Translations under genes and position numbers: made by a program
In this document: positions 1 to 64,000 of the stretch, in pieces
Numbering within the stretch: position 1 is the stretch's first letter
Layout: the number at the start of each line of letters is the position of its first letter
The notes under the pieces: generated by a model
What the model was told of the DNA's origin: nothing
The model's input: the letters and a program-made list of their open reading frames with translations, nothing else
Database searches by the model: none
From: Calcarisporiella thermophila CBS 279.70
Taxonomy: Eukaryota; Fungi; Calcarisporiellomycota
Reading direction: 5' to 3'
Length of the DNA: 64,000 nt
NCBI RefSeq assembly: GCF_041956535.1
Contig: NW_027192194.1
Span: 279,444-343,443 of the forward strand

Positions 1-778
1 CTACCAGTTGCTTTCTTTTTTGTTGAGCACGGTTACAGCATTGCCACCGTTAATGGAAGGAGTATGCAAGTATGCTTTTTAGCAAAATGATCTTATATTC
101 CTTGAGATCATAAAAGAGCTGACTTAATTTATGATATCTTAATTTTCATTTATAGCCTACCTTTAATCCTGACACGAGTCTTCTAAAGCGAGACATAGTG
201 CTTTTAGACAAATTTAGTGTTATGCGTCGAAAGATTGAAGTTGGAGATGTTGTCACATTAGCGTATGTATTCATTATACTCATATGATTATTAGAATTTT
301 ACCTTTTTCTTTTGCCCAATAGATCACCAAACGATCCAAAACGTTATATTACTAAACGCGTAATTGCAGATGAAGGCGATTTAGTACGGACATTACCCCC
401 TTATCCAGAAAGCATCGGTAAAGGTCAATTATTCTTCTATACATTATTCTTGGTCTAAACCTTTAATTTATCGATAATGCTAGTTAGGATACCAAAAGGG
501 CATTGCTGGGTGGAAGGGGACGAGACGTTTCATAGTAGAGACAGCAATACTTTTGGACCAGTATGGTTTATTATTTTGGCATCATGTATCGAATCAATAT
601 CCTAAAAAAATTCTAATGAATAAAATAGGTACCACAAGGTCTTATAAATGCCAAAGTGACATGGATTCTCTGGCCACTCTCTCGCTTTGGTCCTGTCCCT
701 TCACGCACAAAATCTGATCGCATTGTGTCAAGAGGACCGCCGGTTCAGTTTGTAGAAGACAACGATTCCTGGCTATAA
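1..778 (+). CDS. IMP2: Mitochondrial inner membrane peptidase subunit 2 (peptidase S26), 5' end outside the window, 5 exons visible
   Basis: Spliced across GT-AG introns it reads ...VNGRSMQ|PTFNPD...EVGDVVTLA|SPNDPKRYITKRVIADEGD...RIPKGHCWVEGDETFHSRDSNTFGP|VPQGLI...WPLSRFG. These are the Ser/Lys dyad motifs of Imp2/IMMP2L. Stop TAA at 776-778. Confidence 0.9.
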
Positions 779-1212
779 TTAAGATATTCGTGATTTGGGC
801 TGACTTACTCAACCCAATATCTGCTTTTATGGCTAGAATGATTTATTAGAACCTTTATTAAGTTTCTACATTGTGTATCTGCTTTTATAAGCATTTTGGA
901 TTCCCCCTCAAAACATTTATTTAATTAACAAAGAGCAACTAATATTACCTAAATACATTGAAGGCGCAAAGAAATGGGGTGTGAAAAACTGGAGACTAAT
1001 AGTTGTAGGAGTTGGAAAATGCAAAACTAGGGTTTATATTTAAACCCAAATAATAATATAAAAAAAAAAATAGACCAACAAGCAAATAAACGAGTAGAAA
1101 TTTGCATCATGCTAATTTATGAATGATTGTAAAGTTGGGTGGAGTAAAAAAAGGAGTGGAATGAGATAGAGAATAAAAAGATGCAATAATGTAAAAGCAC
1201 AAAGAAGAAACA

Positions 1213-4200
1213 TCACTCCCTTTCTTCAGATCTGACTGTTTCTTCTACCTTAGTTTTTGTTGAAGATGCTGATATGTGGGAAACCGACGAAAGTCTTGAA
1301 GGTGAACGACACATATCAATTGGTAACTGGCCACGCAAAGTCTTCTTTGTATTAATATAAGCGATAGCTTCAGCATCCAAATCGGTTGTATCAAGGGAGT
1401 CAAGGTCTGCGCCGTTAAGGATGAGCAGTTCGGCTAATGAAAATTGAGTCAGTCCACATACTGTATTGTCTTGATTGATCTCTGACTGGCCGAAAGCGAT
1501 TACATTCGAATTATTGCCTGAATTTTCCTCTGTAGTTTGTGTCTCAAGCTGCGTTCCGAGATTAGCGATGAGTGGCACAGGTATGGTGGTGATATCTGAA
1601 GTTGACTGAGTGAGAGCAACTTGAAGTGGAGAGGAAGACACTACATTTTCGGGTAATAATTTCTCATCCATTATGACAGGTTCGCACACCGAATCGATAG
1701 GGTTAGCTTCCTCTGACGAGTTGGATTTCCCCAACTCATTCCGGAATAGAGTCGCATTGAGCTCTGCACCGTGAGCTATAGCCTTTGAGGCTAAGGGGAT
1801 ATCCTTAGCTCTTATCGCACGGTATAGCATATCTGTTGGCGACTCCGCAAAGTCTTCAAATTTGCTTACGTACGCTTTTTCCACATATTTGGCCACAATG
1901 AAATTATGCTTAATCTTTCGCTCATCGAACGGCCCTGGCTTTGGAGTAGATGAATTTCCATTGATGCACGCTTCCCAAATTTGATTTGCTTGCTCGTTCC
2001 CCATTCTCTGTAAAAGAGCAATTATTTCGGGTGTGAACGACATGGTGTCAAGAGTGAGTGAGCGAACTTTAGAGATATGTGGGCCCAGACTGCGATGTAT
2101 TCCAGAGCATTCAATACAAAAAAGTATCCCTAGGTTGATGCTACACCATTGCGGATCAGGGGCGGCACATTCTGCACAGTGTCGATTTCCTGGCACTTGC
2201 CATAATAGATGCAGCAACTCCGTGTCATTACCACCACCGGGAGTAAATTCATCTATACACTTTCCACAGTCGTTAGGCTTGACCACATCTATTGCCACAG
2301 GTTCTCTTGCTACCATTGCTTTCCCTGTCATATTAGACTGTGGTATTGGTGCAACTATGAGTGCGCTTAATTCATCCATTGCTTCCGTGCTTCCTCCCAT
2401 TAATTTCCGCTTTCTAGACGTGTTATATCTCAATAGTGACGCTGAGGAAAATAATCTGGATGCTCGATTCTTCCGCTTCTGTTGATTCAGGTGCTCTTGT
2501 GCTTGTATTTGTACGTCGTCTACATCCAAAACAGTATTACTCGAGTCCACCCCCTCGTTCCTGTTGAGCTTATGCTTGATAGCGGTTCTAATTGTTTGGA
2601 TCCAAACATACATGTCCTCTACGCAGCTAGCTTGGAAAATTCGTCGGAATCGAGGTGTGACTACTTCAAAACAGAAATGGCGGTCCTGGTCTAAGGCTTC
2701 GCGAACTATGGCAAGACGTAGATCGATAGGAGAATTGTGAAGCTCAGGTTGACGCTGCCAATGAATATATTCACGAAGGTAACCGTCTTCAGTTATCGTG
2801 CACCAATACCTATATATAATAAATAATTTAGTCAATGAATATATGATTTTAATATGATTCGGCTTCATACATTCTCCAAGCGTGCTTGAAGCCTACATCA
2901 GTCATTGCACCTGCTGCATGAGCCTGAGGTTTCGAGGTCGCAAACAAGAATCCTTCGTAGATTCCATTGGGTGAGATATTTATCTCTTTTGAGAATGCGT
3001 GAGCTTCCTCCTCCTCGACTGGAAGCGGCAGCTCCAACTTTGCTTCAAGTAATGTGCGATGCTCAGTATACTGGGTCTCTATTGCTTTTGCCCGGCACAT
3101 TGCAGAAGTAGTCTCCGCACGCAGTTCCTCAAGTGCTGGGGTCAAGTTTGACACTTGATTAGCCAAACCAAGCACATGTGTTGCATATCTCTCGCAGTAA
3201 GCTTCAATCCCTGAGCGAATATCCAGATTCACTCGCCCAGTATTCAAATCACAGAGCGCCTTATAATACCCAATCCGACTCAGCTCAAACTTCGCCCGTC
3301 TTATCTGAAATTTTGCTTCTGAAGTATGAGAAGGAACCCCGGTTCGGGCAAGATATCGAGATAACCAGGCATAATACGCTTTACTCTCATCGTCGAATTT
3401 CTTTTTGTATGACTCGATGTGCTGCAAATGTTGCTGATAAACCGTAGAGAGGGGATCGATAACCAAAAACTTGAGCTCTTTTGTTATCTCTTGTAATGGA
3501 GCAACTTTATCTGCAACTTGGTCGAGGAATGTTGTAAACAAAGGTTTCATAGGGGCCAGTGGCCTCATCTCGTCTAACAAGTTTGTATTGGCTTCAAGTG
3601 CTGTCTTGTGAGCTTGAAGTGACACCTCAGCTGCCCTCAATACCTTCTTCACTTGTTTTTTCAACTGAATACTGGATAATTCAAGTTCATGAAGTGTTTT
3701 TCGAAATACTGGGCCATCTTCAATGAAGGGAGTAGTATCTGATCCAGATATTGGAGAAGGTGGTGGGGTTACCGGATGACATACAGTTGCAGCAGGTGTG
3801 GCGACGGCTTCTTGTGAGACAGTTGTGTATTCACTCGAAATGGAAGCCCATGAAAAACGACGGAATATCCTTGGTGCAGAAGACCAGTAAGAAGACCGCG
3901 GAGAGGAGGAGTCAGAAGAAGGCGTGCAAGGAGAGAGGTGTAGAGTATCTCGCTGCTGCTGGGTTGATTGCAACCAAATGTCGAATTGGGCCAATACTTT
4001 GTAAGTATCTGAAGAAACACATTGCTCAACAAACTTGAAAATGAAAGAGATGAATATCGTATAAAAATCATCAGAAGTAATATAAATTTACCGCTATACG
4101 AATAGACCGGCCCGTCAGTTCCTTAGAAAAAATTTTTGGGATGCTCCATTCCCATTTATATTCCCCATCTTGGGCAAAACTCCCAATAGAAGTGTATTCT

Positions 4201-4694
4201 AGGTTCTACACAAGGGAAAGTGGGTGATAATAAGAAATCACTCTATACAGATATCAACTACTCTACTTACATCAGCCCCTATCCTTAGGTTTTCAGGCGT
4301 CAAGCTCTCTTCTTCTGGCACAATCAAGAGCCCGAGTTTTCGCGGTGTGTGTGTTCCAACAAAAAATTTAAACTGAACTCTTGTGTCCCCTTCCTGAATG
4401 ATTTTAGGCAGGAGAACTGGACTCGGGCATTCGCCCTTTGATGACACTTGAACGAATTCTAGTGGCCATTGGGGCATTGTAGAGCAAATGACGCCTTTCT
4501 GAATTTTATAGTTTATACTATTATGCTCGCCATTCCTGACTGTGAACTCAAGAAGGTCGACTAGTTTGGCAGTGCAAAAATTTTAGTGAACCTTTTAGTG
4601 TCGAAAAAAACAATTCAAGCTACTCATACTTACAATGTGTTGCGTCGTCAATAAAACAACTTCTCTGAGTCAATGACGAGTGAGCAGGTCCCAT
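1213..4694 (-). CDS. BAR-PH-ArfGAP-ankyrin protein (centaurin-beta/ACAP, Csx2/Cnt5-like)
   Basis: Exons about 4694-4634, 4560-4271, 4205-4092, ~4033-2871 and ~2809-1213 join in frame. Contains a BAR start (EDGPVFRKTL), a PH domain (CFEVVTP...FQA...WIQTI), the ArfGAP zinc finger CAECAAPDPQWCSINLGILFCIECSGIHRSLG, and ankyrin-like LLILNGAD. Confidence 0.88.
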
Positions 4695-6336
4695 GGTGGT
4701 AGACAGCTTTAATGAAAGAATGAAGGGAAACAGAAGGAAGTGCAATTAACGCTTGGATGCTAAAATTAGATAGTAATATACTTTTCTTGCAAAAAATACA
4801 GATAGCAGTTTAGGGAAAGAAAGGAACACAGGGGAAAAACACAAGAAAAGGGTAGAAAGAGAAACGAAGTGGGGTCAAAGAGTATTAAACAGTTGCAATT
4901 GTCGAGAAAGAGAATTAATAAATTAGAAAACCTTAACAAACAAGGCCAGGGAGAACCATTTGTTTTTCATGCGTGTGGCTGTCAATAAACTCTAAACTGG
5001 ACGTCGATTCTTTGCTGCAATGCGGGTGAAAGACCGGAGACCGTCAAAGAAGGGAAGGAGCCCAATTGAACTTGAATCGTTTGATTGCTTGCAATGCGAT
5101 TACTTCACCGTCGTCAACCTTGTTTTCAACCCAGCTGCGTTGCCTATACTTTTTCGTTCTTTTCATCCCTATGCTGCTACTGTCTAATGATAACCTAATT
5201 ATTATACGCGTTTTCTCTACATCTTCGCGCACACTGCTGTGCATCTTGCATACTTACCCCCTAATCATTGGAAGATATCCTCCACGTTATCCTTGATTAG
5301 CTTAATTGCCATTCACGATTCTCGTAATCAGCTGCTTGAGAAATTGCTGCGCCCTGGCGGTCACCCCGCGAGCCTTCATCTGTCCGCTTCTCTGCCTTTG
5401 CACGGGCGCTTTTTTTTGACATTTTAATATTTATGCGTTCATTAACTAAATTGCTCCCAACCTGCATCAGTGCATATTTTTCTCGAGACCTTCTCAATAA
5501 CAAAGAAAATCCCGTCACTAAATGAGATGGATCAGGTTGCCCATACCTTGTTCACTCTAAATCCTGGTTAATTAGAGAATGTAATCTATCCTATTCTTCG
5601 TCTTTCATTTAGCATCTTGTTTCTTTCGTCTAATTCTTCTCGGCGTCTTTGTAGTACCCGTCTTTCTCACCCGTTTCTTATTGTCTGATAACGTTCTGAA
5701 GCTCTTACAAAACGAAGGGGAAGGGTGAGGATACAGAAAACCCTGTTTTCCCTGAAAGAAGAGATTAGGTGAATGGGCGAATGTAAAGCACATAATATTT
5801 CTGAATTACAAAACTAAGAGTAATGAAGAAAGGATTATTTGTTTTCAAGAATTTCTACTCCATTTTATCGATATAGTTTATTATTATTCTCTTCATCTTT
5901 TGTTGACTATTATACATTCGTCAGGCCGGTTCTATTGTTATTTCTAATTTTACAATTGAGGCGCAACATCAACCTAATGTTGATAATCCGTGAGGTGATT
6001 ATGTTTCTTAGCTGCCATTTAGGCTTTGAAAAATATTGCCATTGTCACATTAAGGCTCTATTATATCGCTTGTAATTTCCATTTCCATAACCAAAGTATA
6101 GTCTGCAAACCTATTATCAATCGAAAAGGATACACATAGTCTCCAAAACTTAATTTATTTGAAATTTATGCTACTATTCCACTACTGAGGTGGGCAAGAG
6201 GCGCAGCTTCGTAATATTCTATTTGTATGAAATATTCCTTATATATCCTATTTCACAAATTTTTACGCGTCTTCTCTGGAAATCACTTTCGCTTTATGTT
6301 TCCCACACTAGTTTCCATGCAATAATCAGGAAAGCA

Positions 6337-8159
6337 ATGGCTCCTAGAATTCCAAGCGAAGTAAAACCTATCTACTCTTCCTCCACTTCCACCACTACCG
6401 CCAGCTCTTTCTCGTCCAGTACGACTACTCTCACATCAGAAACCAATTCCGGTCCTTTAAAAGCATTCCACCAATTTATCGAACAAGCAAAATCGTATGC
6501 ATCAGTAGAATTTGACAAACTCTATGAGAAAATTAGCAGCGTTTTTCCAAGGGTATATTCTATCTTGGGGCTATTCAAAATAGCAGACATTGATTATCTT
6601 TGCTTTTCATTAATTGCAGAAACACGCTACTAATCAGCGGGCATACAAGGTTGCGAAGAGAAGGCCGATAAGACGCGTCGAACATAGACAGGCCGATGTA
6701 TCCAGACTTCCCCAGAGATATAATAATCCAGTCAGACCCCGTGCTAAAGATTATATCAGAATCGTGGATTCGAAATCAAATGACAATAGTAAATATGAAA
6801 AATCATGCTATACATTTTCTAACAAATGCCGACACCTTTACCTTTTTATTTCTTCGATTAGTTCACCCTACATATGCTGGGAAAGTTATGCGAAATCGCA
6901 AAAAATCAGGGCTTAGTCCAGAGCCACATCACTTAACCCAGGTTACAACTAATCAAGTGCATCCAAATCGTTCGTTGACTGAGGCATTCTATGCTGCGCA
7001 AGTGGTCGGAGATGGTCTGCACAAAAGATGTGATGATCAAATAGAGAATATGGCTTGTCTCAGCGAGAATCAACAGGGTAATGCTGTTGACGAATATAAG
7101 GAAAAATTTGCTAAAATGGAAAAAGAACTGGCTGAAGTTAAACAGCAGGTCTGCCACTAAACAATTATTTGGTTTCTAACAGAACTTTGATCGTTATTAA
7201 TGCTACATTTATTGAATCTCTACTATAGCTTGCCGAAATACTTGCAGAACGAAACTCTATCTTCCCAACCACCGGCCCACCACCAATTTCGAATGCACAA
7301 AATATACCATCAGCTCCTCCTCTTCCCCCTCCACCACCACCGCCATCCTCTATTTCAAAGAACCCTGTCGCGCAGGTAGCGACCGACACATCCAAGACAC
7401 CTCAAACACAACCACCTCCGCTAAAGCATCAACCTTACAAGGATATTCTAAAAAATCTAAAGCATGTTAAACTGAAGAGGACAAATGCACCATGGTACAT
7501 ATTGTTTACCTGATTTTTTTCTCACTCTACTTCTAAATCTTTTTACGAAAAAATAGGACTCCATTCAGACTTAGTGTTTCTAGTTGCACGTCCAACAAAT
7601 TTTGGGAGAATGGTGTTGGTAAAGAACCATTAGATGATCGTATCTTTGGAAGTATGTTGGTGTGTTACTTTTTCCCTTTTATAACAGGCAATTAACTATT
7701 CTGACTCTACCAGGAAATAAGATGCACAAGCATAATCTTCCTAGGGACACATCTCAGTCGCACAAACTTCTCAAATCCTATCCTCCCACCACAGAAATGG
7801 AAGATACGCCAACAATTCGTACCGAAGCCTCTGGTTTTTCGACTAGTAAAAATACTGAAATCCTAAGATCACCAAAAATTACCAAAATGCCACCTCCAGA
7901 TGCTGCCGTCCAATTGCGTCAAGGGCGGAGGGCAAGTGAGAATTCAAGGCGTGTTTCGACGCTGGCAGAAGAGTTAGAGCGCGCATCTGATCAGCTATGG
8001 AAGAGCACTGGTGTTCAAAATACACGCTATTCGCCGCTGACTTTAGAGAAGTCAATAACTGAAAAACAGGACATGGATTTGGTGGACCTTACGTATGCCT
8101 CTGATTTCGAGAGAAGCGAGCCCGAGAATATGACTGATTATAATGAGACGGAAAATTAG
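6337..8159 (+). CDS. Proline-rich protein with coiled coil and WH2-like motif, resembling the mitochondrial fission regulator (MTFR1/FAM54) family
   Basis: Six GT-AG exons join ORFs 6190, 6614, 6696 and 7662. Core reads KMEKELAEVKQQ|LAEILAE...APPLPPPPPPP...QPYKDILKNLKHVKLKRT. The gene is clear; the family call is tentative. Confidence 0.55.
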
Positions 8160-8499
8160 TGACAAGGATATCTTCAGAGTAATTTTTTATCCCTTACTAA
8201 TTGTACACTTTAAATAATAATATAATCCTAATTTTCTTATGTTGTCGTACTCTTTTTACGTGTGCGTTTTGTTTTATGTATTGTTTTGCTTTTGCCTTTT
8301 TTTTTAAAAAAAACTTGTTTGTAAATTTCATTTGTTTAGCTACAGAGAAGGTATTTGGAAAAAGAGAAATACGAATGTGTGACAAGTAGCACTAAAGAGA
8401 TATTCAAAATATTTGCCTACTTGATATAGGCCTTAAGAGATTGGGTGTAGGAAAAGATACGAATCGGAAAAGAAGTTTTCGGTGCACCTGTGACCATGT

Positions 8500-8973
8500 T
8501 CAATAGGGTCTTGCGTTACCTATTGGAGCGGCCTGCATATACGGCCCACCAGGATTACCCATTGCATTTGGGCCTAAGTTTGGACCTCCTTGTCGACCAG
8601 GACTATTCTGCGGTTGGCGATAGCGCGAATCAACTGGCATTGGGGGGTTTCTCATTCCGTCAACATTATTCCCTCCGCGTGATCCCGATTGCCCAGGAGG
8701 TGTATTAACACTGTTGAAAAATGTTGGGTTGGGCGTCCCCTTTTGGTTTTGAACGCTAACTGTAGGTTGTTCGTTCATGGTGGCGGTTATCTCAAAACTA
8801 GGGATATTGAAGGGCTTGAAGAAGTCTGCAAGGTTGAGGACAGTGAGGTTGGTGGTTGGAGTGGGATCAACGTTCGATGCTACGCTTCTAGCAGAGAGGT
8901 GAGGTGGTAAGGCATTGGATAGGCAGAACAGGGAAAATGAAAATAAAGTGAAAGCTCTTAACAGCATTGCCAT
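8500..8973 (-). CDS. Small secreted low-complexity (G/P/N/Q-rich) protein of unknown function
   Basis: Intronless ORF. Hydrophobic signal peptide MAMLLRAFTLFSFSLFCLSNA, then a mature region with no Cys and a Gly/Pro/Asn/Gln-rich tail. Confidence 0.65.
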   Translation of the reverse strand: MAMLLRAFTLFSFSLFCLSNALPPHLSARSVASNVDPTPTTNLTVLNLADFFKPFNIPSFEITATMNEQPTVSVQNQKGTPNPTFFNSVNTPPGQSGSRGGNNVDGMRNPPMPVDSRYRQPQNSPGRQGGPNLGPNAMGNPGGPYMQAAPIGNARPY

Positions 8974-9810
8974 AAGTAATAATAACTCTGTCAATCTCTT
9001 AAGTAAAATATATGAACTGAGAATAAAATGTACAGGGGTTAGAAAGAATAAGTAATGTGAAATTGTATAGATAAACAGATACTCTCAAAGAACTATTTTC
9101 CAATTATAACCAAATTATAAGAACTATATGTATAACAATGAAAATCCGCGTAGAGCAAATAAAAGTACCTTACTTTGTATAAGAATTTACAGCTTATGTG
9201 TATCCTTTATATAGTGGTACCAAGATATATCAAAAATATTTTAAAGTTTATCACTGTCGCTGATTGCATCACATTTATAAAAATCATTCATGATAGATGC
9301 AAGAATTAGGTAAAAATCACAAATAAAAGCTGAAGGGGAGAGGGGTTGAACTTGAAAAAATACAACATACGCAACTTTTCACATCATAATCTCTGAACAG
9401 ATATATCTTTAGAGGTTTTCAACCTCAAATCGAAAAATATTTCAAAATAATAAATGGAGCCCATCTATGCTTAACGAAAGATACATTGAGATTGTTGAAC
9501 AATTGAATATTGTATTCTAAATCCGAATTCGATTCGAGAACCCTTCCGCGTGTTAATCCATCGACATGGGAAAAAAAAAGCATCTCAACTACGAATCATA
9601 TAGTTAAATTCAAAGTGGGATTTCATGCTTCGTAATGTAAACAAGCAGTCACATCCTTTGGCCACCCACTCGCTTTTAATTCTTCCATTTATGCAGTATT
9701 TTGGCACGAGTCTTCATCCCCATTTTTACTTCCTCTCCCACTATTTTCTTCTGTTATTTAAGCAAATAGCTCGAAAAAATTTTCAAAATTTCAAGAAAAT
9801 CAATACGATA

Positions 9811-12800
9811 ATGGGCCTATGCACACGCTACATTAAGCACCAATACCTTGTGGAAAACTGCTATCCCTACCCTCCTGGTGACATTTCCCCTAAGAGCAGT
9901 GAACTCTCGTACCTCACATTTTATGCTAGCTCGCGACCTGCAAAGTTAACCAAGGTTGGGCGTTATCTAGAAAAGAAAGTGCGGCTATCAACTTATAAGG
10001 GCCGAATTGAGTAAAATTGATATGTTTCAATGACTAAAATATAGTGATATTTAACGTTTGTTTTAGTGAGACCTTGGTTTCATTAGAGATTTTAAAATCA
10101 CTTGTGCAAACGTGTAAACGTGATCTCAATTTATTCTCAAAGCAAGTGGTGAGTATTATCCAGGTGGTATTATGCACAAAGGACATCAAACTGTTGCCCA
10201 AAGCATATGGCATGGTAAGAAATTATTTATTAAAAAATACTAGCAAATTAATGAACTCATTTTTAAAATTATTATTCTACTCTCTACAGTTTGTTCTTTT
10301 CACCTCAATTATCAGGGGGTCGACATTTAGCGCAGATTCAGATATCACAGAGACTTATGTTCAACTTATACGTAATTTTAGCGATTTGTCTTTAAATAAT
10401 TCAGGGGTCGAGGAAAATATGAGGTGCGATAATTATATTCGCGGATATAAATTTTCGTACTGTTTGTTGCAATTATAATTATAGAATTCGAATACTTGCT
10501 CTGCGAGCTTTGAGAGCTGCTGTCTCCTCGGAAATCCTCTACTCTTCTGCTCCAACTGAACAGCTTATCCCAATTCTCTCCTCGGTGCTCTCTATTATTA
10601 TTGGTTCAAACGAAAGTATGGAAAAATTTCAAGAAAGGTTTGTAGGAAATATTCTCAATACAACCACTTTTTTTTTACTTATCTTGTATCCTATTAGGGA
10701 AGATGCAGAGACCAAAGAAGATTTATTTTCTGAAGAATCTGAAGAGGATACTGAGGAAGAATTACAAATTCAAGCAATGAGAGTGTTGAAGACACTTTTT
10801 GTCAACTCTAACGCAGTTGTTATTCGGTGCTCCCTAGACTCTACCTTCAAGTATATAATGATTAAAGTCTTGGAAACAATTTTATATTGATTTTTTTAAA
10901 TTAAGGTTTCTAGATGGGCAAGGAAAATGGTATCCAAACGAATTTGGGGTAGAACTAATGCGGTTGCTTGTAAAATGCTTCCAGGTAATATCGGCAATTG
11001 ACTTCATGAGTTATAAACATTGAAAGAATTGATGCAGCTTATTTTTCTTTTTATAGCCACAATACCGGTACATGTTAATATCGGACATTGTTCAACGATT
11101 GGATGAAGGAGTTGAGGGGGCGCTTTTCAACGCAAAAAATGTGACACTTGTGGCAATGCTAGACACACTGCTCTCAAGCCAGTATTCATTCCCTGGTCTT
11201 TCAGTACTTGAAATTCTAGGTTCGTTGGTGAACTTTCTGATGAATTCACTTAAGGAACATGATTTGGAGGAAAATGAAAGTGATAATTCGATTATTCAAC
11301 GAAGAATTCATTGCGGTTTAGTACAATCCATTGGTGAGCTATCATTTGCAAACAGTTGGTTAAAACAACTTATTTATACTTTCACTTCAATCAATATCTG
11401 ATAGGCGCACTGGCAAAACATGTGTATTACTACAGCCAGGTGAACGATATCATTTCCCACCTTATTTCCAAATTACGAGTCAACGTTTCGCTTGATGAGG
11501 TCGACGGAATTCCCATTTGGCGATTGCGCTCTTCTGTATTGAAGTGTTTGCTACTTGTCGTGCTCACCAATTACAATGCATCAACGACAACTGATGAAGT
11601 TGAAGAAGGGGTTGGTACAGTTCGCGCCCCACTCTCATTTGAGTTTTGGACACCAGCAATTTGTTTGATATCCTGTCGGAATGTTCGGGTTCGCTTGGAA
11701 TTTATGCAAGCAGTTATAACATTATTGTACAGCCAACTGGCCAAAAAAACTGCAGATAAAAAAATATCTACAAGTCAGACGTTTAGTGAAAATGTTCCAA
11801 TTAACAGTGCCTTCAGAACTACGCTTCATGACGCAATTGTCGAATTCACCTGTTTAGACTATATTCTACCTTGTGATATTATGGCAATCCAGGGATTACT
11901 TGAAGTATTGTTGTTTTATTATGGACAGGATGAAGCAATTAAGTGCGTGCCATTATTGTTTAAGCTACAAGATTTCGCAATGGAGATTCACGATGATTTT
12001 CTTCGCCAACGCGCAATTGCGACCCTCACTCTGCTACACCTTGATAAGATCGCCGAGATAATTTCCTCTTCACTGCTACGCAACTATGTTTCGGGAATAC
12101 GATATGCACGAGTGGAACGCGGTGAATGGATGGATGGGCTGGAGTACCGAAATTTGCAAACCGGACCATGGTTTGAGGCGTCAGCTACCAACTGCGCTAT
12201 GGCAGAAATAGGATGGAGGGGATTTGATGGTGGTGAAGCTAGCCGAAGGAATATGACCGTATGGTTTACACGAGATGCGGTGCGAAATGCGATGCTTTAC
12301 GATTCCCGAATTGTGGATCAGGAAGGTATGCTAGAATACGCACTGGATCTAGAGTTCGGAAATACCAGAGAAATTGGGTAAGCATAAATTTTTGCTTCAT
12401 TATATAATCAGCTGAATTTCTCACGCCGAGATTAGGTCCAGAAAGAAAAATAGTTTTCGGGCCAACTCACATCGAAACTCATCCGAGTCCAAGTTACGAG
12501 TTTCCACTATTTCCTTTGAGCGTGTTGATTCACCACAGCTTGTTAAAGTTGATGATTTACGTCGCGCTCTTTCCGGCGAGATTTCTTCTCCACCTAGCGA
12601 ACGATCCAGTATTGCGGGCGTGTCTGATGGAGCCGAAAGTGGAAATGGGTTTTATGATTTACAGCAAGAGTCCCAACTTCAGCAAACTAGGCAACGGACC
12701 TCAAATGACGATGTCAGAGATTTAAATGATTTATTAAATTCGATCACTGTGGAAACATTGGAGTAAGTAAACCATTTTTTAAGGTCAAGAGGTGATAACT

Positions 12801-12870
12801 AAGCAGTGAAATCATGCTCGTAAATAGAAACCCGAAATACTTATACAACCCTCCATATAATATTTCATAA
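9811..12870 (+). CDS. EFR3: Plasma-membrane PI4-kinase scaffold EFR3
   Basis: N-terminus MGLCTRYIKHQYLVENCYP...SSELSYLTFYASSRPAKLTKVGRYLEKK; also LAKHVYYYSQVNDII and a C-terminal VDDLRRALSG...NPPY. About 10 exons, all GT-AG. Confidence 0.92.
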
Positions 12871-13133
12871 CCAGTTACATCGCTCACTGAACCATATATT
12901 TATATATAATCTTATCTATAATCTAATCCCATCAATGGGACCAATTGTTATATATGAAGCTAATCACTCATATTTCATGCTTGCCAAAAAAAAAAAACTG
13001 ATTCTAAGGTAAAAACAAGTTTATTTCGAAATGAAGCTGTAGACACAGCTTGCAATATGAAAACAAGTGAATAGAAACTCACAAGGCTAAACAAAATGCA
13101 ATATAAGAGAAAAAGCGCGCCTGTAATTCAAAC

Positions 13134-16100
13134 TCAATCCTCATTCAATTTTGGCTGTGACTCTTGCCGTTGCTGGTGTGGTTTTTGTAATGGCTGAGGT
13201 TGCTGGCGTTGTTGTTGCTGTTGAAGATACTGTCTAAAAGTAGAGTTGTATGGATCCCACAAATCGAAATTTGTGCTCGCAATTGTCCCTGGAATATCGG
13301 CATCATATCTTGGAAACAGCGGATTTACCCATTGAGTCGCTGGTGTGGCGTGCGTTGATGGAGTTGAAGTAGGCTGTAGTGATGGTGCCATTGATATAGC
13401 TGAATCTACTGTTGGGAACATAAGCATCCCCAGACGCTCCATTGTTGCCGAAGTCAAAGCTGATTCTGGCTGAATTATTCCAGGATCAGCCGAGTATGAG
13501 TAATGACTACCTGGAAAATGTTGATGGTTTAAGGGTGAAATTGTAGTAGAAAAGGCAGTGGATCCAGGAGATCCATCCGATACTCGCTGCTGAGTTGTGT
13601 CGTGAAAGAGAGAGAAAGGGGAGAGTTTTGAAGCGTTAAAATCAGTGATAGAAGAGTGTGGTGATAAATCTGAGCTAGATGACTGAACTGCATCCAGCTG
13701 TATGGGAGTAAACTGTCCAGTTTTCAATGTTCCCTCATCATGGTCACGCTGATGGGCACGTTTGCGAGGTGGAGACCTGATCTCCTCTGAGCTACTCGAC
13801 TTTTCCCTTTCTTTTCTCTCCTTTTGCTCTCGTAGCGCCTTCTCTAGAAATGCTTTTGGATCAGACGTGTCATAAATCCATGATAGGTCATAATCGATCG
13901 GGCCTAGGTGAGATTCAACTTCGCGAGTTATTTTGCCAACCATCTCTTTATCGAACGATATATTGTTGACTCCGAGTGAGATTTTGAAGAAAACTATAAG
14001 TTCATCCTTCATGCAGGTGCACTCGAAATGCATAGAGAAGAGTATTAATTTAAGCATATTGGCCTTTGCTACAGGCATGTGGTATTCATCGCCGCTTGTC
14101 ATATTCGAGAGGAAAACAAAATAAAGAAGGCCGAACACGTGATTTATCATGAGGATCGGGTACGGGAAGCCTTTTTTGATCAAACTCTCTAATGCCTCCA
14201 TTGCTGCATTTGCAGCCGCTGATGAAGCATTTAATGAGCCCACTAGGAAAGTATTCTTGCCCTTATCCCCACGAACCATGAAGGAGTGATGCAACTGGAT
14301 TATAGTCTTACAATAATAAATTTGGAGTAATTCTACATTGCCAAGAAATTACACAGTTAATTAAATGCTAAAATCAATCCAAAATATTTATTCGCATACC
14401 AGCCCATGGAGATACCCCTTGATGAGGCTCAGCATTTACAAGGCTGAACCTTAGTTCGGAAGGTATTGTAGAATACCACTGGATAAGTGCATCAGCATGC
14501 TCCCGCAATAAAAGCTCTCTTGGCCCATAATCCATAATGCGACGTGATGAAGGTGAATAGAGAGTCTGGATGATCCGAGTGAGAATTTGATAAAGGCGTA
14601 CTAATTGGTTTAAGAATGTCATGGGCAGGTTTCGGCGAGTAGCTTTTGTGGGCGATGAAGATGTGCTCTTATTATCTTTCGGAGTATTCATACCAGAAGC
14701 AAGAAATTCATCGTCATCCGGCTCTTCTTCACCCACAAGATCGACATCACAATCTATTATAACCCCACCAAAAAAATTATTTTTGTAGTTGTCATAGAAA
14801 TGTGGAGCTCAAATTTCTACTTACGACTATCATGAATCAACAACGGACGCCCTGAAGCAGATGATATCTCACGATCGAAAACATAGCATATCCACCATAT
14901 GCCTGTAAATTAATAAAATAAACTGCGTTAAATATATAACGGATCGTATGAAATTTTCATGTAAAGACTCACGCTTTCGCAATTCACTTTCAGATCGTGA
15001 AATCTTCCATTTCGAAGAATCGCGATGCATTCCAAGCTCTTGGGCAATTCGAACGGCCTAAAAATTTAAAAAAATATTTTTAAATAAAATGTCAACAGGG
15101 TGTAGACTAGCGTGTATATACCAAACTCGAATAAAGATAGTTATTTTCTGGGTTATTTGCTAGCTGTGTATCTATCGTAAGCAGCAGCAACGCTTGAACT
15201 GTGCTAAGCTGTGGCTTTTCGAACGCGGTGTCGAGTAATTTTTTAACACGTTGGTAAAACACATCCGCCATGCCTTCCGATAACATTGGATATCGATTAA
15301 AGAGTCCCCCTTTGAAAACCGCTCTAACTGTGAGGGAGAATATGGCATTCATGAGAAATGGAGTTGGAGATGTAAGCTCTCCTCGATACTGTTTTAGAAA
15401 TCTGGGCTTAGAGATGATAGGCATATAAGGGTGAATATGTTCAAAATATCTAGTGAAGTTGTAATGGATATGAGCATCATATTATTCATATAAATCGAGT
15501 AAAAACAAAACCCTACGCTTCAATTAGTACATCTGATATCTCACGCGGTGGCAGTTCGTTTCTATATTCATCGTAAGATATCTCTGGCGGTTCTTCGATT
15601 ATTACAAAATTGTTTTCTGTTATTCGTCGTATATACAATTTTCCACCCTCCCTCGATGGCAAAGGCAACTCCAGCACGCCTTTTTTGTCGGTTCCACCCA
15701 AAAAACGCGATAATATTTCATTTCCGCTATCAATATAGCGGACAACTCCTTCCTCCAAATTCATCTCTTCCAGCTCGCTGGCCAATCCGTCCTCTTCATC
15801 TGCATCACAATCACCCGACTGCAAGGATGTTCCATCCTTCGTGTAATCCTGCGATATATCTTTATCATCATTTTTTGGTTCAGATGATGTCTTTGATTTT
15901 ATGGGATAGGAGGTGGATCCGTCAGTTAAATTCTTGCGCAGTTCGTTGAGAGATCCATCGTGAATATTGTCGCCAAGTCCGAATTCTGATCTAATTTTTT
16001 CCAAATCAGCTGCCGACATGTCTGATGGGATAGAATCCGCTGAGTCTTCTTGATTAATAAGCTTTTCCATGCGTTTGATTCTCGCTTCTAGCGCGTCCAT

Positions 16101-16384
16101 ATAACTAGTTTGTTACGAGTGGTAAGTGAATGTTTAGATCTCCTTGACAAACAAGATACGATCTACAAAAATTAAATGCACTCTAAAAAAACATACCCTT
16201 TGGGCGGTCCACGCTTTTTTGCTAGAGTTGTGAAGGTACAATCGAGTCCATACAAATGACAGTTGGAGCATTTCTCATTTCCGGCGGCATTGCACCGAAT
16301 CTTGCGTCGTCGGCACGCATCGCACGCACGAGTAATCCTGCTTCGCTTAGTTTTATTTGGGTCGTCTTCTTTGATGGGTTTCAT
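13134..16384 (-). CDS. Zn(II)2Cys6 transcription factor with fungal-specific TF middle domain
   Basis: ACDACRRRKIRCNAAGNEKCSNCHLYGLDC cluster; YFEHIHPYMPII, STVQALLLL and AVRIAQELGMHRD motifs; Gln-rich tail. Start codon position is uncertain. Confidence 0.9.
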
Positions 16385-17044
16385 GGATCGTGTTGGCCCA
16401 TCCAGTGTGTAATAAAAATTTACAATTCCCAATTAGAAATTATAACATATTATAAAGACAGTCGAAAACCTTTGTACTTGAATAGAGGGGGTATAGTGAA
16501 ACTTGCCGCAGCATACTTTGCCCATTCATTGATCCTGCTAAAAATAAAGATGTTAAATAATCTAAGGGACCTATTCGGTATTGCAAATGCTATTGACACA
16601 ATCGCCCCCATATCTAGACCAGTAAGTGAGTCCAACGTGTAACTCCAAGATATAATAAGCTTAGATGATATCGTATCTTTTTCCTTCACTGTGAATATTA
16701 GAGCCATATAACAGCTCGACGCTGCCTAACTAAATAAGTCACTTTGTCCCGAGATGGACGATCATCTGTTTCATTCTCAAAAACTCTTAATTTGGAAATT
16801 ACGGGACTACTGCGTTTTAAGAGCTGCAAACAGTTAAATTAGATAGCCGAGTGGGGGGAAAAAGTGCAGTTTGAATGGAAGAGGGAGGCAGAAAAACCTA
16901 ACAATGGAGCATTATATAAATAAATATACTAGAAATATAAGGAAATAATGCGATAGAAAGAGTAAGAGTAATAAAATTAATGAATAGCCCAGAAAACCAA
17001 TTGTAAACTAGAAAGCACAAAAAAATGAACGCAAGATGGTGTGA

Positions 17045-19001
17045 TTAGTTCCGCTTCGTTCCGAATTCAGTCAAACTGGCTCTAGATGGCCCCGGTGGCT
17101 CTGGTCCGTCGTAGTCAGAAAGCGGGATAAACTGGTCTATTGAGTGAGCATTATACGATCCGGGCGGAGCAGAGTCTCTCTTCGCCATGGCGTTGACGAA
17201 TATGGTGGCCTCCTCACTGTCTTTTTGATTTAGAGTAGGAAAAGATGGTGGCGTAGTGGGGGTGAGGGATTGTGCAGGCGGGGATGCGAAGTCTGAGGCA
17301 GAGTTTCGCTGCCTCCGCTGAAGCGATTGTTGCCTTGCAATTCGCATCTCCTGCACAAACTCTGATAAATCAAAGCCTTGGTTTGCATACTCATATACCC
17401 ACGCATATGCCTCCTCGTCCAACGAGAAGGAGCTTGCATTTGTACTGAGTGCCGAAGTAGCGGAGGCACGGTGTGGAGAGCGCAGGTGCGAGGGAGGGGA
17501 AAGCATCATATCTGTATTGCGATCATCCTTATATGTCACAGGTGAGGGGGGGGTAGGCAGCTCTGCTGCGGTGGGGGCCTTGTGAATCATCGTCCACGGG
17601 TGACTGGCGGTGGGTTGCTGAAAGTATGAATCACTCTCTTCCTCAACAGTCACGAGTGGATACACTGTAGAAGAGGAGGGGTGCGGGATCATACTGCTCC
17701 GAGAGTTGGGCAAGGACGAGCTCCTTTCGGTCCTTTGCCGGGCATACAAGGGGGGATTTGGCGCCTGAGCACCGAACGGCCGAAGTTGCTCGTCTTCTGG
17801 CGTCTTGCTTTCCCCCCATCGAGTTTGCACGAGCGAGTTTCCAGATGCGCCCGGATCGGAGTGGTATTCAAAGCGAGTCATACTATCCGCGTGCCTGCCC
17901 ACGCTCGGGTGACTGTCTATCACCACTTCTAAGGAGAGGGTGTTTCCGGGATACAGTATTATAAACATCAGAGGGGTCAGCAAGCAAAAGGCGAAGCTGC
18001 CTATATCCATGAACAGGTCTCGCAAGAGTCGTGCTACCAGCGGCGAGGCGGCAAAGCGAAGTATCGGAGTCGCCATCAAGATCCCGGGAATGAGGATTGC
18101 AGCAAGAACCCCAAGCACCAGGCCGGTCTGTCTTGCATATCCAAACAGCTCGCTCGACATCACTGTCATTGACCCATCCGCCGCCAGCGCGTCCATTGCA
18201 AGACGCCGCAGACGGAAAAGCGTGGACACGTGGAACACGATCAATAGCACAATTTGCCCACCAAAAAATGCGACGGTAGCTAAGAGTGAGGTGCGCCAGT
18301 TCACCAGGAAGAAGGTCGAGACGAGCACGGCGGGGCCGCTGATTAACGAAAGGAGACCATAGGCGAAGTAGATGGGAAATTCGACTCGCCGCCCAAAATC
18401 CTTCTCTTGGAAGCGTTCATGGATGTGCGTTGCCCAAAACGAGATCAGAATAAATAGGGAAGCAAAGATGAACGAGATAGCAACCACAGCAAGAAGCACG
18501 CCTATACGGGCAAAGTCCATGTTTTCTTCAGTCCAGGAATTCTATGAGAGACAGAGATTAAAGACTCAGAACTCGAAAGAGACGCGAGGGGGGGCGCAAC
18601 ATTTACCATTGGGCGAGTGAAAATGGACACGGTCGTGTTTCGCAGGGAGAATGCGGTGGAGTCCGAGTTACTATTAACAAACTGCACATCATCGGGGTTG
18701 AAATGCGGGAAAACAGCAACCAGCTGTTCATTCGTGGATGCTACAACTAAAAGAGCGTCGAATGCACAAAGGATGAGGACGGAGAACAAAAGAATCCATG
18801 AGATGAGGAGGCGGGTTTTATAGCGGGAATAGATAGACGGGAGGAGTCTTGCGAGGCCAACTGTGCTGTGGATACGCGTGAGAGACCAAAAAAATACGAA
18901 GAGATTCACTAGACTTCTCAGCAGAAGTATGCCTACACACAGTGGGTGGTTAGCTATAGGACGCTTGCATCTCGAAGGAGAGCATTACTTGGTGGCTGCA
19001 T
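17045..19001 (-). CDS. Orphan seven-transmembrane (GPCR-like) protein with a long Ser/Pro-rich cytoplasmic tail
   Basis: Exons 19001-18989, 18932-18607 and 18541-17045 join ORFs 18502..18909 and 17045..18520 in frame. Seven hydrophobic stretches counted by eye, then a disordered tail of about 300 aa. The first exon is tentative. Confidence 0.6.
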
Positions 19002-19481
19002 TGGTGGAGGGGACTGGCGAAGGGCGCATTGAGGGATGGGACAGGCGAGCAGAGCAAAGGGAGGGGTTGGTTTGCAGCACCCACGAGATTACTAAACAGC
19101 TAGGGACGAGGACGGTTGCGCTTGGAAAGGTGTATACACGTCAATAGATTAAGGAAAGAATGGCCAGCACTCCCCAGGACGGCGGAAAAAGGATAGACTA
19201 GAGTATAGAGAGATGGTTGTACCTGAATAAATTTGAATGTGTGCCACGCATTAATCTCACGAAGCTCCGACCGCACAGATTGGCTGCGCGAACAAGCCAT
19301 CTAAATATCATTTATTGTAGTGCACCCACCACGTTTCGAAGCGGCAGATTAAGGAAACTCTCTTTAATAAAAAGGTTCAACAGAAAGAAAAGCCAAACAA
19401 GATGCTCTGCCCACGAAGAAAAGAAGACTCAGGAAAATAAACCGCCTTTGTTCACCAGCCCCTGTGTTTTTTTGGTTTGTT

Positions 19482-20811
19482 TTACGCATTGGCCTCCTCC
19501 AGCTCACTCACGCACTTCCATTCTCCCTCGAGCGTCTCCTTCCACAGCGTGACCTTGTTGTCTCCGCACGAGACCGCCAGCACGTTCCCTGCCAGAGACC
19601 AGCTCACGCGCCACACGACGTCCGGGAATTTTTCTGCGCGCAGCACCTTCTTCTGCCAACCCCCCGTGGGCCCGTCCTGGGTCCAAATGAGCACGGTTTT
19701 GTCCTGCGAGCAGCTAGCCAGGTAACTACGCGGGAGGCCAATATTGGGTGCCCATGCTACGTCACGCACCCAATCGACATGGCCATCGAGCACATCCTCC
19801 TCCTTCCAGGATTTCGAGTCTTCCCTATAAAAATATTAGGCCATGAATTGGAACACCAAAACACGAGCCGCGACAAATCCCCACTCACTTAAACGACCAT
19901 ATTTTGATCAGATTGTCACATCCAGCGGACGCAAACCGTTTAACCGAGTTGGCGTTGGGAGAAGCCCCAGTCACCTGTACCAGAGCGCCGGGGATTGTTG
20001 CAGGAGCCCACGTAACTGCATTGCATCCAATGGCATGGGCCTCAAAAACTGCACTATCCCACGTACCATCCTCTATAATATATGTTAACAACAGCGTAGT
20101 GTGCTTTTACACGTTCCAAACTTACCTTTAAGAGTAACTATAGACACCTTGCCATCTGAAGAGCCGCACGCGAGAATGCAGCCAAGCTCATGAGGCGCCC
20201 AGGCAACAGAGTTAACTGGAAAAAAATATACTATTGACATGGGAACATAATTGTGCAAAAATCATAATTGTATTACCAGATGCAGTGTGCACAACATGAT
20301 CCTTAACTCTGCTCCACGCTCCATTCTGTTCGCGCCAAATAAATACCTTCCCATCATATGAACACGATGCAAGCATATTGCCGAATTTGGGGTGCGCCCA
20401 AGAAACCTGCCAAACCGGGCCATCATGCCTTCAAGCCATTAAAAAATTAGTGTATAAATTCAATATGGTTACAAGTCAAAATTTCATGATAATTACCCAC
20501 GAAGAGTCTCGATTAGTCTGTGCCTTTCGCCATCAACTTCAAAGACGCGAATAGTGCGATCAGAAGATGCCGTGGCGAGTTTTTTCGAATAATAATCGAG
20601 CTGGGCATCATGCTAGAAAGTAATATGAAGAAAAAAAAAATCAACATGCAATATGAAGATCCATCTAGATGTTCGACCTACAATCATATCCTCGTGTTGA
20701 GTTTCCAGCACATGCTGCTGGCTTGTAACAGTTGCAGCCTAAAAACGTTTGATTGATAAATGTAAATTTCCAAGGAGAGTATTAACTAAATCTCTACCGA
20801 AAACATACCAT
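19482..20811 (-). CDS. SEC13: COPII coat / nucleoporin WD40 protein Sec13
   Basis: ETQHEDMI|HDAQLDYY...[17 protein letters not shown]...[18 protein letters not shown]...[28 protein letters not shown]. The first coding exon is the ATG alone (20811-20809). Confidence 0.97.
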
Positions 20812-20984
20812 ACTATATGCTTAGAGGAATAAACCGAGTCAAAGTGTAGTAAAAAAGAGATGAAACTATCTAGGGAAGCAAAAAAAAATCCTCACTAGTC
20901 GTAAGAGCTTGTTGTGGCTTAGCCTATTTTTTACATAGTGAATACAATAGTGTAGACTTTATATCTATCTCACATAAAAACAGG
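20812..20984. promoter_or_regulatory. Putative bidirectional promoter SEC13/RPB11
   Basis: Only 173 bp between the divergent start codons. Confidence 0.6.
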
Positions 20985-21614
20985 ATGAATGCCCCCGATC
21001 GTTTTGAGCTATTTGTGCTTCCGGATGGAGTCAAGAAGTATTTGGCCACTAAATCATAGCAGAACGGGAAACAATCTGTGAACATTTACCAATTTTTCTA
21101 TTTCTCAGGGTAAATGTAGAATATGACCAAAAGATTTCCAATGCTGCATCATTCACGATCCAGAAAGAAGATCATACTCTCGGCAATTTATTAAGAGCGT
21201 AGGTGTCAGTAGGATTGAAGATCTTTAAAATTAAAAACTAAAACTTCTCTCTGCTGCTTTTTAGTCAACTCCTTAAAGATCCCAAGGTTCTTTTCGCTGG
21301 CTATAAAGTACCTCATCCTCTTGAACACTCTTTCACACTCCGTGTTCAAACAAAGGGGGATAGTTCACCACAAGAAGCGCTTCAGAGAGCGATCGAGAAG
21401 CTTATTAGGGAACTCGGTCATCTTAAAAATAGATTTGAAGTATATTATTATAAACTACCCTTCCCTAGGCTGGTAAAATATTGATTATTGATTATTTATC
21501 TGGTAGAATGATGTGGTGAGAGCACAGGCTTTCTCGTCTAGTAAAGAATCTGGAATTGGTGAAGTTGACTTGCAAGAAGACATGCATGCGCGGACCGTGG
21601 ATATGGATTTCTAG
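20985..21614 (+). CDS. RPB11: RNA polymerase II subunit RPB11 (absent from the ORF track because its exons are short)
   Basis: [18 protein letters not shown]|[30 protein letters not shown]|[23 protein letters not shown]; 4 exons. Confidence 0.97.
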
Positions 21615-22760
21615 CTAGCGATACATCAATATGACTCAATGAGATGCAAAAATGACATGTCTCTATTATTTCAATCCTTTTCTCTTTCCTTAACCAGGCA
21701 AACTTAATTCTGCTAGATATTTTCTTGTAAATTTTTTATGTGAAATTAAAAAGAATTCCCATCTGAATACATCACGTATTTACAATCCAAAACAACTCAG
21801 CAGTGCCTCATTGACAAAGGTGATCATTAAATTAAGCAATATTCGCTTGATTCGATGTTACAAACTAAACTTAATCCACTAAAAAAAAAAAAAACGAATG
21901 CTGTACAATAGAAGGGGAGAAGATTTGATTAATTATCGATGTAGGCCTCTTCAAAATTAATTGAAAGATTTAATTGCGATTTCGTTTGACTTCTCTCTGC
22001 TCTTCTGATATATTCTATTCTCCTTGGATTCTCCTGGAAGCATATATAGCATATTATAGCATATTATATTTAAGTCCTGAGAATTCGTTTTATATAATTT
22101 TAACCATTTATGTCAATAGAAAATTACAACTAACCTTAGCTTATAGATCTGAAGAGATAGTTAAATATAGAAAACTAGCCTGTAACTTCGCTTTTGCAAA
22201 AGTTGTTAAACGTTAAATGTTCAATCACAACGTTACTTTCTTCATATATAGTAGCTATTAATCTTGTATTTTAATTTTACCTTGTTAAATAATATTCTGT
22301 CTTAATATACGAGTACATAATGCTTGGGAGGGCGCAGAAAATTTTGATACTAAATATGATATTGCTGGAAAAAAAAAGCAAAAAAATAATTTCAAATCAC
22401 CACGTTTACTTGGACCATTAAATGTTTTTTCTATCAAAATTAATCTAAATAACTGAAATTGATATGTGGATGCGTAATTAAAACACTGAACATGACAATC
22501 TATATAAAGAGAGAAGCTTGAAGAATCGCTTCTAGGAATAAAGCATTTCAAACTAAGAAACGATATTCCAAGTATGAAGATCCAAATCTTAACATTATAA
22601 GCCGATTCTAACCCCGCTTTCTGACGCGCCTATTGAAACATTAATAGCTTCAGTCAATTAAAAATAAAGCCGTATAAATCTCTACTACATTTCGCTTTTT
22701 CTTCTTGATATTCATCTCCCCCATGCTACAACCTATTTACTTGTAATGCTACACGTAGGG

Positions 22761-24832
22761 ATGCCTTTTCACCTGGATACACCAGCTGGTAATCTGACTG
22801 AAAATGCCATGTTTATTCAAAATCTCGAAAAAACCAATGCCATATTGTTTAGTAGATTTTAAGGACGCGATTCTCCTTGAGAAGAGTTCGTCCTCACCTC
22901 AATTTCTATCACCTTGCTCCAACTCCTCAACTTCCCATGAAAGGTAGGCGCCTGGTATATTCTTTTATATTTCGTTCTGAAATGACTACTCTTCGACTAC
23001 TATTAATAAGCAGTCAAATCGCAAATCATCTTTTCGACTACACCGCTCCAAATCTATCCAGTGCTCAATCACCAATCACAGCTTTTGATCTCCAACGGCA
23101 GTTTCCATGGGAATCACATATATCAAATCTGCAACAACTGCGCTGTAGTCCCATGCCAACATTAGAGAGTCAAGTTCCTCCCTTGTTGACTTCTCAGTTT
23201 ATTCCACCACAGTCATCAGTTAACAAATTGAACGAAATTAAACAAGAAATATATGACAAATTATCGCAACATGCATCGTAGGTGCATGCCCGTATTAACC
23301 CCAGGATTCTTAATATTAATCAATGCTATATAGGGGGTTGGTCGTGAGGGCAGAAATTGGCGCCTCTACCTCCATAAAGTCAATTGAAGGGCCAGTTTTC
23401 ACCACCTATCTTAATAATGGTATCCTATTTTTCTACTTGCTTCAGACTACAAGACCTAGATATTCACTATTACATGTTGAAATAGGGGAGGAGTACAGTT
23501 TATCTCTCAGCTCACAACTCCCATTTCCTCCTGAAACTGCTAAAGTGCGCACCATAGTGAAATTAACTTTCGATGATCCGAGTGATCGCAAAAATGAAGA
23601 ATTATATTGGGGGCGATTCTTCGAGCAACTTGAATCGCAAACAGAGGAAAAAGATCATATTTTTGATAATCAACTGGTGAAAGCTATTGACTTTGGGTGT
23701 AAGAGAAATTGGATCTGAATATAGACGCTAAATTTACTAGAATATTCTATACTTCCACTAGGTCAAACGAATGATATAGGAATAATAGACCGATATGTTC
23801 AAGCGTTCGACCGATTGTATTTCGAGTGGGATAATTCCGCACGTGTCACACTTAAATTTCTCACGACTTCGACTTCTTTTAACTCGCGAAAAGGTGTGCG
23901 GGGGAGAACTCAGCGTATCCAGCTGCTTCACCAATTTATTCATAAAAATGAGACTATAGTAGGTGAGGAGAAGAGTTTCGTACGAGTTCAGATATATACT
24001 GCTAATGTGGGTATTTCTGCACTGCTATATTTATATTAATGAAAATAACCGTCAAAATTCGCTGGACAGGGTTCAAACCGGAAACATAGAGAGGAAATCA
24101 AGAATCTCCTTGATCGTGGAAAATTACCTGAAGAACTGCTAATGCTTGTTAAACACACTATTAGCACGATATTTGCACAAAAACGTGAGACTGAGAAATA
24201 TCTGCATATAATTTTTTTCTTATCTAAATATACATCTACTTCGTTTCAATATAGAATTTCATGATTCCAACGGGTTCTTTGAAGACTCCTACGGACAGTT
24301 TCCTACCTCTTTTACTTCACGCTTACCCAAAGAGTTAATTACGATTCTTCCATCGCGTACAATTTTCACCAGCTGGTATCTTCCGCAAGCAGGAAGCCCC
24401 TACGATAATGATAAAATTCTGTCGCCGGTTCGTGATTACAAAATGATGTCTATAGATTTTAAAGCTCCAAACACTTGCCTTATGAAAAAACGTGATTGTG
24501 AAAATCACTTTTACGTTTGTCACTTGGGATCCATTGAAATGCATCACATCCAGCCGCTGGAGCCTTTGACGCTTTCAAATCTTATGTATCACATTATTGA
24601 AGCTCTATTTCATAAGCATTATCTACATTTGGCTGAACTCAACAGAGTGGAATTACAATGGCATGCTGACGGAGGTTGCACAGATAGGTGGACTTCAATG
24701 AGGGTATTGAGTGATGAGGATGTCGCTCTTGCTATTGAGATATTAGTAAAAGGACAAGTATTCGAGGTGGAAGCCAACGGCAATGCTGAATTGGGATTTA
24801 ACGTGATTTTTAGACAGAGGTGTCAGTCCTAA
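22761..24832 (+). CDS. Divergent CP2/Grainyhead-family transcription factor
   Basis: Spliced product has TYLNNGEEYSLSL, VRTIVKLTFDD..EELYW, STSFNSRKGVRG and VRVQIYTAN|GSNRK. These match the CP2 motifs TYLNKGQ.Y, STDFS.QKGVKG and C.IK.F...GAERK. The 5' exons are tentative. Confidence 0.7.
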
Positions 24833-24950
24833 TGATTAAACGTTTCATATTAGGTATTTCAATTATAGTTTATTATATCAGTAAATTTCCATCAATTGCA
24901 CACATTTAAATACAAATTAAGGATATAAAATTAAAAATGCCTTCGCCTAT

Positions 24951-26621
24951 TTACTGCCGAAGCGTCTTGTTTATTTTTGTTAATTCACGCTGTAGTATAC
25001 CAGTTTCCACTCGTCTTCGCTTCGCATTTAGAGCTGTATTAATAGAGCTAGGATTTACTCTAATCGGCTGCTCGTCATTAGAGAGGTAGCGTTCCAATCG
25101 CTCAACATTTGTAGTTGAATTGGTTTCCCGTGCTTCTTCTAAAGTACAATTTTGAAAAGAGTACTTTGAATTTGAATGTATACTACTCGTGCTTGCCAAT
25201 GGGAGTCTCTCTTCAAATGTGCTTGGGATCTGGATCGGTGTTAATATGTGAGTGTTTCTGATCAAAAGTGGTATTTAAAAAATTCTCCTACTGTATTCGC
25301 TGCAAGATCTTGTAATAATCTGTTAGCATCACATTCATCTCCTTCACTGGATAAACCATCCTTAACTCCTTCCATAGGACGGCTCGATGAACTAGATGAT
25401 GCAGATGAATTCGAGATATTGCTTGAATTAAGAATCAAATCAGATCTTAAATTTGTTTGCAATTTTGGTCTAGAACCCGACTTAGTACTAGTATCTGATT
25501 TTGGCTCAGACCTAGAGCTTGAACTTATATTAGAACCCAAACTCGAGCTCGAGCTCGAACTTGATATCGATGAAGATCGCGATCTTGGTAATGACTCCGA
25601 GCGTATTATTTCAATTGGCTCATTATACTGAACTGTTATATCATAAGCCCGTATTTCGAGCGGCGAACGCGCAAAAGCAACAAGTTCGTGCACAAAATGC
25701 TCTGTATAGGGCTCTAAAAATGGGCGCAGCAATTCCAGTGCAGATTCAGTTCGTAAATCATGTGTTTTAAGCACTGCAATTACATATTCTCGTACAATTT
25801 CAGCGTTTTCCTCTTCAAGGATGGCCTGAAGATCCCGACGGATCCAGGGAACCAGTCGGCGGATTGCTTCAGGATGAGAGGAAAAATATGTGGGCGCTAA
25901 ACAGTAAAGAAAATAGTATTGTAACTAAAGTAGCATAGTGAGTAATAAAAAATACTTACAAACTTCACGATATTTCGAATAACGGTTACTCCCTATATGC
26001 ATAGCAAAGAGCTTGTGTCGATAAATATACCTAATCATACATTCAAGTAAGTCTTGAAAACTCTGTGAAAAGAATATTAATTCAATTTAACCTTCGTCTC
26101 TCCACTGCTTCCTGTTGAGTTTTTGATAATTGACGTTCTTCAATTGGTTCTTGCCACCGCCTTTGAAATCGTCTATATTGATTCGGCCTGCGAGATCTGT
26201 CAATAGGCTGCCTTAATTCTGACTCAGTTTTGAATTCCGGTACCCAATACTAGTACAATGAAGTTAGATTACTGTCAAAAGAATAATAACCATAAAAATA
26301 TACACCTTTTTATAATCTAGTTCTGATTTAACATCATGTAATATATATTCAAACGGTTGAACACAGAGCGGACAGCGAGCACGTCGAGCATATTCGATCC
26401 ATTGAAGAATGCATGCAAAACAAAATGCGTCTGATAATTGGAAGTTTGGGAGAAATAGTTTAGATTGTGCTAATAATAGTATAATCAGAACATCATTACT
26501 TACGAAAGCATGAATTCAATAATGATTTGTCTTGATATATCTGCAAGCATATCGAGCATGTTTCTTCAGGAAGTTGATCTTTTGAGGAAGAGGCTACCTT
26601 TTGATCCAGTATATCTTGCAT
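24951..26621 (-). CDS. RING-finger E3 ligase, TOPORS-like
   Basis: N-terminal C3HC4 RING CSICLQ...CFH|AFCFACILQW...CPLC, then RRLVPWIRRDL and LRPFLEPYTEHFVHELVAFARSP, then a Ser-rich tail. Confidence 0.82.
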
Positions 26622-27353
26622 AGCAAAGCAAAAGTATAAAGATAGTGGCGAAAATTTAATTTTCCGTGACCGTTTATATCAATTTATAGAAGCCCTCGCA
26701 CCATTGTTGGATCCTAGATCTATAGTTTAACTCTCCATAAGAGAAACAAATTTATTCTGATTTGAACACTGTTAAGATTATAACAATGCATTAGGTGTTT
26801 GATTATATTTGAAAAAAAAAATGATTCGTATCGTGGTGTTGGAGAGTTTGAGATGTCCACTAGAAAGAGAATAAAACCTGTTGAAAAGTCTTACAAGTAA
26901 TTTTATTCTGTCGATTGGGAATTAAATTGAATATTGGACCCGATAAGCCCGACAAATTCCAATTGTAATTCAAAAAAAAAATGCTAAATGAAATAAAAAA
27001 ACTTAAAAATTCAAAAAAAATAAAAGAAAAAAATTTTGTTTTGAAAAATTTTTGAAATTATTTTTTTTAAATTTGATCCAATAGCATTTTGTTTATTTAC
27101 TCACATTGATATATTATTTGCTTTTTGTATATATGTCTCTGAGAAAGATTAGTTCATATGGTCCCGAGCTTCCACATATGAATAATCCCTTTTCTATAGA
27201 ATGTAGAATTTGCAAAGTATATAAAGCATACATATAACAGTGAATAATAGTATTAGTTATTATCCTTATAAAGTCAAAGCTGGCTTGCTATAAAAGGTAG
27301 ATAATTGCGTAGCAAATTATTTTAGTGGAAAGAACGAACTATTTTTAAACATA

Positions 27354-28780
27354 ATGGCAAGTTCCAGTGTGAAATTACAGATAGATCTTCATGTTAAATA
27401 CATTCAAAGTCTTGATACGGTAAATCTACCTCTTATGTTCTTATTTTTATTACTCTAATAGATTATATCATATCATATAATATCATTCTATTCTATCATA
27501 TGATTAGAAACACGATGACCTAGAATATTGGCTAACCGAACATCTCCGGCTTGGTGGTATTTACTGGGGACTTACAGCTTTAGATTTGATGAATCATATA
27601 GATGCACTGGATCGTAACAAGGTTATCGAATATGTTAAAGCTTGCCAGCAGCCCGATGGTAATTGTTTTAAAATTCGCTCGTGATTTTCCTTAGTTTAGT
27701 TTGATAATTTATCTTGTAGGCGGCTTCGGTGGACATATTGGCCATGATTCTCACATTCAAACAACTTTAAACGCCATTCATATTTTATCCATATATGACG
27801 CGTTGGATGCAATCAATACAGATAAGGTGATTGAATGTGAGTGTCGTGATAAATATATATCAATTATTGTAAAATTGAAATTTATATCACATTTTAATTC
27901 TCCATATTTCTGTCTAGATGTGGCTGGTCTTCAGGACAAAGGAACTGGGGCATTTTATGGGGATAAATGGGGCGAATTGGATACACGTTTCATATATATA
28001 GCATTTCAGTGTTTAGCCATCCTTAAACGTTTGGATGCAATCGACGTTGAAATGGCAATAAAATGGATTTTATCGTGTATGAATTTCGATGGCGGATTTG
28101 GTGCAATGCCCGGCTCAGAATCGCATGGGGCACAAAGTAAGATAATAATACATTATTCTGTATAATGATAGTAATAATTTAGATACATGTGTGTAGTTTT
28201 CGTATGTGTCGCGGCTCTTGCCATTGCTGATCGACTCCATCTTATTGATGAGGATCTTTTAGGGTGGTGGCTATGTGAAAGACAACAAAAGAGTGGAGGA
28301 TTAAATGGCCGTCCTGAAAAATTAGAAGACGTAAATACTAAAAAGTTATACTCTGATCTCCGTTTATCTAAACTACACTTTCAATAGTCCTGTTATTCAT
28401 GGTGGGTTCTTTCCTCTTTGAGAATTCTTGGCCGACTTGACTGGATAAATAAAGATAAACTCTGCGAATTCATACTTTCATGTCAAGTAAATTATTTTAT
28501 TCTGTATGTTTAATTCTAATTCTTAACTGTTTAATTTTTAGGATCCTGAAATTGGAGGTATTTCTGACAGGCCTGGCAACATGGTGGATGTATATCACAC
28601 ACATTTTGGTATTGCAGGTAAATCACTAAAAATTTTCAATGATATCAACATTTCACTTACACCTAATCTTTAGGACTCTCTCTGCTCGGCTATCCTGGAC
28701 TCAAGCCTATTGATCCAGTTTACTGTCTCCCAAAGCATGTAGTTCAAAGATTAGGATTGCCTGAGAACTATAAAATCTAA
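27354..28780 (+). CDS. BET2: Rab geranylgeranyltransferase (GGTase II) beta subunit
   Basis: [67 protein letters not shown]|[17 protein letters not shown]; 8 exons. Confidence 0.96.
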
Positions 28781-29072
28781 AATACACTTTCCAATTGAAA
28801 TTATGCTAAATATTCCCCATATTCTGGTATACAAAATTTCCCCTAAAGCCTCTGGTGTTGTATATGTTGGGAATGCCAAATTTCTTATAAAAATAATATA
28901 ATATATAAGAAAACTATAGTAATGGTTCCAAAACTCTAAGGGTGCTATGCAAGGTTTATGATGATTAAATAAAATCTCTATGGAACTCTTAAGGCTTTTC
29001 GAAAATATTAGTTTTTATATATAAATAATATAGCAAAATTTATTAAAAATATAAAATATCACAGTAGATACG

Positions 29073-30241
29073 TTAGCTCGGCGCATTTGTGTGAACTCGA
29101 ATTACGCTTTCAAGATCCAAAAGTTGCTCTAAGCAAGATCGAACCCTTTCCTCTTCTTCGTCAGCTGAAATATTGGCTACTGTATTTGGGATATAAGCGA
29201 ATTCACAGGTGTTCACTTCATATCCGAATTTAGAGGTCAGCTGTGATGATATAGCACTTAACTTAGATATGTCGCAGAATATCTATGAAACAATAATGAT
29301 ATTTAATTCAAAGAACATATATCAGTTAAAAACATTAATAGCCACCTCAACCTCATCCTCTGCTCCATAATCAATATCTTCCGCACCCTCTTCTATGGCA
29401 TTATCTATCATTTGCTCCATAGAGTGGCTGCTCAAACCTCGTGTGAAGCAAATTTTGCCCTTTTTCTCGAACATCCAAGATACAGAAGTTAGAGAACCAC
29501 TAGAATTATCAAAACGAATATGGTTAATCCCAACACAAACTGTTGTAGATTAGACTATTTACCCCACTTTATTAAGGACTTCTTTCACCTCTTTAACAGT
29601 CCTATTCCTATTATCTGTTACCGCTTCTCTATATTTTTTTAAACTAATAAGAGATAGTGCAAAGAACTTAAGAATGATTATTTACATTATTAGGGCAACA
29701 TTACACGGTCCTAATCCCTCGTAAAGCACACTCTCAGTATTGTCCTTATTTTGTCCTGTGGCCTATACAAAATTGCCTTAATATGATATAATTTTATATT
29801 GTCAAAAAGTTGGTGAAATTTTACACAATACCCGCTGTATAACATTTTCGATACTATCTTTTGGCATGTTTGCAGTCTTTGCTCTAGTCAACGCGGCAGC
29901 TAATCGTCCATTTAGAGTGAAATCGGATCCTCCACCTATACAAGCAAGATGATTTTAGATACTAAACATAGTCAAAAATGCTATTAAATTCTGTGATATA
30001 TCCTCTCTTTACTTTTAATGGATGATATTATCTCTAGAGCAATCTTTGTAAAAAGAACATTTCTCTTTACATCTTTCTTAGCTTTAATATGCTTAACTTT
30101 ACTCCATTTATTATGTCCAGCAAATCTGACTTGATTGATTGGATTTAGAAGGTACAGTGGACATGATGGCCTCGAAATTCGAAGAGAAAGCTGCGACCGC
30201 TGTATTGCCCTGCTGGCCAACCTAGGACCCAGTAGTGACAT
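29073..30241 (-). CDS. YebC/PmpR/TACO1-family mitochondrial translation factor
   Basis: Arg/Ser-rich presequence, then AGHNKWSKVKHIKA, LYEGLGP, EAVTDNRNRT and WMFEKKG; 6 exons. Confidence 0.92.
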
Positions 30242-30607
30242 GATCTGAGAGAACCAAGTAATTCCATAATACTTAATGCAAATTGAAAATATAAGCCACA
30301 CAGTGCCAAAATTGTGCTCACCATGTATTAAATTACAACAATTACTATAATTATTGATATAACAGTAATAACAGAGAATAAGGTATGTTTACTACCGGAA
30401 TTCACTGACCAAGGAAGCATATAGCAAATAAGATACCATTTACTTGACGATGCATACACAGTATACAATGTTGCGTTTAACTGAATGTCTTGATATTTCA
30501 TTATTTAGTTGCACTTTTGAAGTAAAGCATTTTGATATATGTATATTGACTTGCAATACTTCAAATGTTATTTATTGTTGATTTTTTTAATATAATTTAT
30601 CGTTGTT

Positions 30608-32765
30608 TTATACGCTCTCAAATGCGATAGCGTTTTCGGTCGGCATGTAAAATGGTCCTTGGCGAACAAATTGTTGGAGACGATTGAAAGTATGAGTGCC
30701 AAGGAGAGTCGCTGCATCAGGTACAGTTATTAGAGTTTGAGCAATCGCAAATTTCCACGTCTTCACAGTTATATAATTAGATATAATTGCTAACGTATTC
30801 CTAATTTCTTCACTCCTTACCTTGCCAATGTGAGTGCTCTCAGTCCTCCTATCAAGGATAAATTCAACAAAACTCTTTGACTGTCCCATTTCTTGCGTTA
30901 AGTTAGGGTGAAAAGCCATTCCTTGCATGACAGAAAATGCAGAGACTTTCAATTCTTCTAATGACTGCTTTGCGTAAACAATGAGCTCCGAAAGAAGAGC
31001 TTTGGTTTGATTACTGTTAGTTGCTACTGCTATAGAGTGTTGATTAAACAATTAGACTTGATCAGTTATTGTATAACTGTATTTACTTGAGAAGCTCCGA
31101 TACAATTTCCCAGCAATTTCCGAAAGTTGCATAGAAGGATTTTCACTATATAGAAACAACTATCTTAGCACATATCAGATTTAACAATTATTTATAACAT
31201 ACCTAGCATGGAGACAGGATGACAAGCTTTGAAGACAGGCTAACCTCACGTCACCAATCGACGTTTTGTATATATTCGCAATAAGCGCTAAGAGGTCTGG
31301 AGAAGAATTATCAAGCAAAACAAGCCCAAGCGGATCATTTCCGATATTTCCGATCACATTAATAGCTGTGGTCTATTACACCAAATAAATAAAAAGGTTC
31401 AACCAGAGTAATAAACCACATGGTCGCTATTACCTTAAGTTCCACATTGCTTTCATTAACGGCTTGGGCAAGCAGAGAAAATAGATCGTATTTTTGCACG
31501 ATATTATCGAACTGCAAATCCTAAAACCCAATTTCGCTTTCAATATTTACAAATTGCTGACTGGTCAAATAAGATTAAGAAATATATACCTTATAATCCA
31601 CGAGCTTTCCAAAAAATTTTAGTGTTGCACATTTAGCTAAAGTTACAGAGAAGCTATTGCTTTCGTCTTGGAGGATTCGAACGAATTCTTGTATTATTCC
31701 CGCTTGTTCAAGAAGACAAAAGCCATTAGAGGTGGAAGATAACTATTAAAATTTTGTCAGTAACATTTTTAGACAAAGTTTTTGCTATTAACTACCTGTG
31801 AATATAATTCAATAATATTCATTTTCAAGAGAAGATCTTCTGTCTTATAATCTTCATACATTGCATCTAATAAGCCGGACGATTTTATAAGATCTAGAGC
31901 TTCAGGTGAAGTGGAAGCTAGTTGAACTACAAGCTCGTATATACGAAGTTTTACGGTATCATTTCTAGAAAATAAATAAAATATAATAATCAACTGCAAG
32001 AAACAAAGAATGGAGTACCAACCTTCTTAACAAACTATATAGGAGATCAACATTGCGCTCTCTAAATAGAGCGGTAAGTCCAAGTGCATTTGAAGCTATC
32101 TGTTTTAATTCGAAAATCAGTTAAAAGTACGAAAAATTATGCTTGGATTATAAAAACTATTTACTTCAGTCAAAAATTTAGTGGCAGTACTCGACACTTG
32201 GATATCATCTGCACTCAAACTATCAAGGACTAGTTCAAATAATTCGGAATTTGCCTATATAACTCGGATTGAAATTGTAAGATAAAAGTAAAAATTAACA
32301 CGGTTATTTATGTGATGTTAATACCATTTTTGATATCAGATCTCCCCTGATCATGCATTTGGTTAATTGCTTTATTGAAAGCAGACGCACTGGGGTCAAT
32401 TCACTTTGGAGGCCTTGTTCTAGAAACGGCTAATTAAAAAAAAAACTATTAATAATAAGACATAGATTTGTAGCAATGAGAAATACCTTCATGTCTCCTT
32501 CTGCTATGTCGATATAGCTAAATGGTTGTAATAGCTTCTCAATCACAATACAAATAAGCCGCGTTATTTCATCATTAATATATAGCTTGCTGAATAAGAG
32601 GGGTAATGGAACGATTTCCATTATGGAACGCGAGATTTGCTCAGAAATCTCTTCCTCAAATGATGAAAGAATGGCATGAAGGAGTGGTGCAATTTCATTT
32701 GGGTCACAATCAGGATAACGAAGAAGTTGGGCAAGACGTGTAAGTCGATTTTCCTCAGGCGTCAT
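30608..32765 (-). CDS. PSMD5: 26S proteasome base assembly chaperone PSMD5/S5b (Hsm3-like), ARM repeats
   Basis: NDTVKLRIYELVVQLASTS, EDLLLKMNIIELYSQ and C-terminal FVRQGPFY; about 11 short exons. Confidence 0.8.
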
Positions 32766-33225
32766 TTGTATTTAATATCAAAAAAAAAAAAATTAATGAA
32801 ATTAAACTATTTGCTACTCTGGGAATAAATCTGTTCTAGTAAATCCGTATATACGTATGCGTGTGTGCACGTACGTATTCATATTCGGATACGTTTAGTA
32901 TATATATGATATTCAGCATGGAAGTATATTCGTTTAAATATTCTTATAATTTGGATGGATATCATGTTATTTCGTTACCAGAGTTAAATTTATGGATTTT
33001 TTGTATTTAATATTATCCAATAGTTCTGCTAAATGCTACAAAAATATTGTTTTTCAGGTTCAATTACGTAAAGTATGTAAAGCTCCCTGTAAGCTTTGTA
33101 TATTTTTAAAAGTGTTGTCACTTGGTTAAATGTAACAACAGTTTATCTATTTTGTGGCACAGCATTTATATTTATTTCGAGCTTTCTTTACGGAAAAAGA
33201 TATTCATAACAGTTTCACCCAAAAC

Positions 33226-35305
33226 ATGCGAGATGATGAAAACCGAACTGGCGCAGTCCCCGACGGCGAAAAGATTAAGCTAGCAAACGCAATCAAAGAC
33301 GAGGCCAATGCTCTTTTTCAAGGTTTATTGATGTCTTACCTAAATAAGGCTATTGAAAATTAAATAGAATTATAAATATGTCCTAGCAAAAAAGTATGAA
33401 GAATCAATTGAGAAGTATACCAAAGCGATCGATCTAAATCCAGGAGTGGCAGCTTACTATGCTAATCGTGCGTTTGCTCATATAAAGACCGAAGCATACG
33501 GATATGCTGCTGCAGATGCAAACATGGCAATTGAACTTGATCCCAATTATATCAAGGTTTTTTCTCATTGATAATTTGATCCCAATCTTTCTTTTAAAAA
33601 TTTTTGTGTTTGAATTTTTGAAGGGATATTATCGTCGTGCGTCTGCTAATATGGCAACTGGGAAGTTTAAAGAAGCTCTTCGTGATTTCCGAATTGTGGT
33701 CAAACGTGCACCAAACGATACTAGCGCCAAGATGAAGCTTACGGAATGTGAAAAAATCGTTAGAAGAATTGAATTTGAAAAAGCTATCGAGGTAAGAGCA
33801 GATTCGAGCTGAAATACATTATATAATATCGTTAATTTCTCGTTTTTATCTTGTTATATAACAGTTTGATGATTCTGTACCAAGTATTGCAGATCAGCTA
33901 GATGTGGATAGTATAGGTACGTTTTTTCAGCAAAATGTTAGTTGATGATTGAGACATTCAATACTAAACTCTTGTATATAAAGTGGTTGAGGAATCTTAT
34001 GACGGAAAACAATTAAAGGACGGAGCCATTGATCTGGAGTTCGTGGATGATATGATCGAGCGGTTCAAAAATCAGAAGAAAATTCATAAAAAATTCGCTT
34101 ATCATATTATAATCACAATCCGCAAAATACTACTTGAAACACCTCCTTTGGTTGAATTTTCTGTACCTGAAGGTTCTGTTCTGACAGTTTGTGGCGATGT
34201 ACATGGTAAGTAACAGTATTTTTTGTTATTAGTTTGATTTTTAATTAAGTCTAAAATGTAGGTCAATTTTATGATTTCCTGAATATATTCGATATAAATG
34301 GTCGACCCTCGCCAACAAACATGTATCTATTCAACGGCGATTTCGTTGATCGTGGCTCATTCTCTGTCGAGATTGCACTCACGTTGTTTGCATATAAATG
34401 CCTTTATCCAGAATCTGTATTTATTGCTCGTGGGAATCATGAGAGCGATGACATGAATAAGGTTTATGGATTTGAAGGGGAGGTCAAGGCAAAATATCCT
34501 TTTTGTAATATAAATCTTGATTCATTGACCGATTTTTCAGTGCAGTGCTCTCTGGAAATTTATGATATCCTTAACATTTTTTTTATGATATACGTTCTCG
34601 GATACTATGTACAAGCTCTTCACGCAGACCTTCACGTGTCTTCCGCTTGCGCACTTGATTTCGGATAAAATTTTTGTGGTTCATGGCGGGCTATTTAGTA
34701 AAGATGGAGTGACTCTAGACGATATTCGTAAGATAGATCGTTTCAAAGTGAAGCGGCCAGCTGATCATGGTGAGTTGAAAGATCTTAAAATCCCAAAGTG
34801 TTTTACTGTCTTAATCAAGTTTCTAGAACTTGTGAGCGACATGCTTTGGTCTGATCCGCACCCATCACCTGGCCGAGCATTGAGTAAACGGGGTGTCGGC
34901 GTCCAGTTTGGACCAGATGTAACTGAAAAATTCTTGAAAGACAATGATTTGGGTATAGTTTTGATATTGAAATTAATAGCACATTTCACTAACACTTTTC
35001 ATTATAGATCTTATTATTCGCAGTCATGAAGTGAAAGAAGAAGGATATGTGATTGAACATAATGGAAAATGCATTACGGTCTTCTCTGCTCCGAATTATT
35101 GTGATTCAGTTGGAAACAAAGGGGCGCTGATACGTATTGATAGTAAACTTAAGCTCGAATTCAAAACATTCGCGGCAGTGGTAATTATTTTCATTATACA
35201 ATATATTTTCTATTATAAATTAATTGTTATACTTTCTTACCTATCTAGCCTCATCCTAACGTGCGTGCTATGGCGTATGCTTCACCATTGGGTGGTCTAT
35301 TTTGA
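33226..35305 (+). CDS. PPT1: Serine/threonine protein phosphatase 5 (TPR + PPP catalytic domain)
   Basis: TPR motifs [16 protein letters not shown] and GYYRRA; catalytic motifs [26 protein letters not shown] and SAPNYC; C-terminal [11 protein letters not shown]. Ten exons, one intron being AT-AC. Confidence 0.97.
34494..34593 (+). other. U12-type (minor spliceosome) AT-AC intron, 100 nt
   Basis: Donor ATATCCTTTT at 34494, branch site TCCTTAAC at 34568-34575, acceptor ...TAC at 34593. Removal gives the in-frame sequence [15 protein letters not shown], as expected for PP5. Confidence 0.93.
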
Positions 35306-35481
35306 TAGATTCTTTGGACCCTATTTTTAATTAAAGTCTATTTGGTACCCTTAAACATTACTCCAATAACGTCAGTTCTATATTAAAATATCTTTAACAA
35401 AAAGATGAATGAAAACATTTCTAGTAAGAGATAGATCTGGTATTGAAAGAAAAAAGAGAATCTTTGATAAAATAGAATAAG

Positions 35482-37343
35482 CTATTCATCGGTATCAAAA
35501 ACAATTTTTGTAGGCTTTGCAGCAGGATCAATTTCACGGAAGAAAGCACCATATGACTTGTGCTCTTTTTTCTTTACAGTTGTGCCAAACTTAAGAAGTG
35601 AATCGGGCACTTCTTGATTAGCTTGGCGGAGAACGTTAATTAGCTCTCCAGAATGCGCCTTATCATTTTGTGTAAATAAAGTATGAGAGAAACCCTATTA
35701 AGACGTTTCAAAATTAGTTATTATTACACTATATTATATTCAAATATCAATACCTTTTTACCACCACGTCCCGTGCGACCAATCCGATGCACGTAATCTT
35801 CGATTGTGAGCGGGAATGTATAATTGAGAACATATTCGACATCAGGAATATCAAGTCCTCGAGCTGCCACATCTGTTGCAATTAAGAGCGGGTATGAACC
35901 ATCCTTAAACGCATTGAGTGCCTCTGTACGTTGGTATTGATTTTTATCGCCGTGGATTGATTGAACCTTGAAACCTTGGCGCATTATCATATTTTCAATT
36001 CTAACTGCCTCCTTTTTGTAAAGAACAAATACTAATACACGGTTTTTACGAGATTTATGATATTGATTTAACAATTGAATAAGACGCCTCTCTTTGTCAC
36101 GTGGATCGTTGAGAACTTCGACTGTTTGTTTAACATTTTGGCTCGCAGCGAGATCAGGTGATCCGATTGTAACCTTTACAGGCGAGCTGAGGAAATCTTG
36201 GGCAAGTTTTTGCACATTTTCGGGCCAGGTAGCAGAGAACATCACAGTTTGACGGTCCTTACGTGCCATTGAAATAATTTGTCGTATAGGTTCTTCAAAG
36301 CCTACATCTAACATTCGGTCTGCTTCGTCCAAAACAAGGAAGGATACAGAACTTAGGTTGACAATGCTCTCGTTGACAAGATCAAGAAGACGACCAGGAG
36401 TGCACACCAAAACATGAACACCGCCTTGCAATGCCTTTTTCTGATCATATTTTGACACGCCGCCATAGATGCAAGTAGATTTAATCCCACAATTGCTACC
36501 GGCCGCCTCGAATTGTTCATATGTTTGGATGGCCAACTCGCGTGTAGGCGCTACTACAAGTACAATTGGGCCTTCTTTTGGCTTCTTGGTGAATGAAGAT
36601 TGTCCCATTATATGAGTAATCGCAGGCAAAGCAAATGCAAATGTTTTCCCGGAGCTTTAAAAAAATATTCACCATTGTTAACATATGATTATATGCTCAT
36701 GAAATATTAATGTGCCAACTTACCCAGTTTCAGCGATTCCAATGATATCGTGACCATTTAATAGTACAGGCCAGCAAGTAGCTTGAATCGGAGTTGGCTT
36801 CTCGAATTTATTCAGTGCTTGCATTAGTTTTTCATCAAACGAGGCATTCTTGAATTCAGTTATTGGTTTCCACAAAGCTTCGTTACCGGTGACCTCAATA
36901 CTGTGCTGTTTATAATACTGATTCACCTCTGCAACCGAAATAGGATCCTGAGCTATATGCGGCTTATAGAAACATTTTCGGAGTTGAGCATCGCCTGCTG
37001 CATGGTTGAACTGACTATAACCGCTGGAAATGTCCATCCCTTTACTCTCGTCTATTACTTCAAACTTTTCCTTTTTGACCTTCTTTTCCTCCTTTGCTCT
37101 CTTTTCCTTCTTTTTCTTTTTTTTATCCTTCTTCTCCAATTTATCGCCTTTCTCCTTATCTTTCTTCTTTTTCTTCAGTTTACCATTATTCGTATCAACA
37201 GAATCTATCTCGTTGAGCTTCCTTTTTCTTTCTTCTTTGTTTTTACGATCACTTCCTGTGTTCTCGTCATTCGCGTTAGTTTTTTCCTTCTTTTCCACTC
37301 TATCCGACGAGGATTGTTGATGATCAAGATCGGCAATTGACAT
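35482..37343 (-). CDS. DBP3: DEAD-box RNA helicase Dbp3 (ribosome biogenesis)
   Basis: Lys-rich N-terminus; Q motif [12 protein letters not shown]|[31 protein letters not shown]; C-terminal [18 protein letters not shown]. Confidence 0.95.
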
Positions 37344-38674
37344 ATTGAAAGTGGAGTAAAACTTAACTCTTAAAAAACAGAATCAAGTAAATAAAGTGAC
37401 TGCCCAAAAAGACGGTCACGAACAAACTGTCTTATGGGTCAAAAATACCAAAGATAATTGCCTTTCAACTATTTTGGACTGGCATTTGAGGAGAAGTCCC
37501 GCGTAACCCGCTGACGGCGTTGTTTATCAAAAGTATTTAAACTAATATCATTTGATAGCATACACCTGACAAACCCATCGTTTTATCCGAGATTTTCAGG
37601 TTTTATCGGTGAATTTATTATCCTATTTATAAGTCTCTTCTAATATGGTCCATAAAACTTCATGACTGGAGAGCGATGGTACTCAAACAATTCTATCCTA
37701 CGCTCTGCCCACTGGTATTGGTGTGTATATTGCAATACGAATGTTAGACTGGGCGTGCTTAGTGAAGTTTGTTCGTTATCTATTCCGCCTGCAAATGATA
37801 TAGATGTGAGGGAAAGGTTTCTTCCGTAATTATGTGCCGAATTTGCAGCAATTGAGCCGCTGAATTTTCCAATTTAAATTATTTCAAAACAAATTTGGTA
37901 AAAATAAAATTTAAAACTACTTTTTAAGATCTTTTCCATTATAAAATTTTTAGCATTTGTTCAAATATAATTGTCTCTATACATGTTTTCATAAAGATCT
38001 CTCCAGAAGATACATGGATGCATTCTCCTCCCGTATATCGTTATATATAAAACGTAATTACAGGTTTAGGGAGCTATGACTAGAAGAAATTAGTAAAACA
38101 TATCCATTTGATTTGTTGATTTTCAACTGCATTTGGTTTGAATTTATCTCCGGGTTTATAAACAGTTGTAAAAAGTTAAATAGTCGCCTGAACGAATGTG
38201 CTTTCTCTTCGTTTCAATAACAATATAAATCCTTTGCATTTATCAAGCGATGATTATTTTGCTTATAAAGTGAATTGCTTATATGAAGATTATTAGAATG
38301 ATTCAGCTGAAATATCACGAGCGGAGCGGAGAATACCAACAGGGCTTAAGTTTATGGATTTGAATTGAGCGAGTTTTTGTGACATTTCTTGGCTCGGATA
38401 AACTATGGTTGATATTCCATGTAATATAAACTTTTCCAAATTAGTAGTCAACAATAGGTTGTGGACAAAGCTCAGCGTCATATTAGGAGGGGGCATTTGC
38501 ACGGGGATTTTATTACGATGAAACCGTCGTATATAAATTGTGCTAGACGGTAGTATTTCGATTTCGTGAACTCTCCCCCTTCTAATTCTTTCATTCCTTA
38601 ATCACTTTTCTCTAGTCGTTTTTAATTTCCCACATTCTTTTATATTCTTCAATATAATTTCATAAATAGTGGAT

Positions 38675-39963
38675 ATGAGGGTCCTTCCTTTTGTTGTTTT
38701 GGGAGCTATTTTCTTAGCTGGAGCTGAAGCCGCAAAGAAGGAAGACACAAAGAAAGATAAGGCCGTTGCGGCAGCACCTAAAACCGGTGCTGAGACACCT
38801 GTAGTTCAAGGAGCCCCCCTTCCAGGGGACTGGCCTGTATCTGATCAGAAAGTCAAGCCTAAGCCAGAATGGCTTAAGCAAGTTGACTTCTCAAAGTTGC
38901 CTAACGCTCCTGTTTCGTCGGCTAAAGGCCCGCAGTGCAAAGAAGGCCAAGATCAGTATGTAAAATTATTTTGAATGTTTCAGCTTTATACTAAGTCAAA
39001 TACGTAGATTCTGTGCTTGGACTTGCACCGGATGTACCCGCAACGACACGGACGTAGTTAAATGCCCTAAAAAGGGTGACTGGGGTCTAACCTTTGACGA
39101 TGGGCCTACCCCTTTCTCGCCGAAGCTATACGATTATCTGAATTCGATTAATCAGAAAGCCACCCTCTTTGTAATCGGCTCTCGCGTCAAAGAATACCCC
39201 GACTTATTGCGCCGTGCCTATAAGGACGGGCATCAAATTGCATCTCATACATGGTCGCATAGCATGATGACTTCGCTTTCCAATGAGGAGATTGTTGCTG
39301 AACTCAAGTGGACTGAGGAAGCCATAAAAGCCGCTATCAATGTCACCGTACGTTACTTCCGTCCTCCATATGGTGATATCGATGACCGTGTTCGCGGTAT
39401 TGCTAAGCAGCTCGGTTATAAGATTATTATCTGGAATCATGACACTGACGATTGGCGCATGGCCGAAGAGAAAGGATTCGACCCTAATTGGATTGATGGA
39501 AACTTTACCCAATGGGAGAAAGATGCCCCTAATATGACTGAAGGATCTATCTCTTTGGAGCACGGTATGTACTACTATACATGTCATATCATATTAATTT
39601 ATTAATGCTTATTTCCATTTAGATCTCTATGCCGGAACCGTTGATGCAGCAATTCGTAATATTCCCGGTTTGAAAAAAGCATTTAATGTCATCCCCGTAG
39701 CTCAGTGCCTGGCTGATCAGTATCCATATGCTGAGAAAGACATTGTCTATAATCCTGCAGGAGGCAATGCTACTGCATCTGCCTCTGCACAGATTCCAGT
39801 ATCTTCGGCACCAGCATCATCTGCTTCTATTATTCCCTCCACCTCCAAGGTGGATGCCGGCGCTATCGAGAGTGGCAAACCTTCTAAAGTATCATCAGGA
39901 AGTGGTGTCGTGAAGCCAGTCCTTGGCGCGATTTCTATGATTATTGCATTTGCACTTATTTAA
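38675..39963 (+). CDS. Secreted, probably GPI-anchored chitin deacetylase (CE4/NodB)
   Basis: Signal peptide; WGLTFDDGP, HQIASHTWSH, FRPPYGD, DTDDW and ISLEH|D motifs; Ser/Ala-rich linker and hydrophobic C-terminus. Confidence 0.93.
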
Positions 39964-40169
39964 GATGTTTGATCTACTATCTAGTTTAGTTTCTCTAGTT
40001 ATATTTAAATTTTTCATATAGAATTGAAAATAAACAAGTCTGTATAGATCATTTCTTAGAATCTCCTAAATTGAGCAAGGTTGAACAAGGCATTTGTGAG
40101 GTTCCTTTAATAATTGAATCAAACAAAGAGCAATAGATTGGTAAAAAAGATAAAAGGAGTTTGAAAAAT

Positions 40170-41313
40170 TTAAGATGTATCCATATCTGAATATGCTGTT
40201 GTCATTTTCTCATCAGGCTTTACCTCAGATTTATCGTCACCGCTAGATTGTGATTGATTTTCAGAATATTTGCTATCTGTTCGATTTTCTTGCTCTGAAT
40301 CTTCATGGTTAAGGATAGGATCTGTTTCAACTTCTGCCAAAGTCATAAATTGGTTATCCTCCGCATTATGATTACCACTCCCGTTTGTTTCCTGTTCCTC
40401 TGGATCTTGTTTTCCGCGATAAAATGGGATGGGAGAGAGGGATGGTTCAATGCACATGTCCATTGACTCTGTCGCCAGTGATGATTCGGATGACTGGAAT
40501 TTATTTGCTTCTCCATTCATGGTGTATGTAGTAAACTCTTCAAAACTAGAGGTTACCGCTACTACCTATTAATGGAGCCAACATAAATTAGATCCACCAT
40601 ATAAATTAACTGAAAATGATGATTACCTTTTCAATAGCTCGAAGATACTTGAAAAGAGTTTTGTGATGTTCTGTCGGTCGCATTAGGAGTTCGCATAGAC
40701 GTTGTATGGTGAAAGGTGGCCTTAATAAAAATATATTCATTACACTAGTCGAAGATAATTTTTACTACAGGATAGTACCCTTCAAAGTTTTCGAGATATT
40801 CGATTATTCTATTTTCGTAATCTTCATGTCTCTCTCCCGAAGAACCTTCTCCAGTAGGTTGATCTCCGTGAACATTAGAGATAATATTCTATACAATTTT
40901 TTTGTGACATGTTAATTCATAGATATTTTGAAAAAAAACACTATGCAATATAATCAACAAGTACCTGACGTAACTTGGTTTTAATGATATCTTTGAGAAG
41001 GGACCATTCCGTGCTACCGATAAAATTTCAAAGCATAAGTATACATCATATAAAATGAAAATAAATACGTACTTTACTTGGTCTGTGTCTGCAATATTCA
41101 AGAGAATCAAGTCATATTCTACGGAGTAAAAACATTTAAGTTGGTTATGATCCAATAAATTGAACCAATTTATAAATACCTGACTTCCATGAAAAGTTGG
41201 AAGTTGATGATCCTTAAATATTGATGAATTAAATAAATCACATTAATAAAAAAGATCACATTTTAATTATATTCACCCTCTTGTGCAGGTATTGTTGATT
41301 CAGCAGTCATCAT
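40170..41313 (-). CDS. PPP4R2: Protein phosphatase 4 regulatory subunit 2 (PPP4R2/Psy4)
   Basis: Spliced EWSLLKDII...ENFEG|PPFTIQRLCELLMRPTEHHKTLFKYLRAIEK|VVAVTS, followed by an acidic tail. Confidence 0.88.
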
Positions 41314-41465
41314 AATTCTAAAGATGCTGGAGATATAGGTGCTGAACAATTTTTCAATATATTGAGGTTAATAATTAATAATTAATAAGATTAATTATAT
41401 TTAAGTATTGTTTTTCAAATTCAACAGTAACTGAAATATATTTTTCTTTTGCTTGTCTGCAAATC
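41314..41465. promoter_or_regulatory. Putative bidirectional promoter PPP4R2/NFU1
   Basis: 152 bp, very AT-rich, between divergent ATGs. Confidence 0.55.
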
Positions 41466-42356
41466 ATGTGGCGAACGGCAATTTTAAGTATTTCTCGCTC
41501 TTCGAGGTATCCCATAATATCGATCTCGAATCCCAATGCTTATTTACATATTTATTCTTCGCACCCGCCTTCGGGTGCGCTCAATGCATTGAGGCAACAG
41601 TGGAATTTGTCACGATGCCTGGTTCCAAAAATTTCACATCAAGGTAAAATTATGATTATGGTATCTTTGTTTATAAATCTACTCTGATAAACCCATCTCT
41701 TTTATATTTTTACTCTTATAATAGTCCGATCAATGTTTATTCAAACCGAGATCACGCCAAATGAAGACTCGCTTAAATTCAAGCCTGGTGTGCCTGTTCT
41801 TCAAGGAGGAAATACCGCAGAATTTCTCGATATACGTTCAGCTACTAGTTCCCCATTAGCCAAGAAACTTTTTCAGATTGAAGGCGTGCGTGGAGTTTTA
41901 TTTGGAGCTGACTTTATCACGGTATCGAAGGATCCCGAAGCACCTTGGCAACAAATGAAGCCAGATATCTATGCAACCATCATGGATTTTTTCAGTTCCG
42001 GTCAACCTGTGCTTTCAGATGGAGAACATGCTCCATCCGATACTGAAATCCTTCCTGATGATCCCGAAGTGGTTCAGATGATTAAAGAGCTATTAGACAC
42101 GCGCATTCGTCCTGCGATACAAGAGGATGGAGGTGATATTGAGTATCGCGGATTTGTGGACGGAGTTGTACAGCTAAAGCTTCGAGGGTCATGCCGAACA
42201 TGTGATTCTTCAGTTGTAACGCTGAAGAATGGTATTGAAAACATGCTAAAACATTATATCCCGGAGGTTGAGTCGGTAGAGCAAGTGGTAGACCCTGAAG
42301 AATCAATTAGTCAACAGGAATTTGCCAAGCTAGAATCTCGGCTTAACAAACAATAA
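41466..42356 (+). CDS. NFU1: Mitochondrial Fe-S cluster carrier Nfu1
   Basis: Presequence exon, one intron (about 41644-41723), then [35 protein letters not shown] and GSCRTC. Confidence 0.96.
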
Positions 42357-42941
42357 TCGTTTTCATATCTAGGATATTCTTTCCTTGTAGATATAGATAT
42401 AAATAGAATTTATGAAGTAGTTTTCTCCTTGAACGTATGCACCTATTTAAAGAGTTCTATAGGGCAATCCTTTCACAAAACAAACAAATCACTGTCACAT
42501 TTTCCTTTATGCAGATAAAGGTTACAAAATCAACTGCAAATGGTAAAACAAATCCTAGTTTGAACTGAAAACATCAAACGCTGGGATAAAGTGCCCGGGT
42601 AATATTTTCGCTCGGTTGCAGATTTTATTATTTTTCTGCAAGTTGTAAAAGCCACCACAAGCGATAAAACGTGGGTATGGGCTTCTATTGAGAAAGGAAT
42701 AGGCATATGTCGTTAGGCTCAAATCACTGGCGTGGTGGTGTAACCATGTCAAGAATTTATAAACTGCTCTCTTTCAAAATTTGCTTTTTACTCAGAATTT
42801 TCGGCTCAATCATTTCATTACTTTGCTTCCAGTCTTTCCATTAATGCATCAGCATTACTGCATTTTCCACCCGGGACATCAGAGACACATTCGAAAAAAG
42901 GAATAGATATATCCAAGAGTAACTGAGAAAAGATTATTATC

Positions 42942-45112
42942 ATGGTTGAAATTACCACTCTTGAGGTGGTAACCGCTCTGGTGGGAGCTTTTATTATTTT
43001 ATTCGGCCTCGTTTCTATGTTTATCAAAGAAAAGATCTATCTATCGGAAGCATGTGAGCAAAAATTGCTATTATTTTTTTGACAAATGTGCTCGAATACT
43101 TAGCACCTCCACCAGTTGTTTCTCTGGCTTTTGGTATTATATTTGGCCCGATAGCTGCAGGGTTAATCGTCCCTCAAAGTTGGGCACACAACATGCATGA
43201 AATAACGGAAGAATACACTCGAATTGTGATAATTGTGCAGGTATATCATTTATTCAATTATCACATTCCATTTCTCTAATTCAACTCGTCTTAGGTTATG
43301 GCTGCCGCAGTGGCACTACCCAAGTAACCACAACATATGTGGACCGTAAAAAAAAGTAGTTGACTTTTTTTTCCAACATTGCTTTAGGCACTATGTCTGG
43401 AAAGAGTGGAAATCGCTCCTGATGTTTCTGATACCCATTCTCGTTTATATGTGGATTGTAAGCGGCTTGTTTATTTGGCTATTGATTCCCAACCTTGATT
43501 TGGCAAGTGTATTATGATCGAACTTGATACTTATCTTCTTACTGAAATTCTACTCTTTCGAAAAGATCGAAGCATTGGCCATATCCAGTTGCATAACTCC
43601 AACTGATCCTATTCTAGCTAACTCCATAGTAAAAGGGAAATTTGCCGATGAGCACGTTCCACCTCATGTTCGCAATATTCTCTCTGCTGAAAGGTATTAT
43701 ACGGAAAGTCTTACAATTAACATGGATTAAATATTTATTAATATAATATTTTTAGTGGTGCTAATGATGGTACTGCCTTTACTTGCGCCATTTCTTGTCA
43801 CGGGAACTAATTTTCATGTTTGCACAGGCTTTGCTCTTCCTCTTCTTTTTCTCACGGTCTACCTGAAGAGGTATCCTGCGGGAGAAGCAATAGCCAAATG
43901 GTTTTATTGGGTTTGGGCATATGAAGTAGCCCTGGCGGTTCTAATTGGAGGAATAGTCGGATTTGTAGCGAGAAAACTACTAAAGCAATCAGAAAGAAGG
44001 TATTAGAGCTATATTCCCATTGGAAATTTAAAGTATATATGACCATTTCATTTGTATTTTTTACAGGAAACTTATAGACAAAGATAGCTTTTTAGTATTT
44101 TCTATTGCGCTTGCGGTATGTCTACTATATTACTTATATTTAGCTCAGAAAATTCACAGTTTTTAAAGTTATTTCTCATGGGTGTTATCGGTATCATGGA
44201 TGGCGACGACTTTGTCTCTGTTTTCGTGGCAGGAATTGTATTTACATGGGAGTAAGTATATATTTTACCTTCAAATTTACTAGCAGTTTTCTTATATGCC
44301 TCGAATAGCGACTGGTTTCGTCGTGAAACAGAAGATGCACACTTTCAAGAAGTTATTGAGGCTCTACTTAACATGACCATTTTCGTTTACCTGGGTGCCA
44401 TTATTCCTTGGTCAAGCTTTGGAAATGCAGCTATCGATCTCTCCGTATGGCGATTATTGGTGCTTTCTATTCTTATATTACTTTTTCGGCGTATTCCTAT
44501 TGTGATCCTCTTAAAGCCGTTTATCCCTGCCACAAAAAATTTTCGCGAAAGTTTGTTTTGCGGGTAAAGATATAGAGCAACATTAGTATAATTTTTTTTA
44601 CTCTTAATATTTTGTATTATATTAGGCACTTTGGGCCAATTGGAGTCGGCGCTATTTATTACGCGATGGTGATCGAAAAGCAACTTGCTGATAATCAAAG
44701 GTTAAAAGACGTGACCTTCCCAGTAGTTTCATTTGTTGTAATTGCATCCGTTGTGGTGCATGGTGTTACCATTCCGCTCTTCCATCTTGGATCCCAAATT
44801 ACGACACGTACCTTAACACGCACGAGCATTCAAAATCAAGTTCTTAGATTGCCACTAGTTAAAATTGGGCAGCCGATCCCACTTCGTCGTGAAGATGGAG
44901 AACTGGGTAGTATGAGTTCCGAAGGAGTTAAAGTCAATGGGATAGAGAATGGCGATATTACAGTTAACGTTCCTCTGTCCGAATCTTTACCAGAGCAGTC
45001 TGTCAGCATAGAATTACCAAAACATCCTCGAAACCAAGAGAACCTTTCGGAATCTTCCCCCGATGAACAATCTATTCTTAACGCATCATCTTCAACGAAG
45101 CTCGGCCAATAA
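42942..45112 (+). CDS. NHA1: Plasma-membrane Na+(K+)/H+ antiporter, Nha1/Sod2 family
   Basis: FIKEKIYLSEA, CITPTDPILANSIVKGKFA, LSAES|GAND|G, LFRRIP and HFGPIGVGA. About 11 exons, including a GC-AG intron and a 14-nt microexon. Confidence 0.92.
43503..43565 (+). other. GC-AG intron in NHA1
   Basis: Donor TTG|GCAAGT, acceptor AAAAG|ATC. The join gives PNLDL-IEALAISSCITPTDP; the nearby GT donor would shift the frame. Confidence 0.8.
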
Positions 45113-45392
45113 CTAGAGATTGCTACCTCTATTGAGACTAATCCAACAGTTGCTTCGAGTTATTTTTTATCTCCATGCTTTTATTCCTTTTCTATCTTTG
45201 TTAAAATACATTTTGCCAGGTGGAGGATGAATGTATTGTTTTATTTATCTATTTTATTTTGCTTAAATATTTTTATATTTTTATTTATTGAATATTTAAC
45301 ATTTTCGCCACTTAATTTCATTAAATAAAGATATATTTATTAATTTTTTATACAATTTGAATCTGAAGCTGAAACATATACATGATGTATAG

Positions 45393-45872
45393 TTAATTTG
45401 AAGGCTTTAGATTGGGCATGCGCAAAAATTCCTTCTTTTTATTTTTAGTATGCTCCTGAAGCATGGTAAGAATTTTGCTCTTACGCCATTGCTCGGGAAT
45501 CTTTTTACCACCAGTTGCCCAAGCATAAATATCCCAATCAGGTTCTTCCAGTAATGAATCATATTCGTCTAATTCAGCAGAAGTAAATGTGTCTAGATAC
45601 TTGTGAGCAAATGTCGAGAGTAGCAGATCTGTCTCGAGAATACCACGCTTTCTTGACTGATAAATGAGGCGAGCGCGTTTTTGAGAAATAGGAGCATCGA
45701 TGGAGCGAGATCTAGGACGCAAATTGGAATTTCCTCCTTCAACATCGGAATCCTTAGATTCAATTTTATTACATATGGAACTGGCAAAAAGATTGCGAGC
45801 GATTTTGGTGGGATGCCCACTCGATGCTGCCAAAATTCTACGACAGGAAGTAGAGCTTAACATTTGATTCAT
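45393..45872 (-). CDS. SDH5: Succinate dehydrogenase flavinylation factor SDHAF2/Sdh5
   Basis: [24 protein letters not shown]...[19 protein letters not shown]; intronless. Confidence 0.96.
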
Positions 45873-46010
45873 AGGATTTTAGAAATGATGCCAGAGATAA
45901 ATAAGTGTAATAAAATTATCGATTCTAACCGAATTAATTTGTGACGTACTTTCTTATTAAACGTCATATACAGCACATTTTTTCTATAGTTAATCTAGGT
46001 GTCAGACAAA
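45873..46010. promoter_or_regulatory. Putative bidirectional promoter SDH5/LAMTOR2 with inverted CRE-like half sites
   Basis: 138 bp between divergent ATGs, containing TGACGT (45942) and ACGTCA (45961) in inverted orientation. Confidence 0.5.
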
Positions 46011-46415
46011 ATGCCTCTATTAATGATTAAAACCGTTGGAGCAATTTTGCAACAGGCCGTTACGGGGGGTATTACGTGTTGTATACTTGTTAATACATCT
46101 GGCGCTATTATAACTTATGCGGGCTTGGTAGAAGAGGAAGAGGCTAAAACTTACGCAGCCATTGCGGCTAATCTTTGGAATATTTATTCGCGGAATAGCA
46201 ACACCATCTTCCTAAAGCATGATGATCTCACGAGATTAACAGCAGTTTGTGAAAAGGGAACAGTATATGTCACCGGAATTTACCCTTATTTTCTATGTGT
46301 TGTATCAGAACCCCAAGCATCCCCCGGACTAATCAAGGCCAAAATGGATGCAATTGTACGCTATCTTGATCCACACATCCGAGAACTAGGGGAATATCTT
46401 GATAATCAGGGATGA
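46011..46415 (+). CDS. LAMTOR2: Ragulator subunit LAMTOR2 (roadblock/LC7 fold)
   Basis: ILQQAVTGG..CILVNTSGAIITYAG, AAIAANLWNIY and GLIKAKMDAIVRYL parallel the LAMTOR2 motifs LSQANTGG, AAIASNIWAAY and GMLKAKAQALVQYL; intronless. Confidence 0.88.
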   Translation: MPLLMIKTVGAILQQAVTGGITCCILVNTSGAIITYAGLVEEEEAKTYAAIAANLWNIYSRNSNTIFLKHDDLTRLTAVCEKGTVYVTGIYPYFLCVVSEPQASPGLIKAKMDAIVRYLDPHIRELGEYLDNQG

Positions 46416-47580
46416 TTAAGCATTGCAAAAGATTTTTTTTGATTTTGCCTTCATAATTTGTTTGTAATTTCTTAATATTGAAGCTGACTTATATAATGAA
46501 AATTTGTATGCTCAATACGTTAACATCGTTTTGAATCTTGGAGCATGTCGCTTTTATACCAATACATTATATTTGTTTTAGTAAATCTAGCAATCAAGAG
46601 AATAATCGCGGTTGAGGTTTTACATAATTACCAAGTTTGTTCTTTAATCTATGTACAATAAATGACAAGAAAAATTAGTTTCCATTTGACATTCGAAATA
46701 TAATAAACGATGCTTGCAGGATTGATTTTGCGAACCTATATAATATTGCAATTGGAAACATGGCCAAGAGATTATTACATTTTCTAACTAATATGATTGA
46801 TAGTAATAGAGTCTGTGTTCGGATATATCGAAACGAGTCTGCATAATTTCGTATAATGATTTTAAAAATATACACTGGATACCTATATTTTATCCAGTTT
46901 TGTCATTTTTAGCTTATCTTCATTTTTCATATGATACTTTATCTGGAGATCGGCCGCCTGAGAGTCATACTGGTTCAGCTTATTTTCATACAAGTCCAAC
47001 TTTTGCAGGGGCGCTGAAAAGTATATTTACTTGAATTGTTAGTGCCTTCTTTGTCCTTTTCGATCATGGCACTTACTCTATAGGCTTACAATCGCTCCCA
47101 TACATAAGAATACTGATAAACCTTCAAGCTGAATATCGGAGTCCAGTGTTAACTTGTAGCATTGAGCCAGAATAGTAGAGAATAGTGTAGGATGCACAAA
47201 AAAGCGGAGAAAATAAACTGTCACACAAAGCCTAAGGACACTCTTGCTATCAATATCTTATATACATCTAGGAGTGCATTGGGTAATTTTACGAATATCG
47301 TAGGAACAAAAGTGGCCATATAGGAAACTATATATTTAAAACAATCTTATTCTAATTGTAGCAACACAATTTAAATTTTTCCATAAATAGTAAAGCATTT
47401 GCTTAGAGATGCGGAGCCACTTGTATAGAATTCAAATACGAAAATACTAGCAAGCTGTGTCACGTCTTTGCCACACCAACTGCAAATAAGGCGCGCCGTT
47501 TATTTGTGCCTCCTCTTGTTATTTTTCATATAACTTACACTTCTCGTTTCTCTCTTTAGAGCATATATCAAAATCGCAAA

Positions 47581-49646
47581 ATGTCTTCATCTTCTTATGA
47601 TGAATTTCCAGTAGTTATTGGAATTGGTCTGTACAAAATGACCTAATGTTAGTCGATGCATTTCACTTAATAATTTATAGACTTTGGAACTACTTATAGC
47701 GGCTGTTCATATGCCTTTGTCCAAAATAAAGAGGTGGTAGATATACAACGATGGTAACATTTCACATCATTTTACGATCGTTTTAATCTTTGATATTTAT
47801 TTTCACTTTTTATTGCTTAATATATAGGCCACGTCAGGGTGGCGATCCTTATCCCAAGGTACCATCTCAGAGCATATATCCACACGGAAGCAAACAGTTA
47901 CAAAGTTGGGGTCATGGAGCTCGCCATATAATGTCTACTCCCGACGGAAAAAACATGCTCATGCTACGCAAATTTAAACTTTACCTCGATGAGAATTTAC
48001 ATTTACCGCCACTACCAAATCATCTTTCAGTCGTTGATGTTATTTCGGATTATCTTGGAGCTTTTCACAGTTATGGTGAGAAAATTCAGTTCATTCCTTA
48101 TACTACTTATTAGCTTATTTTATATATACCTATAGTTCTCGGTGAATTGCGAAAATCTTTTGGGGCATATGATAACAAACATTTTCGCTACTGCTTAACC
48201 GTTCCCGCTATGTGGTCTGATCGTGCGAAAGCAGCCATGCGTCTTGCAGCCATACGTGCCGGATTAGTGGGCCCGCATGACCACCCTGATCGACTTCTTC
48301 TCATATCAGAACCTGAAGCTGCTGCATTATACTGTGAGAAAAAGTGCGAGCAATTCAACCTTCAACCCGGGAATCGCTTTATGATCTGCGACGCAGGTGG
48401 CGGAACCGTGGACTTAGTTGTTTTTGAAATTGAAGAACAGTTTGGAGTACGTTCACTTAAAGAAATTACCAAAGGCCACGGATCTTCTTGCGGGTCAACG
48501 TTTCTAGATGAAAACATGCGTCGACTTCTTGAGTCGAAATTGGCACGGCTTGGAAGATTGCCAACGATGGTTTTTGAACAGTTGATGCAGCGATTTGTGG
48601 ATGATGTTAAGCCGAATTTTGATGGGCAGGTAAGCCTTCATTGCATACAAATATTTCGTTATACTTAATCTATTTTGACAACTAGAGCGATCACTTTATC
48701 CATCTTCCAGCTGGGATTATGCTTCAAGACGGTGAAAGCTATGCAGACATTGGCATAGAAGATAATATGTTGCGACTTACTGCACAAGAGTTGAAAATGG
48801 CGGTGTTTGATCCTGTGATAAACTCTGTTCTCGGGTTGATTGACGAACAACTCAGACAGGCGAAATGGCTGGACGCTATCTTTCTAGTGGGCGGTTTTGG
48901 TCAGTCAGACTACCTACACGAGTGTGTCAAGCATACGTTTGTATCGACAGGCCGTGTTGGTCTGGTTGGTGTGCCACCACGGGGAGCTCTTGCTGTAGTA
49001 CGTGGTGCAGTAATGTTTGGGCTGTATCCTCGAGTAATTGCTCAGCGCATTGCACGTCGTTCCTACGGCGTTGAAACAACTATGCGCTTTGAACCGGGGT
49101 AATTATACTTCTTTTAGAGTTGGATGAGCGCATCTCGGTGATAATGTTTTAAATCTTCAGCCTAGACCCAGCAGAATATTCTTTCATAAGAGCAGATGGA
49201 AATCGCTACTGTCGTTATCGCTTTTCTATCTATTGTTACAAAGGTCAGCCTGTCAGAGTCGATGAATGTGTTACCAAAACATATTCAGTCACCTATCCCA
49301 ATGATACAGATTGTGATCTTTTTGCATGCGATTTAGATGGGCCGACACCCCGGCTCACAACTCATCCAGCAATCCGTAAAGGTACTGTTTTACATATTAT
49401 TTTGCTTAGTACATGTATTCTAAAATATTACGGATAGTTGCTGCGTTCCCCATCAAGATGCCTAATTTTCCAGATCTTAAACACGGCGACAGAGTACAGA
49501 TGACGGTAAAAATGTTTTTTGGACTGACTGAGCTCAAGATAAATGTACGAATCCGTGATCGAGAGTTTATATTTACATCTACATTCGAAAATGAAGATCC
49601 AAACCCTCAAGCTTATTCTGCTTCACCACCTCCGTATAGCTCATAA
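47581..49646 (+). CDS. Atypical Hsp70-like ATPase (HSPA12 type)
   Basis: VVIGI|DFGTTYSG, YCLTVPAMWSD, ISEPEAAALYC, ICDAGGGTVDL, FLVGGFGQS, AVVRGAV; 7 exons. Confidence 0.88.
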
Positions 49647-49761
49647 AGTATGTCTACTTCGATAGTTATTATTTATTATTGGATTTCTTTATAAATATAT
49701 TTATATGTTTGTATTTTCATTTGCTCAAATTGAAGTTATATATTAATTATATGAATACAAT

Positions 49762-50585
<824 letters not shown>

Positions 50586-50716
50586 GATTAAGAGAGAGCT
50601 AATGATAGGTTTTAAGGGAATATTGATTTATTGAAAATTTTTAAATTAAATAATTAAAAACTAGTTTTCGAAAAATATATTGCGACTCCATAAAACGTCA
50701 AGTCCAAAATTCTTAT

Positions 50717-51223
50717 CTAGACCAAAATTATCGCTGCTAGCAGAGTTGTAAAAAGTAAAGTAGTGAACATTATTGTCGACTTATGCGCATTGCTGATCGT
50801 AATTTTCACTGCACTGAGGCCAATATTTGAACTTTCTTTTGCTCCATTTACAGTCACCTCTGTTCCTAGGTGGTAAATTCCAGGAGCAAAATCCCCAGGA
50901 ATAGTCCAGTCGAGGTCATATTCGGGCTGCTTAGTGATAGACTCAAGACTCAGTGTTATCTTCTTTTTGATGTCTTCTTTGATGATGCGGAAGAATTTGG
51001 TATCGCTGGTAGTATTCATAACACCAACAGTAACTGAATATTCTCCGGTGGTGAGCATAGCGGAATACTGGAGTTTGATATGAACCTTCTGGTTAAGAGA
51101 AAATGTCTGATTGCCCTTCGGCTCCACAATGTCGACTATGTTTGAAATTGAAAAGTTTTGCGCGTAGCATCGTGCTGTTAAAATAATTACAAAAAGAAAA
51201 AGTGAAAATATAGTACGTCTCAT
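50717..51223 (-). CDS. Small secreted, probably GPI-anchored or C-terminally anchored beta-rich protein
   Basis: Signal peptide; IVEPKGNQTF, YDLDWTIPGDFAPGIYHL (reminiscent of Ser/Thr-rich GPI or Kre9-like Ig folds); hydrophobic C-terminus; intronless. Confidence 0.7.
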   Translation of the reverse strand: MRRTIFSLFLFVIILTARCYAQNFSISNIVDIVEPKGNQTFSLNQKVHIKLQYSAMLTTGEYSVTVGVMNTTSDTKFFRIIKEDIKKKITLSLESITKQPEYDLDWTIPGDFAPGIYHLGTEVTVNGAKESSNIGLSAVKITISNAHKSTIMFTTLLFTTLLAAIILV

Positions 51224-52040
51224 TTTTAAGTACGATCTTATTCACCGGAATTAGAGGTATTAATTAACTGAATTCAAAAGAAACAAAGAAAATGGATTAG
51301 AGGATTAAGTTAAATGATGTGAAAGAATAGTTTTTTATGTGTGATTGCGAAAATGAGAAGTGCTGAGTTCTCTGTGTCTTTGTACAACCCTTGGGTAACA
51401 ACTAGACCAATGTATATGTTTAAAGCAATCTGTGCTATAAATTCTAAAATATCTAAGTTTATTTTACGTGTGAGAAGTGGAATCGTCTAATGAATATCAG
51501 TAATGCTTGGTTGACTATATATTTCGAGTTGCCTTCTACCTCTGCGTACATAGTACTCTACTGTGTTAAAATCTGATCGCGGAATGTTCTGGTGCTGTCG
51601 AAACTGTTCTCGTATAAATTGATACCAATGTGGACGTGATTGCTTATAAAGCATTTTGGTTAGCAGGTATTATAAAGAGAGCTTATACAGTAATACACAC
51701 CAGAGGTTTAGATCTAGCTGCGCGCCAACAATCCCTGTAAAGAATCAATACATCATTTTGAAGTCCTGACCGCATTGCAATGTTAATATTTCGAAAACAT
51801 AAATTTGGAGAAGTTAAGCCACGAGCAATTCTGAAAATTCACACCTAACAAAAATTTTCGAATGTGTACATCATCTAGAAAGAGTCAAGAGCAAAATTAT
51901 GAAAAAAAAAAGCGAAGGCAAAAAATAAAGGCTTAAGTATCGATAGTGACTCTTTTTTCACAAAGGGTTATTCTTTTTTTTATTTAAAAGAATAAACGAA
52001 CTCTATTCATTCTACATTCACTTTTCTCACAACTCAAATT

Positions 52041-53432
52041 ATGCCCAAAATTAAATTACGCTTAAACACAGATGCTATATCGTCTCCATCACCACAACAA
52101 CAATACGATACTAATCCCATTTCAACTTCACGCTCATCCCAATCACCTCCACAGAGCTCTAACGACTCTCCCGCACCTACACCGATCAGAAAACCTGATA
52201 AACGACGAAAATATGACTGGTTAGAGGAGGATCAGGAATCGCCTATTATATCTAACACTGGTGATAAATCCGCCAAACGCAGTCCCAATCAATTGCACTC
52301 CAATAGTACAATTAATGATTCACAGGGGATGACTGCGGATGATGTGACTACTGAAACAAAGCAGCTAGAGGAAAATGGGTTTGCTGTTCCACTACCAAAG
52401 CCAGAACCACCGCCTCTTTCGGCAGCTACATCCGAGCAAAACTCAAGCACACCCACACTTCGAACTCGTGGGGGCGGTCCAGGAAGCCGTGGTGGACGTG
52501 GAAGAGGAAGAGGCCGTGGCCGAGGTAGGGGCAGAGGTGGTCAGTCTTTTTTGGGAATTGGACACGCAGGGTAATATATATCTTTATTGCTACATATTTA
52601 CATATTCATCTCATGTACGACATCTATTAATTGATAGATCTCCTCTCAGGGATAACTTTGCTCCTGATTCAAACTCCAGTCCGGTTCTAAGTGATGGTAA
52701 AGAATATTATAGGATATTGTCAAAGTTAAAGAAGCAATGTTTTAAGGATGCCGAGATTATTAGGAGCACGAGATTCAGATTCAATGGCACAAAATGGAAC
52801 TATAAAGGTGGACAAAAATGCCAAGCCTCGAACGTGGAAGCGGCAAGGCATTCTGCTTAAGACACTGGGCGGGGAGGTGACGGTCCCTGGATGGGTGACA
52901 AGTAAGTAAACAAAATATATATATTTCGTCAAGAATTATATTTATGTTTACCATCATTAGCACAACCAACTACGTTGACTGTGGATCCAACGGGTAAATC
53001 TATGTCGATGAATGTGGCTCCATCCATTTTAGAATCGTCAGCTTCATCGGCTGTGGAAACAACCCCCACGGCACGACCGTATATGTGCATGCAACCCAAC
53101 TGTACTCGGTAATATGAAATTGAATAAGTTTTTCTGATGATCACTTAGCTACAACCAATTTGTAATGTAGGGCTTTCGCTGATCCGACTACATTACAGCG
53201 ACATATCCAAAATATGCACGGCACACCTAATTATGTGTGTGGGGTCGACGGCTGCCGTCGCAGCTTTGTTACTCAAGGTCAACTGATCAAGCATCAAAAG
53301 ATGGTGCATCTGCAAACTTGGAAGCGTAGAAAGACAAATACTACTCCCAAAGATGTCAATAAGGAGCAGCCTTCATTATCGCAGCCAGAGAACGCAGCAG
53401 AAACTCCGCAGCCGCAGGCAGAAGAGGAATAA
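52041..53432 (+). CDS. YY1/Pho-like (Ies4/Iec1-related) C2H2 zinc-finger protein with RG-rich region and REPO/2W motif
   Basis: Exons 52041-52570, 52638-52696, 52764-52901, 52961-53108 and 53171-53432 join in frame through GT-AG introns. Product has a GRGRGRG tract, WKRQGILLKTLGGEVTVPGW and two C2H2 fingers. Confidence 0.78.
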
Positions 53433-53651
53433 TAATAAATGTAATTTTTCTAATTTTGATTTCAGCCTCAGAGAGTCACGTGGAATATAATATCTCCATG
53501 AAAGATGTGGTGTTATGACAAGAGTGAGGGGAACAGAGAAATTACTTTTGAACGTTTTATTTATATTTCTTGTAGCATATTTTAATATTTGCACTTAATT
53601 GAGTTCTTTGATTCCCTCCCCACCTCTTAAAATTGCTACTATTTTCCCATA

Positions 53652-56600
53652 ATGAAAGCTTGGGCGTTTGGAGGAGCGTCTACGATTAGCAATTGGTGGT
53701 CAACAGCTGCCATGATCACTCTACCATCGAGGCTACAGAAGCGTTTAGTGTGTTATCTTCTCAAGCGTACGTTGGGCCAACTTGTAGAATCTCTCGATCC
53801 TGAAAATCTTGATCTTCAACTTAAGAATGGTATTGTACAGCTGCGTGATCTACGTCTCAACATAGAGGTACATATATTTTTTTTTCCCTTGAGATGCTTA
53901 TAACTGACCCAGAAAATAATATCATTTACGTAGGCACTCAACGAGATTATTAAGGATCTGCCTATGGTTATCACAGAGGGTTCTATTGAGGGTATCACTG
54001 CTTCAATTCCATGGCTAAATTTATGGTCTGGAATTGTTATGTTAGAAATACAGGGATTGCAAATTACTGTATTATCTGAAAAAGCTTGCCACAAAGAGGG
54101 TAATTTTTTTATAGCTTTTCTTTTATTCAAGTAACGTATTATTTACCATTATAATATTTAAAGCATACAAGAAATCCGGAAAGCAAGAGGACTCGCCTCT
54201 ACTCTCCTCTTCCTTATATTTTGCGGGAGATTTCCTGCGACATGAAGTGTCTCCCGATGAAGACGAAGAGCTACGAAGCTCTATTTATCAATCATTTTAT
54301 AGCGCTATGGGTGATAGTGTGACAGCAGACGCAACCGTCCTTGTTCGTGGTTCTCCTCCGTGTTCGCCTACATCCATTGCATCTTCAGGTTCACAAGCCT
54401 CGCCATCACTACTAGACACGGGGGCTGAAGGTCTTCAAGTGCTTACTCGCATTATCGATAATATTGTAGCGCGAGTACGTGTTGAGATTCATGATGCCCG
54501 TTTGCGAATTAGACACTGCTCCCAGCAACTTTTGGATATTTCAATGCCAAACTCAGAGGAGGAATATAACGGCTACCTGGAAATGCATATACCACTTATC
54601 TCATACCGTGATGAAACGCCAAATTTGACTGAGGATGCACAGATCGCAAGAGATGGAACAGCAAGCATCAAATTACCGCCACATAGGGCAGAGCTCGTCA
54701 AAAAAGTTAACATAAGTGGATTCACGATTTTATTAAGGCAATTCAGCGCCCAATTTGGGCGCTCAATTACCCGTACTATTCTGTCTTGTCAGGATAGCTG
54801 GCTGGAAGTAAAAGTAGGTTCTTCAACACCTAGTGAATTTCAGCCAGAGTCAAACCTTTCTTCATCTGCCATCCATGATCGGATGGCGCAACTTCGAGCA
54901 GCATCCATTAAACAAATAAGTGCAAACTTCAATATCGGACCAGTTCTATTAGCACTCTGTCCGGAGCAGCTCGCATGGATATTGGAGTTATGTGATAATT
55001 TCTCATTGAAAACGTTTAGCGAAAAAGATGTCACGCAGGACGCACAAAATGACGATAAACAATGGCCAGGAAGCGAAAACATTACCAATCAGCAAATTCA
55101 TGGGTCCATCGAACAGCGCTGTACGGACACTGAGGATCGCTCCATAATTTCTCCAACCCATTGGGGTCCTGAGGACGATTACTTCGCACAAAGTATTCAT
55201 GAACGCCATGCAGACATATTCGATTTCCCATACTCATCCCACGATGTATCATCTCGATTTCCTAAGATTACTGGCACACTTTTCAACACAGAAATTCCAC
55301 AATATTCTACACCTCAGACACAGTATCAAAATCAAAATCGATCTGACCTTCAGATACCAAGTGCGTTACCTAAGAAATCTCATCAGCCAGTTAGTCTCCA
55401 GATTACAGGAAAGCCATGCTACTCTTTCAAGTTCAATATAAACTCCATAAATGCTTATATGTTCTACCAGGACGAGTTAATAGAAGAAGAGTTCTTCCGA
55501 CATTCCAACACCATTGCACTAACAATGGATCATATTCGCATTAAGATCACGAATCTGGTTATAATCTATCGCAATTACGATTATTATACATCCAAGTCAA
55601 TATCTTCACGTCGTGACTCGGGAGAATCTAATCGACTTGAAAAGTATGGCCCTGCAGCTCCAGTCGCTTCAGAGGGAGGTACTATCAATGTTCGCATATC
55701 ATCATTAAGCTTAGCAGAATGGCTAGATGAGCGACCACCAATGGAGTTCATGCCTCTTGATGATCCTGGAGGTTGGAAACGACCATTTGCTCGACCTGAT
55801 TTTCAACGATACAATTTCATCCTTTATTTCAATCCTGATCTTCCCCAATCATATGATCAAGGAGCTGCGACTGAAAACGGAGTGGACTTTCCAACGTTTT
55901 TGGCTGTAGAACAGGGAAATCCTGTTAATAATGAAGATTGTGCAGATTCCAGACATGAAGCTATTACTGTGTGTTATGAACTTGGGGTAGATTCTCCTAC
56001 TATCCATGTTGAGATTTTACCCTTATGTCTTCGCCTTGATGTTCGAATCATCGATCGCTTGGAAAATTATTTTTCCGCTCTATCAAATAGTTCTGCACAA
56101 AAAGAGCACCATCCAGCACACGAGAGGTAGGAGATTTATTCCTTTATTAACGTATTATTTTAATGGATCTGTTTGCTAAACTATATCTTTTGTTTTTCAG
56201 GCCGGTGGTTGAATATACAGGGAGTCAGCGCATCATCGATGACTTAGATGAGCGCCGTGAATATTCAGATGCGCAAAAAGATCTTTTGGTCAGGGTGCAC
56301 TGTGAGTTTATAAGAGTTTGGCTATTTTGTCCAGCAATGGGGATCCCAAGGCCTAAATTTCCAGCGGGAGAAAGCTCTCAATGGATAGATGATCGAATGC
56401 ACATGGATGTGCTAGTAATTGATCTTTTAAATCCTTGTTTCTATACCAGTACGGCACTGAATACAGAGAATGGGTCACCTTATTCTCACCTACCGAGTGG
56501 TGGTGCTACGGAATTTAACTTGGCGCGTTTGCGTGTAGAATGCCCTCGTATCAATCTTTTTCTAAAAGCTGCTGATGGTGATTTTTTTAGCTTGCTTCGA

Positions 56601-59600
56601 GATTAGTCCTTTTTCTGACTAACTTTATTATAAAATTAGATCATACGGCAGTCTGTTTCCTCACAATACAAGCTGGTGCTCCATTACAAACACCAAGGGC
56701 GTTCTCTCAGTCTTTCAGCACAGCTCCTAATATTGAAATTACGGTGCGTTGTCCTGAAGCATTGCGTACGAAAATGGCCTTTACTGGAGCATATGCTGCA
56801 CCAACGGGTTATCTATCGACATTTACACGACGATTTTCTGGGTCGGACGAAACTGTGCATGCGCCCCCAGAAGAAGAGGAAGAAGAAATCCTTGTATTTA
56901 AGCAACGAACTGTTGAATCTTCGGTTAGTTTATTCTTTTACTATATGCAGTTGACTAAGCAATTCATCTTAACTTTTTGCATTATAGCTCTTCGTCATCA
57001 ACTGCCATTTTCCTGTATTCCGTGGCCATATCCCAAAACACGTTTATAATATATTTGAAGTGCTGCTCAATGATTTTGCTCTATTCCAACCGCGTAACTC
57101 AAGTACAGAAAATGCATCGAAATTAAATGTTGCAGGTTCATCTATCGACCATGCTCTGCGACCTATCATGGAAAATCTGCAGTATTCTTCACCTTCTCCC
57201 AGCGCAGACAATTCATCAGCCGGACCACGAGCTTTCCACAAAGATGACGAAAGCACTTCAGAATCCCAGTCCAGTTTTAGGGGTGTGTATCAAATGGCAA
57301 AAGGATACGAAGAGCAGATCAACCCAGCCCGTCCGACACTTGCTAGTCTAGTTGTGTTTATCTCCCGTGCAGACCTTACATTACTTCAACCTGGAATGCC
57401 TACATACTTCGATCCAGACCCTACCACGCGCGCTTATCGTCTTATTCTTGATAGTTTAAGATATTTCAACGTTATGAAGCATAGGGGGCAGAGTGAATCT
57501 TATGTGATAATGGAAATGGATAATCTGGCATTATGGGATATAACGAATGGCCAGGCACAACAAAAGTTACTCTGCTATCGGACACTCGATGAGAGGATAG
57601 GGGCAGGAAAGAGTAGTGGAAAAATGTCACGGAAGAAGGAGATAGGGCGAACTTTGCTGACATCCATTTCATTCAGCTCACTAGATACGGAATTATTCTT
57701 AAAAGAAACCAAAAGCAACGTGAGCATTCGCGGAATTACTTGGCGATTTTCAATTGATCAACGTTGGCCAACTGAGCTTGCCGAATTTCAACGCATACCT
57801 GAAGAGATGATGAGTGTTGATTTACCGAGCCAGTACACAAGATTACAGGTTCATGTACAAGATTGTTCTATTGATTATAAGCCTATAAATCTTGCAAGTC
57901 GCGCGGTTCTTGTTGTAGATGCTTTATCGGCATCTGCAAATATAATTTCAGATTCGCCAACAGTAGCTGCTAAAATTATAGTCAAGAGCTTAGGACTGTT
58001 CCTTGTGGACGATGCGTCTACTCTCAATTTGCCACCACACCGACCGCCGCACCAGTCATTTGGAGGTAGTCCATCGAGAGTGTCACCTTTTGAAAATGAT
58101 TATAAAGAAGATATAAGTGGGGATGTACGGAAACACTGGCTTTCTATGGGATTTGCTCGAATTGCTTCCCTGGAGTTTGTAGAAGCGAATGTGCGAGCCA
58201 ATAAGTTGGATCTTTCTCCTCAGTTAGATATTGAACTCACCGATGAGCTCGTTTCGTTGGAATTATGTGCGGACACAATCCATGTTTTAGAAGAGCTCAT
58301 TTCACATTTGGTTTCCGGCGGTGATTTAGCTTCTGAACACAAAAACCCAATGCAGATGGCTCCTGAACCCTGTAGACACACTTCAACCTCCATTCCCACA
58401 AATGAAAATATACTTGCATCAATAGATGAAGATGCATTTCGCTTACGGGATCCGGCGACTACCTCATTTCCACCTAACCCCAGCACTGAATTAAGCAGTA
58501 CAGATCGTTCAGAAATGAATTTCGTTGAAGAATTTTACGCTGTTGATCCACACGGCCGAGTAGAATTTGGTACTGAAAGCGTGGTCTTTGCTGAAGCACC
58601 TTGCAACACTCCTGCATCATTAAATAAAAAAATATCGAAACAGAAGTGGCGGAGTACTGATGAGTTTAGCGATATCGGCATAAGACACAATGAGACTACT
58701 AGGGATGCTATTCAGTGCGAAAACACTTCTTTTCAAGGCTTGCATGGAGAACATATTGCTGATGGGCTGGTGCGGATTTTGGATAATGAGTTTGCAGATT
58801 TGAATTTGGTGGAAGACCATTTTGCGGTGACGCTTGATGAAAAACTCGAATTGGATCAGAATACGAGTACAGATCTTCCACCCAGTCTCATTCAGCTTCG
58901 GGTCAGAGACTTTAATCTCGTCATTAAGTTGTACGGAGGGTTCGACTGGGAATCATCTCGAGTGCACATAAAAGAGAAACTGGAAAAAGCTAAAAATGTT
59001 ATTCAAAATGAAAGAGCAGGGAAGATCGGATCACATTCTCCCTTTGAGCAAGGATTTCCTGCTTCCTTTAACATTGGCAGGCTATCCTCTGAAGCCCCGA
59101 ACCCACAACACACACAATATCCAAATAACTCGGACTCAGAGTGGGCGCCAAGTGATCAGCAGCAACAGCCTTATATGACTTCAGCTGAAGCATATGACAT
59201 GCTCTATTATGATGATAACAGTGATGTTGCAAGCCAAATCAGTGCACCTACCTCTACTAGAATCCATTTCCCACGAGATAATTCGCGTAATGATAACGAG
59301 TTTATAGAGCCCGGAAAGAGTCACTCACGGCATATTTCGCCCCAGAAGCCCCCTGCTACTTCTCACAAGTCGCCTACCCATTTAAAGCTCATGCGATCGC
59401 GTAACAGCAAAATTGAGCTACAGTTAAATCGCATTCAAGCCGAATTTAATCTTTTTCACACCGGTGGAGAGCTTGCTTCTCGTCTAATAGTTCAAGTTCA
59501 AGACTTGGAAGTAATTGATAACCTGCGCTCATCTCTCTGGCGAAAGTTTTTGACGCGATTAAAACCATCGGACAACATAAGCGGAGAACGCAGTGGAAGC

Positions 59601-60896
59601 AGCGCGAATATGACAACTACCACCTCTCGCACAGGAAAAGCAAATTCTGCGGACGAGAGTGCTAATCGAGCATGGGTACCATCCCCCTCTGAGAGTATGC
59701 TTCGAGTGAACCTGTTGGGAGTAAAGCCTAACCCCGAGGATGCTATGGAAGAATATCGACTAAAGTTCCGTTTGCTTCCCGTTCGTTTTTATGTCGATCA
59801 GGATGCACTCGATTTCTTAATCCGGTTCTTCTCCTTCAAAGACCCTAGATCAGATTCTAATAGTGCTACTCAATCTTCAGTGCCTAATAGAGGTCAAAAT
59901 TCGCTCTATTTCCAATACTGCGAGTTCCGACCTATTATAATGAAAATAGATTACAAGCCCAAGCACATCAATTACAGAAGCTTAAAACGTGGTCATCTAG
60001 TGGAGTTGATGAATCTCTTCCATCTTGACGGGGCTGAAATGACTCTGCGAGAGGTTCGATTAACTGGTGTTGATGGCCTGTCACGATTATTTGAAAAGCT
60101 GCTAGCAGAATGGCTGCCTCATATTCGCAGTACACAAGTTCCGCACATGGTCTCAGGCGTTTCCCCTATCCGTTCTCTAGTTAATGTTGGTCAAGGAATG
60201 TCTGACCTTATTCTGCTGCCGATTGAACAATATCGCCGAGACGGACGGCTTGTCCGCGGTCTTCAGCGTGGAACAGGATCTTTTGTTCGTGCAACAACGC
60301 TAGAAGCCATTAAAGTTGGTACTCGTTTTGCAGCAGGCACACAGGTTCTACTCGAGTATGCTGACGAAACTCTTTCTGGATCCCCTTCTTCATCCTCTCG
60401 CACGCGTTCTGCTAAAATTCCGCTGGGAGAAGAAGCGAGAAATACAGGGGCTGTGATTGATATAAATGAGTACATGGCAGAGGAGGACGGTGATGACATT
60501 GAAAGAACTATGGAGAGTCGTACGCAACTTTCCAGACAAACAAATTTGAGTAAATTTGCTGATCAACCTGCCGATGTTGGCGAAGGAATCCAATATGCCT
60601 ATCGTAGTTTGTCACGAAATATTGGAATGGCTGCACAAACAATCCTAGCTGTGCCAATGGAGGTTTATGAGAGCACTAGCGCACAAGGGACCGTTCGGGC
60701 AGTCGTTCGAGCAGTACCCGTTGCAGTATTGCGGCCCATGATAGGGGCAACTGAAGCCTTTTCAAATATGTTGCTAGGAATAAGAAACACTATTGATCCT
60801 GCACAGAAAATACAATCAGAGGATGTGAGTACAATCGTGATTACTTCAAATATTATTTTCTAATTCTTCAATTTTGCTTAGAAATATAAGCAGTAA
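53652..60896 (+). CDS. ATG2: Autophagy lipid-transfer protein Atg2
   Basis: Chorein-N LQKRLVCYLLKRTLGQL, LELCADT motif, PVRFYVDQDALDFL, IDYKPKH, and C-terminal AVPVAVLRPMIGATEA...QSED|KYKQ*. Confidence 0.96.
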
Positions 60897-61383
60897 AATC
60901 GATTTTACACCACTGTGGTAAGGGTTCAGTTTATTCCAGGACTATCTTCCTCATGTCTTATCCATTACATATATTGTTCCTTTACGTCACGATCTCTTAT
61001 TCCTCCCCTCTACCCACGGCTATTGCATATACCATATACAAATTATTTGTTTATTACGATTTATATTTGATTATAAGATTACTCTATTTTGAATTATAAA
61101 ACCATATTGTAGTATCATTCCAACATATGAAGTCTTTTTCAAGCCTTCGGATTTAAGAATCTTTGGTGTATATGGACATTGTAGATAAAATCTTTTTATA
61201 TTGACATAAAATCAAAAGCAAACAAGAGCTATACTACAAAATAAATCGCTAAAAGAAGTGAAACTTACGAAAGGTATAATTGTTCGGTAAAAGAAAAAAA
61301 AACATTAAAAGATCGAATATATAATATAACGAAAGTACTATAAGTTATTAAGAAAGAATGATTTAAAAAGGTATATCCAGGTG

Positions 61384-62863
61384 TCAAATACACTTGAGAA
61401 TTTGGTATTGTTTGTCAGTCCGAATTATAAAATCCGCATGTGGAGCATTAGCCCAATAAATTATGTTCATGTTATAGCGCTCAAGATATGTGCGCAGCCG
61501 CGGCCCATGTACAATGCGATCACCACCACTAATGAACACGAAGGTTGGTAATTTTTGAGGGAGCTGGTGTGGAAAGAGAAGCGCCTCATGCCACCAGAAA
61601 GCTCTACAAACAACGCGTGAGATTCCAAGTTCCGTTTGTAGTAAATACCATCTCATGAGCTCGAGTCCACTAGTGGGTTTGCGATACACAAAGTTCAAAA
61701 CCGTGTATGGCTCCCAAAGCATGAAACAGATCGGATCAATAAGCAAAAGTTGCTCAATATATTTTGGTCTTCGTTTTGCAACCCATCCTGCAATGATGGT
61801 GCCAAACGAGTGTCCGATCCAAGTGGCTTTGGTTATTTGGTGTTGTTTAAACAGATGATCAATTGCGAAGAGGGTTTCGGACATTGTTGGAACATAAAAG
61901 TCAAGCCGCATAGAGACATGTGGAAGTTCTAAGAGAAGGATATCACGATCTTCAAATTTAGTAATAAATTTTCTGATAAAAGACACATAAGCTGCTAATC
62001 CTATAGTTAAAATTGTAAGGCTTAGAGTATTCTTGGTTATTTTCTACCGTATTTGATATTTACCGATTCCAATTCCATGTACAAAAATTATTGGCGATTG
62101 TTTTAGCGATTTATCCTGTGCAATATAGGATCCTGGTCTCATCCAGTATGATAGATGCCCACATTGCATCCTTCGAAAACCTTGATAAGAGAGATATAAG
62201 CCCATAACTAAATCTGCTACCGACACTATTCCATATACAACAAGGGGCCGACTAAGTGAAGTGAAGGGATCCAAAGTCATTCGCATGCAGTTGACATTGG
62301 AATTATATCCGTTTTCTAGTTTAGAGCCTATTTTCTGTTCCAGAATACGGATCATCCCCTCCGTTGTTTGCACTTCTTGCACTGTCAATTCATCCAAATA
62401 TTTATCATAAAAAGCCCACCCCAAATATTCGCGTATATTTTCCTTTCGTAAATCATTAACATGTGCACCATTGAACCAGAGAGAGAGTGTAGCAGTGATC
62501 TCAGTAGCATGCGAGCAACACTCGAAGAAGATGCGATTCATTTCCTGGGGAGAGAGAGAAGGAGGGAGTACGCGATGCTGTAATCGCTTAGAGGTACGGT
62601 AGTAATATACTGAGAAGGCACACTCTGCCGCGCTCCAAAATAATGCAATTACACGCCATCTTAATTCAAGTATGTTAGAGAGAAATATCCTGCAGATTTA
62701 TAAAGTTCTTATATAGATAATACCTTGGGAGAGAACACATGGTTCCATTTCTAATAATAAAATCGCGAATCGCTAGTGTAACATTGGCCCAACAGAGTGC
62801 AGTAATGCCATAGATTGGGAACACAAAGGCAAAAAGTACAATGTAGTAATCCCAACGTGGCAT
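61384..62863 (-). CDS. Membrane-associated alpha/beta hydrolase
   Basis: N-terminal hydrophobic segments; PIIFVHGIGIG, nucleophile elbow GHSFG, LIDPICF, GGDRIV and HA motifs; 3 exons. Confidence 0.85.
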
Positions 62864-63683
62864 TGGAATGAACTAGGACATTTACAATAGTGATAGATGG
62901 TGAGTTAACTGAATAGGTCGATTAAAATAGGTTATATATAAGGAATTTTTTCTATCTGCAAATAAAAGTTGAGGGTGAGTATGCGATATCAAATTCAGTA
63001 AAGCTATTAATTTTCAAAACTTGTTAGATATTTTCATTACTAAATGAATTCTCTAGAATTCACTATTAAAAATTATGTAGGATCTCGTCTTTTAGGCTAG
63101 CAAGTATAGAATGACTTGACACCATGCTAACGAATTATCCTAGTATTTATATAAAGCTCCAAGCTGCGAAAATGGTGAAGAGGAAATTTTTGACTCTTTG
63201 CCATTTCACACACATATGGCAGTATTTACATAATTGGGGATTACAAAGAGGTATGTGTTAAAGAATTTATGTAAATATGTATGTTTAAATTCAACTATCC
63301 ATTAGACGCTATTACCTTTCAAGCATTAATTTTTCAGAAAAATCTCCCTCTTTTATGCCAGGCTCACTTAGCTATTTTCCTAGCGACTGTTAGAAGAGAA
63401 AATGCTACGGCCATCTAAATAATATAAGTTTTATCTTGAGGTTCAGTTGAAGAGACCATTGAAAATACCGCATTGAAAATGAGATAATTCTAATAGTCAA
63501 AATTTTGTCATTTTTTGAATATAGAAATGGCAGGTCTGATTATTAAGGAGCTTTATTGAAGTGTCTGTGCAAAATGGAAAAAACCACTAATTAATACGTC
63601 ATCAAATTCATTTCGACTAACTAGCAGTTTTTAGTGACGCGAAGAAATTGTAATATCCATTACATTCCGAGAGGCCAACTGTT

Positions 63684-64000
63684 ATGGATTTTTTTACAAA
63701 AGGCTATAGTGCGCTTCGAGGAGACAAGGGCCAGCATCAGAGCGCAAGTGATACAATTGACAGGCTTTGTGACCGCCTTGCTAATGCTACTCTGCTTGAG
63801 GACCGTCGTGCTGCAGTTTTAAGTCTAAAGGGATTGGCTAAAGATTACCGAAATGTAAGGGAATTAACCAGTTCGACAAATTATTTGTATTAGACTCTTT
63901 TACCACTTCCACGCTCTGATTATCATTATGAAATGATTTTAAATATAAAATGTTCAAATGTTGAATCATCTTACTAAACTCGTTACCTTTATTAGGAGGT
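63684..64000 (+). CDS. USO1: Vesicle tethering factor Uso1/p115, 5' part only
   Basis: QSASDTIDRLCDRLANATLLEDRRAAVLSLKG, followed by a GT-AG intron that ends at about 63995. Confidence 0.92.

Follow-up and report, generated by a model that had tools for sequence, protein, structure and literature searches.

A spliced gene of about 374 codons, in five or possibly four exons, lies on the plus strand at positions 52041-53432 of the window, the whole 64,000-nucleotide stretch of DNA analysed here, as modelled by hand and by script. Downstream, the gene for Atg2 starts 220 nt after its stop codon and extends from 53652 to about 60863. Just upstream, the minus strand contains a short ORF at 51487-51654, which resembles by eye an exon of the LYR-motif kind (complex 1 LYR family). 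The features of the spliced gene are listed below in window coordinates; GC is given as a fraction and LLR is the log-likelihood ratio of codon usage, with the long ORFs of nearby genes as the training set.

52041..52570, plus strand: exon 1, 530 nt, ending in phase 2; GC 0.483; codon LLR +60.6, in this frame only
52044..52064, plus strand: PKIKLRL, protein residues 2-8, fitting the Taf14 ET-binding consensus Phi-x-Phi-+-Phi-+-Phi
52461..52541, plus strand: Gly/Arg tract, an (RG)n repeat read from the sequence
52571..52649, plus strand: intron 1, 79 nt, GTAATA...CAG; GC 0.278; retention leads to an immediate stop
52650..52696, plus strand: exon 2, 47 nt; GC 0.447; codon LLR +9.0 in the required frame
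52697..52763, plus strand: intron 2, 67 nt, GTAAAG...TAG; GC 0.284
52764..52901, plus strand: exon 3, 138 nt, bearing the hairpin; GC 0.514
52835..52894, plus strand: REPO-like 2W motif, W-x18-W, 20 codons, with a KTLGGE turn/core
52902..52960, plus strand: intron 3, 59 nt, GTAAGT...TAG; GC 0.203
52961..53108, plus strand: exon 4, 148 nt, linker and the two Cys of finger 1; GC 0.493; codon LLR +8.4
53086..53219, plus strand: zinc finger 1, C-x4-C-x12-H-x4-H, split by intron 4 (53109-53170)
53109..53170, plus strand: intron 4, 62 nt, GTAATA...TAG, within finger 1
53171..53432, plus strand: exon 5, remainder of finger 1, finger 2, a basic stretch, an acidic tail and the TAA stop; codon LLR +18.3
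53238..53309, plus strand: zinc finger 2, C-x4-C-x12-H-x4-H, also matched by the regular expression

Exon 1 begins at the first ATG after a stop and keeps its frame open for 177 codons. All four introns are of the GT-AG type with lengths of 59-79 nt, and the exons (GC 0.45-0.51) stand out in base composition from the introns (0.20-0.28) and the flanking sequences (about 0.3). Joined end to end, the exons give 1125 nt free of internal stops, while each of the introns, if retained, brings a stop into the frame. Each exon gave a positive codon LLR in its proposed frame and in no other, and the introns gave values around or below zero; for exon 3, the LLR was +9.0 in the frame of the hairpin but -6.8 and -22.6 in the other two frames. 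Excision of intron 4 generates a canonical C-x4-C-x12-H-x4-H finger, which is the strongest single support for the proposed splicing. As judged from splice sites, GC contrast, frames and codon usage, the splicing model is internally consistent, in agreement with the initial annotation, which had proposed a spliced gene of five exons. A four-exon variant is also possible, in which exon 1 is joined directly to 52747 and exon 2 is skipped, again in frame.

The model might be wrong where the hairpin sits, exon 3 being skipped or spliced otherwise so that the hairpin falls outside the main product. Exon 2, the least certain part of the model, and intron 2 leave room for such an error, as do the existence of a second in-frame model and the 5' splice sites of introns 1, 2 and 4 (GTAATA, GTAAAG and GTAATA, respectively), which are unlike the GTAAGT of intron 3. 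The hairpin, however, is retained in both the five-exon and the four-exon models, the donor of exon 3 is GTAAGT, the commonly cited consensus form, and 52764-52901 has the codon usage and GC of coding sequence, in the frame of the hairpin. We therefore regard an error at this position as very unlikely. Two details of the initial annotation need correction: the coordinates given there for exon 3, 52835-52894, are those of the motif while the exon itself spans 52764-52901, and the motif, described as absent from every listed ORF, is found inside a 53-aa ORF (52748..52909) once short ORFs are listed.

The product of exon 1 is a Ser/Pro/Gln-rich N-terminal region, which is probably disordered; Pfam detected no family on any piece of the protein other than exon 5. 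The Gly/Arg tract that had been noticed ahead of the hairpin is present at 52461-52541, and its only similarity in PDB is to the C-terminal GR tail of SmD1 (E 3.9e-4). An RG repeat such as this is typical of the tracts that undergo arginine methylation and bind Tudor domains. Taf14 is a subunit of the INO80 A-module in yeasts. The sequence PKIKLRL near the N-terminus fits the consensus for binding to the Taf14 ET domain that has been reported for Ino80, Sth1, Snf5, Taf2 and Sas3 (PMC7442819), but for such a short motif a chance match is expected at about 0.1 per protein and this one could be chance.

The hairpin motif in exon 3 is bounded by two Trp codons (TGG at 52835-37 and TGG at 52892-94), and both the W-to-W spacing and the KTL core pointed out in the initial annotation can be read there, as W-x18-W with KTLGGE. 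They agree with the REPO/spacer pattern, a hairpin of two strands between Trp residues 18 apart, with K-T-[LM]-x-G-E at the turn. This W-x18-W motif occurs once in the six-frame translation of the window, and the genome contains no second copy of the hairpin exon. When the 45-aa piece encoded by exon 3 was compared by phmmer with 177,635 distinct PDB sequences, the only matches over a single stretch were the spacer of Drosophila Pho, from a co-crystal with Sfmbt (4c5h_B; 17.1 bits, E 0.052, with query residues 10-44 aligned to chain residues 23-57), and the REPO peptide of human YY1, from a co-crystal with MBTD1 (4c5i_C; 13 bits, E 1.1, with query residues 22-43 aligned to chain residues 5-26). 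Neither alignment contains a gap, and thus the two Trp residues are in register. The proposed likeness to REPO is thereby borne out, the nearest solved relatives of the hairpin being Pho and YY1. The E-value of 0.052 is by itself marginal, and the segment had been chosen beforehand for its resemblance to YY1; over 177,635 sequences it corresponds to about 3e-7 for one pre-named target, and the expectation stays below 1 when every 45-aa segment of the six-frame genome is taken into account.

In the same search, nine WD40 entries of PDB, all of them proteins, natural or designed, that are built from many identical repeats, scored above Pho and YY1. A WD40 repeat was rejected as the identity of this exon, because the scores of these targets are sums of 4-6-bit matches to one query stretch, none of which passes alone, because the gene contains one such stretch without tandem units, and because Pfam finds no WD40. 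A search of a representative protein library with the hairpin exon likewise returned multi-repeat WD40 proteins only.

The residues of Pho in contact with Sfmbt (Alfieri et al., PMC3828522) were mapped by position, by hand, onto the window sequence. Six of the contacts are identical or conservatively replaced (V153 to I, I155 to L, K156 as K, M158 to L, V164 as V and W167 as W), and three are lost (K151 to Q, E159 to G and M166 to G). The AF2 model of the 45-aa piece forms short strands at 22-26, 29-33 and 36-40, at the places expected for a hairpin, with low confidence (pLDDT 62), and Foldseek comparison of this model with PDB gave no meaningful match. As for Ies4, the fungal subunit with a related motif, the Pfam profile INO80_Ies4 (PF08193) did not match the hairpin pieces at E up to 10, and the PDB search with the hairpin exon gave no Ies4 chain up to the same E-value. 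The same profile found no match in the six-frame genome, where its control was silent, a result which does not show a separate Ies4 to be absent. Of the two kinships considered in the initial annotation, to REPO or to Ies4, the former was recovered in PDB as the Pho spacer and YY1 REPO, and the latter was not recovered with the Pfam family.

The C-terminal part of the protein consists of C2H2 fingers, as detected by Pfam zf-C2H2 on exon 5 in two stretches (33.3 bits, E 5.4e-8), and their number before the stop codon (53430-32) is two, where YY1 has four. In a PDB search with exon 5, GLI ranked highest (37.9 bits), yeast and Xenopus TFIIIA, ZNF410 and AEBP2 also scored above YY1, and YY1 itself (1ubd_C) appeared at rank 11 with 27 bits, indicating that the fingers are not specifically YY1-like. 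The best alignment to YY1 falls toward the C-terminus of the 124-residue chain of its finger domain, at positions 79-117, which we take to be ZF3-ZF4 rather than ZF1-ZF2. The fingers of YY1 have H-x3-H spacing. The neighbours of exon 5 in the Atlas belong to generic C2H2 or TFIIIA-like clusters. Of the earlier assignment of these fingers to ZF1-ZF2 of YY1, the presence of two C-terminal C2H2 fingers holds, while the specific correspondence fails on the rank of YY1, the H-x4-H spacing and the C-terminal location of the best alignment. The junction of the hairpin (52835-52894) with the fingers (53086-53309) in one spliced gene was confirmed. Five other C2H2 loci were found in the genome with the finger piece, and the 2W motif was absent from the vicinity of all those tested.

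The properties of the fingers raise the possibility of an ordinary two-finger fungal transcription factor, in which W-x18-W would be a coincidental likeness within a disordered linker, with no Arp module as its partner. Factors with two C2H2 fingers are frequent in this genome, and such a factor would account for fingers that match GLI, TFIIIA and ZNF410 better than YY1, for the marginal E-value and the modest AF2 confidence of the hairpin, and for the resemblance of this stretch to one strand pair of WD40. It would leave to coincidence, however, that exactly Pho and YY1 emerged as the top single-stretch matches in the whole PDB set, ungapped and in register, that the order of REPO followed by fingers reproduces the plan of YY1, and that exon 3, the exon of highest GC, has a clear coding signal in the frame of the hairpin. 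On these grounds we consider an ordinary transcription factor rather unlikely.

The search for relatives gave little beyond the PDB matches. No relatives of exon 1 or exon 5 were found in a word-indexed protein collection, the length window of which excludes full-length proteins, two metagenome scans with exon pieces gave no relative, and a usable neighbour for the hairpin was not found in the Atlas. The best relatives of the adjacent Atg2 are from Glomeromycotina, with 55-64% identity in the conserved C-terminal region, followed by those of Mucorales and chytrids, indicating that the organism is an early-diverging fungus, one that seems to lack a near relative among sequenced species. At the Atg2 loci of six fungi (two Paraglomus, Rhizophagus, Gigaspora, Bifiguratus and Syncephalastrum), an annotated zinc-finger gene upstream was absent, and the two Paraglomus loci gave no match when they were searched by tblastn with the exon pieces.

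The 2W hairpin in Ies4 and YY1 binds actin and Arp4 in the A-module of INO80 (Kunert et al. 2022, PMC9733932), and on the basis of cryo-EM fungal Ies4 and animal YY1 have been argued to be the same client of this module, even though their sequences barely align (PMC9733932). Ies4 has no DNA-binding domain (PMC9733932). S. pombe has Ies4 as a core subunit of INO80 in its own right. In plants, AtYY1 carries REPO and fingers and associates with INO80 (PMC10146089), and in fungi two C2H2 subunits of INO80, S. pombe Iec1 (PMC5406019) and Neurospora IEC-1 (PMC8373062), have each been called YY1/Pho homologues; Iec1 and IEC-1 co-purify with INO80 and recruit it. In the literature covered, which was partial, a published link of Iec1 or of any fungal protein to the REPO hairpin was not found. 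The genome of this fungus contains a gene for the INO80 ATPase, as identified by its DBINO domain (G000:C14:540207-540602, E 1.5e-50). Actin-like loci number at least four, including a near-whole actin coding sequence of 346 codons in a single exon (G000:C5:954164-955201; L006:1501-2538), and the Arp4 gene of this genome is multi-exon.

The window protein shares with YY1/Pho and AtYY1 a disordered N-terminal part, a Gly-rich tract, a 2W hairpin of the REPO/spacer type and C-terminal C2H2 fingers. It differs from them in several respects: it has two fingers instead of the four of YY1 or the five of plant AtYY1, its fingers have H-x4-H spacing and resemble YY1 no more than they resemble GLI or TFIIIA, its tract is Gly/Arg in place of Gly/Ala or Gly/Lys, and several of the residues with which Pho contacts 4MBT are changed. 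With Iec1 and IEC-1 it has in common that it is a fungal C2H2 protein, a likeness that follows their published description and not their sequence. Like Ies4, which bridges actin and Arp4 in the A-module of yeast and C. thermophilum, it has a 2W hairpin; unlike Ies4, it carries two C2H2 fingers and gives no INO80_Ies4 match. In contrast to S. pombe, where the hairpin subunit is separate, the hairpin and the fingers are joined here in one protein.

Hairpins of the 2W type have also been reported in subunits of SWI/SNF-RSC (Rtt102/BCL7) and of SWR1/NuA4 (Swc4/DMAP1) (PMC9733932), and REPO binds 4MBT proteins as well (PMC3828522). The window protein shares with Rtt102, BCL7 and Swc4/DMAP1 the idea of a minimal two-Trp anchor, but these belong to other complexes and lack zinc fingers, and no sequence match to them was found. 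A Pfam search of the genome for MBT gave one gene, an intronless ORF of 968 aa (G000:C14:524405-527308; L025:2906-5809, plus strand) with a score of 81 bits. Of MBT, four spaced repeats in its product match the barrel core only, and SAWADEE, MSL3 chromo-like and Tudor-knot fit these repeats about equally; they are parted by long linkers of low complexity, RG-rich and acidic, and the GWCA clamp helix is absent. As predicted from these repeats, it is a four-fold Tudor-knot/chromo-barrel protein and not a 4MBT protein of the Sfmbt type. About 13 kb separate this ORF from the gene for the INO80 ATPase. Search of the genome for the VEFS-box (SUZ12) gave no match, its control being silent.

A PhoRC-like pairing of the window protein with a 4MBT protein was rejected because the genome search revealed no canonical 4MBT gene. 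The suggestion of a Polycomb-recruiting role in the initial annotation finds no support here, the sole MBT-scoring gene being without the GWCA helix and the compact 4MBT layout. An alternative is that the protein is a genuine 2W client of another actin/Arp module (SWI/SNF-RSC or SWR1/NuA4), or a ligand for a reader of the Tudor/MBT type, and not a client of INO80. The occurrence of 2W hairpins in all these complexes, the affinity of REPO for 4MBT, the presence in this genome of the Tudor-knot/chromo-barrel protein that scores on Pfam MBT, and the RG repeat, a typical Tudor ligand, are all compatible with this alternative. We judge it to be quite unlikely, however, as the hairpin sequence is closest to that of Pho/YY1, whose hairpin sits in INO80, and the MBT-scoring protein has neither the clamp helix nor the compact arrangement of repeats.

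Taken together, we favour on balance, with modest confidence, that the gene encodes a two-finger protein with a 2W hairpin of the REPO type, acting as a DNA-reading client of the actin/Arp4 module of INO80, and thus a putative fungal member of the YY1/Pho/Iec1 kind. The presence of hairpin and fingers in one gene, which is the layout of YY1, supports this reading; orthology to YY1 is putative. The two fingers would read a short DNA site, and the two Trp residues of the hairpin would dock on nuclear actin, at its Gly-Pro turn, and on Arp4. The docking surface would be the HSA-bound A-module of INO80, as in the case of Ies4 and YY1. The docked hairpin, together with the fingers, could then tether the remodeller at chosen promoters or tune its activity there. 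In this fungus, the window protein would correspond to the YY1 of animals and plants, uniting in one chain the roles that are divided in Dikarya between Ies4 (hairpin) and Iec1/IEC-1 (fingers).

A further step would be to regard the protein as an ancestral fused INO80-targeting subunit, kept in this early-diverging fungus and split later in Dikarya into Ies4 and Iec1/IEC-1. We hold this evolutionary scheme to be improbable. The initial annotation had also inferred the placement of a DNA-targeting INO80 module before the animal-fungal split. Given the published AtYY1, Iec1 and IEC-1, this idea is not new; since plant AtYY1 combines REPO and fingers, this architecture was already known to predate that split. 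The broader picture is therefore unchanged, REPO plus fingers being documented in plants and animals and zinc-finger subunits of INO80 in fungi. It is plausible that the gene represents a new family member with a layout known from animals and plants, and introduces no new principle.

A fungal protein with a Pho/YY1-like hairpin plus fingers would nevertheless be a useful bridging sequence between Ies4 and YY1, and would make it practicable to ask whether the targeting of INO80 to specific sequences goes back to the ancestor of fungi. If the protein is indeed the ancestral fused form, it would provide direct sequence evidence for the orthology of Ies4 and YY1, which Kunert et al. inferred from structure alone.
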